Assembly: GCA_052325545.1 (NCBI GenBank)
Contig: JBKQUP010000028.1
Location: forward strand, 7,166 to 71,165
Source of the DNA: Thermoplasmata archaeon
GTDB lineage: Archaea; Thermoplasmatota; Thermoplasmata; Lutacidiplasmatales; UBA184
Reading direction: 5' to 3'
DNA length: 64,000 nt
Under the pieces are notes generated by a model that saw only the letters and a program-made list of their open reading frames with translations, made no database searches and was not told the origin of the DNA. Every line of letters starts with the position of its first letter. Position 1 is the stretch's first letter. Of this stretch, positions 1-64,000 are shown piece after piece. The translations under genes and the position numbers were made by a program.

Positions 1-3
1 GAA

Positions 4-1086
4 ATGAATCGAACGACCGAGAAACTGCACGAAATTGGTCAGAGCATTTGGCTCGATAACATCACACATGGCTTGCTCGCCAGCGGTACGCTGCTGCGGT
101 ATATCCAAGAGCTATCGGTTACTGGTCTCACTTCGAATCCAACTATCTTCGATCACGCCATTAAGAACAGTAACGATTATGACGACGTCATTCGCAGGAA
201 GCTGGATGAAGGCAAGTCAGGTGAGGAACTGTTCTTCGAGTTGGCTCTCGAGGACCTAAGGCAGGCTCCCGATCTTTTTCGGCCTACCTACGACCGCACT
301 GATGGCGTCGATGGCTGGGTCTCCCTTGAGGTGTCGCCGCTACTGGCACACAACACGACTGGAACTCTCGCCGCAGCTAACGCTCTCCACAACCGCGCGG
401 CGCGGCCCAATCTCTTTATCAAGATTCCCGGTACCAGTGAGGGGCTTCCAGCGATTGAGGAAGCGATCTTCCGAGGTATCCCTGTTAATGTGACTCTTCT
501 GTTCTCGGGCGCGCAATGCGTCGCGGCAGCCGAAGCGTACATGCGCGGCGTCGAGCGCCGCATAGCCGCCGGGCTCAATCCTGATGTTGGTTCCGTGGCG
601 TCACTCTTCGTCAGCCGCTGGGACGTAGCTGTGGCACCGAGGGTGCCGGAGAGTCTGCGCAACCAACTCGGCATTGCCATCGCCCGGGATGCTTATGGGA
701 AATATCGCGCACTTCTTGACTCTTCGCGGTGGCAGCGCATCCAGAACGCTGGTGCCCGCCCTCAGCGCCTGCTTTGGGCGAGCACTGGAACCAAGGATCC
801 TAACGCATCGAGCATCCTCTACGTCCAGGCTCTCGCCTTGCCCTCCACCATCAACACAATGCCTGAGGCAACCTTGAACGCACTTGCCGCTCATCCGGAA
901 TTCGGCGAAGCCCTTCCCGAGAAAAGCGGCAAGATGTTAACTGAATTCGCAATCGCTGGTATTGATACCGATGCCGTCGCTGTCCAGTTGCTCGGGGAAG
1001 GAGTCGCATCGTTCGCCAAATCATGGAACGACCTTCTGGATTGCATCGCTTCGAAGAGCGCGGTGCTCAAGGCCGTAGTTGCCTGA
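4..1086 (+). CDS. tal: Transaldolase (long, Mycobacterium/cyanobacterial-type family)
   Basis: Motifs GQSIWLDNI, GLTSNPTIF, VSLEVSP, NLFIKIPGT (Schiff-base Lys), NVTLLFS, SLFVSRWD, QRLLWASTGTK. Confidence 0.92.
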   Translation: MNRTTEKLHEIGQSIWLDNITHGLLASGTLLRYIQELSVTGLTSNPTIFDHAIKNSNDYDDVIRRKLDEGKSGEELFFELALEDLRQAPDLFRPTYDRTDGVDGWVSLEVSPLLAHNTTGTLAAANALHNRAARPNLFIKIPGTSEGLPAIEEAIFRGIPVNVTLLFSGAQCVAAAEAYMRGVERRIAAGLNPDVGSVASLFVSRWDVAVAPRVPESLRNQLGIAIARDAYGKYRALLDSSRWQRIQNAGARPQRLLWASTGTKDPNASSILYVQALALPSTINTMPEATLNALAAHPEFGEALPEKSGKMLTEFAIAGIDTDAVAVQLLGEGVASFAKSWNDLLDCIASKSAVLKAVVA

Positions 1087-1146
1087 GTCGACCGGGAAGA
1101 AATCCACCAACCAAAATTAAGTCAACCATCGAAAATGGAGATCCAA

Positions 1147-1674
1147 ATGAACTCGAAAAACTCTGTAGCGGCAATTTATGAAACGCACGAGCAGGCAGAA
1201 AAGGCCATCAAGGAACTGCAGGAGGCCGGCGTCAATATGAAGAGCCTGTCGATCGTAGGGCGGGATACGCACACGGAGGAACACGTGGTTGGCTATTACA
1301 CTGCAGGCGATCGCATGAAACATTGGGGCGGGGTGGGAGCATTCTGGGGCGGGTTCTGGGGGTTGCTGTTCGGATCTGGTCTGTTTTTCATACCGGGACT
1401 CGGACCGATTCTTGCCGCCGGTCCAATCGTAGCCTGGATCGTAGCCGCCCTCGAAGGCGCAGTTGTTCTCGGCGGTGTGAGCGCAATCGGCGCAGGCTTG
1501 GTCAGTATCGGCATTCCCAAGGACAGCGTACTGAAGTACGATGTCGCCTTGAAGACCGACAAATACGTGCTCATTGTCCACGGAACACCTGAAGAGGTGG
1601 AGAAGGCCAAGGACATCATTCACGGCACGGAACAGAGCCATTACGCGGTTTATGGCCAGGCCGTTCTCGTCTAA
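1147..1674 (+). CDS. General stress protein / DUF1269-like membrane protein
   Basis: SVAAIYETHEQAEKAIKEL N-terminus, Gly-zipper hydrophobic core (GAFWGGFWGLLFG...IPGLGPILAAGP), GIPKDSVLKY; GGAG SD upstream of ATG 1147 (alternative ATG 1135). Confidence 0.72.
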   Translation: MNSKNSVAAIYETHEQAEKAIKELQEAGVNMKSLSIVGRDTHTEEHVVGYYTAGDRMKHWGGVGAFWGGFWGLLFGSGLFFIPGLGPILAAGPIVAWIVAALEGAVVLGGVSAIGAGLVSIGIPKDSVLKYDVALKTDKYVLIVHGTPEEVEKAKDIIHGTEQSHYAVYGQAVLV

Positions 1675-1804
1675 GAACTGGACAGCCTGCGCTGCGACAG
1701 TGTAGAGCGTCGCGGGGACTTTGTGAGGCTTGCTCTTTCGCGGCGCGGCATGTACAGCCAGCCAGAGACAACTCATCGAACCAGCACATACGAAGGGAAA
1801 CACG

Positions 1805-2563
1805 ATGTTAATCAAAGCAAAGGCGCTAAATGGATATTCACTCGCGAGCCTGGATGGGGACATAGGGTCGGCCAGCGAGTTCTTCTTCGACGACCAGTAT
1901 TGGGCGATTCGTTACCTCGTCGCAAATACGGGAACCTGGCTCACCGGCAGACGGGTCCTGATCTCTCCTTACTCGCTTGACGGTGTCAATACTGTAGAAG
2001 AGAAGGTGTTCGTTCTGTTAAAGAGGAAGCAGATCGAAGATAGCCCCTCAATTGATATGGACGAGCCGGTTTCCCGCCAGTATGAGGGCCTATACAACGG
2101 ATACTATGGATACCCTAATTATTGGGGTGGCCCGTACATGTGGGGAGGCAATCCGTACATCCTACGGGATCGCAGCAGGTGGGGCTTGGCCGCCTCTGAA
2201 GCAATGGGGTGGGACCGCCATCTTCGTAGCACCCACGAGGTAACGGGCTATCATTTCGCTGCGCTTGACGGAGAGATCGGCCATGTCGATGACTTCATCG
2301 TCGATGACGAGACCTGGGCAATTCGCTACCTTGTTGTGGCAACAAAGAACTGGTGGCCTGGGAAAAAGGTTCTGATTTCGCCAAGGTGGATCAAGAATGT
2401 GAGTTGGGAAGCGGGGGAGGTTTCGATCGGCCTGTCTCGCGAGGCGATCAAGGCCGCGCCGGAATTTAACGACGAGTCCCTGCTCACCCGGGATTACGAA
2501 GCGGGCCTGTACGGGCACTACAATCGTGAAGGATACTGGGTCGAGGAACTCACGACCGTCTGA
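1805..2563 (+). CDS. Tandem PRC-barrel domain protein
   Basis: Two repeats of DG[D/E]IG..[D/E]F..DD..WAIRYLV..T..W..G[R/K][R/K]VLISP; ATG 1805 preceded by GAAGGG. Confidence 0.82.
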   Translation: MLIKAKALNGYSLASLDGDIGSASEFFFDDQYWAIRYLVANTGTWLTGRRVLISPYSLDGVNTVEEKVFVLLKRKQIEDSPSIDMDEPVSRQYEGLYNGYYGYPNYWGGPYMWGGNPYILRDRSRWGLAASEAMGWDRHLRSTHEVTGYHFAALDGEIGHVDDFIVDDETWAIRYLVVATKNWWPGKKVLISPRWIKNVSWEAGEVSIGLSREAIKAAPEFNDESLLTRDYEAGLYGHYNREGYWVEELTTV

Positions 2564-2616
2564 ATGCAATTCGACAAATTTCTAACGTAGTTCGATGTTG
2601 AATGTGCTCCGGGGAC

Positions 2617-2665
2617 AAATAAGCCACAGACCCTGTTTTCGCGGCGGTCTGTGGCTTATTTTGCT
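2617..2665 (+). terminator. Intrinsic terminator-like hairpin after the PRC-barrel gene
   Basis: Perfect 16-bp inverted repeat AAATAAGCCACAGACC (2617-2632) / GGTCTGTGGCTTATTT (2646-2661), 13-nt loop, T-rich tail. Confidence 0.7.
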
Positions 2666-2800
2666 TTGCCCTCGCAAACTATCTGTGAAATCCATGTGCA
2701 CCGAGCTAGGAAATTCAAGGGGACCATTCCTTGGCGAGCATCCGAATGCGAAGAGCAAACTGGAACAGTATCTCTCCATGGCAGATGAAATCCTCTTAGG

Positions 2801-3493
2801 ATGAATGATCATTCTCGTCACGACCATGAAGACCTTCTTGATAGTCTCGTCGGCGGCAAACTGCCGCGCAATCTGAGTTGGAACGCTGTAGTTGACCTCG
2901 TCGGACGGATTGGCGAGGTCCAGCCGCACGGAAACGACGAGTTTGCGTTCGTAGTGGGCTCGCAGAGGGGCTTCTTCAAGCGCCCCGGAACCCATAATCT
3001 TGAAGTCGAAGAGATCTCCAGGCTGCGTAGCTTTCTAAAAGAAGCTGGCGTCCTTGGAAAACCCGCGAAAGCACATCAAATAGGGCGAATGGTTGTGGTC
3101 ATCGATCATCGTGCCGCCCATATCTACCACGATCTCGGCGGCAGTCGGCCTCAAGACGAAGTCACCGTCAAGCCATTTGATCCATTTGGCTTTCAACATC
3201 ATCTGATCCATCGGAAGGAAGCCCACTACAAGGGAGATCATGTTCCAGAGGAAGAATCGTACTACGAAGAGATTGCAACGGATCTTGTCCATGCGGAATC
3301 GATCACCCTCATCGGTCATGCAACAGGCAAGAGCAGCGCTGTCAATTTCCTTAGCGAGTATTTGAAGAATCATCATCCTGAGACGTTCCGGCGTATTATC
3401 GCTACCGAGACGGTGGATCTCTCAGCGTTGACTGAGCCGGAGATCGAGGAGATCGCAAAGAAGCGCATTCGGGCTGCCGCTATCCCCGCTTGA
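2801..3493 (+). CDS. Fusion of a HicA-like N-terminal domain and a release-factor (eRF1 domain 2/baeRF)-like C-terminal domain
   Basis: N-term NLSWNAVVDLVGRIG..FFKRPGTH..RLRSFLKEAGV resembles HicA-type domains; C-term MVVVIDHRAAHIY..HHLIHRK..YYEEIATDL..ITLIGHATGKS..YLKNHHP..IIATETVD resembles baeRF/host-attachment-like proteins. Recognised by eye only. Confidence 0.6.
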   Translation: MNDHSRHDHEDLLDSLVGGKLPRNLSWNAVVDLVGRIGEVQPHGNDEFAFVVGSQRGFFKRPGTHNLEVEEISRLRSFLKEAGVLGKPAKAHQIGRMVVVIDHRAAHIYHDLGGSRPQDEVTVKPFDPFGFQHHLIHRKEAHYKGDHVPEEESYYEEIATDLVHAESITLIGHATGKSSAVNFLSEYLKNHHPETFRRIIATETVDLSALTEPEIEEIAKKRIRAAAIPA

Positions 3494-3615
3494 GGGCAGA
3501 CTGGCAACGGCTCGGTGAAGATCGTCTTGGTTGGTATGAAGAAATGCGATCTTCATGCTTATCCCTTCAAGTCTGGTTGCCGCATGGTGAGTGATGCTTG
3601 ATGCACCGTAGTTGT

Positions 3616-5988
3616 TCAGGAAATACGAAGACGGACCAAGACTGGAATCTTTAGCAGGTCCAGAATCGCACCGAAGGCAAGAGCGGCGCCAAACTCGGCG
3701 GCTATGACTGCGAGGGGCAACGGTGCCATGGCGATTCCAAAGGCAGCGAGAGTCGAAATGATAAGGACATCGGCAACTGACGATAGGACGAGCCAAATAC
3801 TGGGTCGTAGGCCCCATAGACGCTGTCGTCCGCGAATGACGTATGTGGTGGCCTGGCTTCCAAACACGATACTGACCGCGGTCAGTGTTTGAAGCGACTC
3901 GATGTCGAGATGCAACTGATATTTGCCCACTGCGAGGATTGCCGTGGAGAACGCAAGGAAGCAGAGTCCGAACATCACCCCTGCGCTTGTGATTCGGCCT
4001 ATCTGCCAGGAGTTTGGCGTTGTCGATGGCCGGACTCGGTCAGTGGTGAGCGACATGGCAAGGAAGTCGCCCGTGATCATCACAATGACCATCAGCATCG
4101 GAGTCAGCACCGCGTGTCCCGTCATGACCAAGCCAACCGCCAGCAAGAGCGCCTGAAACACCTTCTTCTGAACCGAGTTGAGCGTGTAGGTGAGAATGCG
4201 TTGAAAGGTGACTCTGCCTTCTTTTACGGCCGCCACAATGCCGCCGAGGCCTGCCTTGGTTAGAACCACACCGGCGGCCGATTTGGCTACGTCGGTTGCG
4301 GTTGAAACGGCAATACCTATCTGTGCCTGGCGCAGGGCGGGCGCGTCATTGGCCCCGTCGCCACACATCCCAACTGTATGCCCGCTCTTCTGAAATGCTT
4401 TGACGAGGTCAAACTTGCCCTCGGGAAGAACACCCGCAAAGACCGAGAAGTCTTCTGGCTTAATGCCATCTGGCAGCTTACCGGCCGGGCAGATTGCCCC
4501 CTTCAATCCAACTTCGCGGGCGACGATTGCAGCTGTGGCCGGAGCGTCACCTGTCACCATCACAGTGCGTACGCCGAGGCCGTTCAGTTCTGAGATAAGT
4601 GAGACTGAGTCCGCTCGCGGCGGATCGCTGAGGGCAATCAATCCGATGATCCGGCTGGAGGCCGTCGGTCCCGCGGCGACTGCCAAGACTCTAAAACCCT
4701 TCTTCTCGAGTTCGTCAGCGATAGCGGCCGCGGCGGGAGAGGGCGCGGTGAGGCCGACAACCGCAGTGAACGCACCCTTGATGATTCGTTCGGAGCCACT
4801 GTTTGCATCTGTCGCGGTTGCTTCCGAAGTTTTCTTGACCGGATCGAACGGAACGAAAACGGTCAGCTTTGGCAAGCCAGTCGCTGTTTTCTGCGACGCG
4901 GCAAGTCGAATCGCCGCATCGACTGGGTCCTGGCCTCCATCAGAGCTCGCCAGCGCTGCCATCCCGAGAACATGTGCTTCGTCGAATCCAGGCAGTGGGC
5001 GAACGCTTGTGACTGTGAGTTCATTCTGGGTCAGAGTTCCGGTTTTGTCCGAGCACAACACGTCGATCGATGCGGCTTCGTCCACGGCGGAAAGCCGCGT
5101 TGGCAACACGCCCTGCTTCGCAAGAGCACGAGCTCCAATCGCGGCAGCGAGTGTGAATGTCGCCGGCAATGCGACGGGGATGATGGCCAGGACCGAGGTT
5201 AGCAACAACGGAATCATCTCGCTCGATGGCATCGCATGGTGCCATGCGTAGACTCCCATCGCAACGATGATGAGGCAATTGAAGACTGCCAGGTTGCGGA
5301 TAATCTTGAGGACGGCCTTTTGTTGTGTGCTCACTACGTGTGCGGTGCGAATCAGTTCCGCCGTGCGGCCGAATTTTGTCCGAGTACCTGTGGCCGTTAC
5401 GATGGCCGTCGCCTCGCCTCGCCGAACCAGGGCACCTGCAAAAGTGTCTGTGCCGGCACCGGCATCGATGGGGAGGGATTCTCCTGTAAGCATCGACTGA
5501 TCAAGCTCAACCGAGCCGCTCGTTAGGTGGACGTCTGCAGCCACGACGCCGCCGAGGGATAGCTTTACCAGGTCGCCACATACCAACTCCGCCGCCGGTA
5601 CAGTCTTCCATTCGCCATCTCGCTGGACCGATGCATTGAGTGCCAGACGGGATTTGAGAGCAGCAAGGGTGGCCTGAGCGCGACTCTCCTGGAAGTAGGC
5701 GAGTGCTGCATTGAAAAGGAGCAGAGCTGCGATGACAGCAGCTTCGTAATACTTGTGCAGGACGATCTCAAGTACAACGGATGCTTCCAGCAGCCACGGT
5801 ACAGGCGCCCAGAATTTTGCCAATGCATTGCGCAGTGGATGAGCAGACGTGTCCGGCATCGCATTGGGACCGTCCTTTTCGAGCCGAGTACGCGCTTCTT
5901 CGCTCGTAAGGCCCACTTGGGCGCAATCCGGATCCGGTTTTAGGACCGGACTGGTTGATGCCGGGGCGACAAGGCTAGTCAAGCTCAC
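3616..5988 (-). CDS. Plasma-membrane proton-efflux (P3A-like) P-type ATPase
   Basis: LTGES, IPVALPAT, DKTGTLT (phosphorylated Asp), MVTGD, GDGANDAPAL, MITGDF; ~790 aa with multiple TM helices; GTG start. Confidence 0.9.
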   Translation of the reverse strand: MSLTSLVAPASTSPVLKPDPDCAQVGLTSEEARTRLEKDGPNAMPDTSAHPLRNALAKFWAPVPWLLEASVVLEIVLHKYYEAAVIAALLLFNAALAYFQESRAQATLAALKSRLALNASVQRDGEWKTVPAAELVCGDLVKLSLGGVVAADVHLTSGSVELDQSMLTGESLPIDAGAGTDTFAGALVRRGEATAIVTATGTRTKFGRTAELIRTAHVVSTQQKAVLKIIRNLAVFNCLIIVAMGVYAWHHAMPSSEMIPLLLTSVLAIIPVALPATFTLAAAIGARALAKQGVLPTRLSAVDEAASIDVLCSDKTGTLTQNELTVTSVRPLPGFDEAHVLGMAALASSDGGQDPVDAAIRLAASQKTATGLPKLTVFVPFDPVKKTSEATATDANSGSERIIKGAFTAVVGLTAPSPAAAAIADELEKKGFRVLAVAAGPTASSRIIGLIALSDPPRADSVSLISELNGLGVRTVMVTGDAPATAAIVAREVGLKGAICPAGKLPDGIKPEDFSVFAGVLPEGKFDLVKAFQKSGHTVGMCGDGANDAPALRQAQIGIAVSTATDVAKSAAGVVLTKAGLGGIVAAVKEGRVTFQRILTYTLNSVQKKVFQALLLAVGLVMTGHAVLTPMLMVIVMITGDFLAMSLTTDRVRPSTTPNSWQIGRITSAGVMFGLCFLAFSTAILAVGKYQLHLDIESLQTLTAVSIVFGSQATTYVIRGRQRLWGLRPSIWLVLSSVADVLIISTLAAFGIAMAPLPLAVIAAEFGAALAFGAILDLLKIPVLVRLRIS

Positions 5989-6015
5989 CGTTGGGCACCT
6001 GAATCGCTAATCTCT

Positions 6016-6528
6016 CTACCACCATTCCATTGAGCGGCCGGAGGTCGTTTTCACTTCTGATTCGGGCTTGGCTGAGTGAAGAAGCAGGAGTGGGCACTGT
6101 GCGAGCTTTACGACCTTCTCGGCTATCGAGCCGAATACGAGCGGATGCCAGCCTGAGATTCCGTGGGTGGAGATCACGATCATATCAATATGTTCGCGTT
6201 CGACCACCTCCATGATGTTGCCGACTACGTCATTTCCAACTTCAACGCTGAAAGTTGACTTCACTCCCCTAGCTTGAAGTGCAGCCTCGCACTTGGCCAA
6301 ATGGATCTCTGCGTATTTTCTTGCATTCTCAAGAAAGGCGGCCTCTGGAATGAAGTCTGGAATTGTCGTGGTCGGAAACTCCGGGATCACATTCACGAGA
6401 TGGAGTTCTGCTTGAAAGTGCTGGGCAAGATCCGCGGCCATATCCAGCGCAGCCTGTGATGATGGGCTGAAGTCTATGGGCAGAAGAATCTTTGTCGGGA
6501 TAGAAGGGAAGCGATTGATTTCGGGCAT
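6016..6528 (-). CDS. Universal stress protein (UspA family)
   Basis: KILLPIDFSPSSQAAL..AADLA, ELHLVNV, DMIVISTHG, VFGSIAEKVVKLAQCPLLLL. Start uncertain (ATG 6528 or 6609). Confidence 0.88.
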   Translation of the reverse strand: MPEINRFPSIPTKILLPIDFSPSSQAALDMAADLAQHFQAELHLVNVIPEFPTTTIPDFIPEAAFLENARKYAEIHLAKCEAALQARGVKSTFSVEVGNDVVGNIMEVVEREHIDMIVISTHGISGWHPLVFGSIAEKVVKLAQCPLLLLHSAKPESEVKTTSGRSMEWW

Positions 6529-6552
6529 GATGGCTCTCGCTAACTGATCAGA

Positions 6553-6566
6553 TTGACTCAAATCAA
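6553..6566. promoter_or_regulatory. Possible FNR/FixK (Crp-family) box
   Basis: TTGAC-TCAA-ATCAA matches TTGAY-N4-RTCAA; lies just upstream of the likely USP start. Single site. Confidence 0.35.
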
Positions 6567-7027
6567 GTCTCATTTGTTTTGAGAGCAAAGGCTGTGCTCT
6601 TTTGGACATCTGAGCTGACTAGTCGGTGTTCACGCATAAGATCACACGCTTCCGTCACCGCTGCCATGTTCTGTGCCGCGGTCTTCTGCCACCAGAGGTT
6701 GAATCCGCCTGCGGCAAGATGTGGATTTGGAACCAGGTGATGATCGTTAATCTTGTTCCGCACTGCAAACGGCTCAAGGCTCTGTGCGTTAATTTCTGGA
6801 TACATGTTGATTTCGTCCTATCCGGATCCGGAATTGCCTCTAAAGGATCAGACACTGCCGTGCGCTCAACATGATTCTGTGGCATGGGATGGCTGACCAT
6901 CTGATCAATTAGACACAGTCATTCTCGTCTTGCAGATTGACAATCGCATTGGGCGCTCATAGCGCTTGCATTTAGGGGCCTTTAAAGCAAACACCGCAAG
7001 ATCGACTGGACCCGGAGAAAGTGTGAA

Positions 7028-8176
7028 GTGATCGCTGTGAAACGACCTGACGATAACGCAGCAATATATCTTGTTGGCGGGGGCATTGCTTCTCTTGCCG
7101 CTGCAGTCTTTCTCATTCGTGACGGAGATGTCCAAGGGCATACGATCACGATTCTCGAAGAGTCTTCCCGGATCGGCGGCAGCCTTGACGCAGCGGGAAA
7201 CGCGACAGATGGTTATGTGATGCGCGGCGGCCGCATGATAGAGAGCAAATACCTGTGCACCTTCGACCTCTTCTCATCGATTCCGACTCTCGAGGGGTCG
7301 AAGTCGGTGACGCAGGAGATATTTGACTGGAACGAGACGATGAAAACCGCCTCCAAGGCGCGCTTGTTTCGGGACGGCCAAAGAGTCGATAGTCCCAGTT
7401 TTGGCTTGAGTGAAAAGGATATCCTCAACCTCGAGCGTCTGGCGATCGAGCCGGAGGAGTTGCTTGGACGGACCACGATCTCCGACCAGTTCGCTCCGGG
7501 ATTCTTTGAGACGGACTTCTGGCACATGTGGTGTACCACCTTTGCCTTTCAGCCCTGGCATAGCGCCGTCGAGTTCAAACGCTATCTCGTGCGCTTCACC
7601 CACATGGTTTCCGGTTTCAATACGCTTACCGGCATCATGCGCACTGTATACAACCAGTTCGATTCGATGGTGCGCCCGCTTTACAAATGGCTCGAAGAAC
7701 GCGGCGTGAAGTTCATGCTCAAGACAACGGTCACGGACCTTGTTCTTCTTCAAGACCGTGCCGGCTTTGCCGTCGATAAGATCGTGGTTCAAGAAAACGG
7801 CGTTGTCAGAAGCATTCGTGTTACCGAAGACGACAAAATCATCGTGACACTCGGGTCTATGACCGAAGGATCGAGTCTGGGTTCAATGGACTCGGCCGCC
7901 GCCCTGTTGGGGAAATCCGACGGCGGTTCCTGGGCCCTTTGGGAGAAAATCGCCGCCGGCCAGACGCAATTCGGACATCCTTCGAACTTTGCCAATCACG
8001 TTGAACAATCCAAGTGGATGTCCTTTACGACCACGCTTCACGATCCGAAGCTTTTCGACCTAATCCGGGACTTGACGGGGAACGTACCTGGAGAAGGCGG
8101 GCTTATTACCTTTCCGGAGTCGAGTTGGCTGGCTTCAATAGTGTTGCCTCATCAGCCGCATTTCATTGGGCAGTAG
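7028..8176 (+). pseudogene. ohyA: Oleate hydratase (MCRA family), 3'-truncated at the sequence junction
   Basis: FAD motif YLVGGGIASLAAA, GGSLD, GYVMRGGRM, FWHMWCTTFAFQPWHSA, YNQFDS. Ends abruptly at PHQPHFIGQ* after 382 aa; family members are normally longer than 500 aa. Confidence 0.85.
8170..8176. other. Junction between bacterial-type and archaeal-type DNA (probable contig join or chimera)
   Basis: The + strand hydratase and a - strand ORF both lose their family pattern at the same point; gene taxonomy and promoter style change here, and GC content rises sharply within ~1 kb. Confidence 0.75.
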
Positions 8177-8451
8177 AGCAGCTTGTTGAATTTCGATAGT
8201 TCAGGGATCACTCCCTGTACGAAATAGTCCGCCTCGGCGAAGAGCGTGAGCAGGACCGGGACGTCGCGTCCCTCAATTCCGAGTCGCGAGGCGATAGCCA
8301 CCATCTCAGCTCTGGCCACGACGGCAGGCTCTATCAGGACCTTGCCGGTTGTCGGGTCGTGTTCGGCCGGTACACTCTTCAAAAGAATGGGGTTGCCCTG
8401 CCAATCGACCGTTCGCACGTCCACGGTCGTCGCTTCTCCTCTCTCTACCAT
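8174..8451 (-). CDS. Putative antitoxin (Cys-less MqsA/YgiT-like N-terminus plus start of a Panacea/DUF4065-like domain), truncated
   Basis: ATG 8451 with GGAGGAGG SD; ILLKSVPAEHDPTTGKVLI resembles a YgiT finger without Cys; ELSKFNKLLY resembles the Panacea KLxKLLY motif; cut by the junction. Confidence 0.5.
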
Positions 8452-8473
8452 TTCTACTGTAACCTCCTCCGGC

Positions 8474-8767
8474 TCACCGTGCCGGCTTCGCGCCGCTTCG
8501 TCTCCCTGTTGTCTTTGTGATTCCTGTGACATGGACCACTTTGTCATTCCCTTCGACTTCTCCCTTGCAATCGCAGTTGCAGAAGTAACGGATCGTTCCG
8601 GACCCGTGTTCGACGTCGACCGTCTCGCGCCACTTCTTTCTCGCCCGAAGCTCCTTCGGGTCGAAGTGGTCATTCAAGATGCGAGTGAGTTCGGTCGCGA
8701 CGATTGCCACTTCCGTGGGGTTGATGTTTGTGAAGAGGCGGACCTCGCGCACTTTGACGCGAATCAT
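8474..8767 (-). CDS. Small hypothetical protein, candidate toxin (weakly RelE-like)
   Basis: 97-aa basic ORF MIRVKVREVRLF...; TTAAGTA TATA-like box ~30 nt upstream; directly upstream of the antitoxin-like gene. Confidence 0.55.
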   Translation of the reverse strand: MIRVKVREVRLFTNINPTEVAIVATELTRILNDHFDPKELRARKKWRETVDVEHGSGTIRYFCNCDCKGEVEGNDKVVHVTGITKTTGRRSGAKPAR

Positions 8768-8771
8768 GAGT

Positions 8772-8802
8772 GGGGGCGCTGTACGCGCGCCCCCATACTT
8801 AA
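8772..8802 (-). promoter_or_regulatory. Archaeal TATA box with operator-like inverted repeat
   Basis: GGGGGCGC (8772-8779) / GCGCCCCC (8787-8794) with a 7-nt spacer lies between TTAAGTA (8796-8802, minus strand) and ATG 8767. Confidence 0.5.
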
Positions 8803-9300
8803 CCGCGCCAGTGACGTTGCCTCTCCACGGGCCCAACTCCGCGGGTCCGCAGCCATCCGTCACTCGGCTCGATTACTGCATATCCCTGTGATTGGTTGGA
8901 AGCTTCTCTGATATTAATCCTTTGAAACTTGGGACGAACCGCCGAGTGGCGTGACAACTCGGTACAGACCTGGTTTGTAACAGCCATTCACCGACCTTCG
9001 TTTAGCCCCGGAAAGAAACAGAACCGCGTAGAGCGGAAGCTCTCGGTGAATTCTCCCCGGTGAGAAACGCGCGACGGCCCACGCTGATCGACCCGGACCT
9101 GAATCGAGCGCCGGTGCGAGGCTGAGCGTACGAGGGTTGGGCAGCCTCGATATCGACGACGAATTCGTCGGAGCCGACGGGTCGAGACGGGACGTGGCGC
9201 CAACCTTCTCGCTCTCGAGATTTCCACGACGCCCACCTTGGGGGAGGCCCGGCCCCACCGCCGCGAGCGTTATCCGAAGCGTCCGGGTCGGACGTTCCGG

Positions 9301-10104
9301 ATGGTTCGCGAACGCAAGCAAAAGCGCCCGCGGAGCCGGGCGGCGGATTCGACCGGGCACGTCCGTCATAACCGCGCCGTTTGGGACCGGGTGAGCGTGG
9401 GATACGACCATCGCCACGCCCGTGTACTCGGCGGCACGTCCGCAACCGCGTGGGGGTTATTCCGGGTACCGGAGAGCCGGATGGGTCTTCTTGGGAATAC
9501 GCGGAGGAAGGTCATCCTCGAGCTCGGTTGCGGCGCGGCCCGCTGGTCGATCGCGCTAGCCCGTGGAGGGGCCCGGCCGACGGGCCTCGACCTTTCGTCG
9601 GTCCAGCTCGCGAAGGCCCGAGAGCTCCAGCGGGAGTCCCACGTACGCTTCCCCCTGGTACGCGCCAGCGCGGAACGGCTCCCGTTCCGGGACGCCGTGT
9701 TCGACCTAATCTTCTGCGACTGGGGAGCGATGACGTTCGCCGACCCGATGCGGTCGGTCCCCGAGTGCGCGCGGGTGCTCCGCCGCGGAGGGGGGTTCGT
9801 GTTCGCGACCGCGAGCCCGCTCCGCTACCTCACGCTCGACCTCGCGAAGGACCGACAATCCCGCCGACTGATTCGACCGTACTTCGGGAGCCACCGCGTC
9901 GACCTGGGGAGCGACGAGGCCATCGAGTTCCAGCTCCCGTACGGAGCCTGGGTCGACCTATTCCGGAAGAACGGTCTCCGCGTGGAGCGACTGGTGGAGA
10001 CGCGCCCAACCCCACGTCGCCGGTCGACGTACCTCGCCCGGGCCGATTCCGACTGGGGCCGGTCCTGGCCGCTCGAGACGATCTGGAAACTGCGCAAGGA
10101 ATGA
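9301..10104 (+). CDS. Class I SAM-dependent methyltransferase
   Basis: ILELGCGAARWS, GLDLSSVQL, SAERLPFRDAVFDLIFCDWGAMTF. Confidence 0.88.
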   Translation: MVRERKQKRPRSRAADSTGHVRHNRAVWDRVSVGYDHRHARVLGGTSATAWGLFRVPESRMGLLGNTRRKVILELGCGAARWSIALARGGARPTGLDLSSVQLAKARELQRESHVRFPLVRASAERLPFRDAVFDLIFCDWGAMTFADPMRSVPECARVLRRGGGFVFATASPLRYLTLDLAKDRQSRRLIRPYFGSHRVDLGSDEAIEFQLPYGAWVDLFRKNGLRVERLVETRPTPRRRSTYLARADSDWGRSWPLETIWKLRKE

Positions 10105-10212
10105 ACGGCCTTTGGGACCGGACGCGCGGCCGCACGCAATTCGTCGTTCCGCGCGACGGGGAGGAGCGACGGGAGCACGCGAGTTTATGACCGCGCACTC
10201 TCTCGCACGCTC

Positions 10213-13200
10213 GTGGAGTCGTATTTTCGGTCGGTCGAGGCCGAGGTCGACCGCGCGTACGTAGTCGCGGAGAAGGCCCGTCACTCCGGCTACGACCCCG
10301 AGGTCACTCCCGAGATCCCGCGTGCCCAGGACATGGCGATGCGCGTCGAGAAACTCCTCTCCCACCTCGGGATCGAAGGGATCTCGACCGAGATCCGCGC
10401 GCTCTCCGCTACCATGCCTCGCGAGGAGGTCGCGCTGACCATCGCCCGCCGGATCGCACGCGACCCGGCCCGGGGCGATTCGGTGGCAGCGCGCGTGGAC
10501 GCCGCGCTCCGGGTCGGCCTCGCGATCCTGACCGAGGGGATCCTCGTCGCTCCGCTCGAGGGGCTGGCCGAGGTCCACGTCCATGAGGACCGGGAGCACG
10601 GCCCGTACATCGAGCTCTACTACGCGGGTCCGATCCGGGCCGCAGGCGGTACCGCTCAGGCCTTGAGCGTGCTGCTTGCCGACGTCGTCCGTCGGGACCT
10701 CGGCTTGGCCGCCTTCCATCCGGAGCCCGACGAGGTGGGGCGCTACAAGGAGGAGATTCCGCTCTACAAGTACCATCAGCATCTCCAGTACGTTCCCACC
10801 CCGGAGGAGATCGACCTCGTAGTCCGCCACGTTCCCGTGGCGATCTCGGGAGAGGCGACCGAAGGCGACGCGGAGGTCAGCGCGTTCCGGAACCTGCCCC
10901 GCGTTCCCACGAACGGGATCCGTGGAGGGGCGTGCCTCGTCATCGCCGAAGGGCTCTGCCAGAAGGCGGCGAAGCTTCGGAAGATCGTCGACAAGCTCGG
11001 GCTCGACGGTTGGGAGTTCCTCTCCGACATCGGCCATAACACCGCCGATGACGAGGAGGCCCGGACGCCGAAGTACCTCCAGGACTCGGTCGGGGGCCGG
11101 CCGGTCCTCGCGCACCCGAACCATCCCGGGGGCTTTCGGCTCGTCTACGGTCGGGCCCGCACGACGGGCCTCGCGGCGTGCGCGATCAACCCGGCGACGA
11201 TGGTGCTCCTCCAGAACTTCGTCGCGATCGGGACCCAGGTCAAGCTCGAGTATCCCGGGAAGGCGACGGCGATGGGGGTCTGCGACACGATCGAGGGTCC
11301 CATCGTCGAGCTCGACGACGGCACGGTCACGGCCGTTCACGACCTCGCGCGAGCGGAGGAGCTCCGTTCGAGGGTGCGGAGGATCGTCGACCTCGGCGAG
11401 ATCCTGGTCTCGTTCGGGGAGTTCCTCGAGAACAACCGTCCCCTCGTCCCCGCGGGGTACTCCCTCGACTGGCACCTCGAAGAACTTCGTGCGGTGGGAG
11501 CCACCGAAGCCGAAGGGCTCACCGTCACCACGTACGAGGACGCCGTGCGGGTCTCCCAAACGTACCGGGTCCCGCTCCATCCCCGCTGGCTCCTCTTCTG
11601 GCACGACCTTACCCCCGGAGAGGTGCGGGCGCTCGGGGAGTTCGTCGAGCGCAGCGGCCATTGGGTCGACAGGTCGCTCGTGATACCTGCGGACCCGTTG
11701 TGGCGGGAAGCCCTCGTGCGGCTCGGTTTCCTTTTCGCCCCGGTCGGCGGGGACGACCTTCGCGGAGAGCCCGACGCATCCGCCGCGCTCGTCGGAGGCC
11801 TCGGCCTCGCATCCGAAGGGGAGCGATTGGTCCGTCGCGCGCCGCTCGACCCGGTCGAGGAGGACACCCTCGCCTACGTGAGCCGTCTCGCCGGGGTCCC
11901 GGTCCGGGCCCGGGGTCCGTCCCGCGTCGGCGGACGCGTCGGCCGTCCGGAGAAGGCCTACCACCGGAGCATGCAACCGAACGTCCACGGGCTCTTCCCG
12001 GTGGGGGCCGCGGGTGGTCCGAAGCGCTCGCTCCCCGACGCGGCTCGCAGAACGATGCGCGAGGGGGTGAAGGTCGACCTCGGGGTCCGGAGCTGTCCGG
12101 CGTGCGGTCGCTCGACCGTCTGGACCCGGTGCCCGTGCGGAGCCCATACGGAGCCCACGGGCCGGACCATCTCCGAGCCCCTGCCGATCGCTCGCCTCTG
12201 GAGCGATGCGCTCGAGCGGCTCCATCTCGGCAAACCCCCCGTGGTGAAGGGAGTCAAGGGGCTCACGTCCCCGGGAAAGGTCCCGGAGGCGATCGAGAAG
12301 GGGATTCTCCGCGCCTCGCACGCGATCTCGGTCTACCAGGACGGTACCGCTCGCTTCGACCTCACCGACCTCCCGCTGACGCACTTCCGCCCGGCCGAGA
12401 TCGGGACCGACATCGCGACCCTGCACCGATTGGGGTACGCCCGGGACTGGTCCGGCGCGCCGCTCACCGACGACGAGCAGCTGGTCGAGCTCCTTCCCCA
12501 GGACCTTATCGTCGCCCGATCGTGCGGGACGTACCTCACCCGTCTCGCTCAGTTCGTGGACGACGAGCTGGTCCGCCTCTACGATGCCGAGCCGTTCTAC
12601 CGCGCCGATCGGCCGGAGCAGCTCGTCGGCCAGATCGTCGTCGCGCTCGCGCCCCACACCTCGGGCGGGGTCGCCGGCCGCCTCCTCGGCTTCACGAACG
12701 CGGAGGCGTGCTTCGCGCATCCGGTGTTCCACGCCGCCAAGCGCCGGAACTGTGACGGGGACGAAGACTCGGTCACGCTCCTGCTCGACGCGCTGCTGAA
12801 CTTCTCACGGTCCTACCTCCCCGACAGTCGGGGCGCGCTCATGGACAAGCCGCTCGTCCTGACCACGCGCCTCGAGGCCACCGAGGTCGACAAGGAGGCG
12901 CACAACGTCGACGTGTCGAGCCACTACCCCCTCGCGCTCTACCGTGCGGCCGCGGAGCGGCGGGACCCCAAGGAGGTCGAGGCACTGCTCGACCTCGTCG
13001 GTCATCGCCTCGGCTCCTCCCGCTCGCTCTCCGGCTACGGGTTCACCCACGACACCCACCGAATCGCGGGCGGGCCGTCGCTCTCCGCCTATCGCGAGGG
13101 TCGACCGATGGCGGAGCTCGTCGAGCGGTCGATCGTGCTCGCGGCGCAGATCCGGGCGGTCGACCTCGCGGAAGCGGTCACGCTCGTGCTGAATGCTCAC

Positions 13201-13620
13201 TTCCTTCCCGACGTGATGGGGAACCTGAGGAGCTTCGGGACGCAGAAGTTCCGGTGCAAGGTCTGCGAGGTCTCCTACCGGCGGCCCCCGCTCACGGGCC
13301 GGTGCGTCGCGCCGCGCCCCGGGGGCCGGTGCGACGGAGAGCTGCTCTCGACCGTGTACGAGGCGTCGGTGCGCAAGTACCTCCCGCTCGCCCAGCGGCT
13401 CGGGGCGATGGAGGGGATCACCCCGTACGTCCGGCAGCGCATCCAGCTCATCGCCGACTCGGTCGCCACGCTCTTCCCCGGGGCCATCTCCCAGACGACG
13501 CTCGATCGGTTCCGCCCGGAGACCGGGCGGCCCCCGTCCCCCGGTGAGGACAACCCGTCGGTTCTGGGTCCGTCGACCCCTTCGGACACCGGGGACGAGG
13601 AGTCCGGAACGTCCAAATAG
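10213..13620 (+). CDS. polC: DNA polymerase D large subunit DP2 (no intein seen)
   Basis: ILTEGILVAPLEG, YYAGPIRAAGGTAQALSV, GRPVLAHP..GGFRLVYGRAR, AKRRNCDGDEDS catalytic motif, RGALMDKPLVL, two Cys zinc-binding clusters; GTG start. Confidence 0.96.
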   Translation: MESYFRSVEAEVDRAYVVAEKARHSGYDPEVTPEIPRAQDMAMRVEKLLSHLGIEGISTEIRALSATMPREEVALTIARRIARDPARGDSVAARVDAALRVGLAILTEGILVAPLEGLAEVHVHEDREHGPYIELYYAGPIRAAGGTAQALSVLLADVVRRDLGLAAFHPEPDEVGRYKEEIPLYKYHQHLQYVPTPEEIDLVVRHVPVAISGEATEGDAEVSAFRNLPRVPTNGIRGGACLVIAEGLCQKAAKLRKIVDKLGLDGWEFLSDIGHNTADDEEARTPKYLQDSVGGRPVLAHPNHPGGFRLVYGRARTTGLAACAINPATMVLLQNFVAIGTQVKLEYPGKATAMGVCDTIEGPIVELDDGTVTAVHDLARAEELRSRVRRIVDLGEILVSFGEFLENNRPLVPAGYSLDWHLEELRAVGATEAEGLTVTTYEDAVRVSQTYRVPLHPRWLLFWHDLTPGEVRALGEFVERSGHWVDRSLVIPADPLWREALVRLGFLFAPVGGDDLRGEPDASAALVGGLGLASEGERLVRRAPLDPVEEDTLAYVSRLAGVPVRARGPSRVGGRVGRPEKAYHRSMQPNVHGLFPVGAAGGPKRSLPDAARRTMREGVKVDLGVRSCPACGRSTVWTRCPCGAHTEPTGRTISEPLPIARLWSDALERLHLGKPPVVKGVKGLTSPGKVPEAIEKGILRASHAISVYQDGTARFDLTDLPLTHFRPAEIGTDIATLHRLGYARDWSGAPLTDDEQLVELLPQDLIVARSCGTYLTRLAQFVDDELVRLYDAEPFYRADRPEQLVGQIVVALAPHTSGGVAGRLLGFTNAEACFAHPVFHAAKRRNCDGDEDSVTLLLDALLNFSRSYLPDSRGALMDKPLVLTTRLEATEVDKEAHNVDVSSHYPLALYRAAAERRDPKEVEALLDLVGHRLGSSRSLSGYGFTHDTHRIAGGPSLSAYREGRPMAELVERSIVLAAQIRAVDLAEAVTLVLNAHFLPDVMGNLRSFGTQKFRCKVCEVSYRRPPLTGRCVAPRPGGRCDGELLSTVYEASVRKYLPLAQRLGAMEGITPYVRQRIQLIADSVATLFPGAISQTTLDRFRPETGRPPSPGEDNPSVLGPSTPSDTGDEESGTSK

Positions 13621-13643
13621 CCGGCGTCCCGTGGAAGGACGGC

Positions 13644-13744
13644 GGGCTTGTGGGGTAGCCTGGACTATCCTGCTGGCCTTCGAAGCCAGCGACCTGGGTT
13701 CGAAATCGCGGAGGTCTACCGCGGCGAAACTCCCAGCAAGCCCG
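13644..13744 (+). tRNA. tRNA-Arg(TCG) with a 26-nt intron (13705-13730) at position 59/60
   Basis: Acceptor GGGCTTG/CAAGCCC (7/7 pairs), G73, A20, anticodon arm CTGGC-CTTCGAA-GCCAG, T-stem CTGGG/CCCAG. The interruption folds into a strict BHB; removing it gives the T-loop TTCGAAT and a 75-nt tRNA. CCA is not encoded. Confidence 0.92.
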
Positions 13745-13764
13745 TCCCCCGCTCCCGTCGCGGA

Positions 13765-14070
13765 CTAGCCGAAGTACCCCGGGGATTGCGGAGGCGCGCT
13801 CCGCTTCTCTTCGTCGGCCTTCACGGCCTCCAGGATGTCGACCGCGAGGATCGCCGGCACCGGAACGAGGCGGACCCGTCCCTTCTCGTCCCCGCCCGAC
13901 CCGTCGAGCTCGATGGCGAGGGTGTTGTCGCCGCCGATCGAGACGAGCCCCCGGAACGTGCCCGTCGAGACGATCGGCTCGCGCTCGGTGCCCGCGGACC
14001 GGACCACGACCTTCGAACCCGGGGTGAGGGCGATCGTCGGCCGCTTCGCCGCGCTCGCGGGATCGCTCAT
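13765..14070 (-). CDS. Conserved-looking hypothetical protein (small beta-barrel, SH3/Sm-like pattern)
   Basis: 101 aa, LTPGSKVVV..STGTFRGLVSIGG..LAIEL..RLVPVPAILAVDIL; 4-nt overlap with the upstream HTH gene. Confidence 0.65.
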   Translation of the reverse strand: MSDPASAAKRPTIALTPGSKVVVRSAGTEREPIVSTGTFRGLVSIGGDNTLAIELDGSGGDEKGRVRLVPVPAILAVDILEAVKADEEKRSAPPQSPGYFG

Positions 14071-14588
14071 CGGTTCCCTCCGCGCTCGCGCCCGGCGGTC
14101 CGGGGCGTGGGGGCGACCTTCGGCGGGATCTCGAGCGCCTTCTTCTCGACCAATGTCTGCAAGTGATTCACCGTCTCCCGATATCGGCGGAGGGCGTTCT
14201 GTGCGTTCGCCTCCGTGAAGTCCCAAGCGCGGGCCAGGTTCCCGTAGCGGAGCCGGTACCCTTTCCGCCCCTTCCCGTCGGTGGCCCCTCCCACCTCCTC
14301 CAGCAGGTCGAGCGCCTTGAGCTTGTTGACATGCCGGTAGACCGTGGGCTTGGACGTCTTGAGCACCGCCGTCAACTCGTCCACGTACCACGCTTTCGAC
14401 GGGTCCTTGAGGAGGCAGTCGCGCACCAGTCGATAGGCGAGGCTCTGCGCGACCGGTCCTTCGGAGCCGCGACCCTCTTCGCCTTCCGGCAGGTAGCCGA
14501 CGAGTCGCAGGAATTCGCGCAGTACCTCGTCCAGGTCGGCGATCGGAGTGAGGGGAGTGCTGTAACGCAACGCGAGTTCGAATGGCAT
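14067..14588 (-). CDS. Winged-helix (ArsR/TrmB-like) transcriptional regulator
   Basis: WYVDELTAVLKTSKPTVYRHVNKLKALDLLEE HTH followed by wing GRKGYRLR; TTTTTTAT TATA-like box ~30 nt upstream. Confidence 0.8.
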   Translation of the reverse strand: MPFELALRYSTPLTPIADLDEVLREFLRLVGYLPEGEEGRGSEGPVAQSLAYRLVRDCLLKDPSKAWYVDELTAVLKTSKPTVYRHVNKLKALDLLEEVGGATDGKGRKGYRLRYGNLARAWDFTEANAQNALRRYRETVNHLQTLVEKKALEIPPKVAPTPRTAGRERGGNR

Positions 14589-14867
14589 GCGGTCCGGTTG
14601 CCAAAGCCGCTCATCAGATAAAAAAGAAGGCGTGAGGCGCCCGCCCGCGGGGCGAAACCGCGGGCTCCCGAGTCGTGCTCCCTCCCCCCGATGGTGTCGC
14701 TCGCGCGGTGCGCTTCCCCGCGCGCCGCCGGGCCGGTCGCAACGCCCGGCACTGGGGTCGGGGGAGGTCGGCGCCTGCGGTGTAACGGGAGCGTGCGTCT
14801 CCGAGCGTCGGCTCTCCGCCGCGCGGGTGGCGCGAGCGCTTAAGCTTCTCCGGCGGTCCCGTTCGCC

Positions 14868-16025
14868 ATGCCGCTCTCCCTCACGGAAGTCCGGGCGCTC
14901 CTCGCCCAATACCCGTCCCCGCCGGTTGTCGGAACGGTCGGTTCTCACTCGGCGATCGACGTCGCCGATGGAGCGGTCACCGAAGGCCTTTCGAGCCTGA
15001 TCCTCGCCCAGACCGGTCGGGACGCGACGTACAGCCGGTACTTCCGGTCCGTCCGGGCTCCCGACGGAACGCGGACGCGGGGGTGCGTCGACGACGTCTG
15101 GACGTTCTCGAAGTTCGCCGATATTGTCTCTCCCGCGGTGCAGGAGCGCCTGCGCTCCTCGGGCGTGCTGATCGTCCCGAACCGGGCGCTCAGCTCCTAC
15201 GTCTCCCTCTCCGCGATCGAGGACGACTTCCGGGTGCCGATCGTGGGCTCGCGCTCGATGCTGCGGATCGAGGAACGAAGCGAGCGCGAGAACTACTACA
15301 CGCTCCTCGAACGGGCCGGTATCTCCACCCCCCGCAAGATCCCGACGCCCGACGCGATCGACCGCCTCGCGATCGTGAAACTGCCCCACGCGACCCGTCG
15401 GCTCGAACGCGGGTTCTTCACCGTGGCCAGTCCGGAGGCGTACCGAGCGAAAGTCGAGCGGTTGGTCGCACGAGGGACGGTCGACCCGGCCGACCTCGCG
15501 ACGGCGCGGATCGAGGAGTACGTCCTCGGCCCGGTGTTTAACTTCAACTTCTTCTTCTCCCCGCTCGTCCCGCGCGAGGACGGGCTCGAGCTGCTCGGGG
15601 TCGACGAGCGACGCGAGAGCAACCTCGACGGTCTCGTCCGTTTGCCGGCCGCGCAGCAGCTCGAGCTCAGCGACTCCGACCGGATCCCCGAGTACACGGT
15701 CGTGGGTCACGGGACGCTGACCGTCCGGGAGTCCATCCTGGAGGAGGTGTTCCGCATGGGGGAGAAGTTCGTCGACGCGGCCCGTGCTCAGTACCCGCCG
15801 GGGATCATCGGCCCGTTCTGCCTTCAGACGTGCATCGACCGGAACGGGCACCCGTCCGTCTTCGACGTCGCGGCCCGGATCGGAGGCGGGACGAACGTCC
15901 ACCTCGCGCTCGGCCATCCGTACGGGAACGCGCTCTGGCGGACCCCGATGAGCAGCGGCCGTCGGGTCGCCCTCGAGATCCGGCGCGCCTCCGAGCAAGG
16001 CCGCCTCTCGGAGATCGTCACATGA
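14868..16025 (+). CDS. purP: PurP-family ATP-grasp protein (formate-dependent AICAR transformylase-like)
   Basis: VGTVGSHSAIDVADGA..EG, VPNRALSSY, PIVGSRSMLRIEER, RGFFTV, IEEYVLGPVFNFNFF, GPFCLQ, DVAARIGGGTN. Confidence 0.85.
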   Translation: MPLSLTEVRALLAQYPSPPVVGTVGSHSAIDVADGAVTEGLSSLILAQTGRDATYSRYFRSVRAPDGTRTRGCVDDVWTFSKFADIVSPAVQERLRSSGVLIVPNRALSSYVSLSAIEDDFRVPIVGSRSMLRIEERSERENYYTLLERAGISTPRKIPTPDAIDRLAIVKLPHATRRLERGFFTVASPEAYRAKVERLVARGTVDPADLATARIEEYVLGPVFNFNFFFSPLVPREDGLELLGVDERRESNLDGLVRLPAAQQLELSDSDRIPEYTVVGHGTLTVRESILEEVFRMGEKFVDAARAQYPPGIIGPFCLQTCIDRNGHPSVFDVAARIGGGTNVHLALGHPYGNALWRTPMSSGRRVALEIRRASEQGRLSEIVT

Positions 16026-17206
16026 CGGACCCGGCTCCCCCGACCGCGGCCCCGCTCCGTCGCACGGCCCTCTACGACTTCCACCGCCGGCACGGAGCCC
16101 ACATCGTCCCGTTCGCGGGCTGGGAGATGCCGCTCTACTACACCAGCATCCTGGCCGAGCACCGCGCGGTCCGGGAAGGGGCCGGCGTGTTCGACGTCTC
16201 CCACATGGGGATCCTCACGGTCGAAGGGGCCCACGCCGCGGACCTCCTCGGCCGACGTACGACCGCGAACGTCCCGGCCCTCACCCCCGAACAGGTCCGC
16301 TACACGTTCCTGCTCGAAGCGACGGGGTTCATCGTGGACGACCTCCTGGTCAGCCGTCTCGACAGCGGCGAAGAACTGACCCGCTCGTTCCTGGCCGTTC
16401 CGAACGCGAGCCGAGCGGACGAGATCGAGGAGATCCTGCGCCAGCACCGCAGCCCCGACACGACAATCGGTCGGTGGAACGGTCCGGTGGCCCTGCTCGC
16501 GGTCCAAGGGCCCAAGTCGCGGTCGGTCCTCGAGTCGCTGTTCCCGTGGGACCTATCGGGACTTCCGTTCTATCACGTGCGTTTCTTCCCGAAGAAGGAC
16601 GGTACCGGCCCCCGTTCCGGCCGCCTCGGGCTGCGGCTGCCCGGCGCGCTCGCCGACTACCTGCTCGTGAGCCGGACCGGTTACACGGGAGAGCTCGGAT
16701 ACGAGGTGTTCGTCCCCGCGGCGGAGGCGGACGCGCTCGCCGAGCGCCTCCTCGCGGCGGGCGTCGTGCCGGTCGGACTCGGCGCGCGCGACACCCTTCG
16801 CCTCGAGAAGGGGTACCTTCTCTCGGGGCAGGAGTTCCACCGGGACCACACCCCGCTCGAGGCCGGTCAGGAGCGGTTCGTCGACTTCGACCACGTGTTC
16901 GTCGGGAGCCCGGCGCTCGAGAAGGAACGCGCCGAGGGCCCGAAGCGCCGGCTCGTCGGGATTGAGGTCGACGAGGCGGACGCGATCCCGCGCCACGGCA
17001 CGCCGATCCGGTCGGCTGGTAAGCCGGTGACCGAGGCGACGAGCGGAGGGCTCTCTCCAACGCTCGGAAAGGGGATCGCCCTTGCCTACCTTCCGAGCGA
17101 GCTCGCCGCGCCCGGGACCGCGTTGACCCTCGAAATCCGCGGCCGCGAGGTCGCGGGCCGGGTCGTGCCGCTGCCGTTCCTCAAAGCCGCTAAGACGCGT
17201 ACGTAA
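16022..17206 (+). CDS. gcvT: Glycine cleavage system aminomethyltransferase T
   Basis: RTALYDFH..FAGWEMPLYY, EHRAVRE.AGVFDVSHMG, SRTGYTGELGYE, GLGARDTLRLEKGY, SPTLGKGIALAY. Confidence 0.93.
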   Translation: MTDPAPPTAAPLRRTALYDFHRRHGAHIVPFAGWEMPLYYTSILAEHRAVREGAGVFDVSHMGILTVEGAHAADLLGRRTTANVPALTPEQVRYTFLLEATGFIVDDLLVSRLDSGEELTRSFLAVPNASRADEIEEILRQHRSPDTTIGRWNGPVALLAVQGPKSRSVLESLFPWDLSGLPFYHVRFFPKKDGTGPRSGRLGLRLPGALADYLLVSRTGYTGELGYEVFVPAAEADALAERLLAAGVVPVGLGARDTLRLEKGYLLSGQEFHRDHTPLEAGQERFVDFDHVFVGSPALEKERAEGPKRRLVGIEVDEADAIPRHGTPIRSAGKPVTEATSGGLSPTLGKGIALAYLPSELAAPGTALTLEIRGREVAGRVVPLPFLKAAKTRT

Positions 17207-17242
17207 ATACTGCGTGCATCCCATCTACTCGGGGCGAGAACG

Positions 17243-19624
17243 ATGGCGGCCGAAGCCGGGTCCGCTCGCCCGTTCGTCGGCCGGGTCGAGACGGTCGAAG
17301 CGCTCCACCGTCGGTTCGAGGACGCACGGGCGGGCACGGGCGGAGTGACCCTCCTCGTGGGGGGTACGGGGGTCGGGAAGTCGGCCCTGGTCGCAGAGCT
17401 CGTCCGGGACATTCGAGCCCGGGGGGTCCGTGTGCTGCTCGGCCGGGCCCTCGCGCTGGATGACCCGCCTCCGTTCTCCCTGATCCGCTCCGTCATCCAG
17501 AGCGCGCATGACGACCCAACGCTCCAGTCCACCGAGCCCCCCTTGCTCGGCGGAGACCAGTTCCTGATCGGGTTCGCTCCCCGCCTCGGCGAACCGGCCT
17601 ACCCCTCGCCCACCGGTATGGAAGAGCGCCTGCTCGAGGTCCTGGGCGAGACCGAGGAGCGCGGCGAGTCCTCCCGGGAGCGGGTCTGGACGGGGATCGC
17701 CGAACAGTTCCTCGAGTTCACCCGCCACGGGCCGACGGTGCTCATCCTCGAGGACCTTCACCGCGCGGACGAGTCGTCGCTCGCCGCAATCGAGTTCCTT
17801 GCGAACCAGCTGCAGAACCGACCCCTCTGGATCTTGGCGACCAGCCGCCCGTACGTGTCGCTCACGGAATCGGGACGCGCCCGGCTCGAGGGGTTCGAGA
17901 GTTCCACCCACGCCCGACGCATCGTCCTCCGTCCGATGACGTCGGGAGAGGTCGCCGACTACCTGCGGATGAGCGACCCGTCCCGGGAGTTCTCTCCCGA
18001 GGAGGTCGCGCGGCGCTACTCCGAGACCGGCGGGAACCCGCTCCTCCTCCAACAGCTCGACCGCCGGATCTCGGTCTCCGAAGCCGGGGGCCGGTCGGAG
18101 GCGGCCCTTCCGCCCCTCGACGAGGAGGCCCATCGCACGCTCGACGTCGCGGCGGTGTTAGGACCCGAGTTCTCGTTCGCCATCCTCCTGCGCGCGAGCG
18201 GAGAGGACGAGGAACGCCTTGCGGAGGCCGTCGACCGACTGGTCGGCCAAGGGCTCCTGTACGAGCGACCGGGAGAGCTCCTCGCCTTCCCTGAGGACCG
18301 GCTCCGCGAGGAGGCGTACAGCCGCCTCACCGAGAGCCGACGCCGCCTCCTCCACCGGCGGGCCGGGGAGGCCCTCGAGGCGATGGGGAGCGCGGACCTC
18401 ACGACGATCTACGCGCTCGCGCGTCACTTCTACCTGGGCCGCCAGGACGAGAAATCGGTCCAGTACAACCGCATCGCGGCCGAGATCGCCGACCGGGCGT
18501 TCGCGCCCGACGTGGCTCGCGACCACCTCGCCCGAGCGCTCGAGAGCCAGCGCGACCTGAACCCGGACGACCGCGACGGAGAGTCGGAGCTCGTGCTCGA
18601 GCTCGCGCGAACGACCAACGAGCTCGGCCGCCTGCAAGAGGCGGAAGGGATCCTCCGCGACTTCCTCGATCGGGGGAAGGACGACGCCCGCCTCTCCCCG
18701 CGCAGCCGGGCGACCCTCGAGATCTACCTCGCCCGGGTCCTGAGCGACCGCGGGGACTGGCGCGCCGCGTCCGAGGTCGCGGAGAAGGTGCTCTCCTCCC
18801 CGGGACTCGAAGGCCAGCTGCTCGTCCAGCTCGGGGCCCACCGGCTGCTCGGCGAGGCGCTCTTCTACGAGGCGCGCTACCCGGAGGCCCTCGCCCAGCA
18901 CGCGGAGGAGATCCGCCTCGCGCGCGAGGCCGGTAACGAGCGCGCGACCGCGCTCGGCCAAGCCCGGCACGCGGGCGTGCTCATGATGATGAGCCAGTCG
19001 GAGACGGCGCTCACCGAGGCGCGGGAGGCCGCGGCCGCGCTCGAACGGGTGGGACCGGCCCGGGAATCGGCCCAGGCGCACCTCTTCCTCGGCGTCCTCA
19101 TCACGAGCATCCCGTCCGAGACCCCACGCCACGAGGAGGCGATCGCGGAGTTCGCGGAGGCGACTCGGCTCGCCGAGAAGGCGCAGGACCCCCGCCGCAT
19201 GGGCTGGGCCCTGTTCAACACCGCGGACATCCTGCGCGACGCAGGGCAGTTCGAGGAAGCCGTCGAGAAGGCGGAGCACGCCCGGGAGATCCTCGAGCGG
19301 ATCGGCGACCGGTTCGGGCTCATCCAGTCGATCATCGTCCGGGGGAAGATCGCGATCGACCGGGGCGAGTACGACCTCGCGGAGGCCGACCTGCTCGAGG
19401 CGTACCGTCTGGTCCGGGACCTGAACGCCCCGGCGGACGAGGTCGACGTGGTCCTTCGACTCGCCCAGCTGTCCTATGCGCGGGGCGACCGCGCGAGCGC
19501 CCGCCGCCGCGTCGCCGAGCTCGAGCGCCGGAACCTTCCCGCCCTCCGGCCCGACGTCACGGAGGACTTCGAGCGCTTGCGGCACGCGCTCGCCGCGGGG
19601 GAGGGCGAGGCCGACGTCCCGTGA
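17243..19624 (+). CDS. STAND-type (AAA_16/MalT-like) ATPase with C-terminal TPR array
   Basis: PFVGR N-terminus, Walker A GGTGVGKS, Walker B LILEDLHRAD, TGGNPLLL, F..DRLREEAY, repeated amphipathic helical pairs. Confidence 0.85.
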   Translation: MAAEAGSARPFVGRVETVEALHRRFEDARAGTGGVTLLVGGTGVGKSALVAELVRDIRARGVRVLLGRALALDDPPPFSLIRSVIQSAHDDPTLQSTEPPLLGGDQFLIGFAPRLGEPAYPSPTGMEERLLEVLGETEERGESSRERVWTGIAEQFLEFTRHGPTVLILEDLHRADESSLAAIEFLANQLQNRPLWILATSRPYVSLTESGRARLEGFESSTHARRIVLRPMTSGEVADYLRMSDPSREFSPEEVARRYSETGGNPLLLQQLDRRISVSEAGGRSEAALPPLDEEAHRTLDVAAVLGPEFSFAILLRASGEDEERLAEAVDRLVGQGLLYERPGELLAFPEDRLREEAYSRLTESRRRLLHRRAGEALEAMGSADLTTIYALARHFYLGRQDEKSVQYNRIAAEIADRAFAPDVARDHLARALESQRDLNPDDRDGESELVLELARTTNELGRLQEAEGILRDFLDRGKDDARLSPRSRATLEIYLARVLSDRGDWRAASEVAEKVLSSPGLEGQLLVQLGAHRLLGEALFYEARYPEALAQHAEEIRLAREAGNERATALGQARHAGVLMMMSQSETALTEAREAAAALERVGPARESAQAHLFLGVLITSIPSETPRHEEAIAEFAEATRLAEKAQDPRRMGWALFNTADILRDAGQFEEAVEKAEHAREILERIGDRFGLIQSIIVRGKIAIDRGEYDLAEADLLEAYRLVRDLNAPADEVDVVLRLAQLSYARGDRASARRRVAELERRNLPALRPDVTEDFERLRHALAAGEGEADVP

Positions 19625-19640
19625 GCTTCCCTCGGCCGAC

Positions 19641-20498
19641 CTGAAGGACCTGGCCCGTCGCGCCCTTCGGGAAGACCGTGCGTCCCATGACCGCACGACG
19701 CGGCTGCTCCTCGTGCATTCGGTCCCGGCGGAGGCCCGCGTCGTCGCGCAAGCGAACGGCGTCCTATCGGGGATGGCGGCCGCGCGGGCGACCGCGCGGG
19801 CCCTGGGACTTACGGTCGTCCGGGCCGTACGGGACGGAGCCCCGGTCCGTCCGGGCACCGTCGTCCTCCGCCTCCGGGGGGACGCGCGACGGATCCTGGC
19901 GGCCGAGCGCACGATCCTCAACTTCCTGATGCACGCGAGCGGGGTCGCGACCGAGACCCGCCGCGCGGTGGAGGGGGCCCGAGGGGCCCGGCGGCCGCTC
20001 GAGGTGTGGGCCACGCGGAAGACGCTGCCCGGCCTCCGAGACCTCGAGAAGGCGGCGGTCGTGCACGGGGGCGGACACCCGCACCGCCGGGACCTCTCGG
20101 ACGCCGTGCTCATCAAGAACAACCATCTCGCGCTCGTGGCGCTGCCGGATGCGGTGGCGCGGGCGCGCGCCCGGGCGCGGCCCGACGAGCCGGTCGAGGT
20201 GGAGGTTCGGACCGCCGCCCAGGCGGTCACGGCGGCGCGCGCGGGCGCGGACGCGCTCCTCCTCGACAACGTCTCCCCCCGGCGGGCCCGGGAGATCGTG
20301 CAGAAGCTCGAGCAGCAGGACCTTCGACGCGGGCGCTGGGTGGAGCTCTCGGGCGGGATCACCCCCGGGCGGGTCCCCCTGTACCGGTCGGTGGGCGCGG
20401 ACGCGGTGAGCCTGGGGGGGCTCACCCACTCGGCGCCGGCCCTCCCGTTCCACCTCATCCTACGGTCCACCCCTCCCTTAAGACGCCGCGCGGTCTAG
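19641..20498 (+). CDS. nadC: Nicotinate-nucleotide pyrophosphorylase (quinolinate phosphoribosyltransferase)
   Basis: AERTILNFLMHASGVAT, TRKTLPGLR, HRRDLSDAVLIKNNH, EVEV, LLLDN, SGGIT. Start codon uncertain (CTG 19641 used). Confidence 0.9.
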   Translation: MKDLARRALREDRASHDRTTRLLLVHSVPAEARVVAQANGVLSGMAAARATARALGLTVVRAVRDGAPVRPGTVVLRLRGDARRILAAERTILNFLMHASGVATETRRAVEGARGARRPLEVWATRKTLPGLRDLEKAAVVHGGGHPHRRDLSDAVLIKNNHLALVALPDAVARARARARPDEPVEVEVRTAAQAVTAARAGADALLLDNVSPRRAREIVQKLEQQDLRRGRWVELSGGITPGRVPLYRSVGADAVSLGGLTHSAPALPFHLILRSTPPLRRRAV

Positions 20499-20513
20499 AA
20501 AATCCGAACGTCG

Positions 20514-21419
20514 ATGAGTCTGGCCGAGGAGATCCTCCGCCTGAAGGAGGAACGGAACGCGGTACTGCTCGCCCACAACTACCAGCGTCCGGAGGTCCAG
20601 GACATCGCCGACTTCGTCGGCGACTCGCTCTACCTCTCTCGGAAGGCGATGGAGTCCGACCGGTCGGTCATCGTGTTCGCCGGGGTTCGGTTCATGGCCG
20701 AGACCGCCAAGATCCTGAACCCGAGCCGGACCGTGCTGCTGCCCGACCTGAAGGCCGGCTGTGGCCTCGCCGACTCGATCACCGCGGAGCAGCTCCGGAC
20801 CTGGAAGAAGGCCCACCCGGGCGCGGTGGTCGTGGCGTACATCAACACCTCGGCCGACGTCAAAGCGGAGGCCGACATCTGCTGCACGAGCTCGAACGCG
20901 GTGAAGGTCGTGGAGCAGGTCGCTCCGGGCCGGGAGATCCTCTTCCTCCCCGACATGTTCCTCGGGGACTACGTGCGTCGGCGGACCGGTCGGGCGATGC
21001 ACCTGTGGGTCGGGGACTGCCCCGTCCACGCGAAGCTTCGTCCCGAGGACCTCGCACGCGCCCGCGCCGACCACCCCCACGCGCCGGTGATCGCTCACCC
21101 GGAGTGCGGATGTGCGACCCAGGCGATGTCGAACGTCGACCAGATCCTCTCGACGGACGGGATGGTACGGTTCGCGGAAGAGACGCACGCGACCGAAGTG
21201 CTCGTAGCGACGGAGGTCGGGATCCTCCACCGCATGTCGAAGCTCAACACGACGACCCGGTTCACCCCGATCGACGCGGGCGCGATATGTCCCTACATGA
21301 AGGAGATCTCGCTCGAGGACGTCCGTGACTCCCTGGCCCTCGACCGATACCGCATCGAAGTACCGAGCGACACGGCGGCGAAGGCGCGCGTCGCGCTCGA
21401 ACGGATGGTCGCGGCCTGA
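20514..21419 (+). CDS. nadA: Quinolinate synthase
   Basis: LAHNYQRPEVQDIADFVGDSL, GVRFMAETAKILNP, AGCGLAD, YINTSADVKA, CPVH, HPEC, CPYMK. Confidence 0.95.
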   Translation: MSLAEEILRLKEERNAVLLAHNYQRPEVQDIADFVGDSLYLSRKAMESDRSVIVFAGVRFMAETAKILNPSRTVLLPDLKAGCGLADSITAEQLRTWKKAHPGAVVVAYINTSADVKAEADICCTSSNAVKVVEQVAPGREILFLPDMFLGDYVRRRTGRAMHLWVGDCPVHAKLRPEDLARARADHPHAPVIAHPECGCATQAMSNVDQILSTDGMVRFAEETHATEVLVATEVGILHRMSKLNTTTRFTPIDAGAICPYMKEISLEDVRDSLALDRYRIEVPSDTAAKARVALERMVAA

Positions 21420-21427
21420 ACGCGCGC

Positions 21428-21793
21428 TCAGAACCTCGGAAAGATCGGCGCGAGTCCGTGCACGTACAGCTCGAAGGCCGCCGCGAGGAGCCCGAACGCC
21501 GAGAGGAAGACGACCCCGATCGCGAGCCAGGACGGTTTGCGGGTCAGGTAGAAGTGCGGGCTGAGCGGGTTCAGCCGGGTCGATAGGAACGACGTCCCCG
21601 AGAAGAACAGGACGACGCCCAGCAACGCCGTGAGCAGGACGGTGAACTGGCTCAGGTACAGGCCCACCAGCACGAGCACGATGGCGACGGGGATCGCGGC
21701 GTTCGAGCGCTTCGTCTCGGTCTCCGCCGCCCGGCTCGGCGGGGGGTTGGTGGGCCGACGGTAGGCCGGTGGGTACGCCCGGGCGTTGGACAC
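21428..21793 (-). CDS. Hypothetical membrane protein (3 TM)
   Basis: Three hydrophobic segments; clean ORF between nadA and a divergent promoter. Confidence 0.65.
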   Translation of the reverse strand: MSNARAYPPAYRRPTNPPPSRAAETETKRSNAAIPVAIVLVLVGLYLSQFTVLLTALLGVVLFFSGTSFLSTRLNPLSPHFYLTRKPSWLAIGVVFLSAFGLLAAAFELYVHGLAPIFPRF

Positions 21794-21897
21794 GCTTGGG
21801 AGGGGCCGGTCGGTCCTAGATGAACCCCACCCTCCAACGGAAACCCCTTCCGGTTGGACCTATACATAAAAAGGGGGGAACCCCCTCTGGCGGCTCG

Positions 21898-22260
21898 GTG
21901 AACGAAAGCCCCCCACGGCGTCCGGCCCCGTCGAGCCCTGCCCGGTCTCAGGCCACACCGTCGGGCTCGGGCTCGCGTCACCTGCCCGAGCCGCCGGCGC
22001 TTCGGATGAACCCCCTCGCGGGAGCCCGGGCCTGCTCGAGCTGCGCCGCCCCGATCCGGGGCGTCTCCGTTCCCCCTCGCTGCTGGGGGTGCGGCCGTCC
22101 CCTGTGCACCGATTGCTACTGGCGCCACGGGTTGACGCCCACGGCGCATCGCTGCACGAGCTGCCTCATGATGGCGAGCGCCTCCTCGCGGGCTTCGATT
22201 TCGGGTGGCCGTTCGACATCCCTTTCCGGTCCGGGGTCGACCCGGACCATGGGGCACTGA
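21898..22260 (+). CDS. Small Cys-rich zinc-finger protein (4 x CxxC)
   Basis: CSSC..CWGC.RPLCTDC..CTSC; TATACATAAAAA at 21861-21872 upstream of GTG 21898 (alternative ATG ~22007). Confidence 0.55.
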   Translation: MNESPPRRPAPSSPARSQATPSGSGSRHLPEPPALRMNPLAGARACSSCAAPIRGVSVPPRCWGCGRPLCTDCYWRHGLTPTAHRCTSCLMMASASSRASISGGRSTSLSGPGSTRTMGH

Positions 22261-23887
22261 TCTCTCCCAGAGGGCGGGCGTTCATCACTCCGTCCGAAGC
22301 CGCGCCGGCGCGCCGGGCGAACCCGAGGGCCACGACCCGCGTCGGGTCGTCCGGGGTCGCCCCCAGGCCCGTCGGCACGTGGACCGCGACCCCCATCTCG
22401 CGGGCCTGTCGGCCGGCGGTCGAGTCGAGTCGCTCGGGACCGGGGCCGACCTCGATCGCGGCGGAGGCCCGTCGTGCCTCCTCGACCCATCCCGCGAGCG
22501 CCGCTGCGTCCGACGCGACGGAAGAGCCCACGTGGACGACGAGGGCCGGAGGAGGGGGAGTTCGCCGGGACCCTGCCCCCTCGGACGGGGCGGCGGTGGG
22601 TCGTATGATGCGATAGTCATACGGGGTCGTTTCGAGCTCCGTCGGCGGCGCTTCTCTCCCCGTCTCGACCGCGCCCATGAGCCGTAGGCCCGGAGGCCGG
22701 AGTTCCGCTAGGCGCGACCGTGTCGCGTCGGGTAGGAGCCAGACGGTACCGTCCGCCCGGACCCCTCCCACGACGACCCCCACGTAGGCGAACCCGCGCG
22801 CCTTGGCCTCGGTGGCGATCCGGTCCACGGTCTCGGGACTTGCGTCCAGGGCGAGGTGGGTGTGCAGGTCCCCCCGAAGGTCGTTCTCGGAGACGAGCGA
22901 GGGAACTTTGCCCCGGGCGGCCACCTCGATCTCGCCCCGGTCCTCCCGCAGCTCGGGCGGGATCCAGGCGAGCCCAAGGGACGCGTAGACCTCCTCCTCG
23001 GTGGACCCGGCGATGCGCTCGTCGCCCCGGAAGACCCCGTATTCGTTGACCTTGAGCCCCCGGTCGCGGGCCCGCGACCGGAGACGCACGTTGTGGTCCT
23101 TCGAGCCCGTGAAGTACTGGAGCGCGGCCCCGAACTCCTCGGGCTTCACGACGCGCAGGTCCACCTGGAGACCGCCCGAGAGCACGACGGTTTCCTTCGT
23201 CTCGCCCCGCATCTTCACCTCGGCGACGAGGGGTTGTGCCGTGAACGTCTCGAACACCTTCCCTGGGTCCTTCGACGTAACGAGGATGTCGAGGTCCCCG
23301 ACCGTCTCGCGCGCCCGACGGAAGCTGCCGGCGACCTCGACCCGGTCCGCGCCGGCGCCTTCCCGGAGCGCGCGCACGATCGAGTGAGCGACCGGGTAGA
23401 CCTCCTCGATGGCGCGTCTCGCGGCTCCGGGGCCGGCCGCCGCGGCTGCGAGGGCCGACCGGATCTGCTCGATCTTCTTCTCCCCGAAGCCCTTCACCCC
23501 GACGAGGCGGCCCGCGGCGATCGCGTCCCGAAGCTCGTTCGGCCCTTCGACGCCGAGCTCGACCCAGAACCGGCGCGCGGTCTTCGGACCGAGCCCGGGG
23601 AGGCGCATCAGCTCGACGAGCCCGGGCGGGACCTCGCGTTTCAACCGCTCGTAGTAGGAAACGGACCCGGTCCGGAGGTACTCCTCGATCTTCTCCGCGA
23701 TCGCCTCCCCGACCCCGGGGATCGCTCGAAGCTCGCGGCGCGCCGCGACCGCGCCTAGGTCCTCGGTCAGGCTCTCGATCGACCGGGCGGCGCGTCGATA
23801 CGCCTCCGGTTTGAACTTCTCCCCGAGAAGGTCGAGGAGGTCGGCGATCGTCCGGAAGGTCTCCGTCGCCTCTGCGTTGGAGGTCAT
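22166..23887 (-). CDS. polX: Family X DNA polymerase with a degenerate PHP domain
   Basis: KPEAYRRAARSI, HhH GVGEAI and GLGPKTA, GSFRRARETVGDLDILVT (DxD), QVDLRV, YFTGSKDHN. PHP retains only DLHTH. Confidence 0.92.
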   Translation of the reverse strand: MTSNAEATETFRTIADLLDLLGEKFKPEAYRRAARSIESLTEDLGAVAARRELRAIPGVGEAIAEKIEEYLRTGSVSYYERLKREVPPGLVELMRLPGLGPKTARRFWVELGVEGPNELRDAIAAGRLVGVKGFGEKKIEQIRSALAAAAAGPGAARRAIEEVYPVAHSIVRALREGAGADRVEVAGSFRRARETVGDLDILVTSKDPGKVFETFTAQPLVAEVKMRGETKETVVLSGGLQVDLRVVKPEEFGAALQYFTGSKDHNVRLRSRARDRGLKVNEYGVFRGDERIAGSTEEEVYASLGLAWIPPELREDRGEIEVAARGKVPSLVSENDLRGDLHTHLALDASPETVDRIATEAKARGFAYVGVVVGGVRADGTVWLLPDATRSRLAELRPPGLRLMGAVETGREAPPTELETTPYDYRIIRPTAAPSEGAGSRRTPPPPALVVHVGSSVASDAAALAGWVEEARRASAAIEVGPGPERLDSTAGRQAREMGVAVHVPTGLGATPDDPTRVVALGFARRAGAASDGVMNARPLGEISAPWSGSTPDRKGMSNGHPKSKPARRRSPS

Positions 23888-23942
23888 CGCCGCTCCTTCC
23901 CGCGCGCGTCCGCTCGGCTCGTCAATGCCCGTCCCGCGCCGC

Positions 23943-24734
23943 TCACGGGGAGAATCCGGCTCCGAGGTCGAGCCACGTGCGCCGGCCGACGGGGCGGAAC
24001 CCCTGTCGTTCGTACAGGCGCCGAGCCTCGAGGCGGTCCTCCCGAACGTACAGGCCGACCCTCGCCCGGGCCTCCCGCGCGCTCGCGATAGCGGCCTCGA
24101 CGAGCATCCCCCCGACCCCTCGGCCCCGGGCGTTCGGGTCGACGTACACCCCGTTGACGATCCATATGTCCGGCAGGCGCACGGCGGCACGGACCGCACC
24201 GAGGAGCTTCCCCTGGTCGAACGCTCCCCAGATCCACTCCTCGCCGGGGTCGAGGGTCGGATACTCGGCCGCCACGGGGTCCGACTGCCGTTCGGCAAAC
24301 ACGACGAGCGCCGGAAGGTCCGAACGTTCGACGCGGCGGACCTCGACCGAGGGGGGGGCTCTCGCGTCCACCCTCGGCTTCGCGAACGGTTCGTTCGCGA
24401 GCATGAGGAGCGTGAACGGCCGCGCCGGGCCCCGGGCGGAGACCACCACGTCTTGGAACATCTCGGGTACGATCGCGACGAGGGGTCGCGGAGGGAGGGC
24501 GTCCCCGAGAATGCGGGCGCGAGGGTCGGCACCGACCCAGTGGACGACGGTCCGAGTGGGATGACCCAGCCAGACGAGGAGGTAGCCGACCGTCTGGTCG
24601 CCGTCACGGGCCGAGACGAAACGGACCCGGCTCGGCTCGTGGTCGAGGTCCCACCGGCCGTAGGCGTGAGCGAAGGGGTCCCGGACCGCGGCGCGGTCGA
24701 GCCACTCCCGGTCGATGGTCGGTCGGAGCTCCAT
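23943..24734 (-). CDS. GNAT family N-acetyltransferase
   Basis: VNGVYVDPNARGRGVGGMLV acetyl-CoA motif, ARRLYERQGF. Confidence 0.85.
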   Translation of the reverse strand: MELRPTIDREWLDRAAVRDPFAHAYGRWDLDHEPSRVRFVSARDGDQTVGYLLVWLGHPTRTVVHWVGADPRARILGDALPPRPLVAIVPEMFQDVVVSARGPARPFTLLMLANEPFAKPRVDARAPPSVEVRRVERSDLPALVVFAERQSDPVAAEYPTLDPGEEWIWGAFDQGKLLGAVRAAVRLPDIWIVNGVYVDPNARGRGVGGMLVEAAIASAREARARVGLYVREDRLEARRLYERQGFRPVGRRTWLDLGAGFSP

Positions 24735-24833
24735 CGCGCAGCTCCGGTAGCCCTATCCCTTCCCACTAGTTAGGAGTGCGGTCTCATCGCCTGCGACGCG
24801 AACGGTAAATGCCGCGCTCGGGTCCGGCGCCGT

Positions 24834-25721
24834 GTGCGGGCCCATCGACCGACCGCCGAGTTTCCCCGTCACCTCGAGGAGCTCTACGCCCGGTTCCCGT
24901 TCGACCGGTCGCTCGCGGACGACCCGATCTCCGAGGTCCGCTCCCGGGCCGTGGACCCTCGGCGTGCCGAGGTCGCAGGGGTCTTCGCGTCGACCCTCGC
25001 CATCGGCAACACCACCGCGATCCGGGGCGCGGTCGTCCGGCTCGCCGAGGCCGCCGGCGGCGACGTGGGGTGGCTCGTTTCCCCGGGCCACGCCCGAGAA
25101 CGGGCCCGACGCTTGGCCTCCTTCCGGCATCGATGGATCCGGGGGGACCAGCTCGACTACCTGGCCCGCGTCCTGGAGGCCTACTACCGACGCTACCCGT
25201 CCCTCGAGTCGGCGTTCGTCGACGGTCTCGCGAACGGAGGTTTCGCGGGCGGTCTGGACGAGCTCTCCCGCGTTCTCCGGGGGGAAGCACTACGCTCGCG
25301 CCTCGGCCCTCCGCCTCGGGGATATCGCGCGCTCTTCCCGAGCCCCCGGGACGCGGCGCAAAGCCCCTGTAAAAGGCTCACGCTGTTCGTTCGGTGGATG
25401 GTACGCGACCGATATCCGGACCTGGGCCTCTGGCGGCGCGTGCCGACCGGGGAGCTCAAGATACCGCTCGACCAGCATGTTCACTGGATCGCTTATCACC
25501 TCGGGCTCACGGGCCGGCGCACACGGTCGTGGGCGGCCGTGGAGGAGGTCAGCGAAGCGTTACGTCGGATCGACCCCCTGGACCCGGCGAAGTACGACTT
25601 CGTCCTCTGTCACACCGGCATCTCCGGGGATTGCCCGAAGGAGCGGGACATCGCCGTCTGCGGTCCCTGCTCGGTGCGACCCGATTGCCGCCTCTGGCGG
25701 GGCCGGACGGTGACGGCGTGA
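24834..25721 (+). CDS. TIGR02757/DUF2400 family protein with C-terminal 4-Cys motif
   Basis: SPCKRLTLFVRWMVR, DLGLW, LKIPLDQHV, LGLTGRR, DPLDPAKYDFVL, then CPKERDIAVCGPCSVRPDC. Start approximate. Confidence 0.8.
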   Translation: MRAHRPTAEFPRHLEELYARFPFDRSLADDPISEVRSRAVDPRRAEVAGVFASTLAIGNTTAIRGAVVRLAEAAGGDVGWLVSPGHARERARRLASFRHRWIRGDQLDYLARVLEAYYRRYPSLESAFVDGLANGGFAGGLDELSRVLRGEALRSRLGPPPRGYRALFPSPRDAAQSPCKRLTLFVRWMVRDRYPDLGLWRRVPTGELKIPLDQHVHWIAYHLGLTGRRTRSWAAVEEVSEALRRIDPLDPAKYDFVLCHTGISGDCPKERDIAVCGPCSVRPDCRLWRGRTVTA

Positions 25722-26125
25722 GCGAACCGACCGCCCCTCTCCTCATGGACCCGGGTCTCCTCGTGCGCTACCGCGCGGCCGGACAAAAGATCGCCTGGCG
25801 AGAGGTACGGACGATAGCCAAGCGTCTCGCCGGACCACGAGCCCGCATCGCCCACCTCCACGACGAGGAGGCGCGGGTCGAGGTGGGGGGCCGAGGGACG
25901 GCCGTCCGCATCACGGTCGATTCCGGCCCGCTGGGGGCCCTCGTGCTGCTCCTCGAGATCGACCGGCGCGGGTCGCCGACCGCGCTCGGCGCTCAGGAGG
26001 CCGGTCGGAACCCCGCCTTTCCCTCGGGCGCGATCGTCGCCGCGTGGGGAGGCGGGACCGTCCCGGAAGACTCGCGACCGGGACTCGACGACCTCGTCGA
26101 GCTCGCGCGCTATGCCCTCGCATAG
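25718..26125 (+). CDS. Hypothetical protein
   Basis: GTGA overlap with the upstream gene; GC3-biased codons; no recognised motif. Confidence 0.55.
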   Translation: MSEPTAPLLMDPGLLVRYRAAGQKIAWREVRTIAKRLAGPRARIAHLHDEEARVEVGGRGTAVRITVDSGPLGALVLLLEIDRRGSPTALGAQEAGRNPAFPSGAIVAAWGGGTVPEDSRPGLDDLVELARYALA

Positions 26126-26146
26126 GCAACGGAATGATTATATTCT

Positions 26147-26173
26147 CTAATTATTCCGATTCCGAATAGTTAG
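26147..26173. promoter_or_regulatory. Probable MarR operator
   Basis: CTAATTATTC-N7-GAATAGTTAG (9/10 inverted repeat) in an AT-rich patch 8 nt upstream of the MarR ATG. Confidence 0.6.
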
Positions 26174-26181
26174 GAAACCTC

Positions 26182-26670
26182 ATGGCCGCCATTTCCCCCC
26201 CGGGTTCCCGAACCGCTCCGCCCACGGACACCGAACAGCTGGTGGTCTGTGTCCACGAGGCGATGGGGTCCGTCCTGCACCGCATCCACCCCGCGCTCGA
26301 GGCCGAAGGGATCTCGTTGGGGCAGTTCTGGGCGCTGCATCTCGTCTCGGGGCTCCGATCGGCATCCGTGAGCACCGTGGCCCGTCACCTCTTCGTCTCG
26401 GCGCCGACCGTGTGCGCGAACGTCGACCAGCTCGAGGCCGCCGGCCTCCTGACCCGACGGCGTTCCGAACGCGACCACCGCGCGGTCGAGCTCCTCCTGA
26501 CGCCGAAAGGCCGCAAGGTCGAGTCGCGGGTCTGGGACCGGATCGGCCAGCTGATGTCCGAAGCGGCCCAGGACCTCCCGCCGGAGGACGTGGCCACCGC
26601 CCTTCGGGTCTTCGTCGCGCTGAACCGTCGGCTCGAGTCCAGCGCCGTCCCCCCACGGGAGCTCTCGTGA
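26182..26670 (+). CDS. MarR family transcriptional regulator
   Basis: GISLGQFWAL..SVSTVARHLFVSAPTV..NVDQLEAAGLL.RRRSERDHRAVELLLTPKG. Confidence 0.92.
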   Translation: MAAISPPGSRTAPPTDTEQLVVCVHEAMGSVLHRIHPALEAEGISLGQFWALHLVSGLRSASVSTVARHLFVSAPTVCANVDQLEAAGLLTRRRSERDHRAVELLLTPKGRKVESRVWDRIGQLMSEAAQDLPPEDVATALRVFVALNRRLESSAVPPRELS

Positions 26671-28274
26671 GCGGATCGTCGCGGAGCCTGACTGCCGCGG
26701 GCACCCCGTACGACCCGCACGCCGCGCGGGCGGTGATCATCGTTCTCGCGGTGATGGCGCTCATGGTCACCTATGTCGAGACGATGGTCCTGCCCGCGTT
26801 CCGGGCCTTCATCACGTTCTTCGACAACGCGCCGACGACGAGCGTCGTCTGGATCCTCTCGGCCTACCTTCTCGTCGGGACCGTCGCCACCCCGGTCTTC
26901 GGGAAGCTCGGTGACAAGTACGGCAAGAAGCGGATGCTGGTCTTCGTGATGGCGCTCTACGCCGTCGCGGTGAGCGTCGCCGGGTTCACGCCCAACATCG
27001 GGTCGGCGCTCGGGGTCAGCACCTCGAACCAGCTCTACCTGCTCATCGGCGCTCGGGCGTTCCAGGGGCTCGGGATGGGCATGTTCCCGCTCGCCTTCGC
27101 CATGCTCCCCGAGGTCTTTCCGGCGGCCCGGGTCGGGCAGGCCCAGGGGATCGTCGCGGGCATGTTCGCGGCCGGCGCAGCGCTCGGGCTTGTCGGCGGA
27201 GGGTACATTGCGTACCGGTTCGGCTGGCAGCTCACCTACCACACCGTGACCCCGGTCGCGATCGTCCTCGTGATTCTCGCGTACGTCTACCTACGGGAGT
27301 CGCCGCACCTCTCTCCGAAGCCGATCGACCTGCCCGGCATCGGCAGCCTCGGCTTCGCCCTCGCGATGGCGATGTTCGGTCTCACGGAGGGGGTCTATTG
27401 GGGCTGGACGAGCTTCTCCGCCGTCACGTTCGCGGGCATCCCATGGGGGGTCCCCGAGTTCTTCCTCCTCGCCCTCGCGGGGACGGCGTTCTTCCTCTAC
27501 TGGGAGCCGCGCGCGCCGACGCCCGTCGTTTCGTTCAAGGCCCTCAAGGAGCGGAACATCTGGATCTCGAACGTGAACGGGGTGATCGTCGGTCTCGGGA
27601 TGTTCCTCATCTTCGTCACCCTCACGATCCTCGTCGAGGACCCGTTCTCGCCCGGCTTCGGCTACAGCGAGTTCCAGATGGGACTGGTCGCGTTCCCCTC
27701 CGCGCTCGGGATGCTCGCCTTCGCCCCACTGTGGGGCCGTTGGGTCGCCGCGAGGGGGCCCAAGCCCGTGATGATCGCCGGCTTCTCGGTCATGGGCCTC
27801 GGCGCGCTCGGGCTGGCCCTGTTCCACTCCTCGATCCTCGAATTGATGGTGTTTACCGTCCCGGCGCTCGTGGGGAACGTCGCGGTGCTGATCGCGATGT
27901 CCAACATCATCGTGCTCTCCGTATCTCCGAAGGAGCTCGGGATCCAGACCGGGATGAACCAGACGTTCCGGAACCTGGGAAGCGCGGTCGGGCCCGTGCT
28001 CGCCGCGGCCGTGACCGCGAGCTTCACCGCGCAGGTCCTCGTCACACCGCCCCCCGTCCCGCCCGTGAACGTCCCGGCGATCACCGGGTTCGTGGTGCTC
28101 TTCGCGGTCACCGCGGGGGTCGCCCTGGTCGGGCTGGTCCTGTCGTTCGGCCTGCGGAACTACCGGTTCCACGTCGATGGAGACCGCCTCGCCGCTCCGT
28201 CCTCGGCGGACGCCGTGCCGACACGGACCGCCGGGGACCGGACGCCCTCCGTGGCGACGGACCGTTCGACGTAG
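26667..28274 (+). CDS. MFS drug/H+ antiporter (DHA2-like, ~14 TM)
   Basis: GKLGDKYGKKR motif A, GARAFQGLG motif B, many TM segments; GTGA overlap with marR. Confidence 0.92.
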   Translation: MSGSSRSLTAAGTPYDPHAARAVIIVLAVMALMVTYVETMVLPAFRAFITFFDNAPTTSVVWILSAYLLVGTVATPVFGKLGDKYGKKRMLVFVMALYAVAVSVAGFTPNIGSALGVSTSNQLYLLIGARAFQGLGMGMFPLAFAMLPEVFPAARVGQAQGIVAGMFAAGAALGLVGGGYIAYRFGWQLTYHTVTPVAIVLVILAYVYLRESPHLSPKPIDLPGIGSLGFALAMAMFGLTEGVYWGWTSFSAVTFAGIPWGVPEFFLLALAGTAFFLYWEPRAPTPVVSFKALKERNIWISNVNGVIVGLGMFLIFVTLTILVEDPFSPGFGYSEFQMGLVAFPSALGMLAFAPLWGRWVAARGPKPVMIAGFSVMGLGALGLALFHSSILELMVFTVPALVGNVAVLIAMSNIIVLSVSPKELGIQTGMNQTFRNLGSAVGPVLAAAVTASFTAQVLVTPPPVPPVNVPAITGFVVLFAVTAGVALVGLVLSFGLRNYRFHVDGDRLAAPSSADAVPTRTAGDRTPSVATDRST

Positions 28275-28308
28275 TCCCGGACGAACGGCCGCGAGGAACC
28301 CGGCTGTC

Positions 28309-31101
28309 CTACGAGCAACCGCTCGTGGAACCGCAGACCGTGCACGCGTAGCACGTGCCCGACCGGACCATGATGCCGCCGCAGATCCCGCACGAAGGGG
28401 CGTCCTCGCTCCCGCTGCCCGAGCCTCCGGAGAACGCGTCCAGGGCGCGGGTCTCGAACTTGACCGTCGTCGGGTGGGACGCGGCCGTCTTCCCCCCGGC
28501 CGCGGGCGCGGGGGCGTGGCCGTTGCCGTTCCCTTCCGCGGCGCCTTCAAGCCCGATCGCGCGCCGCTCGTCCTCGGTCAGGAACTCGAGCGCGAGCCAG
28601 CGGGCCACGTAGTCGGGGATCGACTTCGCGAAGCGGATCTTCGGGTTGTTGGTCGCCCCGGCCGGCTCGAACCGAAGATGGGCGAGCTTGCGGACGAGGT
28701 CCTTCAGCGGCACTCCGTGCTGGAGCGCCATCGACATCGAGATCCCGAGCGAGTCCATGAGGCCGTTCACCGTCGACCCTTCCTTCGTGACCCGGAAGAA
28801 CAGTTCGCCGGGCCGTCCGTCCGGATAGAGCCCGACGGTGACGTACCCGTCGTGGCCGCCGACGGAGAAGTGATGCGTGATGGCCTTCCGCTCGTCCGGC
28901 AGACGCTCCCGGGACGGTCCGCGCGGCCCCACGCGTGCCCCCGGGGCTCGGCCCTTGCCCGTCTCGAACGGTTGGGACGCCTTGCAGCCGTCACGGTAGA
29001 GCGCGACCGACTTGATGCCGAGCTTCCACGCCTCGAGGTAGATCTTCTCGATGTCCTCGACGGTCGCGTCGCTCGGGAGGTTGATCGTCTTGGACGCTCC
29101 GCCCGATAGGAACGGTTGGACCGCGCCGAGCATCTTGAGATGTCCCATTGGCAGGATCGTCCGAACGCTGCCGGAGGGCGCGAGCGCGCAGTCGAAGACG
29201 TTGATATCCTCTGCCTCGAGGCCCGGAGCTCCCTCGATCGTCCCGGTCTTCTCGATGTGCTCCGTGACGGCGCGGATTTCGTCCGGGGAGTAGCCGAGGG
29301 CGAGGAGCCCGTTCGGCACGGTCCGGTTGACCATGCGCATGACGCCGCCGCCGACGAGGTTCTTCACCTTGACCAGGGAGAGCTCGGGCTCGAGCCCGAG
29401 GGTGTCGCAGCCCATGAGGAGCCCGATCGTGCCGGTCGGCGCGATGACGGAGATCTGGGCGTTCCGGTAGCCCCAGAGCTCGCCGGCCTTCACGGTGTCG
29501 TGCCAGCGGTCGACCGCGGCCTGGGCGAACGACGTGAGGCGGGGGTCGTTGTAGGGGATCTCCTCGGCCGCCTTCGCGTGCTTCCCCATGACCCGCAGCA
29601 TCGGGGCCCGGTTCCGCTCGAAGCCGGGGAACGGTCCGACCCGCTTCGCGATCTCGCTCGACATGTGATAGCCCTCGGCCGAGAGGAACGCCGAGACGGA
29701 GGCCGCGAGCGTGCGCCCCGCGTCCGAGTCGTAGGCGAGGCCGTAGTGCATCAGCAGGGCGCCGAGGTTCGCGTACCCGAGCCCGAGCGGCCGGTAGTCG
29801 TGCGAGTTCTGGGCGATCGGCGCGGTCGGGTAGCTCGACACGTCGACGATGATCTCCATCGCGAGGACCATCGTCCGGACGGTCTGCCGGAACAGCTCGA
29901 GGTCGAACTGGCCCTTCGCGTCCAGGAACCGCATCAGGTTGATCGATGCGAGGTTGCACGCCGAGTCGTCCAGGAACAGGTACTCGCTGCACGGGTTGGA
30001 GGCGTTGATTCGACCGGAGTTCGGGCAGGTGTGCCAGTCGTTCGTCACGTCATCGAACTGGACCCCCGGGTCCCCGCAGCGCCAGGCCGCGTACGCGAGC
30101 TTCCGCCACATCTCGCGCGCCGGGTACGTGTCGGCGACCGAGTGGTCGGTCCGGTGGATCGTCTTCCAGTCCTTATCGCGGACGACCGCCTCCATGAACG
30201 CGTCCGGGACGCGGACGGAGTGGTTCGCGTTCTGGTAGGCGATGGACGCGTACGCGGAATCGGGGTCGGTGCCGTCGAAGTTGACCGAATAGCCCTCGCG
30301 GATGAGGGCCGCCGCCTTGTCCTCCTCGCGGACCTTGCAGTCGATGAAGTCGACGATGTCCGGGTGGTCCATGTTGAGGATCACCATCTTCGCGGCGCGG
30401 CGGGTTGTCCCACCGGACTTGATGACGCCCGCGAGGGCGTCGAACGCGCGCATGAACGAAACCGGTCCGGAAGCGATCCCGCCGCCCGCGAGACTCTCGT
30501 GGCTCCCGCGGAGCGGCGAAAGGTTGGTGCCGGTCCCGCTCCCGCCCTTGAACAGGCGGCCCTCGCTCGTCGCGAGCGCCAGGATCGAGTCCATGTCGTC
30601 GCTGATCGACTGGATGAAGCACGCCGAGCACTGCGGCGGCTCGCGGACGCCGACGTTGAACCAGACGGGGCTGTTGAACGCCGCCATCTGCTGGACCATG
30701 AGGTACGACAGGCTCTCCTCGAACGTGGTCGCCTCGTCCGGAGTGTCGAGGTAGCCGAGGTCGAGGCCCCGCTCGGCCATGAAGTGACAGACGCGGCGGA
30801 TCATCCCGTCGATCGAGTTCTCCCGGCGGCCCTGAAGGACGCGGAAGTACTTCGACGCGGCGATGTTGACACTCGTCTCGGACCAGGACGTCGGGGCGTG
30901 GATCCCCTTCTGCTCGAAGATGACCTTCCCCTCGGCGTTCTTGATCACCGCGTCGTGCGTCCTCCATTGCACCGTGTCGAACGCGGTCTTTCCGCGAGGA
31001 ACGAGGCGAGGCACGGGAATCGGTTCACGCCCGATGCGAGCGGCGGGTCGTCCGGTCGGCTCGTCCGACGCGGGCACGCTGCGCTTCTTGGCCACTGCCA
31101 T
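28309..31101 (-). CDS. nrdJ: Class II (adenosylcobalamin-dependent) ribonucleotide reductase with C-terminal TSCPD/Zn-finger region
   Basis: FNSPVWFN, PQCSACFI, GGTTRRAAKM, ASNPCSEY (radical Cys), ACNLASIN, IAPTGTIG, SKTINLP, RFEPAG, CGICGG..GTCYACTVCG. Confidence 0.95.
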   Translation of the reverse strand: MAVAKKRSVPASDEPTGRPAARIGREPIPVPRLVPRGKTAFDTVQWRTHDAVIKNAEGKVIFEQKGIHAPTSWSETSVNIAASKYFRVLQGRRENSIDGMIRRVCHFMAERGLDLGYLDTPDEATTFEESLSYLMVQQMAAFNSPVWFNVGVREPPQCSACFIQSISDDMDSILALATSEGRLFKGGSGTGTNLSPLRGSHESLAGGGIASGPVSFMRAFDALAGVIKSGGTTRRAAKMVILNMDHPDIVDFIDCKVREEDKAAALIREGYSVNFDGTDPDSAYASIAYQNANHSVRVPDAFMEAVVRDKDWKTIHRTDHSVADTYPAREMWRKLAYAAWRCGDPGVQFDDVTNDWHTCPNSGRINASNPCSEYLFLDDSACNLASINLMRFLDAKGQFDLELFRQTVRTMVLAMEIIVDVSSYPTAPIAQNSHDYRPLGLGYANLGALLMHYGLAYDSDAGRTLAASVSAFLSAEGYHMSSEIAKRVGPFPGFERNRAPMLRVMGKHAKAAEEIPYNDPRLTSFAQAAVDRWHDTVKAGELWGYRNAQISVIAPTGTIGLLMGCDTLGLEPELSLVKVKNLVGGGVMRMVNRTVPNGLLALGYSPDEIRAVTEHIEKTGTIEGAPGLEAEDINVFDCALAPSGSVRTILPMGHLKMLGAVQPFLSGGASKTINLPSDATVEDIEKIYLEAWKLGIKSVALYRDGCKASQPFETGKGRAPGARVGPRGPSRERLPDERKAITHHFSVGGHDGYVTVGLYPDGRPGELFFRVTKEGSTVNGLMDSLGISMSMALQHGVPLKDLVRKLAHLRFEPAGATNNPKIRFAKSIPDYVARWLALEFLTEDERRAIGLEGAAEGNGNGHAPAPAAGGKTAASHPTTVKFETRALDAFSGGSGSGSEDAPSCGICGGIMVRSGTCYACTVCGSTSGCS

Positions 31102-31280
31102 GACGGCTTTACTCCTGAAGGGTCGATGGGCCTTCCCGACCGATAGGTAATAACACCACGCGAGAGCCTAACCCATCGGTCGGTCACTGAAACGGCCCTG
31201 TCGAGGGGCTGTTTCGCGACGATGGCCGACGGTCGAGGACGCGGATGGTGTCGCTCGGGACACCGTGAAAACCCTCCGGG
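31102..31280 (-). promoter_or_regulatory. Long structured 5' leader of nrdJ (candidate cis-regulatory RNA)
   Basis: TATA-like CATATAC near 31300-31306 implies a ~175-nt leader; it contains a 12-bp stem (31172-31183 with 31136-31147) and an alternative 7-bp pairing next to the SD. Confidence 0.4.
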
Positions 31281-31443
31281 TGCGAGCCAAGTGTCATCCG
31301 GTATATGTCTGCTTGGTCGTCGCGACGACGACAACGTCGAAAATCACGTCGTCCGAAGCGCACACGCCGTTCCTTGGTAAGAGGGGTTCCGAATTTCCGA
31401 ACGCTCCCCGGTTCTAAGTACGGGAAACGACCCGGTTCCTGCG

Positions 31444-32466
31444 ATGACCGAGGGAACTCGCCCCCGTCGGTTCCCTCGAGCGGTGGCGTTCTTCCGGCGA
31501 CACCCCGTTCTTCTCTTTCTCTGCTTCACCCCCGGGATTCCCGAGTACCTCTCGGGCTCGACACCGGTCGCCGCCCTCGTCTACGCGCCCGGCGGTTTCC
31601 TCCTCTTTCTCGCCCTCAACCTGGGTCTCTACGGGCCCGGGGTCCTTCTCGTTCGAGAGGCGTTCGTACGGTGGCGACCCGGATGGGCGGGAGTGGTCCT
31701 CCTCGGTGCCGCCTACGGGCTCCTCGAGGAGGGTACCGCGCTCAGCACGCTGTTCAACCCCCATGCATCGGTCGTGGGCGCCCTCGGCTCCTACGGGCGA
31801 TTCGCCGGAGTGAACTGGGTCTGGGCGGTGGGAGTGCTCGGCGTGCACATCGTCCTCAGCGTCGGTCTTCCGATCCTCCTCCTCGGCCTCGCGCTTCCCG
31901 AGACGCGCGGCCGCCCGCTCCTATCGAGCCGGGAGGTCCCCATCGCCCTCGTCGTCTACGCCGTCGACATCGGTGTGCTGGTCTTCGCCACCGGATACTG
32001 GCGGACCGCACCGTGGCTCCTCGTGTCGGCCGTCGTTCTCGCCGGGCTCCTCTACGCGGTCACCCGACGGCTCCCGCACGGCACGCTCGACCCTACGAAC
32101 TCCGGTCCTCGCCTGGCTCCGGGTTGGTTCCTCGGGCTCGGGATCGCCTTCTACCCGATCCTGCTCCTCGTGCCCGGTCTCGGGGAGCAGTTCTCCCTCT
32201 GGCCGCCGGCCACGATCGCGGTCGACCTTCTCCTCAGCGGAGCCCTGTTCCTGTTCGTACGTCGGGAGGTCGGTCGCAGCAGGAACGAAGCGGCGCTGAC
32301 GATGCTGGCCCTTGGCGCCCTCGTCCCGATCGCCGTGATCGGGCTCGTCTCCCAGTTCTTCCTGCCGGTGGTGCTCGTCCCTGACGTACTCTTCGGACTG
32401 TTCTTCTACGCCCTCTGGACGCGCTACCGACCCGGACCGACCGTTCCACCGGTCGGGGCGACCTAG
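31444..32466 (+). CDS. Multi-pass membrane protein of unknown function
   Basis: About 9 hydrophobic segments; motifs PGIPEYLSGS and LLGAAYGLLEEG. Confidence 0.75.
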   Translation: MTEGTRPRRFPRAVAFFRRHPVLLFLCFTPGIPEYLSGSTPVAALVYAPGGFLLFLALNLGLYGPGVLLVREAFVRWRPGWAGVVLLGAAYGLLEEGTALSTLFNPHASVVGALGSYGRFAGVNWVWAVGVLGVHIVLSVGLPILLLGLALPETRGRPLLSSREVPIALVVYAVDIGVLVFATGYWRTAPWLLVSAVVLAGLLYAVTRRLPHGTLDPTNSGPRLAPGWFLGLGIAFYPILLLVPGLGEQFSLWPPATIAVDLLLSGALFLFVRREVGRSRNEAALTMLALGALVPIAVIGLVSQFFLPVVLVPDVLFGLFFYALWTRYRPGPTVPPVGAT

Positions 32467-32616
32467 CCGGTCGCCAGGAACCGCGATGACGCCCGGCAAC
32501 TTGGAACTCGCGGTCCGAGCCACGAGGGGACACGCCGTCGGGCCGGCGAACGATTCGCCCTCCCGAAGGTGGGTTCAATATCCTCGCTGGCCTGCCTCGT
32601 GACGAGGTCCTCGAAA

Positions 32617-33021
32617 ATGCCCGCCGCGAAGAAGGCTGCCCAACTGCCGAAGGTCACTTTCGGAAGCGTCGCGGTCGTCGTCTCGGACCGCGCGAGGTCG
32701 CTCGCCTGGTACACGAAGAACTTCGGGCTCGACGTGATGATGAAGCTCGACGCCCAAGCGGGGCACTGGGTGACCGTCGGCCGAAAGGGGCAGAACGGGG
32801 TCGTGCATCTCTGCCAGATGACCGAATTCGACCCGTCGTTCCCGCTCGAGCCGGGCAACACAGGGATCCAGTTCCATCTTCCGGGGGACTTTCGGGATTC
32901 CTGCGCCGCGCTCGAGGCGAATGGGGTCCACTTCACCCGGCCTCCGAAGAAGGAGCCATGGGGTTGGTGGGCCCAGGTCGCCGATCCGGACGGGAACCTG
33001 ATCATGCTCACTCCCGCGTAG
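32617..33021 (+). CDS. VOC/glyoxalase family protein
   Basis: VAVVVSDRARSLAWYTKNFG, HWVTV, KKEPWGWWAQVADPDGNLIML. Confidence 0.9.
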   Translation: MPAAKKAAQLPKVTFGSVAVVVSDRARSLAWYTKNFGLDVMMKLDAQAGHWVTVGRKGQNGVVHLCQMTEFDPSFPLEPGNTGIQFHLPGDFRDSCAALEANGVHFTRPPKKEPWGWWAQVADPDGNLIMLTPA

Positions 33022-33057
33022 GCGGAGGCCGAGCTCGATGGTCGGGTGACTCGTTCG

Positions 33058-33098
33058 AAAAAAAGAGATTGGGAACCTTCCCGAAGGAAGGCTCCCAA
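33058..33098 (-). terminator. Hairpin plus U-tract terminator of the small basic protein gene
   Basis: Minus strand TTGGGAGCCTTCC-TTCG-GGAAGGTTCCCAA-TCTCTTTTTTT: 13-bp stem with one G-U, C(UUCG)G tetraloop. Confidence 0.8.
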
Positions 33099-33114
33099 GA
33101 AAGGGTGACGCCGT

Positions 33115-33330
33115 TTAGGCGTTCTTCATCTTGGCGCGCGAGATGAAGCCCTTCTTGTCAAGGAAGTACATGTACCCGTCTTGACGGGTGACTTTCTCGG
33201 TGCCGACCCGGCCCTTCTTGCCGGACTTGTTCAGCTTCGTCGGGGTCTTCCAGAGATACCCGTCCTTGCCGAGATAGTACAGGTAACCCTTCTCTCGCTT
33301 GATCTGCTCCTTGCCTACACGTTCCGCCAT
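33115..33330 (-). CDS. Small Lys-rich protein with internal duplication (candidate nucleic-acid-binding protein)
   Basis: 71 aa; two copies of K..[IV].R..GY.Y[YF]L.K.G[YF]; own TATA-like box and terminator. Confidence 0.85.
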   Translation of the reverse strand: MAERVGKEQIKREKGYLYYLGKDGYLWKTPTKLNKSGKKGRVGTEKVTRQDGYMYFLDKKGFISRAKMKNA

Positions 33331-33368
33331 TTTGGCGACCTCGAGGGCGAGGAGTGGAGCCCCCCTAT

Positions 33369-34640
33369 TTAGAAGTGCTGACGGAGTGTCGGCGGAGAAA
33401 TCGGGTTTCCCTGACGGAAAACCGAGCCCGGAATCACGTCGAAACGGTACCCGAGCTGGTCGACGGCTCGGACAGGGAACACGGCAAAGTCGGCGGGCTG
33501 GCCCGCCGCGACCGTACCCGCGTCCTCGAGGCCGACCGCGTGCGCCGCGTTGACGGTCGCCGCCGTCAGCGCTTCCGCCGGCGAGAGCCGCGCGGCGTGG
33601 ACGGCGTGGGCAAGCACGAGAGGCATCGCCTCGACCCAGGAGTTCGGCGAGCAGTCCGTGCCGAGGGCGACCGGGACCCCCGCATCCACCATCTCCCGGC
33701 CTTGGCTCCGGACGCCGGGGGAGGCGGTGAGGGCCGTGATGGGGAGGAGCACCGCGGTGACACCGCTCTTGGCGAGGAGCGCGCGGTCCTCCGCCCGCGC
33801 CGCGAGCAGGTGGTCGGCCGACACCGCGCCCAGGCGCGCGGCGAGGCGGGCCCCGCCGGAGAGGACGAACTCCTCGGCGTGGATCTTGACGCCGAGCCCG
33901 AGGGAGAGCGCGGCGCGGAGGAGCCGCTCGGATTGGCGGGCGGAGAAGAACCCCGGCTCGCAGAAGACGTCGCAGAAGCGGGCGAGTCCCTCCTTCGCGA
34001 CCCTCGGAAGCGCCTCCCGAACGAGGAGGTCGACGTACGCGTCGGGCCGGGCCCGGTATTCGGGCGCGACCGCGTGCGCGCCGAGGAACGTGGGCACGAG
34101 CCGTAGGCCCGTCCGCAGGGCGAGCCGGGGCACGAGCCGGAGCAGCCGCAGCTCCCCCTCGACCGTGAGAGCGTAGCCGGACTTCACCTCGACCGAGGTG
34201 GTTCCCCAGCCTCCCATGCGACCCAGCCGGGCGGCGGTCGCCGCGATCAGGGCCGCGTCGGATGCCTTTCGGGTCGCCCGTACGGTCGCGTAGAGGCCTC
34301 CGCCGGCCCGGGCGATCTCGGCGTACCCGACCCCTCTCACCTTGAGCGGGAGCTCGAACGCGCGGTCCCCCGCGAAGAGGACGTGGGTATGGGCGTCCAC
34401 GAACCCGGGGACCACGACCCCGCCGTCCGCCGAAAGGCGCCGCCCTCCGGGACGAAGGCGGACGGCCCGGGACAGGGCGCGTTCGCGCCCGACCCACGCG
34501 AAGCGTCCCTCGGCGACCGCGATCGCCGCGTCCGAGACGACCCCGAGCTCCTCGGCGTCCTTTCCGATGCGCGGCACGGGTCCCCGGGCGAGGGTGGCGA
34601 GCTCGCGGATGTCGGTCACGACGAGGTCGGCCCGTATCAT
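33369..34640 (-). CDS. hutI: Imidazolonepropionase
   Basis: PGFVDAHTHVLFAGDRA.E, GGGLYATV, EVKSGYAL, TFLGAHA, DVFCEPGFF, KIHAEE, SADHL, ALGTDCSP. Confidence 0.92.
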   Translation of the reverse strand: MIRADLVVTDIRELATLARGPVPRIGKDAEELGVVSDAAIAVAEGRFAWVGRERALSRAVRLRPGGRRLSADGGVVVPGFVDAHTHVLFAGDRAFELPLKVRGVGYAEIARAGGGLYATVRATRKASDAALIAATAARLGRMGGWGTTSVEVKSGYALTVEGELRLLRLVPRLALRTGLRLVPTFLGAHAVAPEYRARPDAYVDLLVREALPRVAKEGLARFCDVFCEPGFFSARQSERLLRAALSLGLGVKIHAEEFVLSGGARLAARLGAVSADHLLAARAEDRALLAKSGVTAVLLPITALTASPGVRSQGREMVDAGVPVALGTDCSPNSWVEAMPLVLAHAVHAARLSPAEALTAATVNAAHAVGLEDAGTVAAGQPADFAVFPVRAVDQLGYRFDVIPGSVFRQGNPISPPTLRQHF

Positions 34641-35539
34641 GGTTGTAGGATGGGGTGGTCGAGGAGGTCCCGAGCAATGAGAGAGCTCGGGAAAAGGATG
34701 CGGGCCTCGGATTCGAGCGGCTCCAGCTCCTTGTAGCGGGCCGAGAAGTGGGTGAGGAAGAGGGTCGCGACCTCGGCCGCGTTCGCGAGCTCGGCGGCCT
34801 GGCGGGCCGAGGAGTGGCCCCACTCGTTCGCCTGGGCCTCGAGATCCTGGGAGACCGTCGCCTCGTGGATGAGGACGGTCGCGCGGTGCGCGAGGCGTCG
34901 GATATCCTCGGACGGCGCGGTGTCGCCCGAATAGACCACCGACCGGCCGGAACGCGGCGGCCCCATCACATCCGAAGGGCTCACGACGGTCGATCCGACC
35001 CGGACCGACTCGCCGGCCTCGAGCTTGGCAAAGTCCCGCCCGTGGATCCCGAGGGAACGGGCCTTCTCCCCGTCGAACCGGCCCCGCTTGGGGCCCTCCT
35101 CGACCCGAAACGCGAGGGACGGGACGGGGTGGATGGCGGCCGCGGTACGCACGGTATAGCCGTCCAGCTCCACCGTGGCCCCGGCGGAAAGCGCGTGGAC
35201 CGTCACCGGGAAACGGAGGGTGAAGTATCCCATCCGAAGCGCCCTCCCGACCATTTCTTCGGCATCCGGAGGCCCGTAGATGTCGAGCGGCTCGGTACGG
35301 TTGTTGAGGCACATGCTCTGGATGAGGCCCGGGAGGCCGAGAAAGTGGTCGCCGTGGAAATGGGTCAGGAAGACCCGGCGGACCCGCATGAACGACGCGG
35401 ACGACTGGAAGAACTGACGCTGTGTGCCTTCCCCGCAGTCGAGGAGGATGAGCTCCTTCTCCGCGTCGAGCGCGATCGCGCTCGCCGACCGCTCCTTGGT
35501 CGGCCACGAGCCGGCGGTGCCGAGAAAGGTAAGGCGCAT
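34637..35539 (-). CDS. rnz: Ribonuclease Z
   Basis: LTFLGTAGSWP, LLDCGEGTQRQ, THFHGDHFLG, exosite arm, YSGDT, HEAT, GHSSA, LTHFSARY. Confidence 0.95.
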   Translation of the reverse strand: MRLTFLGTAGSWPTKERSASAIALDAEKELILLDCGEGTQRQFFQSSASFMRVRRVFLTHFHGDHFLGLPGLIQSMCLNNRTEPLDIYGPPDAEEMVGRALRMGYFTLRFPVTVHALSAGATVELDGYTVRTAAAIHPVPSLAFRVEEGPKRGRFDGEKARSLGIHGRDFAKLEAGESVRVGSTVVSPSDVMGPPRSGRSVVYSGDTAPSEDIRRLAHRATVLIHEATVSQDLEAQANEWGHSSARQAAELANAAEVATLFLTHFSARYKELEPLESEARILFPSSLIARDLLDHPILQP

Positions 35540-35650
35540 CGGACAGCCGCACCTTGTTTCGGGTAAAAGGCCGTTGGGGGATGGCCCTCCCGGGTCTTCG
35601 CCTCCTTTCCGAGGCAAAAGAGGAAAAGGAGCGTACCGCTGGGTCGGCCG

Positions 35651-36826
35651 ATGGTCGACTGGGACCGGGTGGAAGAGCTCCGGTCGAAAGGCTGGGACTG
35701 GGACAAGATCGCGGACGACCCGAAGGTCGCGTTCCATCCCGATTCCTCCGTGGAGGAACCCGGGCGCGCCCTCCGCGGACTCTATCACCGACAGCGATCG
35801 CGACAGCGTCGGCAAGGCGAAGCCCCCAAGACCGTGGCCCCGTCCAAGGAGGACCGGGAGAAGGCGGAACGAAAATGGACGCTCCCCCGTATCGGCTACC
35901 TCCTGGTGCCGGTCTTCGCCATCTGGTTCACGCTGGCCTACATCGTTCCCTCGCCGGTCGGACTGGTCCTACCGGCGATTCCGTACCTCGCTCTCGGCCT
36001 CGTCATCGTGGCCTTCCTCCTCCTCTTCGGTCTATTCCGCTCGACCGGGGCGCGCTGGTCGAAGGTCTACCGGTCGACCTTGGTGACGGGTATCGTTCTC
36101 GGCCTCGTGATCTCGGGGGTCATCGCCCTCGGCGGCGTCCTGTTCTTCGGCTGCCCGGTCCTCCCGTCCTCGGGGGCATCCGAACCCGCCCCCGGTTGGA
36201 CCTCGATCAGCGGCGTCTCCCCGTGGCATGAGAACGGTCTGCCGGTCGTCTACTTCTACGGCGCGACCTGGTGCCCGTACTGCTCCGCGAGCAGTTGGGC
36301 CATCTGGAAGGCGCTGAGCGGGTTCGGAACCGTGACCGGGGCCACTACGATGTACTCGGCCGAGGACTCCATTCCGGAGGTCGACCTATCGAACGCCCAA
36401 GTCACCTCCGCCACTCCCACCGTCACGTTCGTGGTGAACGAGGATACGTCGGGAGTCCAGGGGAACTTCCCGACCACCAGCAACTGCGTCGAGCAGGCGT
36501 ACGTCAGCGCCTACTCGGGCAGCTCGATCCCGTTCGTCGTGATCAATGGCCAGTACGTCCACGGCGGTTCCTCGCTCCTTTCGCCGGGGGACGTCAACGC
36601 GTTCACCACCGCCCAGTTGCAGCAACAGGTCGGGACCGGCAGTGGAGCGGCCTGGACCGTGGTCCAGGGACAGACCTGGTGGATGATGGCGTTCATGGCC
36701 AAGTCGGCCGGCGCTACGCCCGCCAACCTGGCGCAGCAACCGTACTACTCGGGATGGGGCACCACCGCCGTGTGGGGCGGCGGCACCCAGAGCTCCGTCG
36801 CGAGCGACCTTTCCTTGATCACGTAG
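35651..36826 (+). CDS. DUF929-family membrane-anchored thioredoxin-like protein
   Basis: Three TM helices, then VYFYGATWCPYCSASSWAIWKALSGFG (CxxC) and IPFVVINGQY. Confidence 0.8.
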   Translation: MVDWDRVEELRSKGWDWDKIADDPKVAFHPDSSVEEPGRALRGLYHRQRSRQRRQGEAPKTVAPSKEDREKAERKWTLPRIGYLLVPVFAIWFTLAYIVPSPVGLVLPAIPYLALGLVIVAFLLLFGLFRSTGARWSKVYRSTLVTGIVLGLVISGVIALGGVLFFGCPVLPSSGASEPAPGWTSISGVSPWHENGLPVVYFYGATWCPYCSASSWAIWKALSGFGTVTGATTMYSAEDSIPEVDLSNAQVTSATPTVTFVVNEDTSGVQGNFPTTSNCVEQAYVSAYSGSSIPFVVINGQYVHGGSSLLSPGDVNAFTTAQLQQQVGTGSGAAWTVVQGQTWWMMAFMAKSAGATPANLAQQPYYSGWGTTAVWGGGTQSSVASDLSLIT

Positions 36827-36835
36827 AACCTCGAA

Positions 36836-37354
36836 ATGCGCACGCGGGATATCCGGTCGGTCATCTACCTCGCCGGAGGGTTCGGCCTCATCGTCGCGAT
36901 TTACACGTACGTTGAGACGGTCGAGGCGTCCCTGCAGAAGTACTGCACCCTCAACGCGTACGTTTCGTGCGGCGCCGTCGCGAACAGCGGGAGAACGACC
37001 CTCTTCGGGGTCCCGGATTCGTTCATCGGCATCGGGGGGTTCGTCCTCATCCTGCTCATCGCCGGGGTCGCGGAGTCCCGGCGCCAGGAGCTCCTCTGGC
37101 CGTACCTCCTGCTCCTCATCACGACGGCGGGAGTCGCGGTCTCCCTCTTCTTCCTCTACGAGGAGCTCTTCGAGATCCATGCGCTCTGCCCCGTCTGCCT
37201 CGCCGCGTGGGTGCTCGGATGGGTCGCGTGGGGCGGTGCGATCGCGCTCGTCCGCAAGGCCCGCGCCAAAGCCCGGGCTCGAGCCGAACCCCCCGAAAAG
37301 ACGGTCACGACCCCCTCTTCCAGGGAGGCTTCGCCCCCCTCCCACGAGACCTAG
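36836..37354 (+). CDS. Vitamin K epoxide reductase (VKOR) family protein
   Basis: YCTLNAYVSCGAV.NS loop cysteines, FGVPDS, LCPVCLAAW CxxC. Confidence 0.9.
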   Translation: MRTRDIRSVIYLAGGFGLIVAIYTYVETVEASLQKYCTLNAYVSCGAVANSGRTTLFGVPDSFIGIGGFVLILLIAGVAESRRQELLWPYLLLLITTAGVAVSLFFLYEELFEIHALCPVCLAAWVLGWVAWGGAIALVRKARAKARARAEPPEKTVTTPSSREASPPSHET

Positions 37355-37435
37355 ATTTCTCGGCGGTGGAGCGGGACCGCTCCCGTGGGTCCCGGGTTAT
37401 ATACCCAACCTTATTCGGCCCGCCCGGGTCACCCT

Positions 37436-37657
37436 ATGGTAAGCGACTACGCGACGCTCGCGGCCGGGATCGCCATTGCGGGAGGACTGATCGGAACCGG
37501 CATGGCTCAGTCGGGGATCGGGGCGGCCGGCATGGGGATTATCGCCGAGAAGCCGGAGAAGTTCGGCCAGGTGCTGTTCTTCTTCGTCATCCCCGAGACG
37601 CTCTGGATCATCGGATTCGTGCTGGGGATCATCCTCTTGCTCGGGGTCATCTCGTAG
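37436..37657 (+). CDS. atpK: A/V-type ATP synthase subunit K (c), single hairpin
   Basis: GTGMAQSGIGAAG..AEKPEKFG..VIPETLWIIGF; TTATATA upstream. Confidence 0.93.
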   Translation: MVSDYATLAAGIAIAGGLIGTGMAQSGIGAAGMGIIAEKPEKFGQVLFFFVIPETLWIIGFVLGIILLLGVIS

Positions 37658-37674
37658 GCCCTTCGCTCACATCC

Positions 37675-38226
37675 ATGAGCCTCGAAAGCCTCGTCGACGA
37701 GATCCGCCGTCGCGGCGAGGCCGACCTCGCGGAGGTCATCGCCCACCGGGACGCCGAGTCCGCGAAGGTCCTCGCCGAGACGGACCGTCGGCTCGCGCAG
37801 GTCCGTTCGGAGAGCGCCCGCGCCACCGACGCGGAGGTCGCCCACGAACACGCCCAACACATGGCCGCGGCCAAGCTCCAGGCGCGGAAGCTCCTCCACG
37901 AGGCCCGGGAGAAGCGGCTCGTGAGCGCGATCGGAGAGACCCGGGCCCTCCTTCAGGAGTACGCTCGGTCGGCCCAGTACCCCGCGGTGTTGAAGCGGAT
38001 GGTCGTTGCCGCCAACGACTCGCTCGGGAAGCCGGTCCGCATCTCGGGCCGAGGAGAGGACGCCCCCCTCCTCGCCAAGGTCGCCGGGAAGAGCTTCGAC
38101 CCGACGCCCCAGATGATCCTCGGAGGCCTCATCGCGGAGACCGCCGACGGAAGCCGCCGACTGAACCTCTCGTTCGACGAGCTCCTCCGGTTGCGCGAGG
38201 ACCGGGTCCGCGAGCTCCTCGCCTAG
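37675..38226 (+). CDS. atpE: A/V-type ATP synthase subunit E
   Basis: MSLESLVDEI, coiled coil, ILGGLIAET..RRLNLSFDELL. Confidence 0.88.
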   Translation: MSLESLVDEIRRRGEADLAEVIAHRDAESAKVLAETDRRLAQVRSESARATDAEVAHEHAQHMAAAKLQARKLLHEAREKRLVSAIGETRALLQEYARSAQYPAVLKRMVVAANDSLGKPVRISGRGEDAPLLAKVAGKSFDPTPQMILGGLIAETADGSRRLNLSFDELLRLREDRVRELLA

Positions 38227-38235
38227 GTCCGCACC

Positions 38236-39312
38236 ATGGCGGCCTCTCCGTACGCCAGCGCGCTCGGTCGACTGAACCCCGAGTTCCCCGCGTTCCTTCC
38301 CAAGGAGACGTACCCGCTCCTCCTCGCCACCAAGGACCCGACCGAGTTCGCGAAGATCCTCGAAACGACCCCGTACGCCGAGGACGTCGCCCGGGTCCGC
38401 GCGACCCACTCCGGCGTGACCCTGGTCGAGCTCGCGATCAACCGCACGTTCGTGCGACGGAACCGGCACGCTTTCGAAGCGACCCCGTTCGCGGGTCGCT
38501 CGGTGGTCGGGGCGTACCTGGGCCGTTGGGACATCCAGAACATCGAGATGATCCTCACGGCGAAGGCGAAGGGCCGGGGGGTCACCGAGACCGAGGACCA
38601 CCTGATCTCGAGCCGCGAGATCCCCGCCGGGCTCTACGCGGGCGCGATGAACCTAGACGATTTCCGGATCCTCCTCGGCCAGACGACGGTCGAAGCGATG
38701 GTCACCTCCCTCGTGAAGTACGGCTACGGGGCGACGATCCTACCGTTCCTCGAGGCGTTCGAACGGACCCACAACATCTTCCCCATCCTGCTCGCGCTCG
38801 ACAAGGAGTACTACCGGAACGTGCTCGCCCAGGCGCGCTTCTTCCAGGGCGACGAGTGGGTGGTGCGCGCCCTCGTCCAGAGCGAGATCGACGCGCGGAA
38901 CGCCCTCCTTCTCCTCAAGGGGAAGGCCCACCGCCTCCCGGTCGACGACGTCCTCGTCCGGTGGACGGAGGGGGGCACGGTGACCCCGACCGAGGCCACG
39001 GACCTCTTCTCGGCGCGGACCGTCCCCGAGCTCGCCGAGCGCCTCGCGCCCCGGTTCCCCTCCATCGGGGAGGGCGCGGCCGAGTGGGAGTCGGCCGATA
39101 GCCTGACCGGCTACGAGGTCTCGCTCGACCGCGAGCGGGCCACCTCCGAGCTGAAGCGTTTGAGGACCTACCCGCTCTCGCTGAGCGTGATCTTTGCGTT
39201 CCTCTTGCGCAACGAGCTCGAGCGCAGCGACCTCCGACGCGCCGTGTTCGGTCGGCTGTACGGGGTCTCCGCGGAGCGGCTGACCCCGCTGCTCGTATCG
39301 CCCCGCCTCTAG
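38236..39312 (+). CDS. atpC: A/V-type ATP synthase subunit C
   Basis: Y..ALGRL..FL.KE, RWDIQNIEMIL.AK, ALDKEYY, EIDARN, ELERSDLR. Confidence 0.88.
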   Translation: MAASPYASALGRLNPEFPAFLPKETYPLLLATKDPTEFAKILETTPYAEDVARVRATHSGVTLVELAINRTFVRRNRHAFEATPFAGRSVVGAYLGRWDIQNIEMILTAKAKGRGVTETEDHLISSREIPAGLYAGAMNLDDFRILLGQTTVEAMVTSLVKYGYGATILPFLEAFERTHNIFPILLALDKEYYRNVLAQARFFQGDEWVVRALVQSEIDARNALLLLKGKAHRLPVDDVLVRWTEGGTVTPTEATDLFSARTVPELAERLAPRFPSIGEGAAEWESADSLTGYEVSLDRERATSELKRLRTYPLSLSVIFAFLLRNELERSDLRRAVFGRLYGVSAERLTPLLVSPRL

Positions 39313-39332
39313 GTCGGGCTTCCCGGCCCGGG

Positions 39333-41327
39333 TCACTCTCCCGGGGTCCGGACGATCGGTCCCGCGGGGAGCTCTCCGGGGGCTTCGAGGGACGACACCG
39401 TGTGGGTCCGAGGGGAACCGAACGGACGGAAGACCTTCCCGTTACCGGTGTAGAACTTCGAGAAGTACTCGACGAAGATCAGCCGCGCTCCCTGGATCCC
39501 CGGCTCGAAGACGCCGATGATCACGTTGAACGACTGGCCGATGACGATGATGACGAGGCCGGCGACGATCCCGACCACCGTCCCACCGAGGACGAGGCCG
39601 CCGCCGATGGTGTTGATGACGAGGGCGAGGATGGCGCTCGCGAGCAGGATCCCGACGAGACGCGTGTAGGAGAGGATGTGACTCACGACCTCGATGAGCC
39701 CCATCATTCCCATCTGGATCCCCTCCCCGAGGAGCAGCATCGCGAGGCCGGCCCCCAGGCAGGCGTACCAGACGACGATGAGCGGGTCGGACGAGACCGA
39801 GGTCGCCCGGTGGATGACCGCGAGGCCGAAGAACGCGACCCCGAAGGAGAAGAGGACCCCACCGGACTTCGCGACCACGCCCTTCGGGTGGTGATGGAAG
39901 TACTCCTTCAGGGCCCCCATGAAGAAACCGAGTACGACCATGCCGAGGCCGACGAACCCGGCGAAGAGCAGGTAGGTCGGAACGGTGGTCTTCAGGACCG
40001 GTCCGACATAGCCGAAGAGGACGGTCAGCAGCGGGTAGCCGAAGAACTCGTTCGAGTAGAGCCCGAGGCCGATCGCGATCGCGCACCCGGGTAGGAGCGC
40101 GTAGGCGAGCTGCTGCATCCCTTTCGGCCCCATGATCATCTTGACGAAGTTGCGGCCGAACTTCGGCAGGTAGCGGGCGGCCGGGAACCCGGCGATCATC
40201 CAGAGCGAGATCAGGAGGATGACGAGGCCGTAGCCCCAATCGCTGAGCATGAAGCCGAAGAAGATGGGGAAGGCGATGGCGAAGACGAGCGTCGGGTCCC
40301 ACTCGGTCGCTTGCGGCAGCGAGTAGAAGCGCACGAAGAACTCGAAGCGTCGCACCCCGCGCGGGTTCGACATGAGGGTGGGGGGCTCCTCCGAGGTCGG
40401 GACCCGGTAGAAGAACGTACGGTGTCCGCTCTCCCGCCCCACGACCGACTCGAGCCGCGCGATGTCCCGCTCGGGGACCCAGGCCTCGAGGGCGAACGCC
40501 GCGCGACTCGCGCCGAGCTTCGTGACGACCTCCGACTTACGGTTCTCGATCTCGAGCGCTTCCGCCACCGCGCTCACGAGCGGGTACCATTCCTCGGAGA
40601 TCGCGTGGAGCCGAGCCGCGATCTCGCTCCGCCGCCGGCCGATCTCCGCGGCTCGGGCGTGGAGCCCGGCGAGCTCTTCGGCGACCGTCCCCGGCAACCG
40701 CGGTACCGCCGAGAGGCGGACCCCGCGCGTCTGCGACAGGCGCGACAAGAGGTCCACGCCCCCCGTCGGGAGCAGGATCAGGAACCGGACGGCCTCGCCC
40801 GACGGTCCGAGCAGGACCTGCACGTCGTTCTCGGCCGGCAGGGCGGCCGTGAACGCCGCGTAATCCTCGGGCGCCGCCTCCCCGTAGAAGGCGTGGAAGC
40901 TGCGGGAATCGAGGAACTCGAGCCGGTCGGGGTAGAACGAAAGGCGTTCGAGCAGCTGGGCCTGGGCCGCCGTCGCCTTCTCCTCGGTGGCGAGCCGGTC
41001 GTCCTCGCGCTGGAGCTCCCCGACCTCCGGGTCGATCGGGACCGTCTTCGCGACGCGGAGGATCTCGGCGACCGAATCGAACCGTCGGGGGGGCCCAGCG
41101 TGCACCGGAGGAAGGGCGCTCAAGAGGCCCCGGAACCGGAGCGTTTCGTCCCCCACCTGGCGTAGCGTCTCGGGCCCGCGCTCCGGCCCGAGCTCGGCCA
41201 TCGCGTCGGGGGACAGCGGCTCGACCTGGGCCACCCGGAGGTCGTGGAGCACGGTCAGGATCCGCTCCTCGTCCTCCTTGAGGCCGAGGAGGCCGACCTT
41301 TGCCATACGGACCGGGCGCAGCGCCAC
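39333..41327 (-). CDS. atpI: A/V-type ATP synthase subunit I (a)
   Basis: RPVRMAKV, PPTLMSNP, YSLP...EWDPT, FPIFFGFMLSDWGYG, HILSYTRL (essential Arg), RLIFVEYFSKFY.G.G. Confidence 0.94.
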   Translation of the reverse strand: MALRPVRMAKVGLLGLKEDEERILTVLHDLRVAQVEPLSPDAMAELGPERGPETLRQVGDETLRFRGLLSALPPVHAGPPRRFDSVAEILRVAKTVPIDPEVGELQREDDRLATEEKATAAQAQLLERLSFYPDRLEFLDSRSFHAFYGEAAPEDYAAFTAALPAENDVQVLLGPSGEAVRFLILLPTGGVDLLSRLSQTRGVRLSAVPRLPGTVAEELAGLHARAAEIGRRRSEIAARLHAISEEWYPLVSAVAEALEIENRKSEVVTKLGASRAAFALEAWVPERDIARLESVVGRESGHRTFFYRVPTSEEPPTLMSNPRGVRRFEFFVRFYSLPQATEWDPTLVFAIAFPIFFGFMLSDWGYGLVILLISLWMIAGFPAARYLPKFGRNFVKMIMGPKGMQQLAYALLPGCAIAIGLGLYSNEFFGYPLLTVLFGYVGPVLKTTVPTYLLFAGFVGLGMVVLGFFMGALKEYFHHHPKGVVAKSGGVLFSFGVAFFGLAVIHRATSVSSDPLIVVWYACLGAGLAMLLLGEGIQMGMMGLIEVVSHILSYTRLVGILLASAILALVINTIGGGLVLGGTVVGIVAGLVIIVIGQSFNVIIGVFEPGIQGARLIFVEYFSKFYTGNGKVFRPFGSPRTHTVSSLEAPGELPAGPIVRTPGE

Positions 41328-41336
41328 GCTCGACTC

Positions 41337-41696
41337 CTAGTCCTTCCCGAACGACCCGAGAACGACGTCGAGGATCGCGTCCTTCTTGTCCGCCGGACGA
41401 CGGCCCTCGGCGAGCGCCGCGCGTTCCGCGGAGCTCCGACCGTCGACGACGATCGCCTCGGCTTCCTCGGCGGTCTCGGCCCGCGCGCGGTCGAGCCGAA
41501 CGGTCCGTTCCCGGTCCGCTTCCGCCTCCGCCGCCTTCACCGCAGCATCCCCGTCGTCCCGGAGGCGTCGGAGCGTCTCCTCGGCCTCCTGGCGGGCCGC
41601 GTTCAGACGCGCGTCCCACTCGTTCTCGGTCGCTTTCACTCGCTTCAGCGCCTCGACCGAGCCGGGCGCCGTGGCTACGGCCGTCGTGGTTACCAT
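41337..41696 (-). CDS. atpH: A/V-type ATP synthase subunit H (G-like peripheral stalk)
   Basis: EALKRVKATENE.. coiled coil; immediately upstream of atpI with GGAGG SD. Confidence 0.75.
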   Translation of the reverse strand: MVTTTAVATAPGSVEALKRVKATENEWDARLNAARQEAEETLRRLRDDGDAAVKAAEAEADRERTVRLDRARAETAEEAEAIVVDGRSSAERAALAEGRRPADKKDAILDVVLGSFGKD

Positions 41697-41698
41697 CG

Positions 41699-41830
41699 TT
41701 ACAGTCCTCCTAGGAGCTTCATCGCGACCAGCAAAAGGACGACGAGCGCGGCGAGCCGGACCGCGATGCTGATCCCCCACACCGCGGTGAACCGCCGGAC
41801 CGCGGCGTTCGCGTTAGGCTGCGCTCGCAC
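41699..41830 (-). CDS. Small single-TM protein inside the ATP synthase operon
   Basis: GTG 41830 with GGAGG SD 6 nt upstream; MRAQPNANAAVRRFTAVWGISIAVRLAALVVLLLVAMKLLGGL; stop lies 2 nt before the atpH ATG. Confidence 0.5.
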   Translation of the reverse strand: MRAQPNANAAVRRFTAVWGISIAVRLAALVVLLLVAMKLLGGL

Positions 41831-42458
41831 TGCTGCCCTCCTGCTCCATCTTCCGCTTGACGGTCTTGAGCATGCTGAACGAGTCGCGCTCGAGCTCATC
41901 GAATCGGAACTTGATGTAGCGGACCACATCCTGGAGCCGTGGGATCAGGACGTTCTCGATCGCGCTCGCCCGGCGCTTCGTCTTCTCGATCTCCTTCAGG
42001 AGGCGCCGCAGGGCGTTCTCCTTCTCGGCGATATCGAGAACGACCTGGTAGATCCGCTGGAAGCGACGGACCGCCTCCTGGATGGACACCGGGAGGTCGA
42101 GAAGGTCGGCGGTCGGGGTCGGCTCATAGCCGCCGCGGTCGACCCGGGGCGTGCGGACCCCCATTACGTTCTTGGTGGTGACGGCCACCGGCGCGATGTC
42201 GGGGAGGAGGCTCGAGATGTTCTCGAGCCGGGTCGGGCCCTCCAGCATCTCCGCCATCCGGATCGATTCGTAGCCCCGCTCGATGCGCGCGCGAAGGTCG
42301 CCGCGCAGCTTCATCGCCTCCCGCGAGAGCGCGAAGAACTCGACGATCAGCGCGGAGCGTTTCAGCTTGAGGAGGTTGAGCCCCTTCGTCGCGACCACGA
42401 TCCGTCGACGGGTCCGCAGGAGCTCGAGACGGGTCGGTCGCACGGTTTCGGCGGGCAT
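41814..42458 (-). CDS. atpD: A/V-type ATP synthase subunit D
   Basis: RPTRLELL, KGLNLLKLKRSAL, KNVMGV, EIEKTKRRASAIEN.LIP. Confidence 0.94.
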   Translation of the reverse strand: MPAETVRPTRLELLRTRRRIVVATKGLNLLKLKRSALIVEFFALSREAMKLRGDLRARIERGYESIRMAEMLEGPTRLENISSLLPDIAPVAVTTKNVMGVRTPRVDRGGYEPTPTADLLDLPVSIQEAVRRFQRIYQVVLDIAEKENALRRLLKEIEKTKRRASAIENVLIPRLQDVVRYIKFRFDELERDSFSMLKTVKRKMEQEGSSASAA

Positions 42459-42475
42459 CGTTGGTTCGCTGCCGC

Positions 42476-43906
42476 CTACGAGGAGGGGGCCGCCCGCTTC
42501 GGTCGGTACTTCTCGATGAACTCCGGACGGATCCGCTTCAGCTCCGACTCGGGGAAGTCCGCGAGGATGTCCCAGGCGAGGGCGAGGCTCTCGTCGATCG
42601 AGCGGTCCTCGTCGGGCCGCTGGTTGACGAACTCCGCTTCGAACCGGTCGGCCGCCTTGAGGTAGAGCCGGTCGGTCGCGGTGAGCGCCTCCTCGCCGAC
42701 GATCGCGGAGAGCGACCGTTGGTCCCTCCCCGTCGCGTAGGTCGCGAAGAGCTGGTCGGAGACCCCGCGGTGGTCCTCCCGCGTCCGTCCCTTGCCGATC
42801 CCTTGGTTCATCAGGCGCGAGAGCGACGGTAGGATATCGATCGGCGGGTAGATCCCGCGGCGTTGGATGTCCCGGCTGATGTACACTTGGCCTTCGGTGA
42901 TGTAGCCCGTGAGGTCGGGGATCGGGTGCGTCACGTCGTCCGCGGGCATCGTGAGGATCGGGATCTGGGTGATCGACCCCTTGCGGCCGCGGATCTTCCC
43001 CGCCCGTTCGTAGAGCGTCGCGAGGTCGGTGTAGAGGTACCCCGGATAGCCGCGGCGCCCGGGAACCTCCTCACGCGCCGCGGAGACCTCGCGGAGCGCC
43101 TCGCAATAGTTCGTCATGTCGGTGAGGACGACCAGGATGTGGAGGTCGCGCTCGTAGGCGAGGAACTCGGCGGCGGTGAGCGCCATCCGCGGCGTCACGA
43201 CCCGTTCCATCGACGGGTCCGAGGAGAGGTTCAGGAAGACGACGGCGCGCTCGAGCGCCCCGGTCGACTCGAACTCCTTGAGGAAGAAGTTCGCTTCTTC
43301 GCTCGTGATCCCCATCGCCGCGAAGACGACCGCGAACCCCTCGGAGGAGTCGCGGAGCTTCGCCTGGCGGACGATCTGGGCGGCGATCTGGTTGTGCGGA
43401 AGGCCGGCCCCGGAGAAGATGGGGAGCTTCTGGCCACGGACCAGGGTGTTGTTGACATCGATCGTCGAGATCCCCGTCTGGATGAACTCACTCGGCTCCT
43501 CGCGCGAGTACGGGTTCATCGCGCTCCCGACGATCTCGAGACGAGTCTCGCTCACGATCCGCGGGCCGCCGTCGCGCGGCTCGCCGAGGCCGGTGAAGAC
43601 GCGGCCGAGCATCTCGTCGGAGACGGGCAGGGTCGCGACCTCGCCCAGGAACTTGACGCTCGTCCGCTCGAGGTTGATGCCCATGGTCGGGCCGAAGACC
43701 TGGACGATCGCGAGGCCCTTGCGCGAATCGAGGACCTGGCCCTGGCGCCGCTCCCCGCTCGGGAGCTGGATCTCGACGATCTCTCCGTAGGCCGCGTTCG
43801 CGACGTCCCGCACGAACAGTAGCGGTCCCGCGACCCGGTCGATCGTCCGGTAATCGACCGGCACCTCGGGCGACGCGCGGCCGGGAGCCGGTCCTTTCGC
43901 GGCCAT
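42476..43906 (-). CDS. atpB: A/V-type ATP synthase subunit B
   Basis: [76 protein letters not shown]. Confidence 0.96.
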
Positions 43907-45669
43907 CACGCCCCTCCCGACGCGGTGAGGGCGCCGACGGCAAGGTCGGTCTCGCGGTCCAGTTCGTCGAACTGCTTCTGGGACTCGGCCTCGGGGATCC
44001 ACTTCATTCGCGAGAGCTTCGTCCGGACCGGGAGCTTCTGCATCGCGGCGACGGTCGCGCCCTTGCCGATCGCCTCCTGCTCGAGGTCCCCGAACCGAAG
44101 GATGGTCCGCAGCATGCGGGCCTGCTTCTGGATCGAGGTGTAGGTGTCGACCTGGTCGTAGGCGCTCTGCTGAAGGTAGTCCTCGCGGAGCATTCGCGCG
44201 ACATCCAGGACCGCCTTCTCCCGCTCGGGGAGCGCGTCCACGCCGACGAGCTGGACGATCTCCTGGAGCTCGGACTCCTTCTGGAGGGTCTCGAGAGCCT
44301 TCTGACGGAGGGCGATGAAGTCCTTCGAGAGCGATGCGGTGTACCACGGCTCGAGGTCGCCCGTGTAGAGCGAGTAGCTCTGGAGCCAATTGATCGACGG
44401 GAAGTGGCGGCGGGAGGCGAGCGAGGCATCGAGAGCCCAGAAGACGCGCGCGATGCGGAGCGTGTTCTGGCTGACGGGTTCGGAGGTGTCCCCGCCCGGA
44501 GGCGAGACCGCTCCCACGACGGTGATCGAACCGGTCCGTGCGTCCGGGGAGAGGGTGACCACTCGTCCGGCGCGTTCGTAGAACTCGGCGATACGGCGAC
44601 CGAGGTACGCCGGGTAGCCTTCCTCGCCGGGCATCTCCTCGAGGCGGCCCGAGATCTCGCGCATCGCCTCGGCCCACCGGCTGGTCGAGTCGGCCATCAG
44701 GGCGACGTCGTAGCCCATGTCCCGGTAGTACTCCGCGATCGTGATCCCGGTGTAGACGCTCGCCTCCCGGGCCGCGACCGGCATGTTGGAGGTGTTCGCG
44801 ATCAGCACGGTCCGTTCCATGAGCGGGTGTCCCGACTTCGGGTCCAGGAGCTTCGGGAAGGTGGCCAGCACCTCGGCCATCTCGTTCCCGCGCTCGCCGC
44901 ACCCAACATAGACGACGATGTCCGAGTCCGCCCATTTCGCGAGCTGCTGCTGGGTGACGGTCTTCCCGGAGCCGAACGGCCCGGGAATGCACGCGGTCCC
45001 GCCCTTCGCGACGGGGAAGAACGTGTCGATGACGCGCTGGCCCGTGACGAGCGGGATGTCCGGCGGGAGCTTCTGAGCGACAGGACGGGGGATTCGCACC
45101 ACCCACTTGTGGGTCAGAGTGAGGGGCACGGTGCCCGCGCTGGTCTCGAGCGAGCCGATGCGGTCGCGAATGGTGTACTTCCCGCTCTGAAGGTCGGTGA
45201 GGGTTCCTCGAAGCCCGGGCGGGACGAGGATCTTGTGCAGGATGAGCGCGGTCTCCGGGACCGTGCCGAGGATGGTGCCCGGGGTCACTTCGCTCCCGAC
45301 CTTCGCGGTCGCGGTGAACTCCCAGACGGCCTTCTCGTCGAGCGGGGCGGCCGTCGTCCCACGGGTGATGAAGTCCCCGACGCCCTTCTGGATGACGTCG
45401 AGCGGGCGCTGGACCCCATCGTAGATGGACTTCAGAAGCCCGGGGCCGAGCTCCACGCTGAGGGCCTGTCCGGTGGTCTCGACCGGGTCTCCCGGACGGA
45501 TCCCGGTCGTGTCCTCATAGACCTGGACGGTCGCCGTCCCGGCCACGAGGCGGATGATCTCGCCGACGAGACCGAGCGCGCCGACGTGGACGACGTCGTA
45601 CATCTTCGCGTCGACCAGTCCCTCGGCAATGACGACCGGACCAGACACCCGCGCGACAGAACCTACCAT
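43906..45669 (-). CDS. atpA: A/V-type ATP synthase catalytic subunit A (no intein)
   Basis: [70 protein letters not shown]. Confidence 0.97.
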
Positions 45670-45683
45670 GCTCCTCTCCTCCG

Positions 45684-46019
45684 TTACGTCGCGACCGAGA
45701 GCGTGACTCCCAGGACGCGCTTGGCGAGTGCCTCGATGCTCTCGACCTCGTATTCGCCGGTCGGGGTCGGGACGAAGACGACCAGAGGGTCGAGCGAGGC
45801 GTCGGCGGCCGCCCGCTGGGCGTCCGACAGCAGGGCGCGGATCGATTGCGTGGCGATGACGAGAGCATATCCCCCGGTCATCGCGCGTTGGAACTCCGCG
45901 ACCGAGCTCTCCGGAGTGACCTCGATAACATCTTTGAGGCCGATCAAGCGGAACCCGATGGCGAGCTCCCGCTCCCCGACCACGACGGTGCGCCCCGTCT
46001 CTTTTGACGTCCCGGGCAC
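45684..46019 (-). CDS. atpF: A/V-type ATP synthase subunit F
   Basis: VVVGERELAIGFRLIG..KRVLGV; TTAAATA TATA-like box upstream. Confidence 0.9.
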   Translation of the reverse strand: MPGTSKETGRTVVVGERELAIGFRLIGLKDVIEVTPESSVAEFQRAMTGGYALVIATQSIRALLSDAQRAAADASLDPLVVFVPTPTGEYEVESIEALAKRVLGVTLSVAT

Positions 46020-46047
46020 GGCAGCGTCGGCGGGGGTTCCGGGCTAT

Positions 46048-46722
46048 TTAAGTGCTGCCGGGGTGCGAAGGACGGTGACGTCGGGTCCCGGTTCGAACGG
46101 CCCGAACACGGGAGGTCGAGCGGCCGGAGGGCCGCGGGGCCACCTCGCCCGGAAGAAGGAGCGCCGAGGGGACCGTCCCCGCCGCGGACGCGGCGAGCAA
46201 CGTCTCGAGCCGTCGTTCCCGTGTCTCGGGGCGTACCGCGCTCATCACCCAGAAGGTCGCCCGTCGCCGGTATCCGCGGGGACGGGACCGAAAGAACCGG
46301 TCGGCGGCGGGCCGTTCCCGCAATCGTGCGACGAACGTCGGGGCGAAACGGAAGTTCCGCTCGCTCGAGTACTGCACGCCTTCCTTCTCCGGTCGATGGG
46401 CGAACGCACGACGGCCGGATTCGTGGACCCGCCCGTCCCTCTCGAGCTCCGCGAACCGTCGGCGGTTGACGACGCTCCATTGGCTGCCCGGGCGTCGCGG
46501 CGTGAACCGGTTAGCGTAGCGATCGTCGTCGATCCGACGCACCGTCGTGTCGATCCATCCGAAGCAGAGGGCCTCCTCGACCGCCTCGGGGTAGACCACT
46601 CCCCCCCTCCCGGAATGGGCCTTGTGGAAACCGACCCACAGCTCCAGAGTGTCCGCGTGGTGGGCCTCGAACCACTCCCGGAGCTCGCCTTTCGACCGGA
46701 AGAAGCGAGCGGGAACGGTCAT
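46048..46722 (-). CDS. YdeI/OmpD-associated (bacteriocin-protection) family protein
   Basis: FFRSKGELREWFE.HH, YPEAVEEALCFGWID, RFTPRRPGSQWS.VN, FWVMSA.R.ETRERRL. Confidence 0.85.
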   Translation of the reverse strand: MTVPARFFRSKGELREWFEAHHADTLELWVGFHKAHSGRGGVVYPEAVEEALCFGWIDTTVRRIDDDRYANRFTPRRPGSQWSVVNRRRFAELERDGRVHESGRRAFAHRPEKEGVQYSSERNFRFAPTFVARLRERPAADRFFRSRPRGYRRRATFWVMSAVRPETRERRLETLLAASAAGTVPSALLLPGEVAPRPSGRSTSRVRAVRTGTRRHRPSHPGST

Positions 46723-46733
46723 CGTCGGAGGGG

Positions 46734-47012
46734 CTACTTGTACACGGAGAAGTGCACGTGATTCTCGTCGTCCGTGATCAGGATGCACTCGCCTTCGCAC
46801 TCGAACAGGCACGCCTCGCAGACGATGCACTCCGGACCGTTGACCGCGAGGGACTTCTCCCCACGGAACTGGAACTTCGCTCCGACCGTCGGGTCGTCTA
46901 CGACGTCCGGGACTTGGTCGCGGGGGCGCAGGTCGAAGACGGTGACCGGGCAGACGTCCTTGCAGTGGGAGCAGCCCGTGCACTTGGCGATGTCAATGTC
47001 GACCTGGACCAT
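46734..47012 (-). CDS. 2[4Fe-4S] ferredoxin
   Basis: CTGCSHCKDVCP and CIVCEACLFEC. Confidence 0.9.
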   Translation of the reverse strand: MVQVDIDIAKCTGCSHCKDVCPVTVFDLRPRDQVPDVVDDPTVGAKFQFRGEKSLAVNGPECIVCEACLFECEGECILITDDENHVHFSVYK

Positions 47013-47048
47013 CGCGGGCCTCGCCGCCCATTCGAGCGAGGCGGCCTA

Positions 47049-48413
47049 TTAGGATTTCGCCGGTGGGGGGTCGGCCCCCTTCGAGGGACGGCGAGAATGC
47101 CGCCCCCGCGCGAGCTCCCGCTCGCCCACGAACGGGTTCGGCTCAAGGTAGCGGGCCCCGCCCATCTCCTCCCGGATCGCGTCGGGGATCTCGATTCGTC
47201 CGTCGTCGGTCTGGTAGTTCTCGAGGATCGCGATGACCAGTCGCGGGAGCGCCACGCCCGACGCGTTGAGGGTGTGTACCGGCTCGGGGCGGGACGACTG
47301 GTGGCGGCGCCATCGGATGTTCGCGCGGACCGCTTGATAGGCCTCGAAGTTCGAGATGGAGCTCACCTCGAGCCAGCGCTTCCCGCCGGGCGCCCAGAGC
47401 TCGAGGTCGTAGCATTTCGCGGCCTTCTCGCCGAGGTCGCCCGTGCAGAGGCTCACCGTGCGGAACGGGAGGTCGAGGCGCCGAAGGACCTCTTCGGCCT
47501 CGCTCCGCAGCTCCTCGAGCGCGTCGTACGACGACTCGGGGGTCGTGAACTGGACGAGCTCGACCTTGTCGAACTGATGGACCCGGGCGATCCCGCGCGT
47601 CTCGACGCCGTGCCCGCCCGCCTCCCGACGGAAGCACGGGGTGTACGCGAACAGCTTGACCGGTAGGTCCTCGGCCAAGAGCACCTCGTCGCGAAAGAGG
47701 TTCGTGACGGGCACCTCCGCGGTCGGCACGAGCCACAGGTCGTCGGGCTTCACCTGGTAGGAGTCCTCGGCGAACTTCGGTAGCTGGCCGGTGCCGACCA
47801 TCGACTCCGTGCGGACGAGGATCGGGGGCGCAACCTCGAGGTACCCCCGGGAGCGGTGCAGCTCCCGCATGAACCGGATGAGAGCGTACTCGAGCCGAGC
47901 GAGGTCTCCCCAGAGAACGTAGAACCCCTCGCCCGCGACCTTCACCCCTCGTTCCTCGTCGAGCAGGTTGAGGTCGTGGCCGACCTCGAAGTGCGGTCGG
48001 GGGGCGGACGGCGCCGGGCGGCGGGGTTCGAAGCGCGCGACCTCCACGTTGTCGTTCGCGTCCTTCCCTTGAGGGACGCTCGAATGGGGGTTCTGGGGGA
48101 GCAGGAGCAGGCGCCCGTGGATCTCGGCGTCGAGCGCGTTCGCCCGCGTCTCGAGGTCTCGGATTCGGTCCCGAAGCTCGCCGAGCTGGGTCCGGTCGTG
48201 GTCGTCCGTCGGAGCGGAGGATTTCGCGGCCTCGGCGACCCGGTGAGCGCCCCGGTTGCGCTCGGCCCGCAGGCGGTTCGCCTCCTCCCCGACCGACCGT
48301 CGCTCCCGGTCGAGCGCGAGGAGGTGGTCGACCTCGGTTGGGTCGCGTCCGCGCGCGGCGAGCCCCGCCTTGAGCGCGTCCGCCGATTCCCGCACGTAAC
48401 TGATGGGATACAC
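47049..48413 (-). CDS. serS: Seryl-tRNA synthetase (bacterial-type class II)
   Basis: GTGQLPKFAED, LVPTAEVP, FRREAG, RVHQFDKVE, EVSSISNF..YQA.RA, HTLNASGVALPR..AILENYQ. GTG 48413 taken as start. Confidence 0.95.
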   Translation of the reverse strand: MYPISYVRESADALKAGLAARGRDPTEVDHLLALDRERRSVGEEANRLRAERNRGAHRVAEAAKSSAPTDDHDRTQLGELRDRIRDLETRANALDAEIHGRLLLLPQNPHSSVPQGKDANDNVEVARFEPRRPAPSAPRPHFEVGHDLNLLDEERGVKVAGEGFYVLWGDLARLEYALIRFMRELHRSRGYLEVAPPILVRTESMVGTGQLPKFAEDSYQVKPDDLWLVPTAEVPVTNLFRDEVLLAEDLPVKLFAYTPCFRREAGGHGVETRGIARVHQFDKVELVQFTTPESSYDALEELRSEAEEVLRRLDLPFRTVSLCTGDLGEKAAKCYDLELWAPGGKRWLEVSSISNFEAYQAVRANIRWRRHQSSRPEPVHTLNASGVALPRLVIAILENYQTDDGRIEIPDAIREEMGGARYLEPNPFVGERELARGRHSRRPSKGADPPPAKS

Positions 48414-48543
48414 GGCGGCCGGCGGAAATCCGGCCCGTGCCATAACCCTTCGCGTACGGCGAACGCTGCCCTCGGACCGGCGGTTCGCCTCGAGCGCAAT
48501 CTTTACCGGTAGGGACGGCGTTCGGTCCGGGAAGAGCGAGAGG

Positions 48544-49311
48544 ATGAGCGACATCCTGCTGGGGACGAGCGGCTGGGATTACCCGGAGTGGTCGGGCCGC
48601 GTCTACCCGCCTCGCGGGGCGAGCGACAAGCTCCGCTACTACGCCGGTCTCTTCCCGATCGTCGAGGTGAACTCGACGTTCTATCGTCTCCCTCCACCCT
48701 CGGTGGCGGCGTCGTGGGTCAAACGAACCCCCGTGGGGTTCCGGTTCGCGGCGAAGTTCCCCAAGACGATCACCCATGACCTGCGCCTCGTGCGCATCGA
48801 CGAGGAGCTCGCTCGCTTCCTCGCGGTCCTCAAACCGGTCCGCGATGCGGGGAAGTTCGCCGCGGCGCTCCTCCAGCTCCCGCCGTCCCTCCCCTTCGAG
48901 CCGACGACCGTTCGCCACTTCTACGAGACGCTTCCGCGAGACCTGCCGGTCGCGGTCGAGTTCCGCGAGCGCTCTTGGCTCGTTCCGGAATCGATCGAAC
49001 TCCTGCGGCAGTTCGGTCTCGCCTACGTCACCGTCGACGGCCCGCACCTACCGGTCGTGCTCGAGACGACGGCGCCGTTCGCCTACATCCGCTGGCATGG
49101 GCACGGGAGCCCGCTCTGGTACGACTACACGTACTCCGCGGCCGAGCTCGCCGCGTGGGTGCCGCGGGTCCGCGACCTCACCGAGAGGGTAGCGACCGTC
49201 TACGGCTTCTTCAACAACCATTTCCGCGGGGACTCGGTCACGAACTGTCGCTCGCTCACCGAGGAGCTGGGCCTCTCCCTGCCGGCCCGCCGCGGACGGC
49301 TCGACGCGTGA
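48544..49311 (+). CDS. DUF72 (YecE-like) TIM-barrel protein
   Basis: GTSGWDYPEW, VEVNSTFY, KFPKTITH, LLQLPPS, AVEFR, YIRWHG, YDYTYS, FFNNH. Confidence 0.9.
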   Translation: MSDILLGTSGWDYPEWSGRVYPPRGASDKLRYYAGLFPIVEVNSTFYRLPPPSVAASWVKRTPVGFRFAAKFPKTITHDLRLVRIDEELARFLAVLKPVRDAGKFAAALLQLPPSLPFEPTTVRHFYETLPRDLPVAVEFRERSWLVPESIELLRQFGLAYVTVDGPHLPVVLETTAPFAYIRWHGHGSPLWYDYTYSAAELAAWVPRVRDLTERVATVYGFFNNHFRGDSVTNCRSLTEELGLSLPARRGRLDA

Positions 49312-49323
49312 TGCCGCGCCGAA

Positions 49324-50223
49324 TCACGAAGGAGCGCTCGAACGCTCTCCCCGAGCGGCGAGCGATAGCGACCCGATGGTGAGCGAGCGCGCAAGCCCGG
49401 TCGAGACGGTCCCGGAACCACAACTGACGTCCGTGGACGTGTGCGTGCTGATGACCTGGTCGCTCGTCGCGTTGACCGTCGCGTTGAACTGGTCCCCGGT
49501 CCCGCCCGCCGAGGAGCTCAGAGGACATGTGTTGTACATGATCGACCACGTGTTCCCCAGCCGGAGCGTTCCGAAATGAGCTCCGGCGGTCAGGCCGTAC
49601 TCGGCGGACGCGTTCGGGTGCGCCGCGAGGAACGCGGCGGCGTATGGCTGGGCAGCCGCGGCGGCTTGGGAACTGTCGATGGCGTTCCCCGGGATCGGCG
49701 CGAACAGCTGCGCGTAGAGCGAGCAGTACCCGCCCGAGAGCGTGAGGAGAACCTGCCCGTGACCGTCGAGCACCGAGACCACTGCGAGGGTGCCCGACTG
49801 GTTCCGGTACCCGAACATCCACGCCGGTGAGGCCCCGGACGACCGGTTTCCCGAGTACGCCGACAGCGTGAAGCTGGTGGCCCCGGAGACTAAGACGACG
49901 GAGGAGCAGTAGGAGGTGATGTTGCCCAGGTCCGTCGAGTTCACCTGCTCCGTCTCGTTCACGGCCGAGACGAAGCCGGCCGCGAGGATGGGGGTCCAGC
50001 CACCCCCCCCGAATCCGGCCACGGCCCCGTTCGCCACCGGGAGAGCCCCGGAGTACGTGAGCACCGCGGCGGCGCTCCCCGAGCTGGTGGAGCCGGGCAG
50101 GACGAAGACCACGACCAACAGTACCGCGATCACGACCGCGGCAATGACTCCCAGATAGAGCATCGTTCGGCGCGGGGGTCGGGACGGGGTCGCGGGGGAT
50201 GCCAGAGGCACCGGGGTCGACAT
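49324..50223 (-). CDS. Membrane-anchored secreted/surface protein (Ser/Gly/Ala-rich)
   Basis: RRTMLYLGVIAAVVIAVLLVVVF anchor followed by a low-charge domain with paired Cys. Confidence 0.7.
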   Translation of the reverse strand: MSTPVPLASPATPSRPPRRTMLYLGVIAAVVIAVLLVVVFVLPGSTSSGSAAAVLTYSGALPVANGAVAGFGGGGWTPILAAGFVSAVNETEQVNSTDLGNITSYCSSVVLVSGATSFTLSAYSGNRSSGASPAWMFGYRNQSGTLAVVSVLDGHGQVLLTLSGGYCSLYAQLFAPIPGNAIDSSQAAAAAQPYAAAFLAAHPNASAEYGLTAGAHFGTLRLGNTWSIMYNTCPLSSSAGGTGDQFNATVNATSDQVISTHTSTDVSCGSGTVSTGLARSLTIGSLSLAARGERSSAPS

Positions 50224-50412
50224 CGAGGACACTCCTCGTCTACGACGCCGGTCGTGCGCGATAAATCTTGTTGTGCATCGAGAAGGCTCGTCCCGGAAGG
50301 GGTGTCCGTGGGTCGCGAGAGCCCATGAAACCCCTCGTTCTCGAGACTGTTTCAACGCCTCCGGAACCGCCGCTTTAGAGCGGCCCGACGGATGATCTCA
50401 CCGGATCGATCG

Positions 50413-51285
50413 ATGATGGTCGACGCTCTTCTCACCGAGCCCGCGTTCGCGCCGGAGGACCTCCTCGTAGAGGAGACCTTCCGGCCCGAGCCGAGGCACC
50501 CGTTCCCCTCCTCGCCGCCCACCCGCCCGAAGCTCGTCCTGCACCCTCGGCGGACCCGTGCGGTCCCTCTCCTTCCGTCGGAGCCGGCGCTCTTTCCCTG
50601 GCTCGCGCGACGGTTCGCGCCCGGTGAGGCGACCGTCTGGACCGGTCCCTCCATCGCGGTCGAACCGGTCCTCGAACTCCTCTACGCGGGAAGCGCGCTC
50701 GCCCGGGGCCGGATCTCGCTCCTCGAAGGAGCGAACCGGTTCCATCCGTACCGCATCGGCGAGCTCGGTCGGGCGTTCGGGGTCGATGCGACCGAGACGC
50801 TGCGCCGGATCCGTCTCGCCCGCGCGTTCACGGCCTACCAGATGGTCGCTCTCGTGGACGGCTGGGCTCGGGAGGCCCGTCGCCACCCCCCGACCCTCCT
50901 CGTCGGCCACGACCTGCCGGCCCTCTTCGCGGACGTGGAGATCCCCGACGACGAGCGCTTCGCGCTCCTCGGCCACGTCGCTCGGGCTCTCGCCGCGCTC
51001 GCGCGCGAGGTCCGCGTACCGCTGCTCCTGACGCTCGCCCCGGACGGGTTCGAGCGGTTCCGCGCGCTCGCCGACGAAGGACCGCCCTGGTCCGACCTCA
51101 TCACGTTCGCCCGGGGTCCCGGGACCTTGCGGATGCGCGCGCTCCGGGACGATGCCCGGGTCGCCCTCGTGCCTCGCCCGGCCGGGCAGACCGGCATGGA
51201 ACAGTTCGGCGGAGAGTTCGCCGAGGAGGTGATCGCGTGGGACGCACCGTCCCGACCTACCGCCAGGCGCTCGAGGAACGGATGA
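50413..51285 (+). CDS. Inactivated RecA/RadA-like ATPase (ImuA-like accessory of PolB2)
   Basis: GEATVWTGPS (Walker A lacks GKT), LLEGANRFHPY, IRLARAFTAYQM; first gene of the PolB2 cassette. Alternative ATG 50392. Confidence 0.75.
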   Translation: MMVDALLTEPAFAPEDLLVEETFRPEPRHPFPSSPPTRPKLVLHPRRTRAVPLLPSEPALFPWLARRFAPGEATVWTGPSIAVEPVLELLYAGSALARGRISLLEGANRFHPYRIGELGRAFGVDATETLRRIRLARAFTAYQMVALVDGWAREARRHPPTLLVGHDLPALFADVEIPDDERFALLGHVARALAALAREVRVPLLLTLAPDGFERFRALADEGPPWSDLITFARGPGTLRMRALRDDARVALVPRPAGQTGMEQFGGEFAEEVIAWDAPSRPTARRSRNG

Positions 51286-51491
51286 AGCGGTGGGACGAGT
51301 TCGCGCGGCTCCTCACGAGCCCCGAGGAACGCGCCGCGTTCGATATGGTCCGGACCGGGGCGCGTCGCTACGTCGCGCAGGCGACGTACGTCGGGAGCCC
51401 GGACCTGCTCGAATCGATCCTCCTCTCCGTCCTCACCGACCTCGCGGTCCGGGTCCGGGCCGAGCCGCCGACACCGACCTCCCGTCGCTGA
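51237..51491 (+). CDS. Small PolB2-associated protein (MGRTVP family; arCOG07300-like by recall)
   Basis: GTG with GGAGGTGA SD; MGRTVPTYRQALE..W.EF..L..EER..F..AR.Y..LESILLS; its stop overlaps the polB2 ATG. Confidence 0.8.
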   Translation: MGRTVPTYRQALEERMKRWDEFARLLTSPEERAAFDMVRTGARRYVAQATYVGSPDLLESILLSVLTDLAVRVRAEPPTPTSRR

Positions 51492-53827
51492 TGATGGCGG
51501 CGACGCCGCCGCCGTCGAGGCCGGACGGCTGGCTCCTCGACATCACCGAGAGCGACGACGGTCGTTCGGTCGTCCTCTGGACGAAGGAGGGGCGGGCCGG
51601 TCGCGTACGACGGACCGCGGTCGAGTACCGGCCTCCCTTCCTCGTCGCGGGGACGCGGAGCGACCTCGCCCTCCTCGCCCGTCGGCTCGCCGACCACCCC
51701 GACGTGCACTCGGTCGCCCTCGGTTCCGAACGTCCGTCGCTCTTCGACCGTCGGAACCGTCCCGTCCTCTCGGTCGTTCCCACGCGGAACCCCGCCCGCC
51801 GCGCTCTCGCGCGGAGCGTGGATGCGCTGGGGGGGTACGAGCGGTTCTCGCTCTACGACGTCGACCTCGGTCCCCCGCAGCTCTACTACCTCGCGCATGA
51901 CCTCTACCCGTTCGCCCCTGTGGTCGGCCGGGCGCCCACGTTCCGGGCGACCGAGCCTCCCGAGACGATCGACTACTCGCCCCCGCCGCTGCGCATCGCG
52001 CGGCTCGAGGTCCATCTCGTCGGGGAACGGCGGGGTCGCATCCCGCCTCCCGACGGCCGCATCGGGGCGGTTCGTATCGGGGAAGCGACGCTCGAAGGCC
52101 CGGAAGAGGACCTTCTGCGCGCGCTCGTGGACGAGCTCGCGCGCGCCGACCCGGACGTCCTCCTCACGGACGGCGGCGGGTCGTTCGACCTGCCGTGGCT
52201 CTACCGACGCGCCGCGGCGTGCGGCCTCTCGCCGGCGGAATTCCCGCTGGGACGCGAGCGCGTGCCGTTCCGGCCGACCCGCCCGGCCCGCTCGTTCGAG
52301 TCGTACGGTCGCATCCTCTATCGGTCCGCGTCCTACCCTCTCCCCGGACGGTTCCACATCGACCGGGAGCACTCGTTCCTCTACGACGATGCCGGAATCG
52401 CCGGGCTCATCGATGCGGCCCGTCTCTCGCGGCTTTCGCTCGCGACCGTCGTCCGCCAGTCACCGGGCACCTGCTTCACCGCCATGGAGATGGCACGGGC
52501 GCTCGAGCTCGGGGTGCACGTACCCTGGAAGAAGAACCGGCCCGAGGGGTTCCGGCGGGCCGACCGGCTGGTCGCCGCCGACCGCGGCGGCGTGATCTTC
52601 CTCCCGCCGGTCGGCGTCCACGACCACGTGGACGAGTTCGACTTCGCGAGCCTCTATCCGCACATCATGGTCACGAAGAACCTCTCGGCCGAGACGCTCG
52701 AGTGCCGGTGCTGTCCGAAGAGCCCGCTCCGCGCGCCCGGTCTCGGGTATCGTTCGTGCACGCGTCGGGTGGGGCTCATTCCTCGCACCCTCGCCCCGCT
52801 CATCGCGCGTCGCCTCGCCTACAAGGCCGCGCTGAAGCGCCCCGGCGTCGCGCCCGAGGAGGCGGTCCGCTTGCAGCGGCGGGTCAAGATGCTGAAGTGG
52901 ATCCTCGTCACCGCGTTCGGCTACCAAGGATACCGCAACGCCCGGTTCGGTCGGATCGAATGCCACGAGGCGATCAACGCCTACGCACGCGACCTCCTCG
53001 CCCGGCTCGCCCTCGAGTCGGAGCGGGCCGGCTACTCGGTCGTCCACGGGATCGTCGACTCCCTGTGGCTGCGGCCGAACGACCCGGAGCACCCTCCGGA
53101 CCCGGAAGCGTTCGCCGCACGGATGAGCGAGCGGTTCGGCCTCCCGCTCGGCTACGAAGGGCGGTACCGCTGGATCGTCTTCTTGCCGGCGGTGACGCAC
53201 GGCCTCGGGGTCCCGAACCGCTACTACGGCTACTACGAGCACGGCGAGTTCAAGCTCCGCGGCATCGGCGCCCGCCGGCACGACACGACCGGGCTCGTGC
53301 GACGGTTCGAGGCGGAGGTCCTCGCGCTCCTGCGCACCGCCCGGGATGCGGAGGGGGTCCGCGCCCTCCTTCCGCGCGCCCTCGCGCGCGCCGACCTCTT
53401 CGCCGCGGAGGTCCGCGCCGGTGCGTGGCCCGTCGACGAGCTCCTCATCAGCCACCGGATCGGCCAGGCGCCCGAGGCGTTCGTCACGTTCACCGACTCG
53501 GTCGCCGCGTTGCGCCAGTTGAAGGAGGCGGGGGCGGACCGGGGACCCGGAGAGTTCGTGCGGTTCGTCCTCCTCGACCGACGGAGCCGCTCGTTCCGCC
53601 ACCGGGTGCGACCGGCGGAGCTCCTCGAGGGGAACGAACGGTACGACGCCGGGGCCTACCTCGAGATCCTCGCCCGCTCCGCGGAGACGCTGCTCGCTCC
53701 GCTCGGGGTCGGCCGCGAGGAGCTCCGGGCCCGTTGGGGAACGGAGCCGGCGCCCGAACGGGAGGAGTACCGGTCCCCGGAAGGGCTCCGCCAGTCGCTG
53801 CTCGAGGGAAGCGGGCCCGAGAGGTGA
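51491..53827 (+). CDS. polB2: Family B DNA polymerase, archaeal PolB2 group
   Basis: Motif A DFASLYPHIM; motif B KWILVTAFGYQGY; motif C HGIVDSLW (YGDTDS with first Asp lost); FGRIECHEAI; no intact exonuclease motifs. Confidence 0.9.
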   Translation: MMAATPPPSRPDGWLLDITESDDGRSVVLWTKEGRAGRVRRTAVEYRPPFLVAGTRSDLALLARRLADHPDVHSVALGSERPSLFDRRNRPVLSVVPTRNPARRALARSVDALGGYERFSLYDVDLGPPQLYYLAHDLYPFAPVVGRAPTFRATEPPETIDYSPPPLRIARLEVHLVGERRGRIPPPDGRIGAVRIGEATLEGPEEDLLRALVDELARADPDVLLTDGGGSFDLPWLYRRAAACGLSPAEFPLGRERVPFRPTRPARSFESYGRILYRSASYPLPGRFHIDREHSFLYDDAGIAGLIDAARLSRLSLATVVRQSPGTCFTAMEMARALELGVHVPWKKNRPEGFRRADRLVAADRGGVIFLPPVGVHDHVDEFDFASLYPHIMVTKNLSAETLECRCCPKSPLRAPGLGYRSCTRRVGLIPRTLAPLIARRLAYKAALKRPGVAPEEAVRLQRRVKMLKWILVTAFGYQGYRNARFGRIECHEAINAYARDLLARLALESERAGYSVVHGIVDSLWLRPNDPEHPPDPEAFAARMSERFGLPLGYEGRYRWIVFLPAVTHGLGVPNRYYGYYEHGEFKLRGIGARRHDTTGLVRRFEAEVLALLRTARDAEGVRALLPRALARADLFAAEVRAGAWPVDELLISHRIGQAPEAFVTFTDSVAALRQLKEAGADRGPGEFVRFVLLDRRSRSFRHRVRPAELLEGNERYDAGAYLEILARSAETLLAPLGVGREELRARWGTEPAPEREEYRSPEGLRQSLLEGSGPER

Positions 53828-53855
53828 TATTAGTCCTTGATTCGGTGGACCGCTA

Positions 53856-55349
53856 GTGGTCGCCCACTCTCATCGCGCGTCGCGCAAGGGTCCGGTCCAC
53901 CGGGCGGCATCCCCTCATGCCGGCCCACCGACCCCGTCCGAGCGCGCCGCCTCGATCCGGGAGAGCGTCCGGCACGGCGAGGTGAAGGACCTCGGCCCCC
54001 TCCTGGTCGCGCTGAGCGACCCGGTCCCGGGGGTCCGCGAGACGGCCGCGGTCGCGCTCGGGATCCTGAGGGACTCTCGCGCCTGCACGACGCTCGGGAC
54101 AGCCGTCAACGACCCGGACCCCCAGGTCCGGGCGGCCGCGGTCGAGGCGCTCGGAACGATCGGCCGGGCCGATAGCCGCGCGACGCTGGAACGAGGGCTC
54201 GACGACCCCGAGGCCGGTGTACGGTCGAGGGCCGCGGTCGCGCTTGCCGCGCTCGCGGATGCCCGGTCGATTCCCGCCCTCGACCGCAAGACGGACGACC
54301 CGGTTCCCGCCGTCCGCCAAGCGGTGGCCATCGCGCTCGGTCGGCTCGAGCCGGAACAGGCGTTCCGTTCGCTCGAGCGGATGTTGGCGGACCCGGTCGA
54401 CCGGGTCCGACGTGAGGCCGTTCTCGGGATCGGGAGGTCGTCGGACCCCGGTCATCTCGCCACCGTCCGTAAGTTCCTAAAGGACCCGGCCCGTCGGGTC
54501 CGGGTGGCGGCGGCCGTCGTGGCCGGGCGCCACCGGGACCGCGAAAGCGCTCCGCACCTCCTCCAGCTCCTGACGACCCCGGAGACGTGGGAGAAGCCGG
54601 CGGTCCTCGTGGCCCTCGGTCGGATCGGAGACCCGTCGGCGATCCCCCCGCTCATCGAGTGGGCCGAACACCCCTCGCCCTGGATCCGGGTCTGCGCCGT
54701 TCACGCGCTGGGCGAGATGGGCATGCCGGAGGCCCGCCCGGTCGCGCTCGAGCACCTTCACGACCCGTACTGGTCGGTCCGGGGCGCGGCGGCGGTCGCG
54801 CTGGGCTCGGTCGGGACCCCGGACGACCTCGCCCCCCTGCTGGAATGCCTGCGCGACGAGCACCCCTGGGCCCGGCGGGGCGCGACGTACGCCCTGGGAC
54901 GACTCGGCCTGACCGAGGCCGCCCCCCGTCTGCGGGACGGTCTCCACGACCCGGCGGCCGAGGTACGGCTCGCGGCGGTCTGGGCGCTCGGGCGCTTGCG
55001 GGACGACGGCGCGCGCGAGGACCTCATCCGGCTCCTGTACCAGACCCGTCCGACCGGGGCCATCCCCCCCTCCGCCGAGGTCGTCGCGGAGGGCCGGATC
55101 GTCTCGGATGCCGAGAGCCGTCTCTTCGACGCCGCGGTCCAGGCGCTGGGTCGCCTCCGGCACGGCCTCCCGGACCCGCTCATCCATCGCTCGCTCGTGG
55201 ACGCTCTCGAGCGTCTCAGCGAGGAGGAGCTCGACCGGCTCGCTCGCCTCCCGCTCCCCGAGGTCCGGCCCGACCAACCGGCTCCGACCCTTCGAGCGCT
55301 CTTCGAGAATGCGCTCCCATCCTCAGCCGAGGACGAGGACATCGGATGA
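53856..55349 (+). CDS. HEAT/PBS-lyase repeat protein
   Basis: About 12 repeats of L.DP.P.VR..AA.ALG.L; GTG start. Confidence 0.88.
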   Translation: MVAHSHRASRKGPVHRAASPHAGPPTPSERAASIRESVRHGEVKDLGPLLVALSDPVPGVRETAAVALGILRDSRACTTLGTAVNDPDPQVRAAAVEALGTIGRADSRATLERGLDDPEAGVRSRAAVALAALADARSIPALDRKTDDPVPAVRQAVAIALGRLEPEQAFRSLERMLADPVDRVRREAVLGIGRSSDPGHLATVRKFLKDPARRVRVAAAVVAGRHRDRESAPHLLQLLTTPETWEKPAVLVALGRIGDPSAIPPLIEWAEHPSPWIRVCAVHALGEMGMPEARPVALEHLHDPYWSVRGAAAVALGSVGTPDDLAPLLECLRDEHPWARRGATYALGRLGLTEAAPRLRDGLHDPAAEVRLAAVWALGRLRDDGAREDLIRLLYQTRPTGAIPPSAEVVAEGRIVSDAESRLFDAAVQALGRLRHGLPDPLIHRSLVDALERLSEEELDRLARLPLPEVRPDQPAPTLRALFENALPSSAEDEDIG

Positions 55350-56284
55350 TCCGGGACGTCCGCCGCGCGGACACCCCCAAGCTCTTCGCGCTCATCGACC
55401 AGCAGTTTCCCGAGGAATCGGCGCTCCTGGGAAAACGCCCCGAAGAGTTCGAGAAGGTCGTTCGCCGCGTCTTCCGGTGGGACACCCGCTTGCTCGTCGG
55501 GCTCCTACGGCTCTTCGGACGTCCGATCTTCCGGTTCCTGATCGTCGAGGCCGAGGACCGCCCAGTGGGGATGACGCTGGTCACGTTCCCTCGCGGCTCC
55601 GCCTACGTGAGCAGCGTCGTCGTGGACCCCGCGCACCGGCGCCGGGGATACGCGAAAGGGATGCTCGAGGAGGCCCGCCGGACGGCGAAACGGGCCCGGC
55701 GGAGGTACGTCGTGCTGGACGTCCTCGAGACGAACACCGGCGCCCGAACCCTCTACGAGTCAGTCGGGTACCGGCCGCTCCGGGCGAGGACCCAGTTCGT
55801 CTGCGAATCCACTGCCCAGTTCGGGACGAGCCCTCCGGTGAATCCCTCGGTCCGTCCGTTCCGTGGAGGGGACGCCTCCGCGCTGACGGAGATCCTCCGT
55901 CGGCAGACCCCCCCCACGGTCGAGGAGGTCCTGCCCACATACGCCGGAATGTTCCTCAGCTCGCGACTCACCAACCGGATCCTCGGCTCCCAGGAGGCCG
56001 GGTGGGTCGTCGACCACGGCCGCGGACCCGAGGCGCATGTCGCGGCGTCGGTATCGACCGCGACCGAGGCGGCGTACCTGACCGCCCCGCTCCTCGGGGA
56101 ATCGGTGGACGCCGAGCTCGCGGGGGCTCTCCTAAAGACCGCCGGGGCCTGGTGCGCCACCCGCAAGGTCCCACGGATCCTGAGCATGGTCGCGGACGAC
56201 AACGTACGAGGGCGCGCCGCCCTCGAAGCCGGGGGGTTCCGGCATGCCTTCGCGCTCTGGTCGCTCTACCGGACCGTCGACTGA
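55346..56284 (+). CDS. Tandem GNAT family acetyltransferase
   Basis: VSSVVVDPAHRRRGYAKGML, NTGARTLYESVGY; second degenerate GNAT domain; ATGA overlap with the HEAT gene. Confidence 0.85.
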   Translation: MIRDVRRADTPKLFALIDQQFPEESALLGKRPEEFEKVVRRVFRWDTRLLVGLLRLFGRPIFRFLIVEAEDRPVGMTLVTFPRGSAYVSSVVVDPAHRRRGYAKGMLEEARRTAKRARRRYVVLDVLETNTGARTLYESVGYRPLRARTQFVCESTAQFGTSPPVNPSVRPFRGGDASALTEILRRQTPPTVEEVLPTYAGMFLSSRLTNRILGSQEAGWVVDHGRGPEAHVAASVSTATEAAYLTAPLLGESVDAELAGALLKTAGAWCATRKVPRILSMVADDNVRGRAALEAGGFRHAFALWSLYRTVD

Positions 56285-57566
56285 CCCGCCCTTCCCGGAG
56301 GGGGGCGTCGACGCCTACCTCTTTCCGGCCGTCGTCGGGGGCGGTCTCGGGGACATCGAGGAGGTCCTCGCCGCGGGACGTCGCCTCGCGGGCGCCGGCG
56401 TTCGCCTCGTCCTCTACCGCGAGGCGGGCCGCCCGTTGCCGTCGAACGTCGACGGCCCATGGGAGTGGCCTCCTATCGAGCGGCGGGGCCGGATCCGTCG
56501 TCGAGCGCGGGCGGCGATCACGGTGGCCCCCTCCTGGGGGGTGAGCGCCGGACCGAGCCGACCGGCCCGCTTCGGCCGTGGGGGTCCCTGGGAGGTCGAG
56601 GCCCGGAACGTCGAGGTGGCGTACGGGTCGGACCGGACGTTGCACGTGAGCTTGGAAGAGTTCGCCCGTACGCTCCCGAGCGGGGCCGAGACCCGGGAAC
56701 GTCTGCGCGAAGGGGGCGTTCCGGCACGGGCCATCGGGCCCCGCTACCGAGCGGCCGAGGCGGCGAACGAGGTCGAAGCGTTCCGGTCCGCGTTCCGGAC
56801 CTTTCGGGGGTTCGACCGGCCGAACGTCCTCCACCTCTTCGCGACGTTCCGCCCGGACCCGGCGTTCGCTCGCGAGTTCCCTGAGGCGGTCCAGACGGGG
56901 CCTCTCGGCTCGGGACATCGTGTCTCCGAAACCGTCCGACCGCGGAAGAGGGGACGTCGCGAGTGGGTCTGGTATGCGAGCCCTTCGAGCGCCGAGCGGC
57001 TCGCTCCCGAGCTCCTCCGAGGCCTCGCCGGGCTCCGCCCGCCCGTATCCCTCTACGTGCGGTCCCCTCGGCCCTGGCCGAGCGTCGCGGGGACGTCAGG
57101 GATACGGGTCGTCACGACCCCCGTCGCACCGAGGGCCTGGCGCTCCCGCTTCGGGAGCGCCGAGCTGCGGGTCGTCACCGGAAGCCGGACACTGATCGAG
57201 GCGATGGAGGTCGGCGGACCGTTCCTCTACTTCAACGGGGTCCTCGGACGGGGAGCGAGCCGCCGACGGCATCGCCCCGAAAAGATCCGTGCGTGGCTCG
57301 ACCTCGCACGCCGCGCGGGCGTATCGCGAGCCCTGCGAACCGACCTCGCGGAGTTCGCGCGGGGTCGACACGTCGCGGAGGTCGTCCGCCGGGCGGCCCG
57401 ACGGGAGGACGGATGGGCCCACTTCCCCGCGTCGCTCGGGCCGACCGGGTTCCCTGCCGCGCGCGCGGACGCGGGGCGGGTCCTCGTCTCCGTCGCCCGC
57501 GAGCTCGCGCGACCCGGTGCGCGGTCCTCCGAGATCGTGGCTTCCTGGCGTCGTTCGAATCCTTAA
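56244..57566 (+). CDS. Hypothetical protein, GT-B glycosyltransferase-like
   Basis: N-term AVVGGGLGDIEEVLAAGRRL and C-term LRVVTGSRTLIEAMEVGGPFLY resemble GT-B donor-binding motifs. Start uncertain. Confidence 0.55.
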   Translation: MPSRSGRSTGPSTDPPFPEGGVDAYLFPAVVGGGLGDIEEVLAAGRRLAGAGVRLVLYREAGRPLPSNVDGPWEWPPIERRGRIRRRARAAITVAPSWGVSAGPSRPARFGRGGPWEVEARNVEVAYGSDRTLHVSLEEFARTLPSGAETRERLREGGVPARAIGPRYRAAEAANEVEAFRSAFRTFRGFDRPNVLHLFATFRPDPAFAREFPEAVQTGPLGSGHRVSETVRPRKRGRREWVWYASPSSAERLAPELLRGLAGLRPPVSLYVRSPRPWPSVAGTSGIRVVTTPVAPRAWRSRFGSAELRVVTGSRTLIEAMEVGGPFLYFNGVLGRGASRRRHRPEKIRAWLDLARRAGVSRALRTDLAEFARGRHVAEVVRRAARREDGWAHFPASLGPTGFPAARADAGRVLVSVARELARPGARSSEIVASWRRSNP

Positions 57567-57594
57567 TCGGGAGCCTCCCCTCCTTCGGGATGCC

Positions 57595-58704
57595 ATGGCC
57601 CCCGACGAGGCGACTCCTCCCGCGGTCGCCCGCGCGCTTGTCTCGAGCGCGCTCGGCGTGCGACGGGCGGAGCATGTCGTCGTGGTCAGCTGGAACCACA
57701 CGCTCCCGTGGGCGGCCGCGTGCGTCACCGAGGCGCGTCGGGTCGGTGCCCGAGCGCTGCTCCTCCTCGAGGACGAAGCGGCGTTCTGGCGGAGCGTCGA
57801 GGGCTCTTCCTCGTCGCGCCGCTGGGCCGGACTGTCCGGGCCGGCTCGCGCCGCGCTCGAGCGGGCGGACGCCCTCGTCTACTTCCCCGGCCCGGCCGAC
57901 CGGCCGCGCCTCCACGCGCTACCCCCGACCCTCCTGGCCCCGTTCCTCGGAGCGGACGACGAGTGGCTCCTAGCGGCGAGGCGGGCTCGCCTGCGCGCGG
58001 TCCGCTGCCTCCTCGGGTACGCTTCGGACGCCCAGGCCGAGCACTGGGGGGTGCCGGGGGCGATGTGGCGGAGCCAGCTCATCCGCGGGATCACCGACGT
58101 CGATCTCGGCGGGCTCCAACGGGACGGTCGTCGCGCGGCGGGCCTCCTCCTCAAGGGTCGCGAGCTGCGGCTCACCGCGGCGAACGGTACCGACCTGAAG
58201 CTTCGCCTCCACGGACGGGTACCCTGGGTCGACGATGGGTTCGTCGACGCGGACGACCGGCGACGGGGCCGGGTCATGACCGCCGCTCCGGCGGGGTCGG
58301 TCGTGGTGGCGGTCGACGAGACGTCGGCCGAGGGGATGGTGGTCGCCAACCGTCCGAGCTTCCTCTCTCCCGGCCGGGTCGAGGGAGGCCAGTGGGAGGT
58401 CGAGGGCGGCAAGCTCCGCAATTACTGGTACACCGGGGGCGGGGAAGCGTTCGAGACCGAGTTCGCCCGGGCCCCTCGAGGCCGGGAGACCGTCGCGCTG
58501 TTCGCCCTCGGTCTCAACCCGGAGCTCGCGCCGGGCGTCCCGCAGGCCGAGGACGAGGAGGCCGGGACCGTCACGATCGCGGTCGGTGGCAACACGCTCT
58601 ACGGAGGGCGGAACCGGTGCCGATTCCTTTCGTGGGTCACCATCGGGGAGGCGACGGTCGCCGTTGACGGGGCGCCGCTCTGCGACCGTGGCAAGGTCCT
58701 CTAG
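57595..58704 (+). CDS. M29 (AmpS/PepS-like) aminopeptidase homolog lacking metal ligands
   Basis: Overall pattern (ALGVRRAEHVVVV, L.LTAANGTDL.L, GLNP..DEE.GTV.IA.G.N..YGG.N) is present but the Glu/His/Asp ligands are substituted. Confidence 0.7.
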   Translation: MAPDEATPPAVARALVSSALGVRRAEHVVVVSWNHTLPWAAACVTEARRVGARALLLLEDEAAFWRSVEGSSSSRRWAGLSGPARAALERADALVYFPGPADRPRLHALPPTLLAPFLGADDEWLLAARRARLRAVRCLLGYASDAQAEHWGVPGAMWRSQLIRGITDVDLGGLQRDGRRAAGLLLKGRELRLTAANGTDLKLRLHGRVPWVDDGFVDADDRRRGRVMTAAPAGSVVVAVDETSAEGMVVANRPSFLSPGRVEGGQWEVEGGKLRNYWYTGGGEAFETEFARAPRGRETVALFALGLNPELAPGVPQAEDEEAGTVTIAVGGNTLYGGRNRCRFLSWVTIGEATVAVDGAPLCDRGKVL

Positions 58705-59266
58705 GACGGGGACGGACCCGGGCCCGCGGGCGCGCCGGGCCTTCTTCGACCGGTCCGCGGCCCGGCTCGCGCGCGAGCTCCTAGGGGCGACCCTCACGGT
58801 CCGGTCGGGTCGGGTCGCCCGGTCGGTCCGCATCGTGGAGACCGAGGCGTACGTGCGCCACGACCCGGCCAGCCATGCGTTCCGGGGACCGACCCGACGC
58901 AACCGCTCGATGTTCTCCTCGCCCGGCACGCTCTACGTCTACCGGATCCACCAGGTCGTGTGCGCGAACCTCGTAGCGCGTCGCGGGGAAGCAGTGCTCG
59001 TGCGCGCGGGAGCGGCCGATGGCGCCGACCCCAAGAGCGCCTCGGGTCCGGGCCGTCTTTGCCGCTTTCTCGGCATCACCCGGGAGGACGACGGAATGGA
59101 CACGGTCGTCGGGGACCGGGTCGAGGTTCGCTTGGCGCGCGAGCGCCTGGGGCCGGTCCGAACGGGACCCCGGGTCGGGATCCGAAAGGCGGTGGACCGA
59201 CGGCTGCGGTTCGTGCTCGCAGACGAACCGGCCGTCTCGCGGCCTCGTTTCCGCCGGCCTACTTGA
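58688..59266 (+). CDS. mpg: DNA-3-methyladenine glycosylase (AAG/MPG family)
   Basis: FFDR.A..LARELLG, RIVETEAY..DPASHA.RG.T.RN..MF..PG.LYVY, AVLVRA, SGPGRLC, GPRVGI. Confidence 0.9.
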   Translation: MARSSRTGTDPGPRARRAFFDRSAARLARELLGATLTVRSGRVARSVRIVETEAYVRHDPASHAFRGPTRRNRSMFSSPGTLYVYRIHQVVCANLVARRGEAVLVRAGAADGADPKSASGPGRLCRFLGITREDDGMDTVVGDRVEVRLARERLGPVRTGPRVGIRKAVDRRLRFVLADEPAVSRPRFRRPT

Positions 59267-59420
59267 GCTTCTTCCAGTCGTAGCCGCGCCGTCGGGCCGT
59301 GTTCCCGAACCCGCAGGAGGAGCAGACGTTCTTCTGGCGGTGGTAGGAGTGGCGGCCGCAGCGACGGCAGATGATGTGGACGATCTTTCCTCCGCGGCGG
59401 GACGGTGTTCCTTTTCCCAT
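59259..59420 (-). CDS. rpl37e: 50S ribosomal protein L37e
   Basis: MGKGTPS..HIICRRCGRHSYH..CSSCGFG..R.Y.W. Confidence 0.95.
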   Translation of the reverse strand: MGKGTPSRRGGKIVHIICRRCGRHSYHRQKNVCSSCGFGNTARRRGYDWKKLK

Positions 59421-59431
59421 GGTTCCTCTCC

Positions 59432-59644
59432 TTAGGGCGAGATGTAGATGATCGAATCGCCGCGCACCAGCGTGAGGCCCGAGCGCGGCGTTACTTGGTC
59501 CTTCATGACCTCTTCGGCCGAAGAGAGGACCAGGTTCAGGTGCTGGTCGAACGCGTCGAGCGTTCCCCGGAACGAGCGTCCGCCCTTGAGCTCCACAAGC
59601 ACCCGCTTGTGCAGGCTTTGCTGCAGGGCATCGAGCGGCTTCAT
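59432..59644 (-). CDS. Sm-like archaeal protein (SmAP1), in the conserved Sm-L37e operon
   Basis: KPLDAL..VLVELKGGRSFRGTLDAFDQHLNLVL..VRGDSIIYISP. Confidence 0.95.
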   Translation of the reverse strand: MKPLDALQQSLHKRVLVELKGGRSFRGTLDAFDQHLNLVLSSAEEVMKDQVTPRSGLTLVRGDSIIYISP

Positions 59645-59676
59645 GGCGAGGGAGCGGAGCAGGCCGGGTGGGCTTC

Positions 59677-60399
59677 TTAACAGTTGGGGCCCCCGTTCTT
59701 CCGGCGCCCGTCCGGCGCCGGCAGGCGGAGGAGGGAGACGAGCGCGAGGGCGTCGGCCCGAGACGCCGGGGTCGGGTCTGCGGCCTCGACGAGCGCCCGA
59801 AGCGCCGGGACCAGGGCGAGCGGTTTCGAGCGCGCGCGCAGGGTCCGGAAACGGTCGGGCCGCGCGGCCGGGAACTCCTCCTCGAAGTACCGGCGCTCGA
59901 CCCCTCCGACCGCTTCGTGACGACGGAACAGGATGGATGGGTGGCGGTTCCGGTCGGCCCGGGCGCGCCGAGCGCGTTCGCTCGGGGTCGTCTCCAGGTA
60001 GACGGTGAGGTCCGGGAGCCCGAGGGCCCGTCTCCGGACCAGCGACCGCGCGCTCCGCTCGACCGTCCGCCCCACCGACGCCGGCGCGCGTCCAAGGTCG
60101 ACCAACCCCCGGGTGTACATCAGGGGTCCGAGAAACCCGGTGTCGGCGAGGACCGTACGACCTCGCGCGCACAGGCGACGGGCCTCTCGGTAGCGACGCG
60201 ACTCCTCAGCGAGGAGGGTCCCTTCGAGGAGAAGGAGCTCGCGGGGGGACCGGTACTCCAGCGACGGGGCGGGGTCGAGGCGGTCGAACGCCTCCTCGAG
60301 GGGTTGCCAGCCGAACTTCCGGGCCGCGGCGCGCACGAGGGTCGTCTTCCCGGCGGCGGACCGGCCTTCGACCGCGATCAATCGACCCCGCCGTGCCAT
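59677..60399 (-). CDS. Thymidylate/deoxynucleoside kinase-like P-loop protein
   Basis: LIAVEGRSAAGKTTLV, VLADTGF, PDLTVYLETTP. Confidence 0.75.
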   Translation of the reverse strand: MARRGRLIAVEGRSAAGKTTLVRAAARKFGWQPLEEAFDRLDPAPSLEYRSPRELLLLEGTLLAEESRRYREARRLCARGRTVLADTGFLGPLMYTRGLVDLGRAPASVGRTVERSARSLVRRRALGLPDLTVYLETTPSERARRARADRNRHPSILFRRHEAVGGVERRYFEEEFPAARPDRFRTLRARSKPLALVPALRALVEAADPTPASRADALALVSLLRLPAPDGRRKNGGPNC

Positions 60400-61786
60400 G
60401 GCCCTCCTCCGCGCCACTCCCTCGCCCACGGAAAACCGTGCCGTCGGCTCCACCGCTCCTTTTTCTCGCCTCGGCTCCTCCCCGGCGACGGTGTCCGACC
60501 CTTCCTCGCCCTCCCCGGCGCGGCCTCGTCAGCCGGCCCGGGTCCTAGAGTTGGAAACCCTCGCCGACGTCGCCCGCGAGCTGGAGCGGACCGAGAGCGA
60601 CCCCGAAGGCGTGGCGATCATGACACGGAAGGGGCGCATCTACCCGGTCCGTCTCGAGAACGTCTCGCTCAAGGCGGCCCCTCTTCTGAAACAGGAGACG
60701 CTGTCGGTGGGGGCGGACTCGGCCCACGCGCGGGGGATCGCCGACCACTCCGTCGCGACGACCTCGGCCGTCATCCTGGGCACGTGGGGCCAGTACCAGC
60801 GCCTCCTCCCGAAGCTTCGACGCCAGCCGTTCCGCCTCGCGGAAGCGGCCGAGGAGATCGACCGCGCGCTCCGGTCGTACGTCACCCGCTCGCCCCGTAC
60901 GATCCGCGGTCCCCACCGGTCGTTCGTGGTCGGGGACCGCCCCCGCGTCATGGGCGTGGTGAACGTGACCCCGGACTCGTTCTCGGACGGCGGCCTTCAC
61001 CGGGACGTGAAGGAAGCGGTCGCGCACGCGGAGTACCTGGTCGCCGAAGGCGCGGAGATGATCGACATCGGCGGCGAATCGACCCGGCCGGGGGCGACCC
61101 CGGTCACCCCGGAGGCCGAGTGGACCCGGATCGCGCCCGTCCTCGCGGGCCTCGCCGGCCGCCTCCCGGTACCGATCTCGGTCGACACCCGTCACTTCGA
61201 GGTCGCCGAGAAGGCGGTCGACGCGGGAGCGGACGTCGTCAACGACGTCGAGGGGCTCCGCTCGGAGGCGATGCGCCGCACGGTCGCGAAGAGCGGGGCG
61301 GCCGTGATCGCGATGCACATGCGCGGGACCCCCACGACCATGCAGACGGACCTGACCTACTCCGACCTTCGGGGGGAGGTCTTCTCCGCGCTCGCGGCGG
61401 CCACCGACCGCGCGGTCGCCGAGGGGATCGCGGCCGAGCGGATCCTCGTCGACCCCGGGCTTGGCTTCGGCAAGTCGGCGGAGCAGTCGCTCGAGCTCCT
61501 CTGGCACGTCGGCGAGATCCGGAGCCTCGGCTACCCGGTCGTTCTCGGAGCGTCCCGGAAATCGTTCCTCGGGTGGGTGCTCGGGACCGACGAGCCCGGC
61601 CGTCGGCTCGAGGCGGGGGTCGCCGCCGCCGTCGTCGCGGCCGAACGGGGGGTCGCGATCGTGCGCACCCACGACGTGGGACCCACGGTGCGCGCGCTCG
61701 CGCTCGTCCGGGCCGCGCAAGGGCTCGCGAACGCCTCCCCCCCGGTCTCCTCCGAGCTCACCGGGTCCGAGCCGGACGGGGTCTGA
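60398..61786 (+). CDS. folP: Dihydropteroate synthase with N-terminal extension
   Basis: VMGVVNVTPDSFSDGG, IDIGGESTRPGA, ISVDT, NDVEG, MHMRG, DPGLGFGK, GASRKSF, VRTHDV. Start may be TTG 60551. Confidence 0.93.
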   Translation: MALLRATPSPTENRAVGSTAPFSRLGSSPATVSDPSSPSPARPRQPARVLELETLADVARELERTESDPEGVAIMTRKGRIYPVRLENVSLKAAPLLKQETLSVGADSAHARGIADHSVATTSAVILGTWGQYQRLLPKLRRQPFRLAEAAEEIDRALRSYVTRSPRTIRGPHRSFVVGDRPRVMGVVNVTPDSFSDGGLHRDVKEAVAHAEYLVAEGAEMIDIGGESTRPGATPVTPEAEWTRIAPVLAGLAGRLPVPISVDTRHFEVAEKAVDAGADVVNDVEGLRSEAMRRTVAKSGAAVIAMHMRGTPTTMQTDLTYSDLRGEVFSALAAATDRAVAEGIAAERILVDPGLGFGKSAEQSLELLWHVGEIRSLGYPVVLGASRKSFLGWVLGTDEPGRRLEAGVAAAVVAAERGVAIVRTHDVGPTVRALALVRAAQGLANASPPVSSELTGSEPDGV

Positions 61787-61817
61787 GCTAACCGAACGCC
61801 ACCGGGTCGGACCGGGC

Positions 61818-62003
61818 CTAATCCTTAGCGACCGGGGTACCGTCCTCCACGACCTCGGTCTCGAAGACGAGCGACCCCTGGTAGTCGCACTTCTGGCAGT
61901 GGTACACCTGGCCGAGGATCGACCCCGCGATGAGGGAGACCCGCATCGAGCCGCACTTCGGGCAGAGGAGGACGGTCTTACCGCGCCTTGGCCGGTGACG
62001 CAT
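61818..62003 (-). CDS. Small zinc-ribbon protein
   Basis: LLCPKCGS..YHCQKCDYQG; overlaps the gyrA 3' end. Confidence 0.75.
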   Translation of the reverse strand: MRHRPRRGKTVLLCPKCGSMRVSLIAGSILGQVYHCQKCDYQGSLVFETEVVEDGTPVAKD

Positions 62004-64000
62004 CGTCGTCCTCCGTGTCATCGTCGGGGTCGTGGTCGTCCTTCCCCGGCTTCTTGTCGGAATCCTCGCTCTCGTCCTCGTCGTCCTCGCTCTGGTCCTC
62101 GTCGGCCGGGGGTTCGGGCGCCTCGCGGGCCGTCTTGGCCGGTCCGGGCTTCTCGCCGGACCCTTCGGCGACGAGCCCCTCGATGGGGGGCTCGAGGATG
62201 ACCGCGTCGCGCACCGTGTCGCCCTCGTCGAGCCGGATGACGCGGACGCCGAGGGTGTTGCGCGCCTGGGAGCGGATCCCCTTCACCGCCATCCGGATGG
62301 TGATCCCGTGCTGCGTCGTGACGAGCACCTCGCTCGCGTCGGTCGTCGGGAGGACGGCGACCACCGTGCCGTTCCGGCCGCCGGTCTTGATCGTCCGAAC
62401 TCCCTTCGCGCCGCGTCGGGTCCGGCGGTAGTTCGCGGTCGGGCTTCGCTTCCCGTAGCCGGTGGTCGTGAGCGAGAGCAGCATCGGGAACCGCTCGCTC
62501 ACCGGCGCCATCGCGACCACCCGGTCGTCCTTCCCTTCGGCGAGACGGACCCCGATGACCCCGTACGTCGCGCGGCCCATGGGGCGCAGCTCGGAGAGCA
62601 GGAACCGCACGAGCTGGCCGGCCTGGGTCGCGAGCACAAGCTCGGTGGTCTCGCCGGTCACGACGGAAACGTCGACGAGCTCGTCCCCGTCCTCGAGCAG
62701 GACCGCCTGGATCCCGTTCGTGCGGATGTTCTGGTACTGGTCGAGCGTCGTCCGCTTGACGAGCCCGCGGCGGCTCGCGAAGACGAGCGAGCCTTCGCTC
62801 GCCAGGTCCCGGAGCGGGAGCAGGGTCTGGACGCGCTCTCCCTCCTTGAGCTTCGGGAGGAGGTTGATGACCGCCTTCCCCTTCGAGTGGCGGCTTCCCT
62901 CGGGAAGCTCGTACGCCTTCAGCTGGTAGACCCGGCCCAGGTTCGTCAGGAACAGGACATCGCTGTGCGTCCGGGTGACGAAGGTGCGGATGACGAAGTC
63001 CTCCTCTTTCGTCTCCATCTGGATCAGCCCCCGTCCGCCCCGCCGCTGGCGCCGGTACTGGTCGAGCGGCAGGCGCTTCACGTAGCCGTCCCGGGTGACC
63101 AGGACGACCACGTCCGTGTCGGGGATCAGGTCCTCGAGCGTGCGCTCCGTGAACGCGGGCACGATCCGCGTGCGGCGGGGGTCGCCGAACCGTTTCTTGA
63201 GGTCGGCGAGCTCGTCGGCGACCAGCTGGTCGAGGAGCTTCGGGGAAGCGAGGATCGCTTTGAGGTGCTTCGCGAGCGCCTCCTTCTCGGCCTTCTCCTT
63301 CTCGACGGCCTCGCGCTCGAGCGCCGTGAGGCGGGCGAGACGCATGTCGAGGATCGCCTTCGCCTGCTCGCTCGAGAGCAGGAACTTTCCCATCAGGTTC
63401 GTCTCCGCGACCTGAACGTCCTTCGACCGTCGGATGATCCGGATCACCTCGTCGATGTGGTCGATCGCGGTGAGGAACCCTTCGAGGAGGTGGAGCCGCT
63501 CCTCGGTCTTCCGAAGGTCGAACTTCGTCCGCCGGGTGAGGATCCTCCGGCGGTGGTCCAGGTGCAGCGCGAGCAGCTCGAGGAGGGAGAGGACCTTGGG
63601 GTGTCCGTCGACGAGACAGAGGTTGATGACGCCGAAGCTCGTCTCGAGCGGAGTGTGCTCGTAGAGTCGGTTGAGGACGATCTCGGCCGGAGCGTCGCGG
63701 CGAAGCTCGAGCACGACGCTCGTCCCATGGCGGTCGGATTCGTCCCGGAGGTCGGTGATCCCGTCGATCCGCTTCCCCTTCACGAGGTCCGCGATCAGCT
63801 CGAGGAGGGCGGCCTTGTTCACCTCGTACGGGGTCTCGGTGATAACGATCTCGTCCTTGCCTCCGCGCTCCCGGATCTCCGCGGAGCCCCGCATGTGGAT
63901 CATGCCGCGCCCCGTCTCGTACGCCTCGCGGATCCCCTCGGTCGAAAGGTAGCCGCCCGTCGGGAAGTCCGGCCCGGGAACGACCTTCATCACGTCGTCC
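61978..64000 (-). CDS. gyrA: DNA gyrase subunit A (5' part outside the window)
   Basis: GPDFPTGG, ITETPYEVNK, LRDESDRHG, QAKAILDMRLARLT, GyrA-box QRRGGRG, six beta-pinwheel repeats, acidic tail. Confidence 0.95.
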   Translation of the reverse strand, partial: DDVMKVVPGPDFPTGGYLSTEGIREAYETGRGMIHMRGSAEIRERGGKDEIVITETPYEVNKAALLELIADLVKGKRIDGITDLRDESDRHGTSVVLELRRDAPAEIVLNRLYEHTPLETSFGVINLCLVDGHPKVLSLLELLALHLDHRRRILTRRTKFDLRKTEERLHLLEGFLTAIDHIDEVIRIIRRSKDVQVAETNLMGKFLLSSEQAKAILDMRLARLTALEREAVEKEKAEKEALAKHLKAILASPKLLDQLVADELADLKKRFGDPRRTRIVPAFTERTLEDLIPDTDVVVLVTRDGYVKRLPLDQYRRQRRGGRGLIQMETKEEDFVIRTFVTRTHSDVLFLTNLGRVYQLKAYELPEGSRHSKGKAVINLLPKLKEGERVQTLLPLRDLASEGSLVFASRRGLVKRTTLDQYQNIRTNGIQAVLLEDGDELVDVSVVTGETTELVLATQAGQLVRFLLSELRPMGRATYGVIGVRLAEGKDDRVVAMAPVSERFPMLLSLTTTGYGKRSPTANYRRTRRGAKGVRTIKTGGRNGTVVAVLPTTDASEVLVTTQHGITIRMAVKGIRSQARNTLGVRVIRLDEGDTVRDAVILEPPIEGLVAEGSGEKPGPAKTAREAPEPPADEDQSEDDEDESEDSDKKPGKDDHDPDDDTEDDDASPAKAR

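Follow-up and report, generated by a model that had tools for sequence, protein, structure and literature searches.

The question raised by positions 13644-13744 of the window, the whole 64,000-nucleotide stretch of Thermoplasmata DNA that was analysed, is whether a tRNA-Arg(TCG) sequence whose T-loop is interrupted by an insert is a real gene carrying an intron at an unusual site and, if so, by what machinery that intron would be removed. The comparisons described below establish that the locus is a real and conserved tRNA-Arg(UCG) gene with a strict bulge-helix-bulge (BHB) intron at position 59/60. An earlier note, made from the sequence alone, had parsed the locus base by base, and its stems, bulges, helices and loop all match the sequence exactly. 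The acceptor stem pairs GGGCTTG (13644-13650) with CAAGCCC (13737-13743), leaving the G at 13744 as the discriminator base; the D-arm has G18, G19 and A20; the anticodon stem, CTGGC/GCCAG, presents the loop CTTCGAA; the variable loop is 4 nt long; and the T-stem is formed by CTGGG (13694-13698) and CCCAG (13732-13736). The CCA end is not encoded at the 3' end of the gene.

Within the T-arm, the nucleotides T54-G57 (TTCG, 13699-13702) form a central helix with the last paired bases of the insert (CGAA, 13725-13728). This helix is set between two bulges on opposite strands, AAA (13703-13705) on the 5' side and ACT (13729-13731) on the 3' side, and beyond it lies an inner helix of TCGCGG (13706-13711) and CCGCGG (13719-13724), with one U-G pair, that closes the loop AGGTCTA. 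Cuts made in silico after the second nucleotide of each bulge remove 13705-13730 and leave the T-loop TTCGAAT, reproducing the excision that the note had proposed, and the resulting order of T54, T55, C56, G57, A58, A59, intron, T60 and then C61 defines the 59/60 position. Given the spliced 75-mer, ARAGORN returns a tRNA-Arg(tcg) of perfect cloverleaf form whose acceptor stem is paired 7/7, and the molecule bears T54-A58, G53-C61 and G18G19 together with the Arg identity elements A20, C35 and G36; this product and the 3-4-3 geometry bear out the proposal of a tRNA-Arg(TCG) with a 59/60 intron in a strict BHB. Folded alone, the T-arm with its insert has as its minimum-energy structure exactly the hBHBh' motif, at -17.2 kcal/mol. 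This local fold was used in place of the uninformative global folds, as whole-molecule minimum-energy folding gives non-cloverleaf structures for both the precursor and the spliced tRNA; the non-cloverleaf fold of the precursor carries little weight because the spliced tRNA shares it. The features of the locus are collected in Table 1, along with those of the splicing enzymes and of the other tRNA genes discussed below.

Table 1. Coordinates of the tRNA-Arg(TCG) locus in the window, and of splicing genes and further tRNA genes with T-loop introns on contigs (C) of the MAG
Feature	Position	Strand	Description
polC, DNA polymerase D large subunit (DP2)	10213..13620	+	1135 aa; PF03833, PF24844, PF24846, E 1e-102 to 1e-125
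Candidate BRE/TATA element	13606..13620	+	GGAACGTCCAAATAG; AAATA core 13615-13619, 24 nt before tRNA 5' end
tRNA-Arg(TCG) gene	13644-13744	+	101-nt precursor including 26-nt insert
5' exon of tRNA-Arg(UCG)	13644..13704	+	tRNA positions 1-59; anticodon TCG at 13680-13682; near-invariant in 30 orthologues
hBHBh' splice motif, 3-4-3	13694..13736	+	h = T-stem, 5 bp; H = TTCG/CGAA; h' = 6 bp
Intron at 59/60	13705..13730	+	26 nt, ATCGCGGAGGTCTACCGCGGCGAAAC; length and sequence vary in orthologues, pairing kept
3' exon	13731..13744	+	tRNA positions 60-73; T60, T-stem 3' strand, acceptor 3' strand, G73
EndA, sole in MAG	C26:3705-4505		354 aa; PF02778 (N-domains) and two PF01974 (tRNA_int_endo) repeats
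RtcB ligase	C9:6119-7423		571 bits
tRNA-Ser CGA	C4:13368-13487		T-loop intron
tRNA-Ser GCT	C6:16315-16430		T-loop intron
tRNA-Ser GGA	C7:11449-11566		T-loop intron
tRNA-Arg TCT	C7:61279-61385		T-loop intron
tRNA-Ala GGC	C7:69507-69612		T-loop intron
tRNA-Gly TCC	C9:59192-59293		T-loop intron
tRNA-Lys TTT	C9:27100-27242		T-loop intron
tRNA-His	C23:8578-8684		T-loop intron
tRNA-Gln CTG	C29:11491-11597		T-loop intron
tRNA-Leu TAG	C29:11316-11463		T-loop intron
tRNA-Asn	C32:755-858		T-loop intron
tRNA-Asp	C37:169944-170049		T-loop intron
tRNA-Glu CTC	C37:12929-13030		T-loop intron

Standard scanners had been expected to fail on such a gene, and those applied here, ARAGORN and Rfam, did. On unspliced DNA, ARAGORN calls a 78-nt tRNA-Arg(tcg) at 13643-13720 with a mismatched acceptor stem, and Rfam at its gathering thresholds gives no match anywhere in the window because the insert breaks the tRNA model, which scores the Arg(TCG) locus at 22.1 bits against a cut-off of 29 bits. 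The archaeal mode of tRNAscan-SE 2 looks for non-canonical introns by default (PMC8450103). When ARAGORN was allowed long introns, false tRNAs appeared by the dozen in the genome, whose G+C content is 68%, and that output was dropped, the tRNA inventory being based on a length-limited run together with the Rfam matches. Routine tools thus mis-annotate a presumably essential Arg tRNA, with the 3' half wrong in the one case and the model under its cut-off in the other, and for this reason gene inventories of abundant soil and peat archaea can falsely report the decoder of CGA as missing.

Base pairing of this kind also arises by chance, as was seen when the 1.68-Mb MAG was scanned for strict BHB geometry (minimum helix lengths of 3, 4 and 3 bp, with inserts between 14 and 120 nt), which gave 34,121 matches in about 3.6e8 position-by-length trials. 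The chance of meeting this weaker motif at one fixed position is about 0.01, or about one per hundred genes, and the Arg(TCG) site has helices of 5, 4 and 6 bp. After all scan matches were spliced in silico and submitted to ARAGORN, clean T-loop junctions were found only in Arg(TCG) and three other tRNAs. It is the comparative evidence, rather than any such estimate of chance, that is decisive for the intron.

This evidence was obtained with the 101-nt precursor as a BLAST query against 60 relatives, followed by the alignment of 30 orthologues from the genus. Full-length matches to the precursor occur in essentially the entire genus, and all 30 aligned orthologues have nearly invariant exons and an insert of 23-33 nt at 59/60, the removal of which leaves the T-loop TTCGAAT in every one of them. 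In 29 of the 30 the central helix is 4 bp long; 99.2% of its alignment cells are paired, and the T-stem (h) is 100% paired across the alignment. Pairing reaches 94.3% of cells once the cloverleaf and BHB are imposed on the alignment, compared to 88% in column shuffles and 35-54% after partners are shifted by 1-3 columns. Changes on both sides of a pair are seen in 12 pairs, namely all eight of the inner helix, two of the T-stem and two of the anticodon stem, and none of 500 shuffles reaches the observed values of pairing and covariation; the earlier note had held that a lack of compensatory changes in the BHB of relatives would speak against the intron, and they are present throughout the inner helix. 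The central helix changes on its intron strand only, from A to G, turning a U-A pair into U-G, as expected if the function of the T-loop freezes the exon strand.

The distribution of the intron extends over the family of the window, in which the T-loop intron of Arg(TCG) is found in genera g1, g22, g23 and g24. In genus g21 (L132, G084), a natural intronless tRNA-Arg(TCG) is found, with the junction CCCGGGTTCGAATCCCGG exactly as predicted for the spliced product. Within the family, T-loop introns are least numerous in this genus, at 5-8 per genome. In several other families of the class, tRNA-Arg(TCG) is intronless, and in family f3 of the same order a mini-intron of 11-13 nt occupies the same 59/60 site beside a 13-nt intron at 37/38. 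Both mini-introns, of these lengths, were observed in the f3 Arg(TCG) genes L038 (G040) and L039 (G038); the one at 59/60 reads TTCA-AAA-ATAT-TGAA-AAT, and the f3 mini-introns of Arg(TCG) are almost without an inner helix h'. The EndA of the f3 genomes is likewise of the alpha'2 type, with about 360 aa.

The host appears to need this gene. A second tRNA-Arg(TCG), which in intronless form could have carried the decoding and so told against the earlier reading, was not found in the MAG (89% complete), whose sole Arg(TCG) anticodon arm in a tRNA context is the one described here; relatives that are 97-100% complete have the intron-bearing copy only. The codon CGA occurs at about 10.8 per 1000 codons in long frames of high GC3, and six times in polC alone. 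Since the MAG holds no second copy and CGA codons are in regular use, the Arg(UCG) gene is needed; it is presumably essential, and its splicing likewise.

The polC frame listed in Table 1 confirms that the tRNA starts 23 nt past the polC stop, and the order of polC and tRNA is retained in most relatives of the genus. The further suggestion that the tRNA may be co-transcribed with polC is not favoured by the upstream sequence, in which a TATA-like box lies 24 nt before the tRNA. In 30 of 30 orthologues the GGAACGnCCAAATA element precedes the tRNA by 22-26 nt (mode 24), with a spacer that varies in sequence, and in many relatives the box is intergenic, as their PolC has a shorter tail and ends 53-89 nt upstream of the tRNA. 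In the window, the last codons of polC and its TAG stop fall inside the box of the downstream tRNA gene (13606-13620). Across the genome, AT-rich hexamers at -36 to -20 accompany 61% of tRNA genes, compared to 5.7% of random positions. Because the box is conserved, is intergenic in relatives and matches the position of the box before other tRNA genes, the tRNA-Arg(UCG) gene most likely has its own promoter, as judged from these sequence comparisons, and co-transcription with polC would be unneeded.

The organism itself is an uncultured soil Thermoplasmata archaeon of a UBA184/Lutacidiplasmatales-like group. The contigs with the closest EndA genes all belong to soil or peat MAGs labelled 'Thermoplasmata archaeon', among them UBA184, UBA61 and MAGs from acidic soil described in the Lutacidiplasmatales study, for which a G+C content of about 69% was given (PMC9287336), and the Thermoplasmata-type genome that the note had recognized is thereby upheld. 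Over its full length, the EndA is structurally closest to the dimeric alpha'2 enzyme of A. fulgidus (1r0v, aligned over residues 77-336), and the GFKYG...H...K motif that holds the Tyr, His and Lys residues is present in the C-terminal repeat only. By its sequence, EndA is of the alpha'2 type, composed of tandem repeats of which the C-terminal one would be catalytic; the two PF01974 repeats, the alignment with 1r0v and the location of the Tyr/His/Lys residues thus agree with a euryarchaeal-type endonuclease. Sequence comparison of the catalytic repeat with that of A. fulgidus revealed no insertion around the Tyr/His/Lys residues, and an alignment of 27 EndAs of the class contained no insertion specific to the intron-rich family. 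By these comparisons, the predicted enzyme is without the specific loop (L1/L2/L3) of the broad-specificity (alpha-beta)2 or epsilon2 enzymes. A 6-residue insertion relative to A. fulgidus, SKSGRP, was considered as a cause of the intron expansion described below and rejected, being common to nearly all families of the class, including those free of T-loop introns.

In two families with complete genomes of 1.4-1.8 Mb, f15 and f20, EndA is short, at about 290-300 aa, compared to about 350 aa in all other families (L141-L167). The N-subdomain of its catalytic repeat is shorter by a segment of about 20-25 residues, and another segment is missing from the first repeat. No T-loop-intron matches were found in these two short-EndA families.

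The intron had been thought rare, a view that the rest of the genome overturns. Inspection by eye and a dedicated scan put the number of tRNA genes interrupted at 59/60 in the MAG at 14, or about 30% of the tRNA set, and a covariance model of the T-arm plus BHB insert recovered the same 14 with no further match at E <= 0.1. Applied to 150 genomes of the class, each at least 85% complete, the model gave at least one match in 103 genomes and in 42 of the 64 genera, with 5-16 matches per genome in the family of the window and 0-5 elsewhere. Ten matches from outside the family were inspected, and all ten are T-arms with BHBs of the TTCG-AAN...CGAA-ACT type, at eight of which ARAGORN calls a tRNA once the intron is removed (Trp, Arg TCT, Arg CCG and Lys included). 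The loci L168-L177, from families f2, f6, f24, f26 and f27, have their T-loop introns mostly in Arg tRNAs (TCT, CCG) and also in those for Trp and Lys; in many cases a canonical intron accompanies them, and the boundaries AA/A ... CGAAAC/T (slashes denote the cuts) are the same as those of the intron in the window.

The introns of the MAG are not uniform in their pairing. Eight of the 14 have a central helix in which one position fails to pair, with A57 opposite G in seven of them and C opposite C in tRNA-Asn. Among the eight tRNAs with A57 (a TTCA T-loop), the opposite intron base is G in seven (Ser CGA, Ser GCT, Ser GGA, Arg TCT, Ala GGC, Leu TAG and Glu CTC), with H3 being GGAG, GGGA or GGAA, and tRNA-His is the only A57 case with a pairing T. 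The A57-G introns are not strict BHBs, since their central helix consists of 3 bp and an A-G mismatch, although the EndA is of the alpha'2 type.

The origin of individual introns was also considered. As a source for the Arg(TCG) intron by copying, the best partner is that of Gln(CTG), which shares only GGAGGTC (p = 0.005, uncorrected over 91 pairs and not significant), and this candidate was set aside. A few other pairs look alike. The introns of Ser(GCT) and Leu(TAG), for example, share GGGTCGG...CGGACCGACC, a likeness reached by 0 of 200 shuffles, uncorrected for the 91 pairs and too few to bear such a correction, which hints weakly at copying of introns from gene to gene. Inserts in the D-loop or D-arm that resemble non-canonical introns were seen in Arg GCG (C37:227650-227759), a CAT tRNA (C9:103865-103969), Lys TTT and Leu TAG, and the last two combine such an insert with their T-loop intron.

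Such prevalence invites the idea that the intron is spliced and also selected for a function of its own, perhaps in blocking the targeting of the T-arm or 3' half by integrases and mobile elements, in ordering T-loop modification, or as a stable circular small RNA. A role of this sort would fit the persistence of the intron in at least four genera, the presence of T-loop introns in 14 tRNA genes of one genome and the uniform boundaries, AA/A ... AC/T, over many tRNAs and families; however, a fixed T-loop sequence and the requirements of EndA also account for these boundaries, the sequence and length of the intron are conserved no further than its pairing needs, and the intron is absent without replacement in genus g21 and has shrunk to 11-13 nt in f3. 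This reading is unlikely, and the intron most likely has no function beyond being removed. It is still less probable that the insert is transcribed and kept, to give a mature tRNA with an extra hairpin in place of the normal T-loop. Conservation falls on the cues of EndA, namely a pair of 3-nt bulges separated by 4 bp, an invariant A that opens the intron and an AC that closes it, whereas the length of the helix, the loop and the sequence drift; in such a molecule T54-G57 would be sequestered and the elbow of D- and T-loops could not form, and the sister genus has a plain T-loop. Least probable of all is that the locus is the intronless 78-nt tRNA with an odd T-arm called by ARAGORN, or a decaying pseudogene, with incidental complementarity downstream, for although the call on unspliced DNA and the Rfam score under its cut-off favour it, the 78-nt form demands an acceptor stem with mismatches and many G-U pairs as well as a T-loop of 8 nt, the exons are near-invariant in 30 species around an insert that covaries to keep the BHB, the intronless allele equals the predicted spliced product, and this is the only Arg(UCG) gene of a genome that uses CGA codons.

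The preferred reading, held with high confidence, is that 13644-13744 is the single functional tRNA-Arg(UCG) gene, the decoder of CGA, and that it is spliced by the alpha'2 EndA and RtcB. Transcription would begin from its own putative TATA-like promoter about 24 nt upstream, and in the precursor the T-loop nucleotides 54-57 (UUCG) would pair with the 3' end of the intron (CGAA), thereby extending the T-stem into the 3-4-3 BHB. From this geometry and the known recognition of BHBs, EndA would be expected to cut past A59 (13704/13705) and at 13730/13731, after which RtcB would ligate the 61-nt and 14-nt exons and probably circularise the 26-mer intron. T-loop modification, docking of the D-loop and T-loop, and CCA addition are expected only after splicing, since the T-loop UUCGAAU would form only then. 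It counts against this reading that, to our knowledge, an alpha'2 enzyme has never been assayed on a T-loop substrate. A second point against it is that alpha4 and alpha'2 enzymes are described as acting at the canonical position (PMC4090602). The splicing, the cut sites and the circularisation of the intron are what we infer from established BHB recognition (PMC3239211, PMC4090602). The alpha4 and alpha'2 enzymes are said to require exactly the strict 3-4-3 motif (PMC3239211), and the Arg(UCG) intron is thus mechanistically unsurprising; taken alone, it is the expected substrate of an EndA of strict specificity.

The lineage-wide spread of such introns under an alpha'2 enzyme is more interesting than the single intron. 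Euryarchaeota with alpha4 or alpha'2 enzymes are described as having few introns, at the canonical position only (PMC4090602), K. cryptofilum as alone among alpha2 organisms in having non-canonical introns (PMC4033280), and high disruption of tRNA genes has been tied to loop inserts of EndA (PMC5829648); an expansion of T-loop introns together with an alpha'2 enzyme is a combination that these reviews say does not occur (PMC4090602, PMC4033280, PMC5829648). The balance of the evidence tips slightly towards a lone, loop-less alpha'2 EndA serving T-loop introns in about 30% of tRNA genes, those with mismatched helices included, with essential single-copy tRNAs depending on it. If one EndA does process all 14, the proliferation of introns at non-canonical sites needs no broad-specificity endonuclease, and the rule that alpha4 and alpha'2 enzymes go with canonical introns only, and that EndA inserts drive the disruption of tRNA genes, would need revision. 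The strict Arg(UCG) intron would be the cleanest positive-control substrate for assays in vitro of the tolerance of an alpha'2 EndA to position and mismatch.

The 59/60 intron type itself is already known, this site being a listed non-canonical position (PMC4090602), and is unusually common in this Thermoplasmata lineage. Its architecture is that of the canonical intron at 37/38, with a 5-bp stem, four loop nucleotides paired with the 3' end of the intron, 3-nt bulges and the same cut sites, so that 59/60 on the T-arm is the counterpart of 37/38 on the anticodon arm and the same EndA and RtcB are expected to act on it; the difference is that the T-loop, rather than the anticodon loop, is masked until splicing. 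In ARMAN-2, the 59/60 position is shared, the intron of pre-tRNA-Pro(GGG) has the same strict 3-4-3 hBHBh' (PMC3239211), and an archaeal EndA was able to cut a 59/60 intron of tRNA-Cys in vitro (PMC3239211). The EndA of ARMAN-2, however, is a three-unit epsilon2 enzyme with a specific loop and broad specificity, whereas the enzyme predicted here is of the alpha'2 type without such an insert, and the isoacceptor and lineage are Arg(UCG) and Thermoplasmata. With the introns of Crenarchaeota, Thermoproteales in particular, those described here share protein-spliced BHBs outside of the anticodon loop, an occurrence in many tRNA genes per genome and a tendency to be missed by standard finders, and 59/60 is among the positions listed for that group (Marck and Grosjean 2003, along with Sugahara et al. 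2008, both as cited in PMC4090602). Those organisms have an (alpha-beta)2 EndA with a Crenarchaea-specific loop, many relaxed motifs and many positions, whereas the expansion in this lineage is concentrated at 59/60 and the Arg(TCG) intron is strict. A further related case is the D-loop intron of pre-tRNA-Glu(UUC) from Methanopyrus kandleri, also at a non-canonical position in a euryarchaeon whose EndA is without the specific loop (PMC5829648), but that intron has a relaxed HBh' motif, lies in the D-loop and is poorly cut in vitro, and the enzyme of its host is (alpha-beta)2, while the intron of tRNA-Arg(UCG) is strict and lies in the T-loop.
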